A DNA stretch of 63,971 nt, the filler included, from an uncultured Methanosarcinales archaeon (GTDB lineage: Archaea > Nanobdellota > Nanobdellia > Woesearchaeales > CAZKBD01), in assembly GCA_964550945.1 (NCBI GenBank). It is 5 parts of 5 records of this genome, joined end to end, with 100 filler letters (N's around TTAATTAATTAA, not from the genome) between each part and the next. Parts side by side here need not be neighbours in the genome. Positions count along the whole stretch, not along the records: positions 16,835 to 31,964 come from CAZKBD010000039.1; 4 more parts are not named here. One strand, 5' to 3'. The position numbers and the translations under genes are program-made. Below the pieces are notes generated by a model. The model was not told the origin of the DNA. It was given only the letters and a program-made list of their open reading frames with translations, and made no database searches. This document shows, piece by piece, positions 1 through 63,971 of the stretch (its first letter is position 1; each line of letters starts with the position of its first letter).

Positions 1-161
1 TATTCAACTTCTATAAGAAACAGCATAGAAATTAGCTAATCCTGTCCCACATCCGATAAAACTGGTTGGCTTGAGCCTTAACTTCCCACCTATGCTCCTT
101 ATAGACCGGTCTGGCTAGCCTAGAATTTTAGGCGTATAACAAAATCGCTCAATAATACTTC

Positions 162-251
162 CTAAACAAACAGCGCAACATATTCTATAAATAATGCAAG
201 GAATGCTGTTGCAGCTATTGTTCCCAAAGAGTTTATCTGCTTCATGCTCAT
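162..251 (-). CDS. Small hydrophobic peptide, copy 1 (29 aa, MSMKQINSLGTIAATAFLALFIEYVALFV)
   Basis: Manual translation of minus strand; ATG..TAG intact; paralogous to 2383..2481 and degenerate 1588..1668. Confidence 0.55.
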   Translation of the reverse strand: MSMKQINSLGTIAATAFLALFIEYVALFV

Positions 252-323
252 TTTTAATGGCACAATTAGGTGCTAATTAACAATGAAAAGATTTATATAT
301 AAGTGCTAACTACCAATTAGCAT

Positions 324-1577
324 ATGGAAAAGGAAATATTAAGGCAGATAGTGTTTCAGCAGAAGGAACGTAATCTTTTGCCAGAAAAGACCACAAAAAG
401 AGACTTGCTAGCCAACATTTCAAAATGGCTGGATGACAAAAGGATAATAATACTCACAGGAGTAAGGAGGAGCGGAAAATCAACATTATTAAGGCAGATA
501 ATGGAAAATAAGGAGAATTATTGCTATGTAAACTTTGAAGATGAAAGGCTTATAGAATTCAGAGCGCAGGATTTTGAACAACTAAATGAAGTGTTAATTG
601 AGGCATATGATAGTCCAAAGATATATTTTTTTGATGAAATCCAAAATATAGAAAAATTTGAGACTTTTGTTAGAAGGCTTCAGGATCAGGGCAAGAAAGT
701 GCTGATAACTGGCTCAAACGCCTCTCTTCTAAGCAAGGAGCTGGGCACTAGGCTGACTGGACGGTATAAGGCTTTTGAAGTTTATCCATTCTCATTCCCT
801 GAATACCTTAGATTTAAGGGCTTTGAGCCAAAAAAAGAGGAGCTTTATGTCACAGAGAAAAAAGTCAAGATGATAAAATTATTCAGCGAATACCTCTCTT
901 ATGGGGGATTTCCCGAATATTTAAAGAACAAGGACAGGGATTATATGAAAACAATTTATGACAACATTCTTTATAGGGATATTATCGCAAGATATTCCAT
1001 TAAAAGGCAGAAGCTATTAAAAGAGCTGGTAAATATACTCGCAACAAACATCTCCTCTCCATTTACATATAACTCCATTAAGAAAAGCCTGGGGCTTGCA
1101 AACTCAATAACTGTAAAAGAGTATATCTCATACCTGAACAATTCCTATTTGTTTTTTGAATTGCAGAAATTCGATTTCTCAATAAGAAAGCAGTTGAGTT
1201 CGCCAAAAAAGATATATCTTATAGACCCGGTTTTTAGCACTATAAGCGGCTTTAATTTTTCTGCGAACAAAGGGAAGGTGTTGGAGAATGTTGTGTTCAT
1301 AGAATTAAAAAGAAGAGGCAACGAATGCTACTACTATTCCAATAAAAATGAATGTGATTTTGTTATAAAAGATGGAACAAAAATAATTGAGTCAATTCAA
1401 GTTTGTTATGCTCTAAATGAAAGCAACAGGGAAAGGGAGCTAAAAGGCTTGTTAGAAGCTATGGATAAATTTAAGTTAAAACAAGGGAAGATATTAACTT
1501 TTGAACAAGAGGAAGAGATTAGGGCAGAAGGAAAAAAAATAGAAGTCGTGCCTACATGGAAATGGTTGATTTCATAG
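324..1577 (+). CDS. AAA+ ATPase, AAA_14/DUF4143 family
   Basis: Walker A GVRRSGKS, Walker B FFDEIQ, TGS motif, GGFPE, C-terminal ECDF nuclease-like motif. Confidence 0.9.
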   Translation: MEKEILRQIVFQQKERNLLPEKTTKRDLLANISKWLDDKRIIILTGVRRSGKSTLLRQIMENKENYCYVNFEDERLIEFRAQDFEQLNEVLIEAYDSPKIYFFDEIQNIEKFETFVRRLQDQGKKVLITGSNASLLSKELGTRLTGRYKAFEVYPFSFPEYLRFKGFEPKKEELYVTEKKVKMIKLFSEYLSYGGFPEYLKNKDRDYMKTIYDNILYRDIIARYSIKRQKLLKELVNILATNISSPFTYNSIKKSLGLANSITVKEYISYLNNSYLFFELQKFDFSIRKQLSSPKKIYLIDPVFSTISGFNFSANKGKVLENVVFIELKRRGNECYYYSNKNECDFVIKDGTKIIESIQVCYALNESNRERELKGLLEAMDKFKLKQGKILTFEQEEEIRAEGKKIEVVPTWKWLIS

Positions 1578-1587
1578 CAAAGGAATT

Positions 1588-1668
1588 CTAAACAAACAGC
1601 GCAACATATTCTATGAATAAAGCCGAAAAGGCTGTTGCCGTTATTGTTCCTAAACAAACTTATCTGCT
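1588..1668 (-). pseudogene. Degenerate copy 2 of the hydrophobic peptide gene
   Basis: Reads LGTITATAFSALFIEYVALFV* but is out of frame with the upstream KQI codons (in-frame TAA) and has no start. Confidence 0.5.
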
Positions 1669-1743
1669 TTTAAGAACAGTAAGACGCAAAACATCCTGCA
1701 AAAAGAGAAAGATTTAATAAATTTAGATTCTTTTGAATTTAAG

Positions 1744-2082
1744 ATGGTTGAGAAAGAAACTTTAGAAAAAATATATCGATTAATAAAAGAAAACAAGATA
1801 ATATTTGATCTTGACGCAGAAAAAGATATCTTAAAACAAGGATACAATTGGACAAAAGAGTTTATAATAGAATGCTTACAAAAAGGAAAAATTTTTAGCG
1901 GCAGTGGATTATACCCTTGTATGAAAGAAAGGCGTGATAGATACTATTGCATACACAAATACTCTGTTTTTTCTTCAAATTTGATACTGATAGGATTCAT
2001 AATTCTAGATGATTTGTTGATAATACACATTCAGCCATTAAACAAGAACTCAAAGGAAGGAAAAGAGTATTACAGCCTATAA
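1744..2082 (+). CDS. Hypothetical protein, possibly DUF4258-like toxin
   Basis: 112-aa ORF; pattern KIIF..AEK..I..CL..GKI..RYY..LLIIHI resembles DUF4258; Zn-finger neighbour. Confidence 0.4.
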   Translation: MVEKETLEKIYRLIKENKIIFDLDAEKDILKQGYNWTKEFIIECLQKGKIFSGSGLYPCMKERRDRYYCIHKYSVFSSNLILIGFIILDDLLIIHIQPLNKNSKEGKEYYSL

Positions 2083-2316
2083 TACTTTTCCTTTGTATAA
2101 ATCAATAAAATCAGCGTCTCCAGAGAAAAGCCTTTTTAGTCTATCCATTAGTGTTGGATGGATCTGTTTTCTAACTTTTTCGTATTCATCAATATGGGTG
2201 TAAGATCTCCCGCATTTGCTGCATTTCAGAATTTTTTGAGGAATTGTCTTTCTATTTAATATTATCAGCTCAACTCCTTCTTCCAATTTTCCTTTGCAAT
2301 TGTAACATTCTTTCAT
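2077..2316 (-). CDS. YgiT/MqsA-type zinc-finger protein
   Basis: MKECYNC...KCSKCG (two CxxC pairs); start reassigned to ATG 2316. Confidence 0.6.
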   Translation of the reverse strand: MKECYNCKGKLEEGVELIILNRKTIPQKILKCSKCGRSYTHIDEYEKVRKQIHPTLMDRLKRLFSGDADFIDLYKGKVL

Positions 2317-2382
2317 TTTATTACAAGATTTACAATGGATAGAATGCAATAACTCCTATTTAAGCCTTTTTATTATATCGGC

Positions 2383-2481
2383 TTAAACAAACAGCGCAAC
2401 ATATTCTATAAACAAAGTCAGGAATGCTGTTGCAACTATTGTTCCTAAATAGCTCATGTATCTTATCTGTCTCATGTTCAT
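2383..2481 (-). CDS. Small hydrophobic peptide, copy 3 (32 aa, MNMRQIRYMSYLGTIVATAFLTLFIEYVALFV)
   Basis: Intact ATG..TAA with GTGAT SD-like motif just upstream; single TM-like segment. Confidence 0.6.
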   Translation of the reverse strand: MNMRQIRYMSYLGTIVATAFLTLFIEYVALFV

Positions 2482-2646
2482 TTTTATCACATCATCTTTT
2501 TTATATGACCTATTTTGCCAGCAAAATAAGCCAAGAACCGCCTTTTAAGGGCTATAAACAATATCTCGAAAATAATTTGGGGATTATTTCGCAAGATAGT
2601 TGTTTAGTGTTATGTTTATAACCTCTTGTTTAAGCGGTCCTTAGCA

Positions 2647-3309
2647 TTATATGATTCTGATGATTGAACCAACACATACTGTTATTTGCTGGTCAGGATA
2701 TAATTCAATTTCTTTATCGCATGAAGTTATGTTCAGCATAACCTCATTTGTATTTGTTAACTCTAGGTTATCATCAATTTCTACAGTTAAGCTGGGATTA
2801 AAAGCCCAATCTTCATTGTCTGTTGCCAAAATAATGTCATCATCCCAAGCTGTGATCTTTATTTCCTCTTCTCCTTTGGCTTCATCAACAATAAGGCTGC
2901 ACTCGTAATAGTCCATTATATCCTTATCATATTCTGCCTGCTCTGAAAATTCATCTCCTAAATCGTCGCCATCGCTTAATTTGGATTTCTTTTCCTTGCA
3001 CTCAATTTCTCTGTCATTAATCTCTATTATGACATTATCAGCATTTTTCTCGCTCTGAACATAAACCTCATAATTGACTTCTTCTCCAGCAAATGCATAG
3101 TTATCTTCTCTCTTGGCATCAATCAAGGTTACATAGCTGTGAAGATAAATCTCATCTGTGATTGGTTGATCATCTCCATTGGTGTCGCTTGCATTGCTCA
3201 CAACAGTTACATCAATGCCAAAACCCCCTCCCACATCAATGCCTGCAGCATACTCTATTGGTACAACTAAGACTAATAAAATGCACATCAAATACCGGAT
3301 AATCCCCAA
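2647..3309 (-). CDS. Secreted acidic protein, shorter paralog of 3333..4478 and 4604..5782
   Basis: Signal peptide; shared motifs R.NYAF.GE, YYECSLIV, W.FNPSL. Confidence 0.7.
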   Translation of the reverse strand: MGIIRYLMCILLVLVVPIEYAAGIDVGGGFGIDVTVVSNASDTNGDDQPITDEIYLHSYVTLIDAKREDNYAFAGEEVNYEVYVQSEKNADNVIIEINDREIECKEKKSKLSDGDDLGDEFSEQAEYDKDIMDYYECSLIVDEAKGEEEIKITAWDDDIILATDNEDWAFNPSLTVEIDDNLELTNTNEVMLNITSCDKEIELYPDQQITVCVGSIIRII

Positions 3310-3332
3310 CTTACCCCACCCCCAAATTATTT

Positions 3333-4478
3333 TTATACTACTCTTCCCACAAACCTAAACTGCCCATCAGTAAAGTGGCCTTCACATAGGTTAGGAACAA
3401 TCAATTTAAATGTTATGGACATCTCTGAACCTTGGGTTAAAAACGATGCTTCATCAAAAATGTTTATTATTCTGCACATATCGCTGATTTCTCCTGAATA
3501 GCTTGGCAAATCTGTAAACTCATCATCATTTGCTATGCATCTTGCGCCTAATCCAAAATTAGATGTAGGAGCAATCCCATTTGGCCCAGAATTTACTGAT
3601 CCTTTTGTTGCATAATACCTAAAATTATCAAACCTAATGCCGTTGCCTGTCGGGCAGATTGCGCCTGCGGTTACTGGATCTGTGAAATAATCATCTGCTG
3701 CAATGTACATATCCATCACAACTCCTGAGCCTGCTTCCGCGTTATTTTGCAGATAGACTGTATTTGATAGTTCCCTTGACCCTGGCTCCACTGATCCAAA
3801 ATCTATTGGGCCCCCTAATAGCTCTAGATCAAGGCTTGGATTGAAATTAGCCAGATCATCCCAGACAGTTGTTACTGTGTTTGGATTCGTTGCGCACGCA
3901 TCTAAATTGCCGTCAGTTACGATAATTGAAACTGCATCTTCAGTTGTCCAGCCATCCTGCACTATCAAGGTGCAGGTATAAAACTCAAATAGGTCATCTG
4001 TTACTCCAGTTATATAAGTATCATCATCTGGATCATAAGGGATATTATAATGATCATTGATCCATGCATCAAGTGGGGCAGCTGCCTGGAAATTATTTAT
4101 TGCGCAGCTTCCAACCTCAACATCATCAACCCTTAACAGGACTTCATCAATATCCTCTTCTCCATCTTTATCATAAACTGCTATATAGAATTTTATTGTT
4201 TCTCCAGTAAAGGCATAATTCTGCCTGTAAGGTACGTTATATGTAGGATTGCCATAGAAATTAGCTACAAGAGTTCCATACTCTTCTGCAGTATATATGG
4301 TCTGGTCATTTGGATAGATGACCCTATTGGTGGGATCAAAATAGATCACAGGAGGCTCACAATCCTCTGTAACAGTGACATCAGGACCCTCACCATATTC
4401 TGCGCCATCAGCATATACTAATGGCAAGATTGAGATGATTAGCATAAAGCAGTTTATTAAGCTGAATAGTTTTTTCAT
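3333..4478 (-). CDS. Secreted acidic surface/S-layer-like protein
   Basis: MKKLF signal peptide; D/E rich; closely similar to 4604..5782 (RQNYAFTGET, GPIDFGSVEPGS, FVGRVV end). Confidence 0.75.
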   Translation of the reverse strand: MKKLFSLINCFMLIISILPLVYADGAEYGEGPDVTVTEDCEPPVIYFDPTNRVIYPNDQTIYTAEEYGTLVANFYGNPTYNVPYRQNYAFTGETIKFYIAVYDKDGEEDIDEVLLRVDDVEVGSCAINNFQAAAPLDAWINDHYNIPYDPDDDTYITGVTDDLFEFYTCTLIVQDGWTTEDAVSIIVTDGNLDACATNPNTVTTVWDDLANFNPSLDLELLGGPIDFGSVEPGSRELSNTVYLQNNAEAGSGVVMDMYIAADDYFTDPVTAGAICPTGNGIRFDNFRYYATKGSVNSGPNGIAPTSNFGLGARCIANDDEFTDLPSYSGEISDMCRIINIFDEASFLTQGSEMSITFKLIVPNLCEGHFTDGQFRFVGRVV

Positions 4479-4569
4479 TTTTTTTCTCCACTATCTTACC
4501 TAAACTCCCCTTGTTGTGAATTTGTAAAAATGTATAAGCATGATTTCCTTTTAAACTGTTTATTGGTTT

Positions 4570-4615
4570 TAAAAAAATAAAAAAAATAAAAAAAGGGTTG
4601 TTTTTAGACAACTCT
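4570..4615 (-). terminator. Hairpin plus long T-tract after the 4604..5782 gene
   Basis: Minus strand GAGTTGT-ctaaaa-ACAACCC followed by T-rich tracts. Confidence 0.5.
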
Positions 4616-5782
4616 GCCTACAAAGTGGAACTCACCGTCTGTAAAGTGCCCTTCGCATGGGTTAGGAACACTCAACTTAAAGGTTACAGACATTTCAGAT
4701 CCCTGTGACAAGAGTGAGCCACTAGCTATGTGATTTACAATATGGCACATGTCCTGTATGTCTCCAGAGTGGCTTGGTAGGTCTGTAAACTCGTCAGGGT
4801 CTGCACTACATCCAACTGTTTCACCAAGTGCTGGGAAAGCGTTGTTGTTAGCTCCTGAGTTTATTGAGCCCTTTGTTGCATAATACCTGAACTGGTCATA
4901 CCTTATTCCATTTCCTGTTGGGCAGATTGCGCCTGGGGTTACTGGATCTGTGAAATAATCGTCGCTTGCAATGTACATATCCATTACAACGCCGGATCCA
5001 TCCTCAGCATCATTTAATAAATAAACTGTGTTTGATACTGTCTCTGATCCAGGTTCAACTGATCCAAAGTCTATTGGGCCGCCAGTTAAGTCTAGAGCCA
5101 ATGTTGGGTTGAAGTTTATCCAGTCTGTCCATATGCTCTCTACTGTGGTAGCTGCAGCTGCGCAAACATCTAGGTCACCATCTGTAGCTTGAACACTAAC
5201 AGCAAGCTCAGTATTCCATCCATTCTGCACTATCAAAGTACATGCATAGAATGCGAATAAATCACTTGTGTCGGTTACTCCACCAGTGCTGTCATATAAT
5301 TCGTCGTCTGGATCGTATGGTATGTTCATATGGTCGTTAATGTATGCATCTGCTGGGAAACCTCCTGCGGTTTCGTCTAATTGCATACATGCGCCAACTT
5401 GTAAACCATCAACCAATAGGCTTACTTCATTAATGTCATCTTCACCATCTTCATCATACACAGCTACATAGTAAGTCAATGTCTCGCCTGTAAAAGCATA
5501 GTTTTGCCTTACTGGTACATCATATCCGCCAATGCCGCTAACTGGTCCCCAGTCAGTTGCACCTGCTGCTATTGCTGTACCATACTCGTCTGCTGTATAG
5601 TATGTCTGGTCATTTGGGTTCCAAATCCTTTCTGTTGGGTCTGTATATACTACTGGTGGAACGCAGTCTTCTGTAACATCGATATCTGCTGGTCCGCCAA
5701 TTTCAGCGCCGTCTGCCAGTACTGATGGTAACATAGCCATAACAAGTACTAGAGTCGTTAAAACACTAAACAACTTTTTCAT
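4604..5782 (-). CDS. Secreted acidic surface/S-layer-like protein (392 aa)
   Basis: Start reassigned to MKKLFSVL at 5782 with AGGAGG SD; signal peptide; paralog of 3333..4478. Confidence 0.8.
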   Translation of the reverse strand: MKKLFSVLTTLVLVMAMLPSVLADGAEIGGPADIDVTEDCVPPVVYTDPTERIWNPNDQTYYTADEYGTAIAAGATDWGPVSGIGGYDVPVRQNYAFTGETLTYYVAVYDEDGEDDINEVSLLVDGLQVGACMQLDETAGGFPADAYINDHMNIPYDPDDELYDSTGGVTDTSDLFAFYACTLIVQNGWNTELAVSVQATDGDLDVCAAAATTVESIWTDWINFNPTLALDLTGGPIDFGSVEPGSETVSNTVYLLNDAEDGSGVVMDMYIASDDYFTDPVTPGAICPTGNGIRYDQFRYYATKGSINSGANNNAFPALGETVGCSADPDEFTDLPSHSGDIQDMCHIVNHIASGSLLSQGSEMSVTFKLSVPNPCEGHFTDGEFHFVGRVV

Positions 5783-5809
5783 ATTCTTCTCCTCCTTTAT
5801 ATTTGTTTT

Positions 5810-5985
5810 ATTAACCTGGGCATAAGCTTCGGTTAACCGATAGCAGCTTTTCGCTGCGCCTTGTTTTGCAACAAGGTTCCTCAGAAGCAGGCATAAAGGC
5901 AAGCTAAGGGAGATTTGCTTGATCCTGCCCCAAAAAAAAACAAAATCAATTTACAACTCCCCGCAAATTTTATGCCTGCTTAATC
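5810..5985 (-). promoter_or_regulatory. Structured upstream leader (multiple stem-loops)
   Basis: 13-bp inverted repeat 5885-5897/5969-5981; hairpins CCTTGTT-GCAA-AACAAGG and GCAGC-GAAAA-GCTGC on minus strand; palindrome TCGGTTAACCGA 5829-5840. Confidence 0.5.
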
Positions 5986-6586
5986 ATGATAGAGCTCAAG
6001 CTAATTGAAATTATTAAATAGCTAAAGCTAACACATGAGCATGAAGCTGATAGCCCCAAAGCTATCTCTTATGGCACAGCAAAATTGAAAGTTGCTTTTT
6101 CACTCTCTTGCGAAAAAGCTAAGTCTTTCTCTGATGCTCTGACTGCAGCTGGACTTCAGAAAGTGATCACCTATTTTTTACTTTCAAAAAGTCAGCCTCT
6201 TTTTTGATGCCACCCTCAAATTTTGTGAATATTATATTTAGCAAATCTTTGTTACGAAACAAGTCGTTTGTATTATTGGCTAATAGTTAAATTGAGTTTC
6301 TACTTGAGAGATAATCAGCTGGTTTATATACTTTTATGAAGCGGAAAATATATGATTTGCCACCGAAAATTCTTCTCACAACCATCTTGGGACAATCATT
6401 TTATCGCCGAGAAATCCTGCAGTGGAAATGTAACCTAAAAAATGTACAACAATTTTTTTGCGGTTTCTTTATAAGCATTTATCTTATGCAAAGGGTATAA
6501 GCTGATTTGCATTATAATATTCCACATATGTAACTGTTTGAAAGTAATTTTAGCGGAAATTTATAGTAAGAAAATCTTTTTCATTC

Positions 6587-6703
6587 CTAAAGATTCCCGA
6601 TAGCAGTCAATAATTTCTTATGCCCTTCTATCAATTTCTCAAAATGCTCTAGTTCGTCAACTACTACTTTGTACTTATCTTTTGAATTCTCTGATTTTGC
6701 CAT
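6587..6703 (-). CDS. 38-aa protein overlapping the end of the Doc/Fic gene; candidate antitoxin
   Basis: MAKSENSKDKYKVVVDELEHFEKLIEGHKKLLTAIGNL*, amphipathic helix; starts inside the 3' end of 6675..7073. Confidence 0.5.
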   Translation of the reverse strand: MAKSENSKDKYKVVVDELEHFEKLIEGHKKLLTAIGNL

Positions 6704-7073
6704 GTTTTATCCACTCCTTAACTTCTTCATTAGTGTAATAATTTTCTCTTATTCCTTGCATTGCTCTTGCTTGTGTAGGATTGTCCTCAATATTAAAAGC
6801 CTTTTGGTTGCTTAATAAAAATTCCTTTGCAACAATAAACGCAGTTCTTCTATTGCCGCTTGCAAAAGGGTGTTTTTGGATAAGGCCTTTAAGCAAAACA
6901 ACCGCTTTATCATAAATGTCTCCTTCTGAGTCCTTTGTTTCTTCGATTATGCCAACTATCTTTTGATGGCTTAAGATCTTAGGCTGGTCTGCTCTCTTGA
7001 CCTTTATCAATTTGAGTGCTAAAACATTATACTCAATAACTTTCTCAACTGTTGGATATAAAACATCTGCCAT
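6675..7073 (-). CDS. Doc/Fic family toxin (death-on-curing type)
   Basis: Fic motif HPFASGNRRTA in a 132-aa protein. Confidence 0.85.
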   Translation of the reverse strand: MADVLYPTVEKVIEYNVLALKLIKVKRADQPKILSHQKIVGIIEETKDSEGDIYDKAVVLLKGLIQKHPFASGNRRTAFIVAKEFLLSNQKAFNIEDNPTQARAMQGIRENYYTNEEVKEWIKHGKIREFKR

Positions 7074-7255
7074 ATCCCATATTAAAGTATACTCCTATAT
7101 AAACATTTATTTTTTAAACGATTAACGCCACAATAATCCTGAATTCTAAAGTTTTATGAAAAGATTACCCCTGCAAAAAGGGATAATTAGATAAGGTAAC
7201 TAAACTATTCTTGTTTAACAGATTATAGCAGTTACCCCAAGTTTAGTTATCAAAA

Positions 7256-8206
7256 CTAAATATACCTCACATAGACCTTAAAGAATTTACTAAAAGTGCC
7301 TTCAAGTCTATCCAAAAGAAACCGTTCAAGTTTGAATGGATAACCCTTATCATGCGCTTCTAAAGCGGAAAAATAAGATGATCTAACTGTCTTCCTAACA
7401 ATTAAAGGAGGATAACCATCATCGAGAAGTATAGCATTTACCAAAATCCTGCCAACCCTTCCATTTCCATCCTCAAAAGGGTGTATTTTTTCAAATCTCC
7501 CATGAAAATCAGCTGCTAATTTTAAGGCATGCTCGTTTCCCTTCAGATGATCATACCACAATATTAGATTTTTCATCTCTTGTTCTACTTTTTCTGGCGG
7601 AGTAGTTGCTACATTCCTCATCAATAAATAATTAGGCAATTTCTTAAATCCTTCGCTAACGCCCGTATCCCTGATTAAGATTGAATGTAATTTTAAAATA
7701 TCCTTTATATTTATCCCGATTTTATTGTTGAATAAAAGTTCATTTGCTATCCTCGTATTCCTGGTCTCATATACCTCCCTCAAATCTTTTCCTTTAGGGA
7801 CTATATTCTCATATAGTATAAGAGTAACATCCTTTAGTGTTAAAGAATTCCCCTCTATTGCATTTGATTCGTATGTGAAATTTACAGTAAATCTGTCAAT
7901 AATATCAGAAATCTGATTTTTTGTCAGATTTTTTAGCAGTTGTTTGTATTCAACCCTGAACGATTCAATCTTAGCGATCTTTTCTTGGGTTAATACTCTA
8001 TCGGCTTTATAGAAGCCACTAGCATACTTTTTATATGCCTCAATTTCTTTTCTTAAAAAAAAATCTGCTATTTCTTTGTTTTTTATATCAGAAGGCCTCT
8101 TCACAAGCTTGGATATTTTCTTGATATTCCCATTTGGCAATCTAAATGAATGCTCTGCATATAAGTAATCTTGTCCATTTATCTTTTTGTTTCTAATGCT
8201 TACCAT
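7256..8206 (-). CDS. Fic family protein (class II, autoinhibited)
   Basis: Canonical HPFEDGNGRVGR plus N-terminal inhibitory motif SNAIEGN. Confidence 0.9.
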   Translation of the reverse strand: MVSIRNKKINGQDYLYAEHSFRLPNGNIKKISKLVKRPSDIKNKEIADFFLRKEIEAYKKYASGFYKADRVLTQEKIAKIESFRVEYKQLLKNLTKNQISDIIDRFTVNFTYESNAIEGNSLTLKDVTLILYENIVPKGKDLREVYETRNTRIANELLFNNKIGINIKDILKLHSILIRDTGVSEGFKKLPNYLLMRNVATTPPEKVEQEMKNLILWYDHLKGNEHALKLAADFHGRFEKIHPFEDGNGRVGRILVNAILLDDGYPPLIVRKTVRSSYFSALEAHDKGYPFKLERFLLDRLEGTFSKFFKVYVRYI

Positions 8207-8284
8207 ACCAAGTTAGTTACCCCTACAAATATTTAAACCTTTCGTTTTTGTAGGGGTAAACAAAAGAATCCTGATTAACAAAGT

Positions 8285-8911
8285 TTACAGAGATTTTTTA
8301 TTCAATTTCTTAAGCACTAATTCCCTGCTTAGCAATTTATCTATGTCCTTCAGTCTGCTGACAAATGTGATTGAATCGTTCAAAACTTTCTCCGCATCTT
8401 TTTTCTGCGATTCTAGGTTTGCTCCATACTGGTATTTGGTTCTTTCCTCTTTGGCAAAGATATAGCTCACCACAAGCCCTTTTGCTTTTTCTTCTGCATC
8501 TTCATAAAGCTTCAGCAGTTCATCCTCTATTATCCTAGTATAATAAAAATAGTAGATAAGCAGATTAGTGGTAATCTCATGGGCGTATTCTTTGCCAACC
8601 CTAATTCCAATTTTTCTTAATAAAGCATTAACAGAATGGAACATTGCATAGTAGCCCATTATTATTACCCATTCATATGTATTAAATTCAGGGTCAGCTT
8701 CTTCAGTTTGCTCTAATTCCTTGACAAAATCCGGATGCTCATTTAGATTAAAGTTAACTCTAGCCATCCTAAGGTTATAGCCAGCTTTGCTGAAATGGTG
8801 CTTAGCCCATGTTTCATCAGGAAACATTATTTTTATTTTGCTATCTGCTTTATAGCCTTTTACTTCAATTTCAACTTGGCTTTTATTCAAGATTACCATC
8901 ATTCGCCTCAA
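8285..8911 (-). CDS. HEPN domain protein
   Basis: WVIIMGYYAMFH, H, R-x4-Y motifs; overlaps upstream MNT gene. Confidence 0.75.
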   Translation of the reverse strand: MRRMMVILNKSQVEIEVKGYKADSKIKIMFPDETWAKHHFSKAGYNLRMARVNFNLNEHPDFVKELEQTEEADPEFNTYEWVIIMGYYAMFHSVNALLRKIGIRVGKEYAHEITTNLLIYYFYYTRIIEDELLKLYEDAEEKAKGLVVSYIFAKEERTKYQYGANLESQKKDAEKVLNDSITFVSRLKDIDKLLSRELVLKKLNKKSL

Positions 8912-9536
8912 TCAGCATTTTAAAGAAAATATCGTCTCCATAAAATACTATAGATGGTTCTTTATAGATTTCTGTTGCTACGCTAAGCTTGCCCTTTTTT
9001 TTGAAATCTTTAATAAAATCGTGAATATCTTGCTCCACTACATGGAACTTCTTCTGGTAAGGGGTATTTATCTTATTTAAGATGTTTTTGAATTCTGGCT
9101 TGTTTGTATGCCCTAAAAAGAGTATATCGATATCTGAATCCTTTTTTTCTTCATTTTTAGCATAAGAACCAAACACTACACAGATAAAAAAAGGGTTTAC
9201 TCTTTTTAATGTATCTATTGTTTCAGTAATAATAGTATATTCCACATCGTGCTTTCTTTTAAAATCATTAACTTTAATAACAAGATTGGACCAGTTGATA
9301 TAATTTACAGTATCCCTGTTTGCATAATTTAGCTTACACACATTGTAATTCCCGACCTTTTCTTTTTGGATTATTCCATCATTAAACAATAAATCGACGG
9401 CATTGTATGTGTTCTTGTAGTCTGTTTTTATGTTTTCTGCCAGCTTTTTTATAGTTAATCCTCCTTTGCAGTTAAATAGCTCATACACTATCTTTAAGTT
9501 CAGGAGTGTTATTGAAATGATTCTTCTTTTTACCAT
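8883..9536 (-). CDS. HTH + minimal nucleotidyltransferase (MNT)
   Basis: N-terminal wHTH; FGSYAK..DSDIDIL (GS-x10-DxD). Confidence 0.85.
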   Translation of the reverse strand: MVKRRIISITLLNLKIVYELFNCKGGLTIKKLAENIKTDYKNTYNAVDLLFNDGIIQKEKVGNYNVCKLNYANRDTVNYINWSNLVIKVNDFKRKHDVEYTIITETIDTLKRVNPFFICVVFGSYAKNEEKKDSDIDILFLGHTNKPEFKNILNKINTPYQKKFHVVEQDIHDFIKDFKKKGKLSVATEIYKEPSIVFYGDDIFFKMLIEANDGNLE

Positions 9537-9608
9537 AGTACTATGGTAATCATACCATATATTTAAATCTTTTGTTTTTTAATAGCAAGAATCAGCAAGA
9601 CCAACAAA

Positions 9609-9754
9609 TGTCAAGAACCACCATTCACAGAATGGTGGAATGTTGCTATCATTTGCCACATCAGGTGGTTCTTGAGTATGCTCAGAAATTTTTCAGTTCT
9701 AAAAAGACATTGGCTTTCAGCCTTCAGTTAGAAACGGGTGGAAAATTTCCGACA
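9609..9754. repeat. Two REP-like palindromic elements
   Basis: 12-bp stem 9611-9622/9664-9675; second element TGCTCAGAAATTTT...AAAATTTCCGACA 9679-9754; related to 35788-35894. Confidence 0.55.
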
Positions 9755-9788
9755 TTTTATAAACAAGCAAAGAAAAACATAGGTTATT

Positions 9789-9934
9789 GCCCCTATAGTC
9801 TAGTGGATGCCTATGACAAATGGGCTACAAAGGACACGACCTTGCGGATATAGAGCGATAAGGTTGGAGCCGGGGTTCGAACGCCGTTAAATTTGTGTTA
9901 GCAAATTTATGGCTCGAAAGTCCTCGTAGGGGCG
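9789..9934 (+). tRNA. tRNA-Arg(GCG) with three introns (9809-9830, 9848-9860, 9882-9920)
   Basis: Acceptor GCCCCTA/TAGGGGC, D stem GTCT/GGAC, anticodon stem CGACC/GGTTG with TT-GCG-GA loop, T stem CGGGG/CCTCG with TTCGAAT; each junction forms a BHB-type motif; mature length 72 nt. Confidence 0.88.
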
Positions 9935-10000
9935 TTTTATCTTCTAAAAATAGAAACCTTTATATATGTGGTATCACATATATAAGTAAAGGTGATGTAA

Positions 10001-10225
10001 ATGGCAAATATGACTTTAGCAATTCCTGACGAATTGCACCATAAGATGAAAGAATTTTCAGAGATCAGATGGAGCGAAATAGCTAGAAAAGCAATAGAAG
10101 AAAGGGTAAATGACTTAGAATTTATGAACAAGATTGCATCTAAAAGCAAGTTAACAAAAGAAGACGCAGAAGAGTTAAGCAAAAAGATAAATAAAGCTGC
10201 CACTAAAAAGTTCTTAGCAAAATGA
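10001..10225 (+). CDS. vapB: RHH antitoxin (VapB-like)
   Basis: MANMTLAIPDEL..RWSEIARKAIE ribbon-helix-helix; ATGA overlap with PIN gene. Confidence 0.8.
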   Translation: MANMTLAIPDELHHKMKEFSEIRWSEIARKAIEERVNDLEFMNKIASKSKLTKEDAEELSKKINKAATKKFLAK

Positions 10226-10641
10226 TGATTGTATTGGATACTAATGTATTGATCTCTGCGATAATAAAAGATTCTACAACCAGAAGACTGATAGTTGAAA
10301 GCGAACAAGTCTTATTGTTCCCAGAAGGCATTTTCCAAGAGTTAAGAGAACACAAAGAAGAAATTTTCGAAAAGTCAGGATTAACTAAAGAGGATTATGA
10401 TAAGTTAATTTCAAAAATGCTAAATTATGTGTATATAGTGCCAAATGAACTGGTTGTTTTTCAAAGAGATGAAGCATATCACCTGGTGAAGGATATAGAC
10501 ATAGACGACGTTTTATTCTTTGCTACTGCTTTAGTGTTCAAAAACTCAATAATATGGAGTGACGACAAAAGGATTAAAAAACAAGATAAGATTAAAGTTT
10601 TTAATACTCAAGAGATAATAAAATTGTTAAAAAAGCCATAG
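10222..10641 (+). CDS. vapC: PIN domain toxin (VapC-like)
   Basis: IVLDTNVLISA, D.DD, IWSDD motifs. Confidence 0.88.
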   Translation: MMIVLDTNVLISAIIKDSTTRRLIVESEQVLLFPEGIFQELREHKEEIFEKSGLTKEDYDKLISKMLNYVYIVPNELVVFQRDEAYHLVKDIDIDDVLFFATALVFKNSIIWSDDKRIKKQDKIKVFNTQEIIKLLKKP

Positions 10642-10650
10642 TATGAATGT

Positions 10651-12408
10651 TTATGTCCTCTGCTTCTGATAAATCCTTTCAACATCCTTTATTGTGCTGC
10701 ATTCGTTAACCGGCTTATCAATACGCAAGTTAAGCACTCTCGGAAATCTTAGCGCATAACCGCTAGTATAAGTTGGCGATTTCTGTATCTCGCCATAAGT
10801 GACCTCAACAACTATTTTTGGCTTTACTAAAACAGATTTCCCTTTCTCTTCAGTTATCAAAGGCTTCAGAATGCTTGTAAGCTGCTTAAAGCTAACCCCT
10901 TCCTCTTCCAATTCTTTTATTCCAGTGCCAACTTTTCCGACCTCTAAAAACTCTTTTCCTTTTAAGCAGGAGACCGAAAAAGAAGAAAGCCAATGCGCTC
11001 TTTTGCCTTTACCCCAATCAGCCCCTGTGATAACCAGATCAAGGTTCTCTAGCGTAGGCTTTATCTTGACGCCATAGCCAACTCTTGAGCCTGGCTTGTA
11101 CTCAGCTTCCAGATTCTTTGCCATAAGCCCTTCATTCCCTTTTGCCAGCGCTTCTTCATAGAACTCTTCTGCCTCTTTTTTATTGGAAGTGATGATCTGC
11201 TTTGCCAGCTGTATCTTTTCAGGTATCTGCTTTATTACCCTCTCTAAAGCCTCGCGTCTTTTTTTAAATGGCTCTTTCAACAAGATTTCATCATCAACCA
11301 CAATAGCATCAAACACATTAACCATGACTGGAACTTGCTTGATCAGCTCATCAATATCATATTTTCTTTTGATCCTTTGAGAAATGTTCTGGAATGGCAG
11401 CCATGCCTTAGTTTTTGGATCAATCCCGATAACTTCACAATCAATAATATAATCTTTAGATTTTACAGATTTTTTAACAATATCCACAACATCAGGAAAC
11501 TGGTTAGTGACCTCCTCTAATCGCCTGGTAAATAGCTTAACTTTACCACCAAAACCATGTACCTGCATCCTAAATCCATCGTATTTATATTCGAAAGCAG
11601 CTGGATTCCCAACTCTGGAAAAAGCATCATCCATATCTTCTGCTTTTTGGAACAGCATCACTTTTATCGGCTTTCCAATCTTCAATTCAGTCTTCTCAAT
11701 GCCGTTCAGCTTATGCTCTTTTGCAGATCTTGCAACAACAGCAAAATCATTTGTGATATCATAAGAGCGCTGCACTGCTTCAACTAACTCGTTATATTTT
11801 GCCCTATCCTCATCGCTAACAACATCCAAATTGGTTTTATTGTCATACGCCAAGCCAAATTCCTTCTCAAAAAATGCCCACACTATTGCATCCCTTATAG
11901 AGCCTGCTCCAACTCCAACTCTCATCTCTTCAAGAACAGTCCTGACAATGTATTTTGCTTCCAATGGCTTTGCAGCTGTCAACAATTCTGAAACAAGCTG
12001 TATCTTTTTCTCAACAGCCCCCATCCCTTCTTGTTCTGGAAGCCTCCTTAGGTTATCAAAAACCTTTCTCACAGTCAAATCCTTTGCTGATAAGGTTCTT
12101 TGTTTTTTCTTCGCAATTAACTTCTCTGCTGTAATGCCCAGATCCCCTGTTTTTTTCCATTGCTCCTCAATCTCTTTTGTCGATATTCCAGTTGCAGTGT
12201 GGATTGCTTTTACAATAAGCCTTGAAGCAAACCCTATAACTCTGGAGTCCCATGTAGGAAATACCTTTCCTTGCAATAAAAGCATTATCTCTCCTAAATC
12301 CTCTGCAGTTGTTTTCTTCAGCAGCTCATATATGTAGAATGTTTTCTCTAGTCTCTTGGTTGTTTTCTCTAATCTCTCGTATAGCTCAACTAGATTGTTG
12401 TATTCCAT
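10651..12408 (-). CDS. lig: ATP-dependent DNA ligase
   Basis: EYKYDGFR adenylation motif, EGLMAK, YALRFPR. Confidence 0.97.
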   Translation of the reverse strand: MEYNNLVELYERLEKTTKRLEKTFYIYELLKKTTAEDLGEIMLLLQGKVFPTWDSRVIGFASRLIVKAIHTATGISTKEIEEQWKKTGDLGITAEKLIAKKKQRTLSAKDLTVRKVFDNLRRLPEQEGMGAVEKKIQLVSELLTAAKPLEAKYIVRTVLEEMRVGVGAGSIRDAIVWAFFEKEFGLAYDNKTNLDVVSDEDRAKYNELVEAVQRSYDITNDFAVVARSAKEHKLNGIEKTELKIGKPIKVMLFQKAEDMDDAFSRVGNPAAFEYKYDGFRMQVHGFGGKVKLFTRRLEEVTNQFPDVVDIVKKSVKSKDYIIDCEVIGIDPKTKAWLPFQNISQRIKRKYDIDELIKQVPVMVNVFDAIVVDDEILLKEPFKKRREALERVIKQIPEKIQLAKQIITSNKKEAEEFYEEALAKGNEGLMAKNLEAEYKPGSRVGYGVKIKPTLENLDLVITGADWGKGKRAHWLSSFSVSCLKGKEFLEVGKVGTGIKELEEEGVSFKQLTSILKPLITEEKGKSVLVKPKIVVEVTYGEIQKSPTYTSGYALRFPRVLNLRIDKPVNECSTIKDVERIYQKQRT

Positions 12409-12454
12409 AGTTAAATTTATATATAGGCGTACTTATATAAATAGCTTATTAAAA

Positions 12455-13087
12455 ATGGAATTGCTAGAATCAATAAGAACAAGGCGTTCAATAAGAAAAT
12501 ATCAAGGCAAGCCAGTCGAATGGGATAAAATTGCCAATATCCTCGACGCTGGAAGGCTTGCTCCTTCTGCTGGCAATCTGCAAAACTGGAGATTTATCGT
12601 TGTTCAAGACGATAATGGCAGAAAAAAGATTGCTGAAGCTTGCCTAAAACAAACATGGATTGAAAGTGCGCCCACAATTATAGCTGTAGTTGCTGAGCCA
12701 GAAAAAGCCAGAAGATTTTATGGAGCCAGGGGAGAAAGGCTTTACACTATACAAAACTGCGCTGCTGCTGCTGAGAATATGCTGCTTGCTGCTCATGACC
12801 TTGGCTTGGGTGCATGCTGGATTGGTGCATTTGACGAGCTTATGGTATCAAGAGTGTTAGGCCTTCCAGAGCATGTAAAAGTCAATGCAGTGATCACAAT
12901 CGGTTATCCAGCAGAAAAACCAGAGCAGCCTCCTAAATACAGGATAGAGCATATTCTTTGGTTTGAGACCTGGGCTAATAGGAGAAGGGTTCCAAAATAT
13001 GGCTGGTATAGCTTAGAAGTCGCAAAACAGGTCCAAAAAGGAAAGAAAGCCCTTGAAAAATTGCGTAAAAAAGTGAAAGGCGAGTGA
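12455..13087 (+). CDS. Nitroreductase family protein
   Basis: RRSIRKY, APSAGNLQNW, GLGACWIGAF; start reassigned to ATG 12455. Confidence 0.92.
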   Translation: MELLESIRTRRSIRKYQGKPVEWDKIANILDAGRLAPSAGNLQNWRFIVVQDDNGRKKIAEACLKQTWIESAPTIIAVVAEPEKARRFYGARGERLYTIQNCAAAAENMLLAAHDLGLGACWIGAFDELMVSRVLGLPEHVKVNAVITIGYPAEKPEQPPKYRIEHILWFETWANRRRVPKYGWYSLEVAKQVQKGKKALEKLRKKVKGE

Positions 13088-13201
13088 GTTAACTACCGGT
13101 TTATATTGCTGTTAATTGTTCTTAAACATATATTTTACATCACAGAAATATTTAAATATTAGTGTACTATAGGATATATAAAAATAGAATTAGTCCGTCT
13201 C

Positions 13202-13320
13202 AGTTTTTTGGCGAAAACTTGTTGACGAAACTGTTGCTTTTTTGGCGAAAAGCATTTCCGTATCGTATTATTTGTGTTATTTGAAAAACTATTTTACTTA
13301 ACCACTTATTGGCGATAAGT
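13202..13320. promoter_or_regulatory. Three imperfect palindromes with TTGGCGA core upstream of ftsZ
   Basis: TTTTTTGGCGAAAA at 13204 and 13238; ACTTATTGGCGATAAGT at 13304. Confidence 0.4.
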
Positions 13321-13434
13321 AATTAAGCTGTTTCTTGGGAAAAATATAAAGCATACTACAATATAAATATTTCGGTACTCTAATATGCATATTGAAAAGT
13401 ATGTTTTAAATACCACAAAAAAGGGGGATCCAAA

Positions 13435-14505
13435 ATGGAGTTTATTATAAACAATGCATTGAAACATGCAGAAAGTAATAAAACGCAAGATATGGAAGTT
13501 GGGCAGGCAAACATAAAGGTATTTGGTGTTGGCGGAGCCGGAAATAATATGGTCGGTTGGCTCTACAACAAGGGCATAAAAGGCGCTGAGATCATCGCCG
13601 CAAATACAGACCAGCAACACTTGAATATAATAAATGCTGATAGGAAGTTTCTGCTGGGAAGAGGGGTTACTCGAGGCCTTGGCTGCGGAGGTTTTCCTGA
13701 AAAAGGAGCCGAATCTGCGCAGGAAAGTTTGCAAGACGTAAAAGAATCCCTAAAAGGCTCTGATATGGTTTTTGTCTGTGCTGGAATGGGCGGAGGAACT
13801 GGAACAGGAGCAGCTCCTGTAGTTGCCCAGGTTGCCAAAGATGTTGGCGCTATTGTTATCGGCACTGTGACCATGCCCTTCAAGATCGAAAGAGCCCGAG
13901 TAGATAAAGCTGAATTTGGCTTGCAGCAATTAAGGCAAGTTTCTGACACAGTGATTGTCATTGATAATAACAGGCTGGTAAGCATTGCAGGAAATTTACC
14001 GATACAGCAGGCATTCTCAGTTGCCAATGAATTAGTATCCACTATGATAAAAGGCATTGTTGAAACCATTGCTCTGCCAAGCTTAGTTAATCTTGATTAT
14101 GCAGACGTAAAAGCAATAATGACAAATGGAGGAGTAGCAGCGATTGGTGTTGGGTTTTCTGACACAAACAACAAAGTCGAAGAAGCTGTCAAAGGAGCTT
14201 TGAACAACCCTCTGTTGGATATCAGCTATAAGGGAGCCACAGGCGCATTAATCCATGTATGTGGTGGCCCGGATATGACACTAGACGAGATAAACACTGT
14301 TGGCGAGCTTGTTACTGAAAGTTTAGACCCTGATGCAAATGTCATTTGGGGAGCTCGTGTCCAAGACGACATGAAAGGAAAGCTCACAGTGATGACAATA
14401 ATAACCGGAGTCAACAGCCCTTGGATATTGGGAAAAACAGATCATACTAGGCCAAGCGCTAAAAGCCAGCAGTTAAGCGAAGAATTAGGCATAGAACTCA
14501 TCTGA
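13435..14505 (+). CDS. ftsZ: Cell division protein FtsZ
   Basis: GVGGAGNN, GMGGGTGTG tubulin signature, NLDYAD. Confidence 0.98.
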   Translation: MEFIINNALKHAESNKTQDMEVGQANIKVFGVGGAGNNMVGWLYNKGIKGAEIIAANTDQQHLNIINADRKFLLGRGVTRGLGCGGFPEKGAESAQESLQDVKESLKGSDMVFVCAGMGGGTGTGAAPVVAQVAKDVGAIVIGTVTMPFKIERARVDKAEFGLQQLRQVSDTVIVIDNNRLVSIAGNLPIQQAFSVANELVSTMIKGIVETIALPSLVNLDYADVKAIMTNGGVAAIGVGFSDTNNKVEEAVKGALNNPLLDISYKGATGALIHVCGGPDMTLDEINTVGELVTESLDPDANVIWGARVQDDMKGKLTVMTIITGVNSPWILGKTDHTRPSAKSQQLSEELGIELI

Positions 14506-14634
14506 TTGCAAAGCTATCTTTGCAATCTTTTTACATTCACCCCTTAGTCTTTGTGGTGACGCTATAGCAATATAGCGGTTAGTTCTCTGCCTTCATTTTA
14601 AACCACCCCCAACGGATTCAAATGAAGGCAATTT

Positions 14635-14663
14635 ATCCCCTTCGGGGGATTTTTTTTATTTTT
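14635..14663 (+). terminator. Hairpin terminator downstream of ftsZ
   Basis: ATCCCC-TTCG-GGGGAT followed by T-tract. Confidence 0.7.
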
Positions 14664-14722
14664 AAACGTCAAAAATTCAAACCAACTGAAAATTAGCTCT
14701 ATAAAACGCCATCAGAAAAAAA

Positions 14723-15664
14723 TTAAAACCATTTTCTTCTCTTGAACATAAGAACCATTCCGCTAACAACCAAAACCATCACAAAGATCATTGCCCAAAA
14801 ACCATAAGGATTATGCTGGCCTGGAAGGAAATTAAAATTTGTGCCGTATATTCCAGAAATAACAGTTAAAGGAAGCGCAATTGTAGCTATGATGCTTAAA
14901 GTCTTCATTACCTCGTTCATATTATTTGACACAGCTGACATGTATGCATCAAATGTATTGCTAACAGCTTCTCTGTAATTGTCAATCGAATCAGAGACCT
15001 TGATTGAGCGGTCATACACATCTCTAAGGTAAGGGATAACTTCCTTGGATATATGTTTATATTCATTCTTCGCAATAAAGGAAATTTTTTCCCTTTGAGG
15101 AAGCGTTACCTTTTTTATTGTGACTATCTGCCTCTTCAGTTTCAATATTTGTGTCATCAGCTCTGGTTTTGGCCGTTTTGCCAGCTTCTCTTCAATGCAC
15201 TCGATCTGGTCGTCTATATTCTCCAAAACCGGCATGAAGTTAGCAATTTCTGTATCAAGCAGCCTGTGGAAGATGAATTCAAGCCGTTTGCTGAACAATC
15301 TCCCTAATTTTGTTTTATCTGATTTAAGGTCTTCATAAGACTCTAATCTCAATCTATGGTTTGTAATCAGGAAGTTATCTCCGATTATATAATCAAGCTC
15401 TATCAGCTCTATCGATTTTGTTTTTTTAATCCCATAGAATATGCAGAACAGATAATTTGGGAATTCCTCAACTTTTATCCTGACATTTGAATGTTGCAGG
15501 TCTTCAGCAGTCAGGGGATGCAATTTAAAGATTTTTTGGATAGTCTCTTCTTCTTCCTTGGATATATCTGTGATATCTACCCATATCTTTTTATTTTTAA
15601 GCTTTTTTAAATCGCTTAACTTTCCTTTCTTCAATCCATCTTGATAGTATATTATATCTATCAT
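14723..15664 (-). CDS. corA: Magnesium/cobalt transporter CorA
   Basis: LHPLTAED, MNEVMKTL, GIYGTNF (GMN variant), two C-terminal TM helices. Confidence 0.93.
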   Translation of the reverse strand: MIDIIYYQDGLKKGKLSDLKKLKNKKIWVDITDISKEEEETIQKIFKLHPLTAEDLQHSNVRIKVEEFPNYLFCIFYGIKKTKSIELIELDYIIGDNFLITNHRLRLESYEDLKSDKTKLGRLFSKRLEFIFHRLLDTEIANFMPVLENIDDQIECIEEKLAKRPKPELMTQILKLKRQIVTIKKVTLPQREKISFIAKNEYKHISKEVIPYLRDVYDRSIKVSDSIDNYREAVSNTFDAYMSAVSNNMNEVMKTLSIIATIALPLTVISGIYGTNFNFLPGQHNPYGFWAMIFVMVLVVSGMVLMFKRRKWF

Positions 15665-15760
15665 ATTGCTTGTCCTATATGCTTTGAAGATATAAACCTT
15701 TTTATTTTAAATTTGTTTACTTCAAAAATTTTATAAAAAACAGCGCTTTTCTAGCCAAAT

Positions 15761-16486
15761 ATGCTATATTTGATTGGTATTGGGCTGGCAGATGGAAATG
15801 ACATCAGCTTAAAAGCCTTAGAGATAATAAAAAGATGCAATTTTGTTTATTTGGAAAGCTACACCTCTAAATTGCAATGCAACATCCAATCTCTAGAACG
15901 CCTATACAACAAAAGGATCATAGCAGCAGATAGAAACCTAGTTGAAAATAAAACCAAAGATATCTTAGAAAAAGCAAAAAACAAGGATGTCGCTTTCCTG
16001 ATCATTGGCGATGTTTTCTCAGCCACAACCCATATAATTATGCTGCTGGAAGCAAAAAAACATGATATCAACACAAAAATAATCCACAATGCCTCTATCT
16101 TGACTGCAGTTGGTGAAACCGGCCTTGACCTCTACAAGTTCGGGCGAACAGCTTCAATCCCTTTCAATAATAAAGAGATTGAAACGCCTGTTGAGATTTT
16201 TAAAAATAATTATAAAAATAACCTGCACACATTGTTCTTGCTTGACCTAGACCCGATCAACAACAGATTCATGGCTGTAAGCGAAGCCGCTGATTATTTA
16301 ATAAGAAATAAAGTTGATAAAAAGGCTGTCCTTTGTGCTGCTTTAGGAAGCCAGGATTCATTAATTAAATACGATTCCTTAAAAAATCTGAGGAATATCA
16401 AAATAGAAAAATTCCCTCAATGCCTGATAATCCCAGCAAAAAGGCTGCACTTTGTTGAGGAAGAAGCGCTAGAGCTTTGGAGATAA
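15761..16486 (+). CDS. dph5: Diphthine synthase
   Basis: MLYLIGIGL, YLESYTS, GDVFSATTH, LYKFGRT, LHTLFLLD. Confidence 0.95.
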   Translation: MLYLIGIGLADGNDISLKALEIIKRCNFVYLESYTSKLQCNIQSLERLYNKRIIAADRNLVENKTKDILEKAKNKDVAFLIIGDVFSATTHIIMLLEAKKHDINTKIIHNASILTAVGETGLDLYKFGRTASIPFNNKEIETPVEIFKNNYKNNLHTLFLLDLDPINNRFMAVSEAADYLIRNKVDKKAVLCAALGSQDSLIKYDSLKNLRNIKIEKFPQCLIIPAKRLHFVEEEALELWR

Positions 16487-16487
16487 T

Positions 16488-16733
16488 TTACTTGCAAGCT
16501 CCGTCTTCGCATTTATCGCATCTTATATTCTGGCTGGTGTAAGTGTTGCCTTCACAAAAGTATTCTATAAGTATGTTGCCAACGCATCTGTCATCAAAAT
16601 CAAAATCATCATTGTCTTCTAAAGTGCCTTCTACAGTGCCGCTAACCTCCTTGTTTACGCCACCATCAGAATCAGTGCAGCTTACTTTTACAGCCTCTTT
16701 AGTTTCTTCTGCAACAACATTCGCAGTTGCCTG
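16488..16733 (-). CDS. C-terminal fragment of a Cys-rich secreted protein (truncated by contig end)
   Basis: Minus strand reads ..CTDSDGG..DRCVGNILIEYFCEG..CDKCEDGACK*. Confidence 0.6.
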   Translation of the reverse strand, partial: QATANVVAEETKEAVKVSCTDSDGGVNKEVSGTVEGTLEDNDDFDFDDRCVGNILIEYFCEGNTYTSQNIRCDKCEDGACK

Positions 16734-16734
16734 G

Positions 16735-16834
16735 NNNNNNNNNNNNNNNNNNNNNNNNNNNNNNNNNNNNNNNNNNNNTTAATTAATTAANNNNNNNNNN
16801 NNNNNNNNNNNNNNNNNNNNNNNNNNNNNNNNNN
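16735..16834. other. Artificial contig spacer
   Basis: N44-TTAATTAATTAA-N44 (stops in all frames). Confidence 0.98.
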
Positions 16835-17396
16835 CAAAAACTTAAATTCCGAGTATGTTAAGCTTATCCAATTAGGCTTAGGTTCTGGCTTGTATAAAAA
16901 AATAAAAGAGATTTATAGTGCTATCAGCCATCTGCAAGAAGATCAAATAAGAAAGATGATTGATGAGGCAAAATGCCTCATCAAAGAAGGCCGCATAAAA
17001 GAAGCATTAGCTGATTATGAAAGATTAAATTCCATTTATATAAATATTTTAAATGCCCAGAGAGGATTTATAAAAAAATATATGGTTTATAAATATATCA
17101 AAGGAATTTATAAATCATTAAAACGCCTTCAAGTAAATGGGCTAAAAAACAGGATTAAAGAATCAGGTCTATTAATCGACAACATTAATAAACTTATCGA
17201 AGAACATAAGATTGATGATGCGAAAAAAAGCTATAAGAAATTATGGCTGCACTACTCCAAATTTGCGAGATTATTAGGTGTTAAGGAATATTATTTATAC
17301 TATAATATCAACAAACTGTACCGGAGATTAAAAAATGGATCAAAAACAAGCAATAGCTCTTCTGAGAAAATACTCAAAAGACAAAAAAGATTTTAA
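16835..17396 (+). CDS. C-terminal fragment of a helical-repeat protein, probably the end of the giant protein 47218..53814
   Basis: LQEDQI..LIKEGRIKEALA.YERLNSIYINILNAQ nearly identical to the last repeat of the giant ORF; open from contig start. Confidence 0.7.
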
Positions 17397-17862
17397 AAAA
17401 GTATTGGCTCATTCCAAATCAGTGCAGAAAGCAGCGTTGAGAATAGCAAAAAAAATAAAAAAAGCCGATTTGAAGTTTATCAGGATTGCTTCTTTGCTGC
17501 ATGATATCGGAAGATTTTCCTGCAAGCCCGGAACAAAAGAAAGCATAAAACACGGCATTATAGGATCAAAGATACTAAAAAAAGAGGGGTTTCCAGGATT
17601 AGCGAGGGTTGCAGAGCGCCATATAGGGGTGGGCATCGCAAAATCCGATATAATCAAGCAGAAACTTGATTTGCCATTAAAAGATTATCTGCCAAAGACT
17701 ATTGAGGAGAAGATAATCGCTCACGCAGATAACCTTATTTTCGGAGATAAAGAAAGAAAAATAGGAGATGTCATTAAACGATTTAGAAGAGAATTAGGAG
17801 AAGGTTATGTTAAAAGGGTATTAAGATTGGATAAGGAATTGAAACAAAAAAGATTTAAATGA
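17335..17862 (+). CDS. HD-domain (HDIG) phosphohydrolase
   Basis: HSKSV, LLHDIGR, HG, ERHIG, EEKIIAHADN. Confidence 0.9.
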   Translation: MDQKQAIALLRKYSKDKKDFKKVLAHSKSVQKAALRIAKKIKKADLKFIRIASLLHDIGRFSCKPGTKESIKHGIIGSKILKKEGFPGLARVAERHIGVGIAKSDIIKQKLDLPLKDYLPKTIEEKIIAHADNLIFGDKERKIGDVIKRFRRELGEGYVKRVLRLDKELKQKRFK

Positions 17863-17871
17863 GTTTGGCTC

Positions 17872-18990
17872 TTAAGCTATATGCAGCTGCACAACATCTT
17901 CATCTTCTAATTTGTGCTCCAGATTCCTTATGATCTGGCCTTCAAATTTTGCTGACTTGCCCCATATTCTGGCAAACTTGAATTTATTAATGAAGTCCTG
18001 ATGCAGCCTTGAGCATAAATCTCTTAAGGTATATCCTCTTTTTACTATCATTGGCTCGTCTAAGTCTGCTTTTTTTCCTGCCTGCTTGAGGTATATCCTG
18101 ATAAAATCCAATTTCTCAAATAGCTTTTGTTTTAAGATATCTATTCCTATTTTTTTCTCAGCTGAAATAAAAACATCCGGCTTGATTTGCTTTATCCGTC
18201 CTAATGAATTGTCATCTGCGAGGTCAATTTTTGTTACTATAGCCAAGCTCGGGATGTATACTTTGTTTCCTTCAATAACATCTATAAGCTGGTCTTCATT
18301 TATTTCATCTCTTATCAATACATCAGCATTCGCAATTCTGAATTCTTTTAATATCCCCTCTATGGTCTCATCTTGCAGCTCTAATTTTACTGTTTTTCCT
18401 ATCCTGATGCCTCCTCTTGGCATTTTTTTGATTCTTATATATGGCTTTTTTTGGTTTATCCTGACTCCAGAATCCCACACCTCTTTTAATAAGACATCAT
18501 ATTGCTCAGGATGGAAAACATCCACTAAAATCAGCACCAAGTCAGCATTCCTGATTATCTGGAGAACCTCTTTTCCTCTTCCAGAGCCATCAGCTGCTCC
18601 TTTGATTACTCCTGGAACATCAAGTATCTGGATTTTTGCATGGTTATACTCTAATAGCCCTGGAACAACTTTTAATGTTGTGAAATCATAAGCGCCAACA
18701 GCAGACTGCGCATTTGTTAAAGCATTAAGCAAGGTAGATTTGCCTACAGAAGGAAAACCAAGAAGAGCAACAGTCGCATCGCCTGATTTTCTTACTGAAT
18801 AACCCTCTCCCTTTTTTTTGCCTCTTACTCTTGCTTCTTGTTTGGCTTTTAGTTTTGCTATTTTTGCCTTAACTAATCCTATATGGCGCTGCGTCCTTTT
18901 GTTGTATTTTGTATTTTGTAATTCTTCTTCAAATTCCTTGACCTTTTCAAGCGGTGAAGATCTTTCTGATATATCAGATTCCTGTGGCAT
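17872..18990 (-). CDS. DRG/Obg-family GTPase with TGS domain
   Basis: GFPSVGKST, YDFTT, DVPG, TKID, C-terminal TGS. Confidence 0.95.
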   Translation of the reverse strand: MPQESDISERSSPLEKVKEFEEELQNTKYNKRTQRHIGLVKAKIAKLKAKQEARVRGKKKGEGYSVRKSGDATVALLGFPSVGKSTLLNALTNAQSAVGAYDFTTLKVVPGLLEYNHAKIQILDVPGVIKGAADGSGRGKEVLQIIRNADLVLILVDVFHPEQYDVLLKEVWDSGVRINQKKPYIRIKKMPRGGIRIGKTVKLELQDETIEGILKEFRIANADVLIRDEINEDQLIDVIEGNKVYIPSLAIVTKIDLADDNSLGRIKQIKPDVFISAEKKIGIDILKQKLFEKLDFIRIYLKQAGKKADLDEPMIVKRGYTLRDLCSRLHQDFINKFKFARIWGKSAKFEGQIIRNLEHKLEDEDVVQLHIA

Positions 18991-19301
18991 ACAGCTGATA
19001 GAATTACAATCATATTTAAATAGTTATAGGAAAGATTTTAGGTTGAAATAGTTCTCAAATCTCTTTTGAAGAAAGACATAGTTATCAAAGTGATTGCCCA
19101 CAACCAATAAAATCTTTGAATGCATCCTTGAATGCATTTCTATTTGTCTTATCCTTAGTTTCATTTCTATGCGAGGCAGGCAAAAGACTAATGATGATAG
19201 TGCCTGCCTCATCACCTCTTTTTCCCAGTAATGAGGATTGTGAGGCTCCCTGTCTTTTAATGTAGGGGGTGGTTTTTAGAACTAGGCCAAAACAGGGAGC
19301 G

Positions 19302-19718
19302 TTAAGCATTTTTTTTGAGCTGGAATGGTGGTTTTCTCAGTTCTTTTAACCACATTAGGCCAATTCTTATCATCTCTTTGTTGAGTTTGTCTGACAAGCT
19401 GTATGTCTTTTTGTAAAGGTCATAATCAATTATCCCCATGCTTTTCATAGGCGTTAATATTCTATCATAAAATTGCCGTTTGTTATAGCTGATTTTTACT
19501 TTCTTTCCTTTGTAAGGCTCTTCTTCCAATTTGTCTGTGATCAGATTGCCCTCATGAAGCTTTGTAGCAAAAAACGACATCTCAGTTTTGGTTATTTCGC
19601 TGCCTTTTTCCTTAAACATATGGACAAGCAGCTTTGCGACTATAACTTGTTGCTTTGTAGCGAATATCACTTCAAATACGTCTTCTGAAAGGTTAAATCT
19701 ATCAAATAAGATAACCAT
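19302..19718 (-). CDS. Hypothetical protein (138 aa)
   Basis: Clean ORF with TATA-like TTTATATA about 20-30 nt upstream; possible winged helix. Confidence 0.65.
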   Translation of the reverse strand: MVILFDRFNLSEDVFEVIFATKQQVIVAKLLVHMFKEKGSEITKTEMSFFATKLHEGNLITDKLEEEPYKGKKVKISYNKRQFYDRILTPMKSMGIIDYDLYKKTYSLSDKLNKEMIRIGLMWLKELRKPPFQLKKNA

Positions 19719-19782
19719 ACGCTATACAATATTAGACTAGTATATAAATGTTTCGTTTTGTATACCTTTTCGTATACTAGAA

Positions 19783-19926
19783 CTAGGGCTTTTTAACAAT
19801 ATTTGAGCCAATTATGTAAGATTTCCCGCAATAAACGCATCTTTTTCGTTTTTTGGCCATGATTAAGCTTTTGCTCTGATAATTCATATCATTCTTGCAG
19901 TTAGGGCATCTCAACAGAAATATCAT
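19783..19926 (-). CDS. Small zinc-ribbon protein (47 aa)
   Basis: MIFLLRCPNC...KRCVYCGKS; ATGA overlap with scpB stop; absent from ORF track. Confidence 0.7.
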   Translation of the reverse strand: MIFLLRCPNCKNDMNYQSKSLIMAKKRKRCVYCGKSYIIGSNIVKKP

Positions 19927-21023
19927 TTTTCTTCATTATTCTCCTTATTGCTTTCTCCTAAATCTTCAAGAAGGTCTTTTGGCTCATCAGATTTATCAGA
20001 TTTTTTTTGCGTTGGCTTCTCCAAACCAAGAGTATCTTTGGATTCTTTTTGCTCCGCAGATATTTCTAAGCCCAAGCCTTCTGTTGGCTCTGGTAATTTT
20101 TTGTCAAAATCCTCTTTTTTGGGATGTAATATCTCTTCTACCCTTGTATCTATCTCTCTTTCCAATTCTTTTTCTAATTCTGTTTCTTCATCAGGTTTAG
20201 CGGCTTTATCAAAAGAGTTTGGATCTGGCTGCGCTGTTTCTTCAATAATTTCAGGTTCTTGCTCAGCTTCCTCGCTTTGCTCATCAACTATCTCTAATTC
20301 CCCTAATTTGTCTGTTATTGGCGTAATTTCTTCCTTAGGTTCTTGTATTCCGTAAACTTTAAGCTGTTTTTTGCGGCCTTTTTTATCAATCAAATCTACT
20401 TCTGTCTGGCTTTTTAATTCTCCTGCCTTTTGCTTTTGCTCTTCCTTTATATGCTCTATCTCTTCTTCTTTTTTTTCTATTGCTCTGGCCAGGCCTCCAA
20501 AATCCTTAAATGCCTCTTTTAATTTTTCTTCCGGAAGATCAAAATATTCAAAGAATTTTTGTGTTAACTTGATCAGCCTTGTTCTTCCGTGCTTTTGCCT
20601 TAATATATAGCCCAACTCTTCCAGATTGCTCATATGATCATAAGCCTTGTTTGTCCTTATTTTTATTACATCAGACTGCAATACAGGATACTTAAATGCG
20701 ATAACAGCTAAAGTCTCTAAAGTCCCTTTATCCAGCTCTGTTTTTGTGATAATTTTTCTGACTAATGGCAGAAATTCCTCTTTAACAGTTATCTTCCAGA
20801 ACTCCCCTTCCTCAACCACCATAAGGCTTGATTCATTCTCTTTGTAATGGTCTTTTAATTCCTTGAGTACTTCTTTTACTTCATCTGTATTTGATTTGCA
20901 GAGGTTTGCAATCTCCTCTTTATTCATTCTCCTTCCTGAAGAAAACAATAATGACTCGACTTTATTTTTTAAGCTCGTAAATTTCACCTTCTTTTTTGAT
21001 TTGGCCTTCTTTTTCCATTTCAT
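19923..21023 (-). CDS. scpB: SMC-Scp complex subunit ScpB with acidic tail
   Basis: VESLLFSSG, LETLAVIAFKYP, T.KFFEYFDL; exact start uncertain. Confidence 0.85.
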   Translation of the reverse strand: MKWKKKAKSKKKVKFTSLKNKVESLLFSSGRRMNKEEIANLCKSNTDEVKEVLKELKDHYKENESSLMVVEEGEFWKITVKEEFLPLVRKIITKTELDKGTLETLAVIAFKYPVLQSDVIKIRTNKAYDHMSNLEELGYILRQKHGRTRLIKLTQKFFEYFDLPEEKLKEAFKDFGGLARAIEKKEEEIEHIKEEQKQKAGELKSQTEVDLIDKKGRKKQLKVYGIQEPKEEITPITDKLGELEIVDEQSEEAEQEPEIIEETAQPDPNSFDKAAKPDEETELEKELEREIDTRVEEILHPKKEDFDKKLPEPTEGLGLEISAEQKESKDTLGLEKPTQKKSDKSDEPKDLLEDLGESNKENNEEK

Positions 21024-21534
21024 CCAAGAAATGCCCTATTTCCTTGATGTCTATTCCAGTAAATTTGGATATCTGTTCTTTACTCAGCTTGTTCATCTTT
21101 AATAGCACTAAAATTGAATTTTGCAATGAAATTTTAAGGTTTCTTTTTAAGAATTTATTCTCCATAGCCAGCTCTTTTGTTGACATATCCACGTTATGAA
21201 GCCTCGCCTGCAGGTCATTAGTTATGTCCGCCAGCTCAATATTTGTCAGAGTAAGTTTTTCCGGCTTCATTATCTCGACAGATGATGGCATATAATCAAA
21301 ACAAAAGCCGATTAATGAAGGGAGGCTTTTGAATACAAGCTCAAGCTCAGTGAAAGAAGACCAAACCTCATTTTCCTGCTGTTTTGCTTCTGCAATTTCT
21401 GTATTCAACACCATGAAATTTCCATTCTGCTTGATATTCTCAATGTACTCTCTTAAGGTCTTTTCAATATGCTCTCTCGGCTTTCCCAGTATTTCAATTA
21501 TCACTCTAGTGCGAATGTATTGCTTTTCTTCCAT
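20962..21534 (-). CDS. Hypothetical protein with C-terminal HTH-like segment
   Basis: 190-aa ORF co-oriented with scpB; IIEILGKP, CFDYMPSSVEI. Confidence 0.7.
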   Translation of the reverse strand: MEEKQYIRTRVIIEILGKPREHIEKTLREYIENIKQNGNFMVLNTEIAEAKQQENEVWSSFTELELVFKSLPSLIGFCFDYMPSSVEIMKPEKLTLTNIELADITNDLQARLHNVDMSTKELAMENKFLKRNLKISLQNSILVLLKMNKLSKEQISKFTGIDIKEIGHFLDEMEKEGQIKKEGEIYELKK

Positions 21535-21629
21535 AAGTTACAAATAAGAGTGGTTAATTTAAAAAGTTTTTGAAAGCCAATGCCCTAAAAGCACATATTT
21601 TAAATAATAGATTGGATTTTAGTGTTCTT

Positions 21630-22733
21630 ATGTCATTAACAACAAAACAGAAATTAGAGTTAAAGAAATTCATCAAGGAGCTGGAAAAACATCATGGCAG
21701 GCACACAGAGTTAGTTAGTGTGTACATCCCTCAAGGGTATGATATCAATAAAATAATTAACCATCTGAACCAGGAAAAAGGGACTGCTACTAATATAAAG
21801 TCATCTTCAACAAGGAATAATGTTATTGATGCTTTGGAAAGGATGACTCAGCACCTAAGGCTGTTTAAGAAGACTCCAGAGCATGGGCTTGCTGCGTTTT
21901 CCGGAAATGTTGCAGAAAGAGAAGGCCAGCAGGATTTTCAGGTTTGGAGCATTGAGCCTCCAATACCCCTGAATACAAGAATTTACAGATGCGACAAAGA
22001 GTTTCAGCTCGATTTGATAAGAGATATGCTTGAGATCAAAGAGATTTATGGCCTCATTGTTGTTGACAGGAGAGATGCAAATATAGCGTTATTAAAAGGG
22101 AAAACAATAGTCCCATTATTAAAAACCCATTCTCATGTGCCTGGGAAGTATAAGGCAGGCGGACAGAGCGCAGCCAGATTTGCCCGCCTAAGGGAAGGCG
22201 CGATAAAAGAGCACTTCAAAAAAGTTGCTGAATACATAAAAGAGCAATTCTTGACTATGGAAAATTTAAAGGGTATTCTAGTTGGCGGCCCTGGCCCTTC
22301 CAAATATGATTTTGTCGAAGGAGGTTATATAACCAATGAAGTCAAAAAAAAGATTTTGGCAATAAAAGATCTGGGTTATACTGGTGAGTTTGGATTGGAA
22401 GAATTAGTGGACAAAAGCCAGGATGTCTTGGCAAAAGAAGAGATCGCTGATGAGAAAAAAAGTATGGTGCAATTTTTTGAGTTATTGGCAAAAAAGCCAA
22501 ACATGGCCAGTTATGGCGAAGCTGAAGTGATGAAAAATCTCAAGATGGGCGTTGTTGATATTCTGCTGATCTCAGAAGATCTTGATGAAAAAAAGATTGA
22601 AGAGTTTGAGAAAGCGGCTAACTTGGTCTCGTCAGAAGTTAAGATCATAAGCACTGAAACTCGTGAAGGGGTTCAATTAAGGGATATTGGCAAAGTGGCA
22701 GCAATACTAAGATACGAAGTTCATGTTTCATAA
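21630..22733 (+). CDS. prf1: Peptide chain release factor aRF1
   Basis: NIKS, YRCD, GGQSA motifs; start reassigned to ATG 21630. Confidence 0.96.
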   Translation: MSLTTKQKLELKKFIKELEKHHGRHTELVSVYIPQGYDINKIINHLNQEKGTATNIKSSSTRNNVIDALERMTQHLRLFKKTPEHGLAAFSGNVAEREGQQDFQVWSIEPPIPLNTRIYRCDKEFQLDLIRDMLEIKEIYGLIVVDRRDANIALLKGKTIVPLLKTHSHVPGKYKAGGQSAARFARLREGAIKEHFKKVAEYIKEQFLTMENLKGILVGGPGPSKYDFVEGGYITNEVKKKILAIKDLGYTGEFGLEELVDKSQDVLAKEEIADEKKSMVQFFELLAKKPNMASYGEAEVMKNLKMGVVDILLISEDLDEKKIEEFEKAANLVSSEVKIISTETREGVQLRDIGKVAAILRYEVHVS

Positions 22734-22765
22734 GATTTTTAAGCTAAGGCTTTTTTCTTTAGGCT

Positions 22766-23620
22766 ATGAATATCAAAAACCATTTTAAGACAGTAATTTT
22801 GCTTGGCGCTTTAACAGGCGTTTTATTGTTTGTGGGCTCATTTTGGGGCAAGTCAGGTTTAACGATAGCGTTTGCGTTAGCAATTTTAATGAATTTTGGC
22901 TCATATTGGTTCTCTGATAAAATTGTGCTGGCAATTTACAGGGCAAAGCAAGTTACAGAAAAAGAAGCTCCTGAATTGTATTCTATAGTTAAAGAGGTTA
23001 GCAAGCTAGCAGGCATTCCTATGCCTAAAGTGTATATTGTGCCAAACCAGATTTCAAATGCTTTTGCAACAGGAAGGTCGCCTAAACACGCTGCTGTTGC
23101 CTGCACTCAGGGGATTCTGGATTTATTGGACAAAGAAGAGCTAAAAGGGGTTATTGCTCATGAGATCAGCCACATAAAGAATAGGGACACATTAATCCAA
23201 TCAATCTCAGCAACAATTGCAGGAGTGATCTCTTATGTGGCTATGATAGCGAGATTTGGCGCTTTGTTTGGCGGCAGCAGAGATGAAAGAGATGGCGGGT
23301 CTGGACTAGAGTTCCTTGTTTTAGCTATTTTAACTCCAATATTAGCTACATTGATACAGCTCGCAATTTCAAGAAGCAGAGAGTATTTAGCAGACGAAAG
23401 TGCAGCTAAAACCCTAAAATCCGGATCAAGCCTGGCATCTGCTTTGGAAAAGCTTGAAACAGGAGTTAAAGACAAGCCAATGGCAGCAACAGGCATCACA
23501 GAAACAACAGCCCATATGATGATTATTAATCCGTTTAGTGGATCGGGATTAGTTAAATTATTCTCAACACATCCTCCTGTTAAAGAAAGAGTGAAGAGAT
23601 TGAGAAGTAAAGGCGTTTAG
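22766..23620 (+). CDS. htpX: Zn metalloprotease HtpX
   Basis: NAFATGR, HEISH, SRSREYLAD, FSTHPP. Confidence 0.95.
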   Translation: MNIKNHFKTVILLGALTGVLLFVGSFWGKSGLTIAFALAILMNFGSYWFSDKIVLAIYRAKQVTEKEAPELYSIVKEVSKLAGIPMPKVYIVPNQISNAFATGRSPKHAAVACTQGILDLLDKEELKGVIAHEISHIKNRDTLIQSISATIAGVISYVAMIARFGALFGGSRDERDGGSGLEFLVLAILTPILATLIQLAISRSREYLADESAAKTLKSGSSLASALEKLETGVKDKPMAATGITETTAHMMIINPFSGSGLVKLFSTHPPVKERVKRLRSKGV

Positions 23621-25843
23621 TTTTCTTTATTATACTCTTTATCAACAGCTTCTTTTATCTTTTTTGCGATTATATCCCCTAATTTTTCAACTTCTTTTAA
23701 TTGCGATTCATCTGCATTGATAATCGACTTAACAGTATTGAATTTTTTAAGCAACTCTTTTGCAAGTGATGGTCCAACAGAAGGCAAAGAAGATATGATG
23801 TATTCCTGCTGATCTTTTAAGCTCATCACCCTTTTGTCAGCATGCATAGAAAAATCTTTGCTTGTTTCTTCCTGCTCGCGCTTTGCAATTAAGTAAAGTA
23901 AACTGGATGTTTCTTTAGTATTTTTTGTGTAGATAATGGGTATGCCGTAGCTTACTGCAATAGTAGCTAGCATTCCTCTGATTGCGTTTGGATGGATGTT
24001 TCTCACAGAGTATATGTCGTGCTCCCCTTCGACTATCACAAGGGGCCTTTCAAAATCCTGCCTTAGCCTTTTTATCTGCTCAAGCAGCCTGCCGTCAATA
24101 ATGGAGTTTACAAAATCTTCAGTTGTCTTAAATTCAACGCCGCATCTTGAGCTTAGCAGATAATCTGCATTTTCTAATTTTTCCAATGCGATATTTGCCC
24201 CAAGCTCAATTAATTCCTTGATGACGCCAGAGCCTTTTTCTCTGTAATCCACAAATAGTTTTACTTTCTCGCTGTCTGGAACAAATTTGTCTANNNNNNN
24301 NNNTTTCTTTTTTAGTGTAGAAAACAGAGCCGAGTTTGCTCTTCAAGTTTGAAAGATTCCTGTGCATCTTTTTTTCTTTATGATGGGCGCTCCATCTATA
24401 GCCAACATCTCTTGTATCCTGGGTCATGAGGATTATAACCCGGCCTTTTTCCTGCCTTCCAGTTCTGCCTCTTCTTTGTATATGCCTTATTGCAGAAGGT
24501 ATTGGCTCGTAAAATATCACCAAATCAACTTTTGGCACATCCAGGCCTTCCTCGCCAATTGAAGTGGCCACCAGAACATTGAAATTGCCTTCCCGGAAGT
24601 TATCGAGCATTGCTTTCTGCTCTTTTTGGCTTAAGCCTGTTTCGCCTTTTTTCGTCTGGCCAACAAATATCTCTGCTCTAACATCAGGAATATTGTTTAA
24701 TTTGTTTTTTATATCCAAAGCATTATCTCTGTACTGGTTAAAAACCATTATTTTGACATCTTTATTTTTCTTAATTTCTTCGTCAATAATCTTTTGAAGC
24801 TCAATTAATTTTGGGTGCTCTATTTTGTCATTCCAAAGTTTTTCTGTTTTTATTAATGCGCTCCTGAAATTGAGGTCCTTTACAATATTCTTGACTGCCT
24901 TGACTTTAGTTGAATATCCTTCTGTGTTTAATTTTCCAAGATAATTGTGCAGAGGGATAACGCCTTGTGTTTCCAATAGCTCTAAAGCGTGATAGACTTT
25001 CATTAGCTCTGCCAATACTGAAATAGCGTTCCATAAAACAAAGTCTTTCTCGCCAGAAGCTGCTCTGCCCCTTAATTGAGCTTGAAGCCCTAGCAGATCT
25101 TTTTTACTGACAAAGTTTATATCGGCTCTGTGCAGGATGCCCCATGTTTTTAATTTTTGAAGCCTCTCTTTCAGAAAATCTTTGAGATATTTTTGTATTT
25201 CAACAAAAATTGGGGGCAGCTCAACTTTTACCCATTCCACCTTAATTTCTTGTATGTATGGCTTAACATCAGGATCTTCATCAGTTCTTACCTCAATATC
25301 CTCTATATAGAGGTTTTTGCATACTTCAGCTATTTTCTCCATATCAGAGCCTGGAGAAGCCGTTAATGCAAGAATTCTTGGGTGTTGTGATTTTTTATTG
25401 TATTGCTTAGCCACAAAAACATATGCATAATCTCCAACAGCCCTGTGCGCTTCATCAACACCCAGCAAAGAAACTTCCTCCAAATTGATTCTGCTGGAGA
25501 TGATATCATTTTCAAGGCCTTGAGGTGTGCTGAATATTATTGTTGCTGTTTTCCATAATTCTGCTCTTTTTTCGGGCTTTACGTGGCCTGTGAATACAGC
25601 CATTTTGTCTTCAGAGATATCAAAATGTTTCTTGAATACCTCTAGGTATTGGTCTATTAATGGCTTGGTTGGACCAATAAAAAGCACTTTAGAATTAGGG
25701 TATTGTTGCAGGCGATGGGCTGTTAGCATAAGAAATATGTTTGTTTTCCCCATTCCGGTTGGCAGCACGACCAGGGTGTTTTTTAAAGCGGCAGTTGCGA
25801 GAATTGTTTCCTGGTAAAGCCTTGGAGTGAAGTTCTTAATCAT
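23617..25843 (-). CDS. hef: Hef/FANCM-like DEAH helicase-ERCC4 nuclease (single gene split by a 10-N gap at 24294-24303)
   Basis: PTGMGKT, DEAH, QRRGRTGR helicase motifs; ERCC4-like DY..EFK and HhH C-terminus in 23617..24252. Confidence 0.9.
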
Positions 25844-25902
25844 TAATTGAAGTAATGTATTTTGGTTTAAATAGCTTGCGTGTCCATGTCCAGTGTCCAA
25901 TG

Positions 25903-26475
25903 CTAGTAATCATGCCCGGGAGCTAGTGTCTTATAGTTGATTTTCTTTAGTTTATCCAGGCTTTTTTCCATCTCTTCTGGAACAGAATTAGGAAGATCAT
26001 ACCTTCCGATGCCATTTTCAAACAAACAATCTCCTGAGAAAAGTATTTTTTCTTTTTTATAAAACAAAGCAATGCTGCCAGCAGTGTGCCCAGGCACAGG
26101 AATAACATCTATATTGTTTTTCACCAAAAAATCCTTGATATGCTCAATATCTTTCAATCTCTTCCTTAACTGCAAGATTATCTTTGGATTTAAATTAAAA
26201 GCAACTATTGGATTTTTTTTAAAATCCTCAATCTCTCGTTTAGATGCAAATATTTCTGCATTAGGAAATAGATCAATATTGCCTGCATGGTCATAATGGA
26301 TATGGGTCAAAATCACTTTTTTGATCTCATCTAGGTTAGTTACCTTTGTTAGTTCTGCCTTAAGCTCTTCATGGTATGCTCTTGGCCCAGCATCTATGAT
26401 TATCTTCTCCTTCAGGCCAATCAAGTAAACATTGCTGTCAAAACTCAATTTCCAAACATCAGAACTAAGCTTCAT
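25903..26475 (-). CDS. Metallo-beta-lactamase fold hydrolase
   Basis: THIHYDH, PGHT, FSGD, PGH; start reassigned to ATG 26475. Confidence 0.9.
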   Translation of the reverse strand: MKLSSDVWKLSFDSNVYLIGLKEKIIIDAGPRAYHEELKAELTKVTNLDEIKKVILTHIHYDHAGNIDLFPNAEIFASKREIEDFKKNPIVAFNLNPKIILQLRKRLKDIEHIKDFLVKNNIDVIPVPGHTAGSIALFYKKEKILFSGDCLFENGIGRYDLPNSVPEEMEKSLDKLKKINYKTLAPGHDY

Positions 26476-26476
26476 A

Positions 26477-26803
26477 CTAATACCTAATATCCTTAATGAT
26501 TCTTTTGTTATGCAGATAATAGCTAAGAACTGTACCAAAAATAAATAGTATGATCATCATTTTCCTGTCGCCAAAGCGTGAACCAATCATATATCCAATT
26601 AAAAACCCGATTATGATCAGATAATAAGGGAATTGCAGTTTATTTTTACGCTCATATATCAATCTTCCAGACATGGCGCCGCATAAAAATATTGTAGAAT
26701 AAACTATGACTTTGCTGTCAAGGGTCACAGAAACCAAAAAACCAATAACTATTAAGATAAAAAACCAGATTTCTGCCCAGTTTTCAAGGTAGCCTTTTGC
26801 CAT
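26477..26803 (-). CDS. Small membrane protein
   Basis: About four hydrophobic segments; in operon with neighbours. Confidence 0.7.
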   Translation of the reverse strand: MAKGYLENWAEIWFFILIVIGFLVSVTLDSKVIVYSTIFLCGAMSGRLIYERKNKLQFPYYLIIIGFLIGYMIGSRFGDRKMMIILFIFGTVLSYYLHNKRIIKDIRY

Positions 26804-26806
26804 TTT

Positions 26807-27604
26807 TTATTTCTCTTTTTGCGAAGAAGGGGGCATTTCTTTTGGATATGGGCCTTGCCACAGTTTTACTTCCAATAATACATAATACAACACCCAGCAT
26901 ACCAAAGCGATTAGCAAAGAACCAATTACAGCTAACCAGATGGGTATATCGATATATAACAGTATTGCTCCTGATATTATCGCGCTGAAAATGAAAGCGT
27001 AAACCATCCGTGAGCCAAAAAACATCTTGTTTCCATCTGCAGGAGGTATCGGCAAGATCATGTATACTGCAAAAAGCAAATTAAAGATTAAAGCCTTGTG
27101 GATTATTGGAGATGGAATCGCTATATAGATTATTTTTAGGAATATTGCAAACACAAGTGTCGCAACAGAGCCTAATGCAGCAATCAAGCCCAGGCCAAAA
27201 TAATCTAATCCGTATCTAAAGAATCCAAGCCTAAGCCCAGCTAGATGATGGATCATTATCCCTCCTGGAATCAAAAACCAGAAATAGCCTCTTGTGATAA
27301 TAGCAAGTACAATTGCTAATAACAAGCCCCATGTCCACATCTTGTATTCTGCCCTATAGCCTACACTTAAAGCAGCCACTCTATGAACAATGTGATGGAT
27401 GAAGAAAGATACTGTGACTATCAGTATAGCAATAATGAAATTAGTCAAGCCAATAACTGCATTTACTTCTTCACCATCACCCCATTCCCTGAAAGAAATA
27501 ACAAATGATATCACTAAAATGGATATAACAAAATTCCTAACTTCTAAAGGCGTTAATTTGCCATACTTCCTGATATTATAAATTAAGTCTATTACTTTGC
27601 CCAT
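26807..27604 (-). CDS. Site-2 protease (M50)-like membrane protein, degenerate active site
   Basis: HHIVH in place of HExxH; ILPIPPADG in place of NxxPxxxLDG; multiple TMs. Confidence 0.65.
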   Translation of the reverse strand: MGKVIDLIYNIRKYGKLTPLEVRNFVISILVISFVISFREWGDGEEVNAVIGLTNFIIAILIVTVSFFIHHIVHRVAALSVGYRAEYKMWTWGLLLAIVLAIITRGYFWFLIPGGIMIHHLAGLRLGFFRYGLDYFGLGLIAALGSVATLVFAIFLKIIYIAIPSPIIHKALIFNLLFAVYMILPIPPADGNKMFFGSRMVYAFIFSAIISGAILLYIDIPIWLAVIGSLLIALVCWVLYYVLLEVKLWQGPYPKEMPPSSQKEK

Positions 27605-27838
27605 AACCTAAAACTGTAGGGTAAAAGGTATATAAAATTTTGCTTTTTGAAGAAATGTAATCTACTCTTTAGAATCGATTCTCCATTAAATACTCGGATT
27701 GATTTTTATTATAAATGTTCTCTACCATTAATAACTAATGTGTGTAATCCATTTGTTGGGTATCCAAATTGGGTTTATCTGATGCACAAAATATACAATT
27801 GTTATTGCAGGTAAAATTCAGGTATAAATAAGCCCCCC

Positions 27839-29158
27839 TCATGGAGGTAACACCACCAACATGCCGTAATCCACAAAATTTGCCGCTTTAATGGCTTTTT
27901 CAAATTTATCTCTTTGTACGTGCACGTCGGGTCCGGCATTTTTTGGACCAACATTATGGTATAATACAGAATCTGTACCTAAGCCCGTTAACAAAGCGTG
28001 GTGCCCACGTAATTTACCGTCATTCTCACCATAGATAACTGTATTGTCTAATGCACAAATTATAACACAATCCCTATAATAAACATCTTCTAACTCCGCC
28101 AGAGTAGGCACCCTAGTTGAATATCTCCCCGAATTTAATACAGTTTGAATTGCTTTCTTTACGGCCTCTTTATTGGTGAAGTTACGGATTAGATGTGCAG
28201 ATTCTGGTCTCAATGCCTTGTAAAAATTATCCAAATCTTCGCTTTGCATAAACTGGTGTGCAAATCTTTCGTTTAAAAAATAAATAATATTAAATCCTTG
28301 ATCCAAAAAATATGCTGCAATCTGAACAAGATGAGTATATTGCGAGTTACGTCTATCAATGATCTCATCCAATCGTTCAAATGAGGGTTTCTCATGCCCG
28401 AAATATTCCATTGCAAGACGGATGCAACTTGGACCGCATCTCGATCCAGATGTAACTTCAAAAGGGAAAAAAGAGGGTGGGATGTTATTTACATGTGGTT
28501 GTTCGTCAATTGATCGCCAAGCTGAAAGACACGATTCGATTTTATTTTCAATATCTTCTGCGTTTCTAACAATATTTTGTGAATGATATTCTACCTCATC
28601 TTCATGCAATCCGGCTTTTTTGCATATATCAACCAATTTGCTAAAAGAGAGTTCTCCCGAAGACAATTTAGCTTTAACTCTAGCACAACTCTGTGATAAT
28701 GCCTCTATATCGGGTTTTTCACTCAGGAAACCGCTTAGTAGCCTCCATGTCAATTCGAGGCTATGATGTAGAAATCGTTTTTCATATCGATAAAAATGAC
28801 CGCTACCTTCAAAGTCAATTAGCTCTACTGCACCATTATCCACAAGAATATTTTGCCAATTGCCATCAATATCTGCAAGGATTAATTTAAGTAGGAGCCC
28901 ATTTATCCCATAGGGGGGTAAAGTTGGAGCGTTATCCTGAAATTTTAGTGTGGTTGCTTGGGGGTTGTATTTGCTAAGTTGATATTGCCTACCTTGATAA
29001 TCTGTCAAAGCAGGATAAGGAACACTAACCCCCCTTAATTTTAGTATTTCAGAAAGATAGAAAGCTATCTGTTCGTTTGCAAAAGGTATCCTTCTATAAG
29101 GTTTAGCTACCCAATCTTGTCTTCCCCATTTTAATATTGATATTAACCTTTTTCTCAT
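27839..29158 (-). CDS. Fusion: HipA/PI3K-like kinase domain + C39-like cysteine peptidase
   Basis: N-term WVAK, ANEQIAF.L..L..VP, DGNWQNILV, LIDFE; C-term CGPSCIRLAMEYFG and GHHALLTG..VLYHN. Confidence 0.6.
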   Translation of the reverse strand: MRKRLISILKWGRQDWVAKPYRRIPFANEQIAFYLSEILKLRGVSVPYPALTDYQGRQYQLSKYNPQATTLKFQDNAPTLPPYGINGLLLKLILADIDGNWQNILVDNGAVELIDFEGSGHFYRYEKRFLHHSLELTWRLLSGFLSEKPDIEALSQSCARVKAKLSSGELSFSKLVDICKKAGLHEDEVEYHSQNIVRNAEDIENKIESCLSAWRSIDEQPHVNNIPPSFFPFEVTSGSRCGPSCIRLAMEYFGHEKPSFERLDEIIDRRNSQYTHLVQIAAYFLDQGFNIIYFLNERFAHQFMQSEDLDNFYKALRPESAHLIRNFTNKEAVKKAIQTVLNSGRYSTRVPTLAELEDVYYRDCVIICALDNTVIYGENDGKLRGHHALLTGLGTDSVLYHNVGPKNAGPDVHVQRDKFEKAIKAANFVDYGMLVVLPP

Positions 29159-29227
29159 GAAAATCTCCCATATACTCCGGACCTTATGCTAGTTTTAGAA
29201 TTAACCACCACCCGAGTCAGACCTAGA

Positions 29228-29400
29228 CTATAGATAATCATTGTATGTAACTGTTTCATGATATTTTGTTTTGTTTCGCTCTAGTTATTATCTTATGTCC
29301 AACGAGTTTTGCCGTTATCGTACCTGAACTTAAACCTATGTTGGGGTTTTTCAATTACTCTTCTGAATTAGGGGTTTCCTATGTTTTGAGGATTTACTTC
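29228..29400 (-). pseudogene. Decayed paralog of the RiPP precursor
   Basis: Reads GNP*FRRVIEK..FKFRYDNGKTRWT*DNN*SETK/KYHETVTYNDYL*; two exact 17-bp matches to the precursor; 5' limit uncertain. Confidence 0.75.
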
Positions 29401-29525
29401 TACATCCATAGATTGCATAGGTTCATCAATGCAACCTTGTTGTTTATTCTTTCTGTCTTGTTTTAGTATCTTATTTAACGTTTAATACATTCATTCTTTA
29501 GTGATTAGACTACTAAAACTGGGTA

Positions 29526-29780
29526 TTATGCAGCCCAATACTCTTCATGGTCATCATAACGAGCTGTTTCATGATATTTTATTTTTGTTTCACGCCAGTC
29601 ATTGTATTCTGTCCAACGAGTTTTGCTCCAGTCGTCATATTTAAATCGAAAACCACCCGAAGATGTCCTTTGTATAACTCTCTTAAGATGAGGATTCTGT
29701 ACTGTTGCTGGGACTACAAAAACACCCATAAATTCTACCATTCTTTCTAAATCTTGATTTGACTGTTCTTTTTTGTTCAT
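29526..29780 (-). CDS. Candidate RiPP precursor peptide (84 aa)
   Basis: ATG one base after rSAM stop, GGTG SD; leader ending SSGG; core with repeated aromatic-x-D/E motifs. Confidence 0.75.
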   Translation of the reverse strand: MNKKEQSNQDLERMVEFMGVFVVPATVQNPHLKRVIQRTSSGGFRFKYDDWSKTRWTEYNDWRETKIKYHETARYDDHEEYWAA

Positions 29781-29781
29781 T

Positions 29782-30906
29782 TCATTTTGCACCAAGTTCT
29801 TGTCTCATCCTTTGCTCGATATGACTAAACATTACCCTATAGGCTGAACAAAATCCGTCTTTCTGTAATGCATCTCCAGTAAATAAGTAAGCATTATCAG
29901 GACAACCAGAATTACAAATAGGTCTGAAGTCACATGGTTCACAGCTTTGCACAGATTCCTCATGCCTTTGTAAGAGCAACTTACGCGGTCTGCTTGCCAG
30001 TATATCATCCATGGAATCAGTATTGATATTACCCATATGGAATTGTGGATTTCCGGCTGATCTTCCACACGGATAGACATTGCCCCCCGGGACTACGGAT
30101 ATATAAGAATTTGCGCAATTATTCTTGAAAATACAGCTATAGGGATAATCAACTTTAGTTTCTGTATTCCTATAGGCTCCAATATTTCCCATTATATCTA
30201 CAAATGGTTGAATCTCTATTACCGGTTGGGTATAATCATCAAACCACAAATCAAATAGTCGAATCATAGCTTGTCCTAACTGCTTGTTTGTTAATTGTAA
30301 TCCATGAGCATCAAGTGCTCTCCCAGAAGGTATTTGAAAATTTATTTTTGGATGAATTTTATTTTTTTTAAAAAACCAATATATTTCTTCTATATTGGGT
30401 GAAGTATTTGCATTCAAAACACAAATAACACCCCCACCCAACCCCCTTCTCCTCACTTCTAAAACTGATGCAAAAACATCACTAAACGATGGACATCCAT
30501 CTTGATAAGGTCGGGTGGCATCATGAGTTCTTCTATTACCATCTAAACTTAGTCCCACATTAAAATGATATTGTTCAAAAAAATCTAGATATCCTTCTGT
30601 TAGTAAAGTCCCATTTGTCTGGATGTCATTACTAAAAATATGCCCGTCTATGCTTCCTTGAACATCAATTGCCTCTCGATAAAAATCAATTCCCATAAGC
30701 AATGGCTCTCCGCCATGCCAGATGAAGGTTGTATGACCCTCTCCCCTGTTTTGTTTAGCAATCTTAAGAATCATATTCCTCGTTGTCTCTGAATCCATTC
30801 TGCCTTTTTCTGCATTTGGGTCTGTGTAACAATACAAGCAACCCAAATTACAGTCATGAGTAGTTTTTACAATGGCTGTTAAGCCAGTCCCACTATTTGC
30901 TGTCAT
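29782..30906 (-). CDS. Radical SAM/SPASM peptide maturase (anSME-like)
   Basis: CNLGCLYC, WHGGEPLL, QTNG, SLDG; SPASM cysteines C-x5-C..YPC..CEPC..ICNSGCP..FC. Confidence 0.92.
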   Translation of the reverse strand: MTANSGTGLTAIVKTTHDCNLGCLYCYTDPNAEKGRMDSETTRNMILKIAKQNRGEGHTTFIWHGGEPLLMGIDFYREAIDVQGSIDGHIFSNDIQTNGTLLTEGYLDFFEQYHFNVGLSLDGNRRTHDATRPYQDGCPSFSDVFASVLEVRRRGLGGGVICVLNANTSPNIEEIYWFFKKNKIHPKINFQIPSGRALDAHGLQLTNKQLGQAMIRLFDLWFDDYTQPVIEIQPFVDIMGNIGAYRNTETKVDYPYSCIFKNNCANSYISVVPGGNVYPCGRSAGNPQFHMGNINTDSMDDILASRPRKLLLQRHEESVQSCEPCDFRPICNSGCPDNAYLFTGDALQKDGFCSAYRVMFSHIEQRMRQELGAK

Positions 30907-30949
30907 AAGGAGCGTAACTACTTTAAAGTTTATAAATTTTTTGGCTAAA

Positions 30950-31961
30950 TAGTTACGGACATAAATAACGCATAAAATTTTGCATAAAAATATGTTCTGA
31001 CCAAAACGATTCTAACGCCCTTTGCATATCATCAATACTCTCAAAATATTGTGATTTTGTTACTTTGTTTTTTGTGACTTTCCAGCACGTTTCAATAGGG
31101 TTCAACTCAGGAGAATAAGGCGGTAAGAATTCAACATTTATATTTCGATATTCTTCAAGCAGCTTTTTGATACATTGAGTTTTGTGGTATCCTACATTAT
31201 CAAGAACCAAAACATACTTTTTTCTTTTACTAAGCATGTCAAACAAATTTCGAAGAAAATGCTTAAATGTAAGACTATTTTGCGAATCATAAAAATCATA
31301 GAAGAACTTGTGTTTGCTAGTTAGAGCCCCAAATGTAGTTAATTTTTTTGAGCTCCAAAAGAATGCCCCTCGTGGAGTTTCTCCACGAGGAAACCCTATC
31401 TTTTTGTATGTAGTTGTTAGTTGGAATCTTGCTTCATCAACAGCTATGATTTCATGACCCAAATACTCCGTATCGATTTTTTTTTAAATTCCTTGCGAAA
31501 TAGTTTTACTTTGGCAGGATCGTTCTTGATATGTTTTGTTCTGGGAATTATCCTTGAAAAATCAAGCTTATGCAGTATTCTCTGAATGTGTCTTGTAGAA
31601 TAATCTTTCTTTGTGGCATCTTGAATCAAATCGGAAAACTGTTTCGTATCGATAGAGCAAAAGTGCTCATTTGCGTCTTTTACTTTCTTGGTTAACTCCC
31701 GCTTAAGCTTGTTAAGAGTATTTTTTGTTAGTGGCGTTGGTCTTCCACTTCTAGGTTTGTTAAGAACGCTACCTGTCTTTTCATACTTTTCAATCAATCT
31801 GCTTATAGATGATTGATTGCAGCCGATCAGCGCTGCAATTTGCTGTTGTTTTTTGCCTTCTTTTTTCCATTTAAGGATTAGTTCTCTAGTTTGTAGGTTT
31901 ATCATACCTACAATAAAACATAACTTATATATAAATTATGCGTTACTTTTGTCTTATACTA
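30950..31961 (-). mobile_element. IS630-family insertion sequence
   Basis: Imperfect 26-bp terminal inverted repeats (20/26) starting with TA at both ends; encodes HTH and DDE ORFs. Confidence 0.88.
30953..31905 (-). CDS. IS630 transposase (two ORFs joined by a likely -1 frameshift)
   Basis: ORF A HTH with RSGRP; ORF B VDEARF, LDNVGYH, LPPYSPELNPIE; TTTAAAAAAAAA slippery run (T9 at 31477-31485 on +). Confidence 0.88.
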
Positions 31962-31964
31962 AAA

Positions 31965-32064
31965 NNNNNNNNNNNNNNNNNNNNNNNNNNNNNNNNNNNN
32001 NNNNNNNNTTAATTAATTAANNNNNNNNNNNNNNNNNNNNNNNNNNNNNNNNNNNNNNNNNNNN
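31965..32064. other. Artificial contig spacer
   Basis: N44-TTAATTAATTAA-N44. Confidence 0.98.
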
Positions 32065-32160
32065 AATTTAAAGAAAATACTTAATGAACAGGTTTTTGTA
32101 AAAAACGCAAAAGTCTAACTACCATAAGATTTAAATATATCTTTTTCTTAGCTCCATACC

Positions 32161-32292
32161 ATGCAAGATATACCAAATTGCTGCAGGGAATGCCTCCACT
32201 GGGAAAAATTCGGCAGAGAATGCTGGGTCTATTGGGAGGCAAAAAAAGAATGCACTATGCACACTTCTAAATGGGGCAGCCAAATCTTATAA
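32161..32292 (+). CDS. Small Cys/Trp-rich protein (43 aa)
   Basis: MQDIPNCCRECLHWEKFGRECWVYWEAKKECTMH..; TTTAAATA box about 25-30 nt upstream; absent from ORF track. Confidence 0.6.
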   Translation: MQDIPNCCRECLHWEKFGRECWVYWEAKKECTMHTSKWGSQIL

Positions 32293-32309
32293 CAATGTAG
32301 AATTCTAAG

Positions 32310-32333
32310 CCATTAGCACTGGACATTCACGCG
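32310..32333 (+). repeat. 24-bp direct repeat copy A (CCATTAGCACTGGACATTCACGCG)
   Basis: Identical to 34832..34855. Confidence 0.85.
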
Positions 32334-32483
32334 TAGCCTATTTAAATAACCTCTTTCTCTCAATTTTTGTTTTCATCAGCGTTTTACATCACTCAAGATA
32401 ATGTTCAACTATCAAATTATGATTTTTGTTATTACACAAAATCATTTACATAGTTTCACTAAAACTAAGGTTGGTGATGTAAA

Positions 32484-33338
32484 ATGTCTAAAAAATCAAA
32501 GATTTTTGAGAACTTAGAAAATTCAAAGAATTTTCAAAGTAATCCAACAAAAATTATCGAAATTTCAGAAATTGCAGGGCTTTTTGCAGCAGATGGCTCA
32601 ATGCAAAGGGGGCACATATGTTTTTGGGGCAATCCCAAATCAGATAAGGAGTATTACGATAACCATTTGAAGAAATTATTTCTGAAAGCATTCAATTTTG
32701 TGATTAACCCACACGAAAAACCAAGCAATTCTGTTTATGGGTTTTATGTCTGTGATAAAACAATTATTAATTTTTTTAATGAAGTTCTTGAATACCCCTT
32801 TGGGAACAAGACGTATACTTTAAGAGTTCCAAATATTATTTATCAAAATAAAAATAAGGAGGTTATTAGATCTTTTGTGAGAGGTTTCTTTTCAGGAGAC
32901 GGTTGTTTGAACTTTGATAAGAGATACGCCAACGACCAAAAAATCTTGAAAATTATCCATACCTACCCCAGAATTCAACTAAAATGCGTTTCAAAATTAT
33001 TAATCTACCAGCTTGCAGAGATGGTAAACCGACTAAATATTAAAAATTTTGTATCAACACAACATAGCCACAAGGAAAACGAGGTTGATAGTTATACTTT
33101 ACAAATAAGTGGAAAAATCATGCTTGATAAATGGGTGAAAGAAATAGGGTTTCCTAACGCAAATCATTCATCAAGATACGAAATCTTTAAAAAGCAGGGT
33201 TTCGTTCCACCTAATACGACCTACAATCAAAGAAAAGACATATTGGAAGGCAGGATAGATCCGTGGTCTTTCTATCCAAAATGGGCCTGTAGCATAGCCT
33301 GGATAACGCGACAGCCTTCTATGCATATGCAGAGATAG
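32484..33338 (+). CDS. Free-standing two-motif LAGLIDADG endonuclease-like protein
   Basis: EIAGLFAADGS and FVRGFFSGDGC motifs; GGTGA SD; no intein splicing motifs. Confidence 0.85.
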   Translation: MSKKSKIFENLENSKNFQSNPTKIIEISEIAGLFAADGSMQRGHICFWGNPKSDKEYYDNHLKKLFLKAFNFVINPHEKPSNSVYGFYVCDKTIINFFNEVLEYPFGNKTYTLRVPNIIYQNKNKEVIRSFVRGFFSGDGCLNFDKRYANDQKILKIIHTYPRIQLKCVSKLLIYQLAEMVNRLNIKNFVSTQHSHKENEVDSYTLQISGKIMLDKWVKEIGFPNANHSSRYEIFKKQGFVPPNTTYNQRKDILEGRIDPWSFYPKWACSIAWITRQPSMHMQR

Positions 33339-33372
33339 CTGTAGATCGAGGGTTCAAATCCCTTCAGGCCCG
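33283..33372 (+). tRNA. tRNA-Arg(TCT) with 15-nt intron (33322-33336)
   Basis: GGGCCTG/CAGGCCC acceptor, ACAGC/GCTGT anticodon stem with CT-TCT-A|A loop, GAGGG-TTCAAAT-CCCTT T arm. Confidence 0.92.
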
Positions 33373-33422
33373 TTCATACTATTAAGCAAAGCGAAATAAT
33401 CTACTAAAAGGAGGATGTAAAA

Positions 33423-34058
33423 ATGAAAAAAATAGCATACCTTAGCGTAATAGCCATGATTTTGTTTTCTATGTCTGTGTTTGCCCTAACAAGAGGGGTG
33501 AGTATAATAAACTGGCAATATGAGCCTTCTAACCTGACGATTGGAACAGGCATGACAGTTATATGGACTAATAATGAAGATAGCTCAACACACAGAGTAA
33601 ACATCAGAGAGATTTCAAAATCATCTCAGCTGATGTACCCGGGCGATTCGTTTAATTTCACTTTTGATGATGCTGGAACATATTCTTTTTATGATGCCGC
33701 AAGCCCTGTGAGATTAAAAGGCTCTATAAATGTTATACTTAAAGAAGAATACACTTATTGTGGTGACGGGATATGCAATGAAGACAAAGAAATCTGCTGC
33801 AAAGATTGCGGATGTGACGCTGAATATTACTGTTTTAATAATGTTTGCGTTAAAAATGAGACTACCCGGACCAAAGAACCAGAGATAACTGGGCAGGTTA
33901 CTAAAGAGACTACTGAAGAACCCAAAGAAGAGATTATTGAAGAGCCTATTGAAGAGATTAAGCCGACAAATTATACTCCATTGATATTCGGCTCGATTAT
34001 AGTAATTGCGGTGCTTTTTATATTTGTATTGGTAAGGAAGATTGCTAAAAATGAGTAA
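33423..34058 (+). CDS. Membrane-anchored cupredoxin-fold surface protein with Cys-rich module
   Basis: Signal peptide; P.NLTI..G.TVIWTN..H, PGDSFNFTF..AGTY; CGDGIC module; C-terminal TM. Confidence 0.75.
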   Translation: MKKIAYLSVIAMILFSMSVFALTRGVSIINWQYEPSNLTIGTGMTVIWTNNEDSSTHRVNIREISKSSQLMYPGDSFNFTFDDAGTYSFYDAASPVRLKGSINVILKEEYTYCGDGICNEDKEICCKDCGCDAEYYCFNNVCVKNETTRTKEPEITGQVTKETTEEPKEEIIEEPIEEIKPTNYTPLIFGSIIVIAVLFIFVLVRKIAKNE

Positions 34059-34830
34059 GCTATTGATAAGGAAGGCAAAGAAAGAATTTTTGAAAGATTT
34101 AGGCAAAGAAATAACAATTTCAAAGCCAAAAACATATTATATTAAAGATATAACCCAAGACTTCCATAGTGCAGATGGTGTTGTGGCAAAAAAAGACCTT
34201 AAGAAAAAAGATGGCTCTAAAGTGCAAACCAACACAAATAAAGAATTTAATATTTTAACTGCTTATTTTATTGATGACTATAAACGAATTGAAAGAGGGG
34301 CTCAAATAATATCTTTAAAGGATATTGGAGTGATAATATCATATACGGGCATAAACAAGACCAGCAGAGCAGCAGATGCTGGCTCTGGATCAGGCGCTTT
34401 AGCTTGTTTTTTGGCTAATATATGCAAAGAGGTCACAAGTTATGAAATTAGGGATGATTTTTATACAATTGCAAAAAACAACAAGGAAAAATTAGGATTA
34501 AAAAATCTTAAAATTAAAAAGAAAAATGTCTTCGATGGGATAGATGAAGATGAATTGGATCTGATAACCTTAGACCTACCGGATCCATGGAATGCGCTTG
34601 GAACTGTTGAGAAATCATTAAAAATCGGAGGTTTTTTAGTTTCTTATTCGCCAACCATACCTCAAGTTATGGATTTTATCAATATAATAAATAAAAAAGA
34701 AAGATTCATACACCTAAAAACAATCGAGCTTATACAAAGAGAATGGGAGATTGATCAGAGGAAAGTAAGGCCAATGACCACCCAAACAGTGCATACAGGA
34801 TTTCTGAGTTTTGTTAGGAAGATTAGCTAA
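34051..34830 (+). CDS. trmI: tRNA (adenine-N1) methyltransferase TrmI/GCD14 family
   Basis: RGAQII..KD, DAGSGSGAL, LDLPDPW, RP...HTGFL. Confidence 0.9.
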   Translation: MSKLLIRKAKKEFLKDLGKEITISKPKTYYIKDITQDFHSADGVVAKKDLKKKDGSKVQTNTNKEFNILTAYFIDDYKRIERGAQIISLKDIGVIISYTGINKTSRAADAGSGSGALACFLANICKEVTSYEIRDDFYTIAKNNKEKLGLKNLKIKKKNVFDGIDEDELDLITLDLPDPWNALGTVEKSLKIGGFLVSYSPTIPQVMDFINIINKKERFIHLKTIELIQREWEIDQRKVRPMTTQTVHTGFLSFVRKIS

Positions 34831-34831
34831 C

Positions 34832-34855
34832 CCATTAGCACTGGACATTCACGCG
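34832..34855 (+). repeat. 24-bp direct repeat copy B
   Basis: Identical to 32310..32333. Confidence 0.85.
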
Positions 34856-34896
34856 CATAAGGTTTATAAACATATATGCCTTCTTGTTGTACAAAA

Positions 34897-35742
34897 ATGA
34901 ATGAAGTTCATAAAGGATTAGTGGTCTTTCAGGACAAGAAAATAAGGAGGATTTGGCTTAGTAATCAATGGTATTTCTCAGTAATTGATATTGTCTACAC
35001 TCTAACAGAAAGCGTTGATGCAAAGGATTATTGGTATAGATTAAAACAAAGAGAGGTGGAATCAAGCGGAATTGAACTATCGACATTCTGTCGACAGTTG
35101 AAATTGCCTGCAGAAGATAATAAACTAAGACTAACTGATTGTGCAAATACAGAATCAATATTTAGGTTAATCCAATCAATTCCATCAAAAAAAGCAGAAC
35201 CATTCAAATTATGGCTGGCAAAAGTAGGTTATGAGCGAATCCAGGAAATAGAAAATCCAGAGCTTGCTCAAGAGCGGATGAAGCAAATCTATGAGCAAAA
35301 AGGCTATTCTAAAGATTGGATTGACAAAAGGTTAAGGGGCATAGCGATAAGGCAAGAATTAACAGACGAATGGAAAGGCAGGGGAGTTGATGAAAAACTG
35401 GAATATGCAATTCTTACAAATGAAATAAGCAAAGCTGCATTTGGAAAAACCGTTGAAGAATACAAGCACTTTAAAGGACTAAAAAAGGAAAATCTAAGAG
35501 ACCATATGAATGATTTGGAGCTAATATTTACAATGCTTGGAGAAAAGGTAACAACAGAAATAACAAAAGCCAAAGACGCAAGATATTTTCCTGAATGCAA
35601 GAATGCAGCAAAAGAAGGCGGAGAGGTAGCAGGAAATGCCAGAGAAGACGCAGAAAGAAGAATAGGAAAACCAGTAGTTTCAAAACAAAACTATCTTAAA
35701 GAACCTGAGAAAAGGAAAAAAATAGGGCATAAATTAATTTAA
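34897..35742 (+). CDS. Bro-N domain protein (antirepressor-like)
   Basis: IRRIW..WYFSVIDIV, RLIQSIPSKKAEPFKLWLA, ENLRDHM; start reassigned to ATG 34897. Confidence 0.85.
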   Translation: MNEVHKGLVVFQDKKIRRIWLSNQWYFSVIDIVYTLTESVDAKDYWYRLKQREVESSGIELSTFCRQLKLPAEDNKLRLTDCANTESIFRLIQSIPSKKAEPFKLWLAKVGYERIQEIENPELAQERMKQIYEQKGYSKDWIDKRLRGIAIRQELTDEWKGRGVDEKLEYAILTNEISKAAFGKTVEEYKHFKGLKKENLRDHMNDLELIFTMLGEKVTTEITKAKDARYFPECKNAAKEGGEVAGNAREDAERRIGKPVVSKQNYLKEPEKRKKIGHKLI

Positions 35743-35745
35743 ACA

Positions 35746-35894
35746 ACAGAATCCCACCAATCAATTGAAAACTGCAGGTTTTCAATTTGCTCAGAAATTT
35801 GCTACGCAAATTTCAGACATGCGATTGGCGGTCAAGTGGAATTCTGTGTGCTCAAGAACTGCACGCTGTGGATGTCAGTCCGCAGTTCTTGACA
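35746..35894. repeat. Nested REP-like palindromic elements
   Basis: TGCTCAGAAATTTGC-TAC-GCAAATTTCAGACA 35788-35819; TGCTCAAGAACTGC..GCAGTTCTTGACA 35849-35894; further stems 35763-35787 and 35746/35847. Confidence 0.6.
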
Positions 35895-35997
35895 AAAAGA
35901 TAACTATTACCTATTTTCGTCAATGATGTGGGACCAAAATCAAGTTCTTATCTTGTTTTGCCATAAACCTTTTTAAATTAATACTCATTCTCCTCAT

Positions 35998-36993
35998 TTG
36001 GTGTTATATCTGAAACCAACCACACTAAAACAGAGAAGAGTAACCAGCCCATTTATGAAGGAAGCTGAAGAATATGGCTCAAGCTTTACAAGGGGCACTA
36101 GAGTTTACATTGACAATAGTGAATTAGGCAAAGTTGCCCTATTTTTCCTTTCTGGTTGCGCTAGTGTTGATGAAGAAGGCAAGATTTTTGGCAGAACAAT
36201 CGAGCAGCAAACAGACAGGATGCACCAAAATGCGTCAAGCCTATTTTCAAACGCGCTAATGACATTTGAAGACATAGTCCATTCTGCTTTCTATTCACAA
36301 CCAATTTTATTTAATTCGGCAAATCAATTAGTAGCAGAACAACATCCTGAAATGGACTACTCTGGAATATGGTACCAAGGAGCAATATGCAGGCCAAAAT
36401 GGAAAATTGAGACAGACTCATTGGCTGTAGATGGCAATCTAGATAACCCCTTATTAAAGCGAGTCATAGAATTATATTCACAATACCACCGGCAAACTAT
36501 GACTGGCGAGCCGGCAGAGCTAAGATCAGATAAACTGCAAGCAGGAGATTTGACATTCTTATTTGTTTATAATTTCGCTGAAACAAGCAAAATATCAAAA
36601 GATGAGATTCCATTAAAAGAATACAAGCGATTAATTAGGAGTACTTATAGAGAGATTACACAAACACTAGCCCAAGAAAACGCATCATGGTTAGATGTTG
36701 TAAACACAAGGATAAGCATGCCCTCGATGTTAAACATTCCCCCTGGAATAAGAAGTGAGGATTATCCTAATCTTGTATCCCAACCAGATTACTATACTAT
36801 TGGTTTTAATCCTGTGAGAACAAATAATGTTTTCATCCCAGCAGGCGTAGGCCAAACCCCTGAAAATCCGCTTCCATCTAGCACAGGCGTTGGAGTCCAT
36901 TCCTATAGAAGCGAATTAGGAGTTTGGGTTCCTGTACGAGACAGCCTAGTATTTTCAATAAGCGCCTTAGCAATCTTTCAGAATCCTAGATAG
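35998..36993 (+). CDS. Tandem RidA/YjgF-fold protein
   Basis: SFTRG, FLSGCASVD..G, EQQT..N..L..FEDIV, ICRPKWKIETDSLA; second unit ASWLDVV..R..PSSTGVGV. Confidence 0.55.
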   Translation: MVLYLKPTTLKQRRVTSPFMKEAEEYGSSFTRGTRVYIDNSELGKVALFFLSGCASVDEEGKIFGRTIEQQTDRMHQNASSLFSNALMTFEDIVHSAFYSQPILFNSANQLVAEQHPEMDYSGIWYQGAICRPKWKIETDSLAVDGNLDNPLLKRVIELYSQYHRQTMTGEPAELRSDKLQAGDLTFLFVYNFAETSKISKDEIPLKEYKRLIRSTYREITQTLAQENASWLDVVNTRISMPSMLNIPPGIRSEDYPNLVSQPDYYTIGFNPVRTNNVFIPAGVGQTPENPLPSSTGVGVHSYRSELGVWVPVRDSLVFSISALAIFQNPR

Positions 36994-38632
36994 ATTCAAA
37001 TAACCCGCTCAAGTTCAATTCAAAACCTGCTACTGGCACAGAAATGCCCCAATTGGATAACACAATAGGATTTATTTCTCCTATATAAGCAACTTTTTTG
37101 CCATTCACAATCACTCTGCCAACTCTACCAGGAATAAATGAGCTATGCTCCACTTCCACAATCTCATAATTTACTCCAACCATCCTCAAGATATAGTCCA
37201 AAGCCTGCTTTATGTCGGTGTAATCTGCTTTTTCATGCACACTTACGAGCGCAATCCGTTCATAATCCACAATTGTTTCTTTCCTGGCGCTTACAAGACC
37301 CTGCTCAAAAACTTTTTGAGGATATTCAACATGCTTATTTTTGGATAAGCACTCAAGCAAGACAGGCAATAACCAAGACCTAACAGCCGAATAGGTTTCC
37401 GAAATAAAATTCTCTATTTCAACAATCTCCTCATTGCAATTCATTTTTTTTGTCAAGAAATCTTTATTGGAAAGTATTGGGCTCATTATCTCCTGATAAC
37501 CCAGTCCAACTGCTAGCTCTCTGACCTTGTCGCAAAATTCAACAAGCTTAGAAGTTGAACCAACAGTATAACTTTTTAACGGAACTTCTGGAATCTTATT
37601 ATAACCATAACTTATTGCAACATCCTCAATAATGTCATGTACGTGCAATATATCTTGCCTGTACGGGGGTATTTGCGCTGTTCCATTGCTATAGCTGTAT
37701 TGCATCCTCTCTAACAGCTTTTTTATTTCTGTTTCATTTAAATCCAAACCAACCATTTTTTTAACCATCTCATTATCGATTTTAAGTTTTTCGTTAAACA
37801 GATGAGGGGTTGTAATTTTTTTGGAATTAGGATAGGTTACTTCAACTGGATATATCTTGAAACCGCGATCATGCAAAGCATAAGCAAACACATTTGTTGC
37901 CAATAATAATGATTGAAGGTCAGTGCCAGTCGCTTCAAAAAATATATCTTCTTCGCCAGGCTCAATCTTGCCAGTTATTGCTGAATTAATAATTGGAGGG
38001 AAAGACAGAACCTGATTTTTGCTGTCTGTAAGGACAGGATATTTCTCGAAATCCTTTAGTATCCAAGCATATTGTTTTCCAGTTGGATGCTCTTCTAGAA
38101 TCTCCTGCTGGGTCATCTCTTTTTTAAATTCCAACGGGATAAATTTTATAGATTCTGGGTCAGTTGCTTTGTAATGAATAGGGAAAGTTATTTTTTTGTA
38201 AGAATAAACTCCAATTGCAATCTTTTCTCGCCTTCTTCCATAATTTTCGCATAATTTTTCTTGAAGCTGGATTATCTGCTTTAATAGATACTCATCAATC
38301 TTATGGCCTTTAGCGACAAAAGCAGCAATATACGGCCTTATTTTGTTGACAGAGCTGTCCACTACCAGCTTGTAAACTCCTTTGTTAATCTTTATTGCAG
38401 GAATCCCTTTTTGTTTTCCTAAAATCCCCTTTATTAGGCGAGCAACACCCTCAACAGACCATAGATAAGGAAGATTCGTATCTCCAAATTCTATTTTTAT
38501 CTCATCATTATCCTTATCATAACCTTGAAAATCACCTTTGCCATACTCAACTAGCTCTTCAACTTCTTTAACTGAAAGTTTTTTGTCTACTAAATTCTGC
38601 AGATCCTTCAATGAAAAGGTTATTGTTGGCAT
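36986..38632 (-). CDS. pheT: Phenylalanine-tRNA ligase beta subunit
   Basis: Archaeal-type MPTI start, SFPPIINS, PPYRQDILH..DIIEDVAI. Confidence 0.96.
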   Translation of the reverse strand: MPTITFSLKDLQNLVDKKLSVKEVEELVEYGKGDFQGYDKDNDEIKIEFGDTNLPYLWSVEGVARLIKGILGKQKGIPAIKINKGVYKLVVDSSVNKIRPYIAAFVAKGHKIDEYLLKQIIQLQEKLCENYGRRREKIAIGVYSYKKITFPIHYKATDPESIKFIPLEFKKEMTQQEILEEHPTGKQYAWILKDFEKYPVLTDSKNQVLSFPPIINSAITGKIEPGEEDIFFEATGTDLQSLLLATNVFAYALHDRGFKIYPVEVTYPNSKKITTPHLFNEKLKIDNEMVKKMVGLDLNETEIKKLLERMQYSYSNGTAQIPPYRQDILHVHDIIEDVAISYGYNKIPEVPLKSYTVGSTSKLVEFCDKVRELAVGLGYQEIMSPILSNKDFLTKKMNCNEEIVEIENFISETYSAVRSWLLPVLLECLSKNKHVEYPQKVFEQGLVSARKETIVDYERIALVSVHEKADYTDIKQALDYILRMVGVNYEIVEVEHSSFIPGRVGRVIVNGKKVAYIGEINPIVLSNWGISVPVAGFELNLSGLFESI

Positions 38633-38633
38633 T

Positions 38634-40142
38634 TTACGCTATTTTTGTATTTCTTAAAAATCCTAAATCGTGGCTGAACAACTGCCTTATATCTTTAATT
38701 CCCAGCTTGAACATTGCAATCCTGTCAATACCGATGCCCCATGCTAATACAGGAACTTCTTTTCCGACTAAGGGCTTTACAAGCTCTGGCCTGAAAATAC
38801 CTGAGCCTCCTAATTCAATCCAGCCAAGCTCAGGGTGTTTTGCAAATAACTCAGCACTAGGCTCTGTGAATGGAAAATAGCCTGGCTTTATTTTTATCTG
38901 ATCAGTCTCGGCAAACTCCTCTGCAAACATATGTAACAAGGCCTTTAAGTGCCTGAAATCAAGCCCGTCTTCAACTACAATGCCTTCAACCTGATAAAAA
39001 TCAACATTATGGGTTGCATCAATAACATCTGGCCTGAAGCATCGCGCGATACCAAAATATTTTCCAGGAATCTTTAGCTCTTTGCTTGCTAACATCCTAG
39101 CGCTCAATGCTGTTCCCTGGGTTCTTAATATGTTTCTCTTAGTCAGATTTGTGTCGAAGCTGTACTGCCACCCTTTTGAGCCGGTGTTATAGCCAGTTTC
39201 ATGAGCCGCTTTTACTTTTTGGACTAATTTTTCATCTAGCTTGCTGTATTTTGGCTCTTTTACAAAATAAGCAGAATGAATATCGCGAGCAGAATGGAAT
39301 TGAGGCATGAATAGAGCATCCATATCCCAAAAATTAGTTTCAACTACTGGGCCAAACATCTCTGTAAAACCCAAAGCCAAAAATTTTTTTCTTACATCAT
39401 CCAAAAATCTCCTATATTGCTGTTTTTTTCCTCCAATGACTTCAGGAACATTTACCTTTACATCATAATGCCTTAATTTCTGGTTTTTCCAAGAACCGGT
39501 TTTCAGCATATCTGTCGTTAACCTATCAACAACATCAACATCAATTCTCTGCTTTATCAGCTTTTTGCCTAGATCTGTAAGCTCTACTTTCTTTGTTTTC
39601 TTCAGCTCTACCTTAACAATGTCTTTTCTTTTCCTTAAATTATCCAAAGCAAATCTTTGCTCGTCTTTTAGATTTTTGATGTCTAAAGGGAAACCTAATC
39701 TAAGGAATTTCTGCTCTAAACTCTCTTTTTCCAATAACCTCTTTCCCTGCTCTGTTATTGAAACCATCAGATCTTTATCTTTTTTGATGGCAATTGCTGC
39801 CTTCCCTCTTAAGACCCCTAAGCAGATATTTAATTCATCTTTTTTTAGCTTGGATTTTTCAACAATATAATCTACACTTCTTTCTTTGTCTAGCGCCTTA
39901 AGAAACCTTATCTCTGGCAAGCCTTCTTTGAGATATTCTTCTCCATTCTTATCTAGGACAACAATCTCTTTTAGCTCCTCGATTATCTTGACTACACACT
40001 TATTTTGCAGCCATTGCAAGGCCCGCATTACTTCTACATCCTGAAGATTGGAAGCTTTGACAATATCCTGAAAAGAGCTATGCTTATCCAATAAAGGAAG
40101 AACTTTTCTTTCCAGATTATGCAGGCCTTCTATTAGTCCCAT
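38634..40142 (-). CDS. pheS: Phenylalanine-tRNA ligase alpha subunit
   Basis: FRPDVIDATH, YFPFTEPS, GSGIFRPE, AWGIGIDR. Confidence 0.97.
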   Translation of the reverse strand: MGLIEGLHNLERKVLPLLDKHSSFQDIVKASNLQDVEVMRALQWLQNKCVVKIIEELKEIVVLDKNGEEYLKEGLPEIRFLKALDKERSVDYIVEKSKLKKDELNICLGVLRGKAAIAIKKDKDLMVSITEQGKRLLEKESLEQKFLRLGFPLDIKNLKDEQRFALDNLRKRKDIVKVELKKTKKVELTDLGKKLIKQRIDVDVVDRLTTDMLKTGSWKNQKLRHYDVKVNVPEVIGGKKQQYRRFLDDVRKKFLALGFTEMFGPVVETNFWDMDALFMPQFHSARDIHSAYFVKEPKYSKLDEKLVQKVKAAHETGYNTGSKGWQYSFDTNLTKRNILRTQGTALSARMLASKELKIPGKYFGIARCFRPDVIDATHNVDFYQVEGIVVEDGLDFRHLKALLHMFAEEFAETDQIKIKPGYFPFTEPSAELFAKHPELGWIELGGSGIFRPELVKPLVGKEVPVLAWGIGIDRIAMFKLGIKDIRQLFSHDLGFLRNTKIA

Positions 40143-40163
40143 TTTGATAGTTTTAAGGTAATT

Positions 40164-40973
40164 TTAATACTTTCTTGGATAGCTTCCTAATATTTTCAGG
40201 AAAAAATTCTTTTCTATGGCATGAAAAGCCTCTTTTATCTTATCTTCTTCTTTATGCCCTTGCAAATCAATATAAAAGATATAATCTCCTAATTTTCCTT
40301 TAGACGGCCTTGATTCAATTTTTGTCAGGTTTATGTTTCTTTTTGCAAACTCTCCTAACATACCATATAAAAGCCCGGGCTTGTCAATTTGCGGATAAAT
40401 TGCAATACTGGTTCTGTCATACCCTGTTTTTTTTGCTTCTTTTTTTGAAATGATCACGAATCTAGTGATATTGAACTTGTTGTCATGGATGTCTTTTTTA
40501 AGTATCTTTAAGCCATAAATTTCAGCAGCAATTGCTGGAATTATCGCAGCTTTTGTTTTATCATTTTTCTGCATTACAATGGTTGCGGATTTTCCATTGG
40601 ATGCTGTTTCCACTATATCTACCTCTTTTAAGATGCTTCTTAAAGTCTTTTCACATTGAGCATAGCTTTGTGGATGAACATAAATGGTCTTTATGTCTTT
40701 GATAGAGCCAATTCCAGCCAAATTCTGCTTTACTGGCAAAAGCTCTTCAGCTATTATGGTCAAATCAAACTCCATCAAAGCGTCTAAAGTAAGGCCAACT
40801 GTCCCTGAAACAGAATTCTCTATAGGGACTATTCCTTCATCTACATCATCCTTTTTTACTGCTTCAAAAACATCCCATATAGCCTTTTTCAATACGATCT
40901 CTGCTTTTTTATCATACTTAATCGCAGCTTCATGACTAAAGGTTCCTTCTGGGCCTAGCGCAGCTATCTTCAT
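40164..40973 (-). CDS. pheA: Prephenate dehydratase with ACT domain
   Basis: LGPEGTFS, VPIENS, N.TRF, NLTKIESRP, LGSYP. Confidence 0.95.
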   Translation of the reverse strand: MKIAALGPEGTFSHEAAIKYDKKAEIVLKKAIWDVFEAVKKDDVDEGIVPIENSVSGTVGLTLDALMEFDLTIIAEELLPVKQNLAGIGSIKDIKTIYVHPQSYAQCEKTLRSILKEVDIVETASNGKSATIVMQKNDKTKAAIIPAIAAEIYGLKILKKDIHDNKFNITRFVIISKKEAKKTGYDRTSIAIYPQIDKPGLLYGMLGEFAKRNINLTKIESRPSKGKLGDYIFYIDLQGHKEEDKIKEAFHAIEKNFFLKILGSYPRKY

Positions 40974-41836
40974 TTTCTTTTCACCAATTGCTCAATCAAA
41001 TAATCGCTGAATTCAGCGGCTTCTTTTTTAAAATCTCCAAAAAAATCGGCTGATTCATTGAAATATTTAATAAAAGCATTCCTATCTTTTTTCTTTATTA
41101 TCTTCTGCAATTTTTTTGCTGATTTTATGTACTGCTTGATCGTTTTCTTGCTTTCAGGATTTGCAATCTCAATATCAGCATATAGATTAGGGTCTTGATT
41201 TAGTATTCTGCCGACCATATCCATCCTTAGTTTGTAAATTGGGCTAGTATATTGCAGGCTTTCTTTTATATCTATCCCTAGCTCTTTCATCGCATTTGCA
41301 ACTGCTAGTGTGCTAAAATGAGTCATTCCCTGGATTACTGCCATCATACTGTCATGTTTTTCAGCAGTGGTTATTTTTATTTTAGCTCCTTCTTTTTTTA
41401 GGAAGTTTTCTAGCCAAGGAAGCCAATTCTGAGGCCTTGCAGGGGTCAAAACAAAAGTCTGGTTCTTAAAAGAGCTTACTGTAGGCCCAAAAACAGGATG
41501 CATGCCAATAACGGCAGCTTTTGAATAACTCAACATCGCTTTAACAGGCTCTTTTTTGAGTGATGTTAAGTCCATTAGAAGAGCATCTTCTTTTACAAAT
41601 GCCCCCGTTTTCTTGATTGTGTCTACAGTAACATTTATTGGAACAGTAATTATAACTACATCAGCCCTTGATGTGCATTCTTCTATAGTCAATTTAGTGC
41701 TTCTGCTAGCTATTAAAACCTTATAGCTATTTTTTTCAAATACTCTTTTGAACAGCTGGCCCATCTGGCCAGTTCCGCCGATTATCCCTATTAATGGTTT
41801 TTTCATTTGGCTTATCTTTCCTTTAATTTCATCCAC
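40970..41836 (-). CDS. tyrA: Prephenate dehydrogenase
   Basis: GIIGGTGQMG, DLTSLK, MHPVFGP, HDSMMAVIQGMTH. Confidence 0.93.
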   Translation of the reverse strand: MDEIKGKISQMKKPLIGIIGGTGQMGQLFKRVFEKNSYKVLIASRSTKLTIEECTSRADVVIITVPINVTVDTIKKTGAFVKEDALLMDLTSLKKEPVKAMLSYSKAAVIGMHPVFGPTVSSFKNQTFVLTPARPQNWLPWLENFLKKEGAKIKITTAEKHDSMMAVIQGMTHFSTLAVANAMKELGIDIKESLQYTSPIYKLRMDMVGRILNQDPNLYADIEIANPESKKTIKQYIKSAKKLQKIIKKKDRNAFIKYFNESADFFGDFKKEAAEFSDYLIEQLVKRK

Positions 41837-42963
41837 TTCTTGTCCAATCTTGCCAAAGCATCATAGCTTTTTGCCATGTATAATCCATCTAACACTGCAA
41901 TGGCCATCATGGCTTCTGCAACAGCATAGATTCTTGCGACTAATGTGGGATCTCTCCTTGTTATAGGGCTTAATTTTTGTTCTTTCATAGCCTTCATGTT
42001 AATTGATGTTTGCTGCTTGGAGATTGTTGGAGTGGGTTTTACTGCCAACCTAACTACAATATCCTCTCCGTTTGTTATCCCTCCTAAAACACCGCCTGCA
42101 TTATTAGTCTTGAACCTAACTTTTCCGTTTTGGATATATGGCTGATCATTATTCTCGCTTCCTTTCATACTTCCCACTTTAAATCCAGCTCCAAACTCAA
42201 TGCCTTTTATTGCTCCAATGCTGCATAGAGCATGGGCTATTGACGCATTTATCTTATCGAAGACAGGCTCGCCTAATCCAGGAGGCACATTATGGGCAAT
42301 TATCTCTATTATTCCTCCTGCTGTATCGCCTTCTTCTTTTATTTCAAGCACTTTTTTCTCCATTTTTTTGGCAGCTTCAAGATCAGGGCAGTTGATTTCA
42401 TTTTTCCTGTAATTCTTTTTGATTTCTTCAAAGCTCATGTCTTTAGCCCTAATGCCGCCGCATTCCTTTGTGTAGCCTAAAATCTCAATGCCTTCTCTCT
42501 CTAAAATAAACTTGGCAACTGCCCCTCCAGCTACTCTAGCTACTGTTTCTCTTCCTGAAGATCGCCCAGCTCCACACCAATCTTGGGATTCCCCATATTT
42601 GAGGAAAAAAGAGTAGGTTGCATGGCCTGGCCTGAAAATATCCTTGTAGTCTTTGTATTGCTGGATATGCACTGGTTGTGTATCTACATTATAGATTATT
42701 ATTCCAAGCGGAGCGCCTGTTGTAACCCCTTCCTGGCCAATTCCTGCAAATATCTCACATTGGTCAGTCTCTAATCTAGGGCTGTTTAATTTTCCAATGC
42801 CGGGCTTTCTTTTGTCAAGCTCTTTCTGGATAGTTTGATTGGTTATTTTTAATCCTGGCGGCACTCCGTCTACTATTACGGATAATCCAGAGCCCTTACC
42901 AATACCATAAGACTCGCCGCATGTTGTGATCCTAAATAATCTCCCAAATGTATTGCCCATCAT
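41812..42963 (-). CDS. aroC: Chorismate synthase
   Basis: GNTFG..GES, RPGHA, RSSGRET, GGITNG, KPTPTI. Confidence 0.95.
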   Translation of the reverse strand: MMGNTFGRLFRITTCGESYGIGKGSGLSVIVDGVPPGLKITNQTIQKELDKRKPGIGKLNSPRLETDQCEIFAGIGQEGVTTGAPLGIIIYNVDTQPVHIQQYKDYKDIFRPGHATYSFFLKYGESQDWCGAGRSSGRETVARVAGGAVAKFILEREGIEILGYTKECGGIRAKDMSFEEIKKNYRKNEINCPDLEAAKKMEKKVLEIKEEGDTAGGIIEIIAHNVPPGLGEPVFDKINASIAHALCSIGAIKGIEFGAGFKVGSMKGSENNDQPYIQNGKVRFKTNNAGGVLGGITNGEDIVVRLAVKPTPTISKQQTSINMKAMKEQKLSPITRRDPTLVARIYAVAEAMMAIAVLDGLYMAKSYDALARLDKKWMKLKER

Positions 42964-42964
42964 T

Positions 42965-44239
42965 TTACCTAACCTCCATATTTGCACCAATATTTTTCAT
43001 TATTTCAACATAATCTGGAAAAGTAACATTAATAGCTTCTGCTGTTTCAATCTCTGTTGTACCATCAGCAATAAGGCCTGCCAAACTTAGAGCCATAACA
43101 ACCCTATGATCATCATGCCCATTGACCTTTGCTCCTTTTAGTTTGCTTTTTTTAATAACTAATCCATCCTCAGTCTCCTGAATATCTGCTCCCATTTTTG
43201 AAAGCTCTTCCTTCATGACATTTATTCTATCTGTTTCCTTTATCCTAGCATGTGCAACATTCTTTATAATTGTTGTGCCTTCTGCAAAGCAGCCAACAAT
43301 TGAAATTGCGGGCAAAGCATCAGGAGTCTTATTTAAATCAAGCTCCTGGCCTAGCAAAGTTTTTCCTCTAACTAAAATTCCCTCTTCCACTACCCTGATG
43401 TCTGCTCCCATCTGTTTCAGGTAATCCATAACAGCTTTATCTCCTTGGGTATCATTTATATCAAGGCCTTTGATCAACACATCTGATTCTGTGATAGCAG
43501 CAGCACATAAAATAAATGTGGCGCTAGACCAGTCTGCCGGGATTGTTTTTTCAAAACTTTTGTATTTTTGTTTTCCTTTTATTTTAATCGATTCAAAACC
43601 TTTGTGTGTAAATTCTATGCCTTGTCCATCTAACCATCTCATTGTCATCTCTATATAGGGCTGTTCACACACATTTTTCAAAATGATTTCTGTATCTCCA
43701 CCAACTAATGGGCAGCTTATCAATAAACTGGATATATATTGAGAGCTTTTGCAATCAATCTCTGTTTTGCCGCCTTTTATTGGGCCTTGAATTTCTATAG
43801 GGGGGCAGCCATTATTATTTATTGATTTAACTTTTGCTCCTAATTTGTTTAGGGCGCCAATCAAAGGCTGAACTGTTCTTTGCCTTATGGAATCATCGCC
43901 ATCTATAATAACTTTGAAATTGCCTAAAGCAGCGACAGACATCAACAAATTAGTTGAAGTTCCGCTGTTTAATGTGTCAATTTTTTCCTTTGGCTCAACA
44001 GGCTTGCCATCAAATCCTTCGATGATCCACTCATCTTTATTCTCTTGATTGATTTTCGCGCCTAATGCTTTGCAGCCATTAACTGCTGCTTTTGTATCAG
44101 CAGAATCCAGCGGATTTTTTATCTTGGAAATCCCTTCTGCAAGAGAGGCGATGATTATTGCCCTGATAGTATGAGATTTGGAGCTAGGAATAACTGCTTC
44201 TCCTTTCAATTTTCTCACTGGTTTTACTATTAATTTCAT
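42965..44239 (-). CDS. aroA: EPSP synthase
   Basis: SKSHTIRA, NSGT, SSQYISS, R.KETDR, DDHRVVM. Confidence 0.96.
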   Translation of the reverse strand: MKLIVKPVRKLKGEAVIPSSKSHTIRAIIIASLAEGISKIKNPLDSADTKAAVNGCKALGAKINQENKDEWIIEGFDGKPVEPKEKIDTLNSGTSTNLLMSVAALGNFKVIIDGDDSIRQRTVQPLIGALNKLGAKVKSINNNGCPPIEIQGPIKGGKTEIDCKSSQYISSLLISCPLVGGDTEIILKNVCEQPYIEMTMRWLDGQGIEFTHKGFESIKIKGKQKYKSFEKTIPADWSSATFILCAAAITESDVLIKGLDINDTQGDKAVMDYLKQMGADIRVVEEGILVRGKTLLGQELDLNKTPDALPAISIVGCFAEGTTIIKNVAHARIKETDRINVMKEELSKMGADIQETEDGLVIKKSKLKGAKVNGHDDHRVVMALSLAGLIADGTTEIETAEAINVTFPDYVEIMKNIGANMEVR

Positions 44240-45693
44240 ATTAACCTCCTGACATTAGGCATTTCTTTATTTGTCCACAATTTAAATTGCGCAGCAGCCT
44301 GGTTAATAAATAATTCCAGGCCTGAGAGCGTTTTTAATCCAACAGATTTTGCATCTTTCAGCAATTTTGTTTCTGTTGGAGCGTATATTGAATCAAAAAC
44401 AATCCCTTTTTTGCCCATTATTCTTTTCAAAACATCTTTTTTAATTGGACTATCAGTTATTTTCGGGAACATCCCCATTGAAGTGCAATTAATCAAAACA
44501 TCAACATTTTTCATTTTATTTATATCTCCGAATCCACCAAATCCGCATCTTAATTCCTTGGCTAACTTTGCTGCTTTTTTTACTGTCCTGTTCAAGATGA
44601 TTAGCTTGCCTTTTTCCTTAATAATGCCAAACGCAATAGCTCTTGCTACTCCGCCTGCGCCAATCATTAAAACATTCTTGTTTTTGATTGTAGTTTTGTT
44701 TTTTAGTGATCTTATCGCGCCAACACAGTCAGTATTAAATCCGATTAACTTGTTATTTACCTTAACCACTGTATTGACAGCACCAATATCCTTTGCAGTT
44801 GCATCTATTTTGTCTAGATGCTTGATAATGCTTGTTTTGTAGGGTATTGTTATACTTACCCCACCGATAATACTTTTAAATTTCTTGATAAATGAATTCA
44901 TATCATCTACTAAAAAATTTACATATACATTATCCAGCTTTAACTTCTGAAATGATTTATTATGGATGATAAATCCTTTGCTATGCATTACTGGATTGCC
45001 GACTAAACCAAATATTTTCGGGTTTTTTAGTTCATCAATCCTATAAACTTCATTCAAAACATCTGCAGGCATCTGGCCTGAAGCAGACTCTTTTCCTTTT
45101 GCCAGGCTCCCAAATGTAAGTTCAGCTCCGAAAATAGGGCTCAGTATCCTTGAAATCTCGCCTTTCTCACCCATGCATAACGCAGTGATCTTTTTATTCT
45201 GCTTCTTTGCTTTTTTTATCAAATCGAAGATTGCAAGATTGTCATTTATTGAGTTAGCAAAGGTTACTATCTTTATGATGTCTGGATTCAGATTTTTTAT
45301 CTTATTGAAAACCGAATTTATTTTTTTATTATCAGTTTTCTTGAAATCATGCCATGAAATTATCAGCTTAGTTTTATTTTTGTTTTTTTTAATTATCATT
45401 TTTAAATCATCAATGATGCTCTTTCCACAACTTAACTCGATATCAACAAAATCTGGGCTGAATTCAAGAGCTTGCTTAATGATTTTAATCCTTTCATTCT
45501 CGCTGCCAGAAAAATTACCTCCTTCAGCCTTTTTTCTGCAGGTGATGATCTTTTTTTTCTTTGTTCTTAGCAGCTTCTCTATGTCAATATCCCTAATAAA
45601 ATCCAGCCTTAACTCTACTAAATCTGTTCTTGCTTTTTCTATATCTTTTAGTGCTCCTTTTGTTGTTGAAGCAATTATTGGTGTACATATCAT
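44236..45693 (-). CDS. aroE: Bifunctional type I 3-dehydroquinate dehydratase / shikimate dehydrogenase (AroD-AroE)
   Basis: ELRLD, ISWHDF, MGEKG..SR (AroD); GNPV.HS, TIPYK, GAVNT, GFNTD, GAGGVARA (AroE). Confidence 0.93.
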   Translation of the reverse strand: MICTPIIASTTKGALKDIEKARTDLVELRLDFIRDIDIEKLLRTKKKKIITCRKKAEGGNFSGSENERIKIIKQALEFSPDFVDIELSCGKSIIDDLKMIIKKNKNKTKLIISWHDFKKTDNKKINSVFNKIKNLNPDIIKIVTFANSINDNLAIFDLIKKAKKQNKKITALCMGEKGEISRILSPIFGAELTFGSLAKGKESASGQMPADVLNEVYRIDELKNPKIFGLVGNPVMHSKGFIIHNKSFQKLKLDNVYVNFLVDDMNSFIKKFKSIIGGVSITIPYKTSIIKHLDKIDATAKDIGAVNTVVKVNNKLIGFNTDCVGAIRSLKNKTTIKNKNVLMIGAGGVARAIAFGIIKEKGKLIILNRTVKKAAKLAKELRCGFGGFGDINKMKNVDVLINCTSMGMFPKITDSPIKKDVLKRIMGKKGIVFDSIYAPTETKLLKDAKSVGLKTLSGLELFINQAAAQFKLWTNKEMPNVRRLI

Positions 45694-46691
45694 TTCTCGG
45701 TTATTGTTTCTTTTATCTTCATTCCAAAATGGCGCCCTGCTTCTTCTGTATAAGCAAGAACTTCATCGCCTTTCTTTAATTTTACAATTGAGATGGGCTT
45801 TCCATTGGGCTTGACAAGCCTTATTGTCTCAGCATTTTGAAGTATCAATGATATCTTTTTGCCGTTTGCATCAGCTTCTAGCATCATCAAGGGTCTTTTC
45901 TCTATTTTTGTTCTGCCAACTATGGCTATCTCAGTATTTCCTTCTGAATCAACAATTAGCGCTTCTGCTCCTGTCTTTAATTCAGACAGGTATTTTGTCT
46001 TGCCATCAGGCACTTTAATATAAGCGTGGACTGCTGAAGCATTAACCCTAAACGGCCTTTGCTCAACATATGGATTCTCGACTGATTCAGAATGCACCAA
46101 AAACATTCCAGAGCTGGAATCACCAACAAGCATTCCCTGGCCTATCTTCATGTTTGTGCATGTGTCAATGCAAACCCTGTCGCCAGTTCCAACTGCCTTA
46201 ATATTTATTATCTTAGCCTTAACTAAACTAATATTCTCACTAGATTTTTTTATCAATGCAGCGGTCTTTTTTATCTCACTTAAATCGGTAGTTGTCAATA
46301 AAACTCCGTCAACACCCTTCTCCAGTATTTCCAGCGCTGTCTTTGCTTCATTTGCATTTTTTACTTCGGCAATCAGGCCTTTTGTCTGAGCAATCAGGTT
46401 TTCTAAGGGGATTATCCTCCAGTCTTTTGTTTTTATAACGACTATTTTTGATTTTGATTCTTTTAGGGCAAGTTTCTCATCTTCTTTGCTGTTGATACTG
46501 ACAATTACAACATCTCTGCCGATTTTTAAATCGCCGTCTTCACTCACAGTCTTGATTAATCCCAACTCCTTGACCCTTTTCGTGAATCCTTTTGGGATTA
46601 ATAAAGCGTCAGCATTACTCTCCAAAGCGGTTGTTACAATCTTCTTATCCCACTTCACTACATTAACCCACAGTTTTTTCATTAGATCCAC
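45690..46691 (-). CDS. 3-dehydroquinate synthase II (archaeal AroB')
   Basis: DWRIIPLENLIA, GDRVCIDTC, RPFRVNA, LQNAETIRL, GRHFGM. Confidence 0.95.
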   Translation of the reverse strand: MDLMKKLWVNVVKWDKKIVTTALESNADALLIPKGFTKRVKELGLIKTVSEDGDLKIGRDVVIVSINSKEDEKLALKESKSKIVVIKTKDWRIIPLENLIAQTKGLIAEVKNANEAKTALEILEKGVDGVLLTTTDLSEIKKTAALIKKSSENISLVKAKIINIKAVGTGDRVCIDTCTNMKIGQGMLVGDSSSGMFLVHSESVENPYVEQRPFRVNASAVHAYIKVPDGKTKYLSELKTGAEALIVDSEGNTEIAIVGRTKIEKRPLMMLEADANGKKISLILQNAETIRLVKPNGKPISIVKLKKGDEVLAYTEEAGRHFGMKIKETITEK

Positions 46692-46695
46692 CTAA

Positions 46696-47117
46696 CTACT
46701 TAATTGATTTCAAAGCATCTTGAGCGCTTTTTCCTTTGTGCACAACCTCACAAACAGCCTTGATGAATCTGCTTGGGTTATCATGCTGGAATGAATTTCT
46801 GCCCATTGCTACGCCTGCGGCTCCTGCTTTCATCGCATCTTCAATCATCTTTAATGTTGTTTTTTCATCATCCTTAGAGCCGCCAGCAATAATAACCGGC
46901 ACAGGGCAGCCATCTACAACTTCCTTGAATGATTTAATATCTCCTGTGTAATTTGTTTTAACAATATCCGCTCCTAACTCTGCGCCAACTCTTGTTGCCA
47001 GCTTTACAACCTCAACATCTTTCTCGTCTTTTATCTTTTTACCTCTAGGGTACATCATCGCTAAAAGAGGCATGCCCCATTTGTTGCAATCTTTTGCTAT
47101 CTCTCCCATGTCTTTTA
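46696..47117 (-). CDS. ADH synthase (AroA')/DhnA-type class I aldolase, 5'-truncated
   Basis: [32 protein letters not shown]; adjacent to DHQ synthase II. Confidence 0.85.
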
Positions 47118-47217
47118 NNNNNNNNNNNNNNNNNNNNNNNNNNNNNNNNNNNNNNNNNNNNTTAATTAATTAANNNNNNNNNNNNNNNNNNNNNNNNNNN
47201 NNNNNNNNNNNNNNNNN
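47118..47217. other. Artificial contig spacer
   Basis: N44-TTAATTAATTAA-N44. Confidence 0.98.
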
Positions 47218-50200
47218 TTTATAAATTCCTTTGATGCATCTGTAAACCAAGTATTTTTTTATAAGCCCTTTCTGGGCATTTAAAATATTTATATAAATAG
47301 AATTTAATCTTTCATACTTAGCTAAGGCTTCTTTTATACGGCCTTCTTTGATAAGGCGGTTTGTTTCATCAACAATCTTTATTATTTGGTCTTCTTGCAG
47401 GCGGTTGATAGAACTATAAACCTCTTTTATTCTTTTATACAAGCCAGAACCTAGATTTAAGCGAATAAGCCCAATATATTCGGACTTTAATTTTTTGTAG
47501 AGTACAGCTGCTTTTACCAGAGAGCCGGCACTTATAAGACTTTTAATCTCATCATACAAGCTGTTAAACTCTGCTGATTGCTTATCTTTGACGATCTGCT
47601 TTTTTGTTTTGTTTAATAAACTGTAAACTTCTCTTATCTCTAGGTATAGCCTGCTTTCTTTAATCCCTATATTCAGGTTTACTAATTCAACAAAGCTGCT
47701 CCTTAGTCGATTATATTCTTTATGCGCTTCTTTGGGATCTGTGCGGACCAACTCGTTTATTTTTGCGGCAGAATCCTCAAATCCTTTTATCTGCTCATTG
47801 ATATGCTCTTTTCTGAATTCGCTTAGCAGCTTGTAAATCTCTTTGACTTTATAATAAACAGAGTAGCCTGCTCCAAATCTAACAGCAAGATCGATATAAA
47901 CCACTCTCAGCTGTTTATAACTGCTTAGGGCTGAGATGTCTTTTGCATTAATTTGTTCTTTTGTTTTTATTAATAGGCTATCAAATTGCTCTACTATTTT
48001 TTCCTTTTGAATGGCTTTGAGCAGTTTGTAATTTTCGTTAATCTTTCTATGCAAGCTAAACCAATTAAACATGCTTGATTTTATCAAGATGACATAAGCT
48101 GCTCTCAGCTGGTTATAGCTTTCAAAGGCAGCAATATCCCTTAGGCTGATCTGCTCCCTAACTTTAGATGCTAACTCATTAAACTGGGATAACTTTTCAT
48201 TTTTATTGAAATCTTTAAGTAAACTATAGCCTTGCCTGGCTTCTTTGTATAAACTGAACCAATTAACTGCTCCAGATCTTATCAGGCGGATGTATATTGC
48301 TCTTAATTCCCTATACTTGGCTGAAGCACTTTCAATATTTTTTGTTTCAATATCTTGATTTAGAGCTGTGAGTAATGTATCGAATTGGTCCAATCGTTGC
48401 TCTTTTCTTTGGTTTTTAAGTAACCTACAAACAGCCCTAATCTCCAGATACAATCTGTAGCTTCCAGCTAATCCTAACCCTGCCAGCCCAGTTAGTCCAG
48501 CCAAACTAACATACAATGCTCTCAGCTGGTTATAGCTTTCAAAGGCAGCACTATCCTTTAGGCTGATCTGCTCTTTTATTTTGGATATTAATGTGTAGAA
48601 TTGGTTTAGCCTTTCTTTTCTACGCAAGTCATTTAATAGATTGTAGCACTTATTGGTTTCTTTATACAACAAGCAATTAATGAAGCTTGATTTTACCAAA
48701 TTTATGTATTCAACCCTAATCTCTTTGTAGACAACTATGGCTTTTTCGATATTTTTTGTTTCGACATTGCGCTTGAAATCATCTACTAATATTTTGAAAT
48801 GCAATAACCTTTTGTTCTTCTCTAAGCGCCTTATCTGGTGATAACTGAAGTTTACCTGCCTGTACAGCTGGTGTTTGTTGCCTATGCCTGATCTTATTAG
48901 GTGGATGTAACAAGCCCTTAGTTTCTTGAATTCGTTAACAGCTTGTTTCAGTTTTTCTTCTTCAACTAGGGTGTTTACCTGGATCTTTAGATTGTTGAAT
49001 CTGTCAAATCTCTCATCTGCTTTTTCTTCTGTTAGCTGTTTTAATAACCTGTAAACCTCTCTTACTTCTGCGTATAACATCAATTCCCTAATAATTCCGA
49101 TATGCAATCCTACCAAATCGATATAAGTTGTTCTAAGCTCTCTATACTCCTTAGAGGCTTCTTCAATATTTCTTTCTTTGATATGCTCTTTTGAATTGTT
49201 ATACAGCTCATTGAATCTCCACAGCTTGTCATTTATCTCTGTTGCCTTTATTCCCTCTATACTTCGGTATATCTCTTTTACTTTCTTATAAAGCCCGTAT
49301 TCTTTGAACAAGCCTAAATGCAGCGTTACTAGTTCTGTATAAACGGCTTTTAATTCAATATAACTCTTGATTGCTTTCTGTTCCAGCCTGTCTTTGATGC
49401 AGCTCTGCGCTTCTAGATACAGCAGATCAAACTGAATTAGTTTCTTATCTTTGACAGCACTAAACTCTTCGTGCTTTCTTATTGTCTCATAAAGATCATT
49501 GACTTTTGAATAGAGCTTCTTTTCCTGGCTCTTGCCAAGCCCGATTTTTATTAAATCTATATATACTGCTCTTGATCTTATGTACACAGCGGTTGCTTTT
49601 TCTGTTAGCTTGGCTCTTAGGTATTTATTCGCAAGCTTAATCAGCTTGTCAAATTCAGCCAGTTCTTTCCTTGCAGCCAAAGGCAATTTCAGCATTCTGT
49701 ACTGCCTGTATGCAAATGAGCTTAGGATTAACAATAAAGGTATCAACAGCAGATATACCAAGAAGTAATACACTCTTTCTGGCGAGAAGAATGCTGCGCA
49801 GTCAGCTGGGCAGCTTATTGCGTCCTCATTTTCGCCGCATACACCATTGCCGCAAGAGCAAACGGTGAATATTTCTTCATCGCTAATCTTCTTTCCGATT
49901 ATTATATACTTATCTTCTGAGGAGCATTCATCAATAGCCAAATTGAAGTATCTGCTGCTTCCAAGTGAAGCTTGAGCTCCTTTTAGCTTTAATATCTCCT
50001 GAGCGATTATCTTCTCAATCAACTGCCTGGCTAATGGGTGATCAATCAATTCTGTGTGGGTTACATCCAGCTCCCAATAATCCTTGCACATATCATTGAT
50101 GTATTCGCCGCCAATATTTTGAGCGCTGTAGATTGAGACCAATCCATCGTTCTTTACGCCTTTCTCGAATAGATCGCTACTTGATACTTTGAACAATACA

Positions 50201-53200
50201 AGATTGAATTCGTATGGCTTAGTTCCTGCTATAACATAATAATCAATGCCTGGAACTCTTGGAGTAATGCTTCCTTTTACAAGCTCATCAATCACAGGGC
50301 TGTTTGGATTGAATAATGTCCCAGTGCCTTTCCTATTGATAACATCTTTGAATAAGTTCTTATAAATCTCTGCCCCTGGGCTTCCCTCATTTGGAACTCC
50401 AACCAAAACAACCTTCTTGACTTTAGCCAGATAACCATATTTTACTGATTCGCTGTTTTCATTAAAGCTATCATATAACGCCTTTTGCGTTATCAATCCG
50501 CCAAGGCTGGCAGCAATAATATACACATTATCATACTCTCCTGAATGAAGTTCAAGCTGTTCAGCAAGCTCTTTTGCATTTTCTTCAATAGCTTTTTCAT
50601 AAGGATAGCCAAATGTCCATGTCTGGAATGGCTGGTTTGTCAGCTTAATATCATCAATTATGGCTCTGTAGGATTCTGGACTTCCTCCCAAGCCATGCAC
50701 CAGAATAATTGCATCTCTGCTGCCTTCTTTTGGCTCATATACTTTTGCAAAATTGCTTTCCAAGCAGTTTACGCAAATGACAGCCATCAATGAGAGATGT
50801 ATCTCATTATCCTGGTTAGCGTATTTACTAATATCCTTAATATTCGCTATTACTGTTTTAGCCTCCTTGTTTAGCTTGCCTCCAATATACTCCCAGTCAT
50901 CTCCTCTCCTTCCATAAAGCGCAATGCTGTCTTCATCGATTTCTTTAGTAAGCACATAAGGCAGTGTAACTGTGGTTCCTGTTTTTACTGCTCTGTCAAG
51001 CTTCAATTTTAATGGGGATCCTATTATCATCAAGCTTGGGTTCTTTGGCTCAGGCTCTTTCTCTGTTGATAGGCTGACTGTTACATTCTCTGCTCCTTTT
51101 CCAATAAACTTGATCTTTGTTTTTCCGCTTTGTAATGCAGAGTTCAATGATGATAATGTTATATTCAGCTGTTCAACATCAATTAGCGCAACTTCTGGCT
51201 TGAATACCTCTTCTTTGCGCCATTCCTTGACTATCTTATCTCCGCATAAAAGGCTGGTTAGCTTTGTCATTTCTGTTGGAGCGCACACTCCTTTGGTACA
51301 TTTGATTGTATGCACATCAACGTAATTATCTGGTATGCTGAATGTAAAGTCTAAGGAGTCTCCATTACAGTCTAACTCAAATGGCTGCATTATTGTATCA
51401 TAGCCTTCTGGAACATTGTAAATCCCTTTGACATCTGCTGCGCCAATTGCCAATGATTTTCCACTAATCCATTTGGTTACATTTACGCAAGGCACTAGAT
51501 TCACTCCTACTTCTGTTTTGAATGCCTTATCTATCTCAAGCTCAGGCACAATAATCTCATCCTTGCATTCCCCATTGCTGCATCCAAATTCACACTCTTC
51601 TGTTGAATATACGCAAGCTCCGTCTTCACAAGTGCCGCTGCTGTATAAGCTGTCTCCAGAGCAACGATCTCTGCAAGTTACGCCCTCACAAGGATCAGCG
51701 CATAAGTCAGCCGGATCGCAAGAGCTGCATTGAGCAGTTCCTCCATTATCTTCGCAAACTCTTGGACAACTTACAGTATTTCCACTTGGGCAGGTAATCT
51801 CTAAATCAGGACATGGATGATTATAGCATACATCGATTGGGCATACTAAAGTTGAGCTGCAGTCGCTGCATAAACCATTAGATTGGCTGCAGGTATTTTG
51901 GCAGCTTATCCATTCAGCTGTTTGGACACAATATTTAGTTGAATCCTGGCAAATAATTGCAGCATTCTGGCATACATTATTGACGCAGCTGTCTGTAGTG
52001 CATAAGCTAGCATCAGTGCAATCTGCAGCAGTAGCGCATCCAACGCAAGGCTGTGTTAATGGTGGCTTATTTGCAGTTGTTCCGCAGTTATTTTGATCTG
52101 TGCAAGTTCTTGTCTGCTGCCCTCCAATACAGCTGCCCCATGCAGTACATTGCCAGCTCTCTACACAAACTGGGCATGTTGGTGTGCAAGTTCCACAATT
52201 TCCTGCGCTGCATGTTGGTGTGCACTGAGGTATGCTGTTGTCCCAGCATTGTTGTCCATATATTGGGCTGCATACCTTTGGAGTTCCAGAGCAGCTTCCA
52301 CTTGAGCAAACATCATTTTCAGTGCAGGCATTATTATCACTGCAGCTTGCAGTGTTTGGTGTATATACGCAGCCAGTTGCGCTGTTGCAGCCGTCATCTG
52401 TGCAAGCATTGCTATCATCGCAAGTTATCTGATTATTAGAACATGATCCACCAGAACAACTGTCTGTAGTACAAGCATCATTATCATTGCAATCCACTCC
52501 TGCACATGTTTGAGGTGGGCAACTTCCACAATCGGCTATACAACTTGAGCAACCCTCTCCAGCCTCACAAGTTCCGTCTCCACAAACTTTCACATAATTA
52601 ATATCTAAAGTAATATTATTGCTCTTGGTGATATTCAAGCTATCATTAGCGTAGAAAGTGATATTCTCTTGGCCATACCAATTACCAGCATCTAAAGTTA
52701 CAATGCCATTACTAATTGTAGCAGTAATACTTGAGTTACCTTTAGAGGTATAAGTTAAGCTATCTCCATTATGGTCATAGAAGTAATCATCCAGATCAAT
52801 CAGATTGTAGCTGGTTCCCCTGCTCCAGCTGGCATTTCTGATAACCTGGCTTATGTTTAGGCCGCTTAAAACAATTGTTCCTTGTTTTTGTGAGCTGATT
52901 GCCACATCAATTGTACAAGTCAATCCGCTATTAGCTAAACTACATCCGCTGCAGCTGCAATCTCTCAATAGGCTGTTTAATGAATCAGTTATATTTGTGA
53001 ATTGCTGTTCTGTTGCGTTTAATGTGTTGGTGAAGTTCCATTCAACAATTCCATCACGGCCTATATCTATCGTTACATTTGCAGGATATGAATTGTTATA
53101 GCTGCTTCCGCTTATGTTCATCGTTGCATTAGTTACATTCACCCTTGTTGAGATCTTTATTGCAGGAGCTATGCTTCCATTTGCTGCCTGGTAAACAGTG

Positions 53201-53814
53201 AATCCAGGAGCATTAAACATCAGATTATTGTAGCTGTAACTAATGATAGTGCAATCAACGCAATCAGAGCCATCTTTTAGCACCCTAACATTGCTGAAAG
53301 TTAAGTTTGATATTGTGATCTTTGCAGTTCTATTGAACTGAGGCACTGCGCTTCCATTTACATAAATATAGTTGTAGCTGATATTGACATTTTTGTCCAA
53401 GTCTAAAACAGGAACATTGCTCAAGTCAATAGTGCTTTCAAAGTCAATTGTGCCGTTGCTGTTGTTTAATACAAGAGATAATGCTGTCCAAACAACCTCT
53501 GTCTTTAATGCGCTGAAATTGAACAAGCTTCTTGTGTCTATTATTGTTGGAGGCAATACTGACTGCATTAAGTCAAGTATTACTCCGCTTTCAGTAAGTA
53601 TTTGAGGTATAGTTCCTGCTCTTACATTGGAGGTTAACTGCACTCCTGATTCGTTTACTACATCTCTTCTGACTCCTGAGTCAATCTTGTAAGTTAATCT
53701 TACTTCTTGCTGTTCTTTCACAGCTCCTAATGCAAATAATGAAGATAGGATCAAGATCAGGCTTATCACTATCAAAATCTTATTCAGGTTTTGTTTTCTG
53801 CCTGATCCTTTCAA
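47218..53814 (-). CDS. Giant membrane protein (about 2200 aa, 3'-truncated): signal peptide, Cys-rich repeats, alpha/beta hydrolase, TM, cytoplasmic helical repeats
   Basis: CNDNDACTTDSC-type repeats; LVHGLGGS, AASLGG, DGLVS, HTEL; TM YFLVYLLLIPLLLIL; ~50-55-aa Y..LR..Y..L repeats. Confidence 0.85.
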
Positions 53815-54263
53815 AATTCTACCCTCCTTTTAGTTTTATACAGCTTCATTTTACCGACATAAACCACCTCGACAAATCCTTTCTTTACCAATTCAGAAAC
53901 CAGCCTGGAAGTCGTGGTTAAGGGCACCTTGGCTTCAGAACTAAGTTTCTTTAAGTGGAAAATCTCGTCTTTATTCTCTGAGAAAACCCTAATGAGCTTG
54001 ATAGCCTTTGAATCAATTAAAACATCTGTAGAAGGCAATTTTTCCTTTATTTTGTAGAGCTTGATCTTGCCGACTAAAGTTATATCCAAAAAACCAGATC
54101 CGACTAATTTTGAGACTAAGCGGAAGGTTGTTGCTAAAGGAACCTTGCTTTCTTCTGAAAGCTTTTTCAAATGGAATAACTGACCTTTATTTTGCAGAAA
54201 AACATCTAGAATATTCTTTAGTTTAGAATCTAATAACTGAGTAAGCGCCCTTAAACCACTCAT
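53811..54263 (-). CDS. Tandem winged-HTH protein
   Basis: Duplicated FHLKKLS.E.KVPL.T..RLVS.LV..GF unit; start reassigned to ATG 54263; overlaps start of giant gene. Confidence 0.75.
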   Translation of the reverse strand: MSGLRALTQLLDSKLKNILDVFLQNKGQLFHLKKLSEESKVPLATTFRLVSKLVGSGFLDITLVGKIKLYKIKEKLPSTDVLIDSKAIKLIRVFSENKDEIFHLKKLSSEAKVPLTTTSRLVSELVKKGFVEVVYVGKMKLYKTKRRVEF

Positions 54264-54403
54264 TAAAACGCTACAATGGCTAATAAGGTATATAAATGTT
54301 TTCAATTTTGAAAACATGTTTCCAAAAATGGAATTATCAATATCAGAAAGATTTATATATAAGTTATACTATACTATACAAAAAACATAATATTTTTTAT
54401 ACT

Positions 54404-55633
54404 ATGGTAGATAAAATATATAAACGGGAGATGGTAAACAAAATAGCGGCCTATTTAGATTCCAGAGAGGCAATAATAATACACGGAGCTAGGCAGGTAG
54501 GAAAGACCTCCCTATTGAATTATCTAATGCAAAACCACATCAAGGAAAATGTTTTTTATTTTGATCTAGAACTGCAAAACTTGTTAGACCTATGCAACCA
54601 AGGTACAGAGCAGGTCTACAATTACCTTATCCAAAAAGGCGCAGACGAAAAAAAGAGGATATACCTCATAATTGATGAAATACAATACTTAAAAGATCCT
54701 ACAAAGTTTATAAAAGTCATGCATGACCATTTCCCTAAAGTAAAATTATTAGTTTCAGGATCTTCCACATTTGAAATAAGGAAAAAGTTTAAAGAAAGCC
54801 TTGCAGGGAGAATAATTGCGTTTCAGCTTTATCCATTAAGCCTTGAAGAGTTTCTAGAATTTAAAAATAGAACCTACAAGTTAAAAACGGAAAATGCCCA
54901 AATTATTAATGATGAGCTGATTATTTTGGCGGAGGAGTACATCAAGTTCGGGGGCTTACCAAAAATAGTGCTAGAGAGCAAAGAAGAAAAAAAGCATGTG
55001 TACTTATCCCAGATAATTAACACTTACATCAGAAAGGATATAAGGGATATAGGCAATATTAGAAATATATCCTTATTCAATAAACTGCTTGAAGTGTTAG
55101 CATCGCAATCAGGGCAAATCCTAAATATTTCAGAATTATCAAATGCAGCTGGGATAAATAGGGAAACCGTTTTACAATATCTTGATCTGCTTGAAAATAC
55201 GTTTATAATAAGAAGAATTGCGCCGTTTCATAAAAATTTAAGAAGTGAGTTATTTAAAAATCCAAAAGTGTTTATGCTGGACACAGGGATAATGCACTTA
55301 CTTTGGTTAAAAGAATTTCCAAAGATAATTTTCGGAAATGTTTTTGAAACTTTTGTTTTTCTGGAATTAATGAAGAAGAGCGATAGAATTAATTTTTGGA
55401 GAACGACGAACAAGCAAGAGGTAGATTTTATTCTAAACCGCAAAGAGATTTATGCAGTTGAAGCAAAACTTAATTTTCAGAACGCAGATACAAACAGCCT
55501 TGTTTTTTTTGGCAAGATGTATAACTGCAAGAAGGTTGTTGTTGGGTTGAAGGGAGAAAAGAAAGGAAAATATATCTGGGAGTTAACAAAAGAATTGGAA
55601 GGCAGCAGCGGAAGCCGCCCAATAATACCCTAA
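54404..55633 (+). CDS. AAA+ ATPase, AAA_14/DUF4143 family
   Basis: GARQVGKT, IIDEIQ, SGS, ESLAGR, EVDF..EAK; start reassigned to ATG 54404. Confidence 0.9.
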   Translation: MVDKIYKREMVNKIAAYLDSREAIIIHGARQVGKTSLLNYLMQNHIKENVFYFDLELQNLLDLCNQGTEQVYNYLIQKGADEKKRIYLIIDEIQYLKDPTKFIKVMHDHFPKVKLLVSGSSTFEIRKKFKESLAGRIIAFQLYPLSLEEFLEFKNRTYKLKTENAQIINDELIILAEEYIKFGGLPKIVLESKEEKKHVYLSQIINTYIRKDIRDIGNIRNISLFNKLLEVLASQSGQILNISELSNAAGINRETVLQYLDLLENTFIIRRIAPFHKNLRSELFKNPKVFMLDTGIMHLLWLKEFPKIIFGNVFETFVFLELMKKSDRINFWRTTNKQEVDFILNRKEIYAVEAKLNFQNADTNSLVFFGKMYNCKKVVVGLKGEKKGKYIWELTKELEGSSGSRPIIP

Positions 55634-56269
55634 ATTTGATTTTTCCAACTCTCGAAGAAAAAACTCTCTGAACCTAAAGTTCTCTTTGAGGTTGCCAATC
55701 ACCGGCTCAACAGTTGTTTTTCTCAAGCGATAAACAGCTTTTCCTTGTTTGCTGTGGCTTTAAACATGCACACCCCCATCTGATGGGCGGTTTTTGGCAT
55801 TTTTTAATTATAAATTGGGTTTTATACTTGTTAGAATTCTCTTTATTAACCCATCCAAATCAAAGTGAATTTGTGCGGGCTATAAATTCTAAAGCCGGGC
55901 ATCATTCCAAAGACTGTCAAAAAATGACAGTATTTAAAATAGATATTTGTGCTCTAACAGAGCATACCAGTTTTTCCAGAAGATGATTGGTTTGGATTAG
56001 GATATATTTAGCGACCGTTCATCAAACAGCTCATTGTAATTTACATAGTTCTTGTATAAAGCACAAAAAAGCAGTAAATCACGGAAAATTAGTGCCAAAT
56101 AGATATCTTTTCCTTACTTAACATTTCGAAAGTGACACCTTTTTTGTTGCGCTTTTGTTTTCGTAGATAATATCAAATATATATCAAATTGATACATCTT
56201 ATAGGAAGTTTAGTAATACAATAGAAAAGCTTATATATCATTAATATCAATAAGTGATATAGAGTATAA

Positions 56270-56425
56270 ATGGATGAACTTTTGCATATTAGGATTGGCA
56301 AAGAGATCAAAAGCCAAATGAAGGAATTGATTGATTCTGGGCTTTTTAATAATCAGGCTGAGATTGCTCGCGAAGGAATCAGAGCTCTAATCTTAAAATA
56401 TCAAGAGGTTACTAAGAAAAAATGA
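56270..56425 (+). CDS. Small RHH (CopG/Arc) regulator (51 aa)
   Basis: MDELLHIRIGKEIKSQMKELIDSGLFNNQAEIAREGIRALI; ATGA overlap with 56422 gene; absent from ORF track. Confidence 0.75.
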   Translation: MDELLHIRIGKEIKSQMKELIDSGLFNNQAEIAREGIRALILKYQEVTKKK

Positions 56426-59400
56426 TTCTTGCAAAAAAGATGATGTATTTATTCATCTTTGCAGCTTTAGCTTCACTTGTAGCTGCAGCTACTGTCCCAA
56501 CCTATATAAGCTATCAGGGAAAGTTGGCTAATCAGAGCACAGGCAATGCAATCACGCCAGCTTCTATAAGGATCAATATAACTGACTTGAATAATTTTGG
56601 ATCTGTTGTCTGGAACTCAACCTTTAATGATATTGTTGACAGCCAGGGAGTGTTTAATCTAATCTTAGGTAAAAATTATACATTGAATCTAACTGCTGGA
56701 AAAGATTATCAATTAGTGGCGTTAATTGATTATGGCTCAACGAGTTTTGTTAATGCAGATGTCATATTTGGAGATGACCAGCCATTAGGTGATGAGATAA
56801 TAGTAAATGCTGGCGGCCCTTCTGATGCAACTGAATTAGTGATGAGTGATAATGTAAGCTCTGTTGAAGCTGTATTTAGAAATTATACCTTAAGGACAGG
56901 AGATGTCATGAATGGCAGCTATAACATAACCGGTTATGTTAATATAAGCAAAGATTTGGTAATTGGAGGGTATAAAATAAATATGTCTCCTTTTGGAGAG
57001 ATCAATGCAACAACATTCAGAGGAGCATTTATTGGAGATGGTTTAGGATTGACTGGAGTTGGAGGGGCTTCACCATGGACAATAGGTGATGGGATGTTGT
57101 ATAACTCAACAGGAAGGATTGGGATTGGAACAACTGTTCCATTAGTAAAGCTCCACATTCAAGGCAATGGCTCATTATTGAATATAACCAATGGAACTGA
57201 CACATTCTTGTTCGTAAATTCATCTGGATTTGTTGGGATCGGGATAAGTACGCCGGGCCATTCATTAGTCGTAAATAATAAAGTAAACATCTCATCAGCA
57301 GGCGATGTAAACGCAACTAAATTCTACGGAGATGGAACTGGGTTGACTGGAATCCTGACTTCAGCAGCATTAAACGAGATAAACATAGGGTTAACCCAGA
57401 ACATAACAGATACAAGAGCTTCAATTGTAAATAACATAACTTCAATAAGCACTATATTAAGAACTGACATAACAAGCAATATCACAGCAGTCAGAGCAGA
57501 AATAGTAACAAATCACACAGACTTAGTTTCTAGGATGCAGCTCAACTGGACATACATAACAAATAACATTTCCTTAGCATGGATTAACTTGACTGCATTT
57601 AACACAAGCTTAGGCCTTAAGCTGGACAGAGCTGAATTAGGAGCTTATGCAACAACAGCAATGATAGATGACAATGCCACAAAGCTAAGATCAGAAATAA
57701 GCTCTAATGCAACTGACATAAGAAGCTCAATCAACTTAAACAGAACTAATCTGCTAACCAACATTTCCAGCTTAAACACAACCTTAGGATTAAAAGCAGA
57801 TAGAGGAGAATCATCAACAGATGGAAGCAAGATAGCTAATGGGACAGACGCTAACCTAAAAATCCTAAATATAAGCGTAATAAGGGGAAACACGACTATT
57901 TTAATAAACGCAACAGAAGGAGCAGGAAACATAACTGCATTGGGCTTTGTTGGAAACATAGACTGCGCTAATGTAAAAGGAACTGCTGATAATGTTTGCG
58001 CTGATGCAGATACAATTTTTAGCGATGCAGATTTAGTACAGGCTGATATCGGCAACAAAACCGAGTTAAGAGGCAACATAGACACAAATGCAACTGACAT
58101 AAGAAGCTCAATCAACTTAAACAGAACTAATCTGCTAACCAACATTTCCAGCTTAAACACAACCTTAGGATTAAAAGCAGATAGAGGAGAGTCATCAACA
58201 GATGGAAGCAAGATAGCAAACGGAACTGACGCTTCTTTAAAAAACTTAAATGTCACTTTATTAAACGTAACAAATAATACAATTTTATTAGGAAATTTAA
58301 GCGTTGATACTAATGTTTTATATGTTGATGCTGATAACAATAATGTTGGAATAGGAACAAGCACCCCAAGCGGAAAACTGGAGATTAGTGGGGGTAATGA
58401 CATATTAACAATAAATGCAGACAACACTATTGGTAAGGTTTGGCAGTCGTTCACAGCTGGTGGTTCCACTTATGGGAGATTTATTGTTAATCCGCAAGGA
58501 GTTGAATATTCAGGAAATGATGCTTTTTCAAATCCATCTTTTTTCTTTATGAATAGCAGTGTGGCTATTGGAACAAGGTCAGCTGATTTTAGATTAGATG
58601 TTAACGGAACCGCTAGCTTTAACGAAACAATGTTTATACAGTCAGGTATAGTCAATATCAGTGGAAATCTAATAATCAACAATTACAAAGTAAACATCTC
58701 CTCATCAGGAGATGTAAACGCAACCAAATTCTATGGAGATGGAACTGGTATAACTGGGATAACTGCAACAGATGGAAGCAAGATAGCAAACAACACAGAT
58801 GCAACATTAAACAGCCTCAATGTAACAAACAGCATGGCAGTGAATTCAAACACTCTTTATGTAGATTCTGCAACAAATAGAGTAGGAATACGCACATCAT
58901 CTCCAGACTTTAATCTAGAAATAGTAAATGATGGTGCAGCAGGCTCAATCTATATGACTGGCTACAGGCCAACTGCTGGAAATGGTGCGTTTATTGGTGT
59001 AAGAAGCGCAAGAGGAACAGAAGCAGCGCCAACAGCATTGGCTTTAGGAGATACAGCAGGAACATTCTCAGCACAAGCTTATAATGGCTCTGATTGGCAA
59101 GGTGTTGGAAGGCTAAGATGGCATTTAGATTCAAACACTTCTGGGCTTTATGGCAGCACAATAGAGTTTATGAACAGGAACGGTGCTGGTGCAGAAGCAG
59201 CTCAAATGGTGCTTAATGAGAATGGAAGCTTAGGAATTGGCACAGAATCACCATCAGAAGATTTGACAATAGGAGCAAATAAAGTAAATATCTCTTCTAA
59301 TGGAGATGTAAACGCAACCAAATTCTACGGAGATGGCTCTGAATTGACTGGAATCCTAACTTCAACAGCATTAAACGAGATAAACCTAGGATTAACCCAG

Positions 59401-61125
59401 AACATAACTAACACAAGAACGTCAATAGATAATAACATAACTAAAGCAAGAGCAGAAATAAGCAGTAACGCAACTGACATTAGAAGCTCTGTCAATCTAA
59501 ACTGGACTAACCTTAAAGCCAATGACACTCAACTGCGGACAAACATCTCAAACCTAAACACAACATTAGGAAAGAAAGTGAATAGAGGAGAAACTGGATA
59601 TACTTCAGCATGGGTCTCAGGCAATAATATTTTACATAACGCTTCTATAAATACAAAAGTAGGAATTGGCACAATTAACCCATTAGTAAAACTCCATATT
59701 CAAGGCAATGGCTCTTTGTTGAACATAACTAACGGCTCTAATTCATTCTTGTTTGTTAATTCTTCTGGATTTGTTGGGATTGGAACATCAATACCGACTA
59801 ATCAGCTAGAGATATCTGATGATTTGGGAATAATTGACCATAGGGGGCTTACAGTTTCAGAACATATTGGGGGGATAGCAGCAGCGGTAATCACATTAGA
59901 AAAAAGCAGGGGGACAAAAAATACCCCCACAATAGTAAATGATGCAGACCATATAGGGGTTATATTTGGACAAGGATACGATGGCTCTGAATACTTTCAT
60001 GGCGCTAATATTGGATTTAAGGTGAATGGCGTTCCCTCAGCAGGTTATGTCCCTATAGATATTATTTTTTCAACAAAGGCAACTGAGTCAGGAGCTGATG
60101 GTGTAGCAACTGGCGAAAGGATGAGAATAACTTCAGTAGGAAAGGTAGGAATAGGAACAGCATCTCCTGCATCTAACCTTCATGTGTATAATACTACAAA
60201 AGAAGTAAAAGTATTAGTGGATGCAGGAGATGGCATAAGTAATTCATCGATAACCCTTACTGCAATAGGTTCACCTCATGTTTATGGAGCTAAAATAACA
60301 TTTGACCCAGTTAATGGAAACACTTACTTTGATTCATTATTTAGTGGTACTGGCAGCGATATTTACTTCAGGACAAAGACATTAGGAACTCCTGCTGTAG
60401 AAGCGTTATTTATAGAGTCAGCAGGAGCTGTGAGTATAGGAGAAGGCGGATTGTGTGTAGGAACAGGAGGATGCACAGCGCCAACAACAGATGGGAGACT
60501 GCTTGTTGAGGGAAGCATCACTACAGGTACAACATCTGACCAAGCATATAACCACTTCGGAGCAGGCACTAAAGACAACGCAAATGTTGCTGATAGCAAT
60601 GATGTTTATATTTCAGATGACTTGGAGGTTGATGGAACAGTCTATATACCATCAACAGGAGGAACAGCAGGAGCATATTGGACTGTTGGAGATATTGCAG
60701 AAAACATAGACACTATAGAGTCCAGAGACAACCAATTCTGTAACGGAGATGTTTCCTGCTTAAAGAATGCAACAAATGATGACATTGACTTTGGAGATGT
60801 TGTTTGTATTAATCCAGAAAGTGATAAGGTAATAAAGAAATGTGATGAGCCAAATTCAAGATTAGTAGCTGGAGTAATCTCAGATACTGCTGTTTTATTT
60901 GTAGGGCCAATGGACGGCTATCCAGTCTCGTTAGCTGGATTAGTAAATGCCTATGTTACCAATGAAAATGGAGATATTATGCCAGGAGATTTGCTTGTAA
61001 CTTCCTCAAAGCCAGGCTATGCAATGAAAAACAATGAGCCAAAAGACGGCACAGTAATAGGCAAGGCATTTGACTTCTGTACAGAAGATGAGTGCAGGAT
61101 ACCTATAATTGTGGCTTTGAGTTAA
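56422..61125 (+). CDS. Secreted tail-fibre/adhesin-like repeat protein (1567 aa)
   Basis: Signal peptide, ISYQGKL, many VGIGT..P repeats, N-x-T/S-rich coiled segments, C-terminal GDIAE..AGVIS..PGDLLVTSS..GTVIGKA domain. Confidence 0.8.
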   Translation: MILAKKMMYLFIFAALASLVAAATVPTYISYQGKLANQSTGNAITPASIRINITDLNNFGSVVWNSTFNDIVDSQGVFNLILGKNYTLNLTAGKDYQLVALIDYGSTSFVNADVIFGDDQPLGDEIIVNAGGPSDATELVMSDNVSSVEAVFRNYTLRTGDVMNGSYNITGYVNISKDLVIGGYKINMSPFGEINATTFRGAFIGDGLGLTGVGGASPWTIGDGMLYNSTGRIGIGTTVPLVKLHIQGNGSLLNITNGTDTFLFVNSSGFVGIGISTPGHSLVVNNKVNISSAGDVNATKFYGDGTGLTGILTSAALNEINIGLTQNITDTRASIVNNITSISTILRTDITSNITAVRAEIVTNHTDLVSRMQLNWTYITNNISLAWINLTAFNTSLGLKLDRAELGAYATTAMIDDNATKLRSEISSNATDIRSSINLNRTNLLTNISSLNTTLGLKADRGESSTDGSKIANGTDANLKILNISVIRGNTTILINATEGAGNITALGFVGNIDCANVKGTADNVCADADTIFSDADLVQADIGNKTELRGNIDTNATDIRSSINLNRTNLLTNISSLNTTLGLKADRGESSTDGSKIANGTDASLKNLNVTLLNVTNNTILLGNLSVDTNVLYVDADNNNVGIGTSTPSGKLEISGGNDILTINADNTIGKVWQSFTAGGSTYGRFIVNPQGVEYSGNDAFSNPSFFFMNSSVAIGTRSADFRLDVNGTASFNETMFIQSGIVNISGNLIINNYKVNISSSGDVNATKFYGDGTGITGITATDGSKIANNTDATLNSLNVTNSMAVNSNTLYVDSATNRVGIRTSSPDFNLEIVNDGAAGSIYMTGYRPTAGNGAFIGVRSARGTEAAPTALALGDTAGTFSAQAYNGSDWQGVGRLRWHLDSNTSGLYGSTIEFMNRNGAGAEAAQMVLNENGSLGIGTESPSEDLTIGANKVNISSNGDVNATKFYGDGSELTGILTSTALNEINLGLTQNITNTRTSIDNNITKARAEISSNATDIRSSVNLNWTNLKANDTQLRTNISNLNTTLGKKVNRGETGYTSAWVSGNNILHNASINTKVGIGTINPLVKLHIQGNGSLLNITNGSNSFLFVNSSGFVGIGTSIPTNQLEISDDLGIIDHRGLTVSEHIGGIAAAVITLEKSRGTKNTPTIVNDADHIGVIFGQGYDGSEYFHGANIGFKVNGVPSAGYVPIDIIFSTKATESGADGVATGERMRITSVGKVGIGTASPASNLHVYNTTKEVKVLVDAGDGISNSSITLTAIGSPHVYGAKITFDPVNGNTYFDSLFSGTGSDIYFRTKTLGTPAVEALFIESAGAVSIGEGGLCVGTGGCTAPTTDGRLLVEGSITTGTTSDQAYNHFGAGTKDNANVADSNDVYISDDLEVDGTVYIPSTGGTAGAYWTVGDIAENIDTIESRDNQFCNGDVSCLKNATNDDIDFGDVVCINPESDKVIKKCDEPNSRLVAGVISDTAVLFVGPMDGYPVSLAGLVNAYVTNENGDIMPGDLLVTSSKPGYAMKNNEPKDGTVIGKAFDFCTEDECRIPIIVALS
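57706..58217 (+). repeat. 131-bp intragenic direct repeat (57706-57836 and 58087-58217)
   Basis: One mismatch between copies; in frame. Confidence 0.85.
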
Positions 61126-61127
61126 AC

Positions 61128-62213
61128 TTAATTCTGTAAAAGCCATTTCCACAGTGGAATGAATTTAATTTTTTTGCCTTTTACTAGTTCTTCCTTCTCA
61201 TAGCGTTCAGTGATAATCAGCCCATTGTTTAACTTAAATTCTTTCATCCCATTAATAAGGCTGTTTACTTCTCTATTTTTTGTTATTTCATTCTCTACAT
61301 CCCAACAAACTTGAATTAAGCTGTCAACTTTTACTCCATCCTTTATAATAAAGTCTACCTCTCCTTCCCTATTTTGCCAATAAAATATCTTAACAAGAGG
61401 GTTTGCAGAATTTCTTCGTTTAAGCTCTATAAATACCATATTCTCAATTAGCCTTCCATAATCCTGTGAAAATCTAAATCCTTTTACATTTCTTATCCCA
61501 GTATCAACACAATATACTTTCTTAGGGTTTATCTCTTGTTTTTTTACAGAAAATGCTAGTAATGATATATTAAACATAAGAAAAGCCTCTTGCAAATATT
61601 TTGTGTATTCTCCAACACTATCTGTTGACAAGGATATTTGTTTGCCGACTTTTGTAAAATTTATAAGATTTGATATATTTTGGAGAAAATAGTCTATCAT
61701 ACTCTCCATTTTTTTAGTATTTCTTATTTCTCTTCTTTTGATTATATCCCTATAAACTATTGTGTCATAATAAAATTGAAGAAGTTGTTTTTTTCTTTCA
61801 TGATCCTTCTCAAGAACAACTTCAGGAAAACCGCCAAACTCAGCATATTCTAAAAGGTAATGTTTTATTTCATGTGACTTTGAGAGGATTGTAACTTTAT
61901 CTTTCATAACATTTGGTTTAAGGGATAATGATTCTTTAAAGCTCATAGGGTACAAATCAAAATATGCAATTCTGCCAGCCAATTTGTACGATAAGTCTTC
62001 TTTAGACAAAGAGAAATTGGATCCAGAGATAAAAAATTTAATGTCTTTTTCTAGGTCATATATCCTTTTTAATGCGCTTTCCCATCCACCAGTTTCTTGT
62101 ACTTCATCAATGAAAATAAAAATTTTCCCTTTAGGATTTATCAATTCTTTATATTTTTCTATTGATTTGGAGATTAAATCTTTTTTTTCAACTCTATCGT
62201 CATCCCCCTTTAT
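61128..62213 (-). CDS. AAA+ ATPase, AAA_14/DUF4143 family, 5'-truncated
   Basis: FIDEVQ, SGS, LAGR, GGFPE, EVDF, LWKWLL end like 324..1577. Confidence 0.88.
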   Translation of the reverse strand: MKGDDDRVEKKDLISKSIEKYKELINPKGKIFIFIDEVQETGGWESALKRIYDLEKDIKFFISGSNFSLSKEDLSYKLAGRIAYFDLYPMSFKESLSLKPNVMKDKVTILSKSHEIKHYLLEYAEFGGFPEVVLEKDHERKKQLLQFYYDTIVYRDIIKRREIRNTKKMESMIDYFLQNISNLINFTKVGKQISLSTDSVGEYTKYLQEAFLMFNISLLAFSVKKQEINPKKVYCVDTGIRNVKGFRFSQDYGRLIENMVFIELKRRNSANPLVKIFYWQNREGEVDFIIKDGVKVDSLIQVCWDVENEITKNREVNSLINGMKEFKLNNGLIITERYEKEELVKGKKIKFIPLWKWLLQN

Positions 62214-62313
62214 NNNNNNNNNNNNNNNNNNNNNNNNNNNNNNNNNNNNNNNNNNNNTTAATTAATTAANNNNNNNNNNNNNNNNNNNNNNNNNNNNNNN
62301 NNNNNNNNNNNNN
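62214..62313. other. Artificial contig spacer
   Basis: N44-TTAATTAATTAA-N44. Confidence 0.98.
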
Positions 62314-63971
62314 AATCATTTTAATCCAGAATCCAATTGTTTCGTTTATTTTATCATTGTCATTTAATTCAATCCATTTTTCATTATATGTAAATATTTT
62401 TGAATAATTTCCTTCAATTGATTTCAATGGTTCTGGTAAGGTCCAATTGTCTAATTCTAAAGGTATTGAAATTAAGTTCCAACCCTCAAATAAACTAATG
62501 TTAAATAATTCGTAGTCAGGTTCTGGTTCTATTTGTATTGTTAAATTGTTTGAGCACTTTTCCTGACCATCTAGTACGCCATCATTTGGCGTTACGCAGG
62601 CTTTCCAGATCTCTCCTAAGTTTGATTCTTGGCTTACTGTTATATTGTATTTTCCTTCAGAGAGTGCTTTTATTTGCTCTGAGGAAATCGAGTATTTGTA
62701 GAGCATGATATCATCTAGATAGCCACGATAATACCTTGTCTGATAGTTTTGCCTGCCCGCCCATAATTCATTAGCTGCATCATTGATTATATTGGAAGCA
62801 GTTGCTGTGGCAACTTGAATACCATTTCTAAACAGACTAAAGTTTGCTCCTTGTCTTCTTACTGCATAATGGGTCCAAATATTTACAGGATACACGCCTG
62901 TGTCTGGTAGAGTAAGGAATGGATTATTACTCCCGCTTCTATATGCTAAGAATTGGACAATATTGCTAGATATTTGTAAAACCCAGCCAGCTCTATTACC
63001 ATCTTTTTGGATTAAGGCAGAGGTTGAACCAGAGGAAGGCGCTTTCATCCAAATAGCAATTGTGAAGTTATTTCCACCAAACTCAAAATCAGTCTTGTCT
63101 CCAAAGTTTATGTAATCATCAGTACCATCAAAATAGAATGTTCCGAAACCATATCTACCAAGCGTTGGATACCAATATGGGTAACCCCTCAATGTACCGT
63201 TATTTCCATATCCAGAGTAATCAGTGGAGCGATTAGCTTCCAAAGGAACATTCAGGACAGTCCTTGATGTATTATTCCTATACCAGTTGATTATTCCTTT
63301 TATGGTGTCATTCTCTGGATCAGAAGCTGCATAGTTAACAGTAAGATTACCGTTGTCTGGGTTAGAGGCATCATTGTTACTTAAGATAATGGTATTAACA
63401 ACTGGCGGCCTATTTGGTGTGACATTGAGAACTGTTATTGTAATTATTTCTTCATCCCAAAGTTCCCCATCTGTTACATTGAACTTAACCGAATAGATGC
63501 CCTCATCATTTAAAGTAGGTGTCCAAGTAAATACTCCTGTTCCAGAATTGAAGCTTCCAAAAGAGGCGTTTGTGTAAAATGTTAAAGTATCATTATCTAA
63601 GTCAGTAGCATCTACGTCTATAATTAAGGTTTTTGTTTCATTCACTACTTTATCGCCAATTGGATTTAAAACAGGTGGATAATTTGATAATTCAATTATA
63701 GTTAAATCATTACTGCAAACTTCAATTCCTTCCCCCATACCATTATTTGGAGTAACACATGCCTTCCATATATCGCTTGCATTTGTTTCTTGATTGACTA
63801 TCAAATCAGTTCTATTTTGGTACAAAGATTGGATCTGTTGCAGAGAAAGAACATTATTAAAAATGTTGATTTGATCCAAGTCACCACGGAAAAGAACAGG
63901 AGAGCTTCCTGCAAATCTATTTGAACGGCCAAGATACAAATTAGCAGTGCCTCCAGTATATAGACTCGTGA
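62314..63971 (-). CDS. LamG/Ig-like domain surface protein, truncated both ends
   Basis: DYSGYGNNGT, FDGTDDY, FTIAIW, WTHYA, G.LDDI (LamG); NYPPVLNPIG..FTWTP (Ig/cadherin-like); GWNLISIP. Confidence 0.85.

Follow-up and report, generated by a model that had tools for sequence, protein, structure and literature searches.

Triceptide (3-CyFE) systems, represented by YxdB, OscB/GrrM, YhhB, HaaB, XncB/XyeB, MscB/FxsB, ChlB, FwwB and MicB, pair a radical SAM/SPASM enzyme lacking an RRE domain with an adjacent leader–core peptide that carries aromatic-x-x motifs. The bond that defines them is a C–C link between the aromatic ring at i and C-beta at i+2. Known links include Tyr-x-Asp (YxdB), Trp-x-Asp/Asn (OscB) and His-x-Ala/Arg (HaaB, YhhB), as given in the accessible sections of PMC11002830. 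The available portion of PMC12912966 adds a Tyr-x-Lys ring and places cleavage of characterised triceptides just ahead of the first motif. In dynobactin, a His nitrogen is linked to a Tyr carbon, with His joined through nitrogen at i, i+2 spacing (parts of PMC11002830 and PMC10288494).

The window, the whole stretch of 63,971 nucleotides that was analysed (filler included), belongs to a 1.97 Mb archaeal assembly that is 92% complete and probably represents a Woesearchaeota-type DPANN archaeon. It contains a locus with the triceptide outline, in which an aromatic-x-x precursor adjoins the gene of a radical SAM/SPASM enzyme that likewise has no RRE domain. Unlike the triceptide hosts, the host here is archaeal. 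Five rings are described for FwwB in the part of PMC11851443 at hand, whereas this precursor carries seven to eight motifs and members of its family up to 18 among the matches listed. His-x-Asp/Glu motifs and Glu acceptors, both present in this family, are not among the triceptide links compared from these partial sources. We consider it probable that the precursor is the substrate of the adjacent enzyme, that Tyr, Trp and His are stapled to the acidic residue at +2 to give about seven rings, and that the leader is then cut by the adjacent protease near Phe44–Lys47.

The locus and its precursor peptide

All features lie on the minus strand, in the order IS630 transposase, radical SAM/SPASM enzyme, precursor, decayed second precursor copy and 439-aa open reading frame (ORF) (Table 1). 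The precursor ATG is 1 nt past the stop codon of the enzyme gene. Within the parts covered by contigs of three public runs from two studies, the locus shows zero differences (X1, 28907–29665; X3, 29162–29635; X5, 29171–29344), and X1 and X3 may be source samples. Loose ends at 30947–30957 mark the boundary of a multi-copy element, and related IS630 copies occur in the runs compared.

Table 1. Features of the locus, with positions along the window
Feature	Position	Strand	Remarks
IS630 transposase, two ORFs	30953..31905 (also given 30950-31905)	minus	NF033545; outside the system
Radical SAM/SPASM maturase, 374 aa	29782..30906	minus	Pfam Radical_SAM and SPASM
Precursor peptide gene, 84 aa, ATG start	29526..29780	minus	listed as protein P0001 in a public collection
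V-E-F-M-G leader element, residues 15-19	29724..29738	minus	within modelled enzyme interface (residues 15-20)
N-P-H-L-K-R-V-I leader motif, residues 29-36	29673..29696	minus	predicted enzyme-recognition element
Gly-Gly, residues 42-43	29652..29657	minus	present, poorly conserved
F-R-F-K junction, residues 44-47	29640..29651	minus	family F/Y-x-F/Y leader-core boundary
Core, residues 48-84	29529..29639	minus	seven [Y/W/H]-x-[D/E] and one W-S-K slot
Decayed second precursor copy (pseudogene)	about 29215..29430	minus	four stop codons, 1-nt deletion
439-aa ORF	27839-29158	minus	N-terminal HipA-like lead and C-terminal peptidase
N-terminal domain, 222 residues	28493..29158	minus	HipA-like kinase lead
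C-terminal papain-fold, C39-like cysteine peptidase domain, residues 227-439	27842..28480	minus	Cys241 and His386

The first-pass annotation had described the 84-aa ORF as carrying eight aromatic-x-(D/E/K) triplets, and it reads exactly as quoted: YDD (48–50), WSK (51–53), WTE (56–58), YND (59–61), WRE (62–64), YHE (69–71), YDD (75–77) and HEE (78–80), partly in back-to-back runs. The seven [YWH]-x-[DE] triplets of the core compare with 2.6 expected from 20,000 core shuffles (p about 0.001), and the eight obtained when Lys is allowed at the third place compare with 3.6 (p 0.002). The same shuffles gave no excess at spacings +1, +3 or +4. Only one of 1742 six-frame ORFs of 60–130 aa in the same genome has at least seven such triplets.

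Database searches with the precursor returned little. A word-index search found the peptide itself as the sole match, Pfam, PHROG and PADLOC gave zero matches, and none of 21 precursors matched an NCBIfam model at a meaningful level.

The decayed copy is real. It aligns with the precursor over 56 codons, of which 17 match exactly, 11 differ synonymously, 24 are changed and 4 have become stops. The earlier suggestion that this copy retains the NPxLxRVI segment holds in part: at 29376–29353 the N, P, R, V and I match, while the His codon has become a stop and the Leu codon specifies Phe. The family often duplicates its precursors in tandem, and this accounts for the decayed copy at this locus. 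At L175:2583-3627, L177:2616-4082, L005:6010-6589, L106 and L115, a single enzyme gene is followed by an array of two to four intact precursors, each holding as many as 18 triplets.

Family-wide aromatic and +2 acidic register

A profile built from 21 enzyme-adjacent ORFs retrieved a precursor family of 213 proteins at E<=1e-3. Statistics were drawn from the 150 matches listed of these 213; removal of the query and 12 seed-like rows left 137, and 129 of these have an anchored leader and core. Among these 129 homologues, [His/Tyr/Trp]-x-[Asp/Glu] fills 1038 of 1500 sites (349 expected), and Phe is not enriched as a donor (8/58). The middle residue of the triplet is free to vary, and among the matches listed the most frequent spacing is 3, with triplets back to back.

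The profile that retrieved these homologues includes the core, so we repeated the register test on ORFs picked by position alone, namely the next ORF downstream of an enzyme gene from the query's clade, present at 19 of 22 loci. In this set, 103 of 173 Tyr, Trp and His residues carry Asp or Glu at +2, as against 38.7 expected and a maximum of 56 in 2000 shuffles; the loci are kin and not independent samples. Asp and Glu are depleted at +1, +3 and +4. Two of the 19 ORFs, at L086 and L128, have no triplet. The aromatic spacing on which the first-pass annotation had staked its reading is thus kept family-wide. Loci outside profile building (L175–L178) hold one to four precursors each, with 7–18 triplets in the eight counted, and the closest enzyme homologues have a small ORF directly downstream with the same leader and a triplet-rich core. 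These comparisons support the gene as a putative radical-SAM RiPP precursor whose homologues keep an aromatic/+2 acidic register.

Eight triplets had also been called unusually many, which the family contradicts: 82 of the 129 homologue cores among the matches listed hold at least eight acidic triplets, with a median of 9, quartiles of 7–12 and a maximum of 18. Judged by composition, the unusual trait of this precursor is its Trp content. Trp initiates only 37 of 1167 triplets in the family, and at least three W-x-[DEKR] motifs appear in only 4 of 129 cores, both counts being among the matches listed. In an alignment of 27 close homologues Y69 is invariant and E71 nearly so. The WSK triplet falls in a conserved basic slot, a second-slot [H/W]-x-[R/K/Q] found in 18 of 129 cores among the matches listed, chiefly in the closest subfamily. 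Seven triplets fit the family signal, and an eighth ring at WSK is possible but less sure, since a Tyr-x-Lys ring is known from the accessible part of PMC12912966.

Some family members depart from the acidic register. The close relative L086, whose enzyme is 49% identical to the query, has a leader and lacks acidic triplets; at L086:4277-4549 the leader is intact and the core aromatics precede non-acidic residues, a possible change of specificity. The L007 and L015 cores have two acidic triplets each.

The radical SAM/SPASM enzyme and its predicted leader contact

The enzyme retains the CxxxCxxC motif with all three radical-SAM cysteines and eight cysteines of the SPASM region. Its model (pLDDT 91) superimposes on anSME and ChlB with TM scores of 0.83 and 0.82, and it carries the His of an HGGE motif, as do ChlB and DynA. 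It passes no curated cut-off in the NCBIfam scan: the bit scores against the cut-offs are 279/450 for DynA, 223/349 for anSME, 134/445 for YhhB, 132/310 for GrrM, 116/425 for AmcB and 100/370 for FxsB. On each of the three-residue cyclophane synthase models in the scan the enzyme thus stays well short of the cut-off (100–134 bits, with 310–445 required). In the tree it sits apart from the branch holding the one annotated GrrM, and its best score is with DynA, which leaves the triceptide membership proposed by the first-pass annotation unproven. The system appears to work like the triceptides, yet its enzyme does not reach the family thresholds of either 3-CyFEs or DynA.

DynA (NF041298) is the best model for the query and for all 15 homologues tested, with clade relatives peaking at 341 bits, yet identity to DynA is 30–31% and the W-x-x-N and H-x-aromatic dynobactin motifs are absent from the query core. 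Three loci over the DynA cut-off, L017, L113 and L138 (480–540 bits), are true members. The precursors of L113 and L138 have a W-x-x-N/H-x-aromatic core without acidic repeats; L017, a Chlamydiales MAG, has an atypical upstream peptide.

An identity as anSME (TIGR03942) was rejected. The enzyme shares its fold and SPASM cysteines, but scores 223 against 349 bits, has Gly after the third SPASM Cys in place of the anSME Asp, and has a peptide rather than a sulfatase as its neighbour. We take that Asp to be the catalytic base.

To place the enzyme we built a tree (LG+G4, fast search) from 75 sequences hand-picked from about 170; it is without the characterised YxdB, HaaB and HtkB, and no candidate FxsB or XyeB member was over cut-off (0/5 and 0/151). 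The query joins other acidic-triplet enzymes in a 33-leaf clade (SH-aLRT 94.5). In this fast search of hand-picked sequences, a 48-leaf clade unites the query group with DynA members (SH-aLRT 96; a tighter 42-leaf clade has 81), and the one annotated GrrM, three sub-cut-off XyeB-model matches, DarW-like and anSME sequences lie outside. The enzyme thus appears to group with DynA, apart from the one annotated GrrM. With the His-N to Tyr carbon link of dynobactin, this grouping makes His-N–C links a live possibility. Most enzymes paired with acidic triplets retain Lys187 and Arg282, whereas three DynA members lack both, a pattern that fits carboxylate binding; the conserved Lys14, Lys187 and Arg282 may bind the triplet carboxylate.

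The leader is conserved in two elements. E16 and G19 are nearly invariant in the 27 close homologues, where N29 is invariant, and NPx[LIV][RK] occurs in 85 of 137 non-seed homologues among the matches listed, so the leader motif noted at first pass is indeed conserved. In a predicted complex with the enzyme, precursor residues 15–20, 22, 27–32, 34–35, 38–39 and 42 contact enzyme residues 221–252 and 364–373, with the lowest-error contacts at N-P-H-L-K-R-V-I. The model scores 0.90 against 0.02 for the best of three controls; the score mark applied lets through 116 of 157 solved pairs and 2 of 215 mismatched ones. At least 36% of contacts recur between runs, and the partner pLDDT is 51–53. The structure prediction thus sides with the recognition role that had been proposed for this helix, with NPxL[RK] as a conserved part of the leader that is predicted to contact the enzyme. 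A similar complex, that of ChlB with the ChlA leader, has already been solved (9GM3, 25% identity), and the pass may stem from that likeness.

The mechanism that we favour would begin with docking of precursor residues 15–39 on enzyme helices 221–252 and 364–373, as modelled. By analogy with known families, hydrogen would be abstracted at the Asp or Glu side chain and the ring closed onto the aromatic residue two places upstream, with a loss of 2 Da per ring. About seven sites would be closed, WSK being less sure, and removal of the leader near Phe44–Lys47 by the adjacent cysteine protease would follow ring closure.

The enzyme could instead alter the acidic residue without closing a ring, through hydroxylation, epimerisation, decarboxylation or a comparable reaction in which the aromatic is needed for recognition only, or the His/Asp-rich core could bind metal. 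We judge this unlikely. It draws on the position of the enzyme outside every characterised synthase family and on related enzymes that switch outcome with the third residue to ether or hydroxyl products (from the portion of PMC11851443 available); His and Asp also dominate the family cores among the matches listed. However, position 1 strictly interchanges His, Tyr and Trp and the middle residue is free, a pattern that matches i, i+2 cross-link motifs. Aromatic cross-links are also what DynA, the closest characterised relative, makes, and this member has only two His.

Enzyme homologues number 389 proteins at E<=1e-40, and two scans gathered at least 80 related loci each. At E<=1e-60, with more distant subfamilies counted in, they occur in 8 of 300 genomes of the order and 15 of 400 of the class; the plasmid and phage collections hold relatives at 25–31% identity only. 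Several of the related groups have peptides of their own. In Enterobacterales-order genomes (L216, L217), a radical SAM protein at about 310 bits to the XyeB model, below cut-off, accompanies a precursor with four His-x-Ser repeats. At L093, L094, L103 and L105 the enzymes fall within the DynA-containing 48-leaf clade and are directly followed by peptides of 60–69 aa that form a separate family; their leader looks related and ends in Y-K-Y-A-F-F, preceded by Y-x-N-V in three. The mostly Bacteroidales enzymes of L013, L019–L021, L024, L027, L029, L099 and L102, sister to the query group, have short upstream peptides, most of which end in Y-N-D-C-H-G-D-Y-[YF]-D. A distant Nanoarchaeia subfamily (L171, L179, L181, L182, L184, L186 and L187; 25–29% identity) has at several loci a short upstream peptide with a single motif, ending S-S-x-x-P-x-[H/Y]-x-[D/E]-like; in five distant Nanoarchaeia loci an APH-family kinase gene directly follows the radical SAM gene. 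In two Woesearchaeales genomes (L170:575-1453 and L173:551-1453), a protein-arginine-methyltransferase-like gene lies directly upstream of a distant radical SAM gene.

Proposed leader removal and the state of the locus

The family could be real and the locus dead, the IS630 element having severed the promoter so that neither synthesis nor modification of the precursor takes place here. This we hold to be very improbable, and it is compatible with the favoured explanation for the family as a whole. Close to the contig end, IS630 stops about 44 nt ahead of where the enzyme gene begins, and the second precursor copy is a pseudogene; on these grounds the locus may be silent. A sigma-70 promoter scan gave chance-level results with a model that leaves out archaeal promoters. 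Against decay, all three of enzyme, precursor and 439-aa ORF remain intact and keep every cluster cysteine and the catalytic Cys and His, while the neighbouring copy has gained four stops.

With PCAT1/ComA double-glycine systems the locus shares a Gly-Gly before the core and a papain-fold peptidase, unlike them in that the Gly-Gly is poorly conserved, the peptidase has no transporter fusion and the 92% complete host genome has zero matches to PF03412 (C39 ABC exporter). A classical double-glycine precursor, cut after Gly42–Gly43 by a C39 peptidase and exported with a core starting at Phe44, is hardly credible: Gly-Gly is the commonest single dipeptide just before the junction and a C39-like peptidase lies within the cluster, yet 98 of 104 homologues among the matches listed lack it there, as do five of the six other peptidase-bearing loci (L012 alone has it) and the decayed copy.

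Gly-Gly is rare elsewhere too, occurring anywhere between helix and first triplet in 13 of 129 homologues among the matches listed and in 2 of 21 seed sequences, the query counted. The dipeptide noted at first pass is present at residues 42–43, but a role as leader cleavage site is not supported: among the matches listed, just 6 of 104 homologues have it directly before the F-x-F junction, and the genome gave no PF03412 exporter. What is conserved is the aromatic-x-aromatic junction, found in 104 of 129 homologues among the matches listed. Because this F/Y-x-F/Y element marks the boundary, the core more likely starts at Tyr48.

The likely leader-removing protease is the C-terminal domain of the 439-aa ORF. 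It has a papain fold with catalytic Cys and His, both invariant across homologues, and its model (pLDDT 88) matches PeiR, phytochelatin synthase, 3erv and the PCAT1 peptidase; the L009 homologue clears the Pfam C39 cut-offs. Stand-alone peptidase homologues directly follow the precursor at L005, L007, L009, L012, L015 and L088, that is, at 6 of 25 distinct related loci, several of which are too short to tell. Of 20 peptidase homologues found in 400 genomes of the class, 18 lack both a precursor and an enzyme in the surrounding 1.5 kb, which points to a recruited, optional partner.

The N-terminal domain has no Pfam, PHROG, PADLOC or PDB sequence match. Compared with the ESM Atlas through language-model features only, it scores 0.90–0.93, with 22 of 30 matches in HipA_2 clusters. 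A second example of this full-length fusion of kinase lead and peptidase is P0122 (Nanoarchaeota, 52% identity), and both fusions keep Lys19, Glu29, Asp98, Asn103 and Asp115, which we presume to correspond to HipA motifs. A bolder reading, which we rate as rather unlikely, is that symbiotic archaea have an enzyme of dynobactin lineage that joins His (via nitrogen), Tyr and Trp to Asp and Glu in ladders of 7–18 rings, and that the fused kinase–protease here phosphorylates and releases a Trp-rich product. If true, it would describe a class of poly-macrocyclic archaeal RiPPs whose linkages are new.

If rings form as in the favoured explanation, aromatic cross-linking RiPP chemistry would extend to small-genome archaea and to Glu and His–Asp linkages, and ring counts would exceed the three to five of the published systems compared, as far as the accessible parts of those sources go. 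One compact RRE-less enzyme taking three donors and two acceptors would make a useful peptide-stapling tool. The locus is a convenient test case, because it brings together a short core, all three donors and a protease. Our literature searches found no paper describing the precursor family; Sugiyama 2022, Clark 2022 and the dynobactin and ChlB papers might list such enzymes. Of the supplements, the spreadsheet of PMC10288494 has no DPANN names, and PMC9062424 no DPANN names or core motifs, in the portions available.

DPANN members make up most of the named carriers, joined by a bacterium of the Kiritimatiellae (L008) and a Muribaculaceae (L011). The patchy distribution of the enzyme across genomes of the order and the class, in organisms that possess few biosynthetic genes, suggests that the system may serve in contact with hosts or competitors. 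The L005 locus has an identical counterpart in G584, a genome of the same order as the host, and the L010 locus is identical to L165 in G184, a genome placed in the window's own order.
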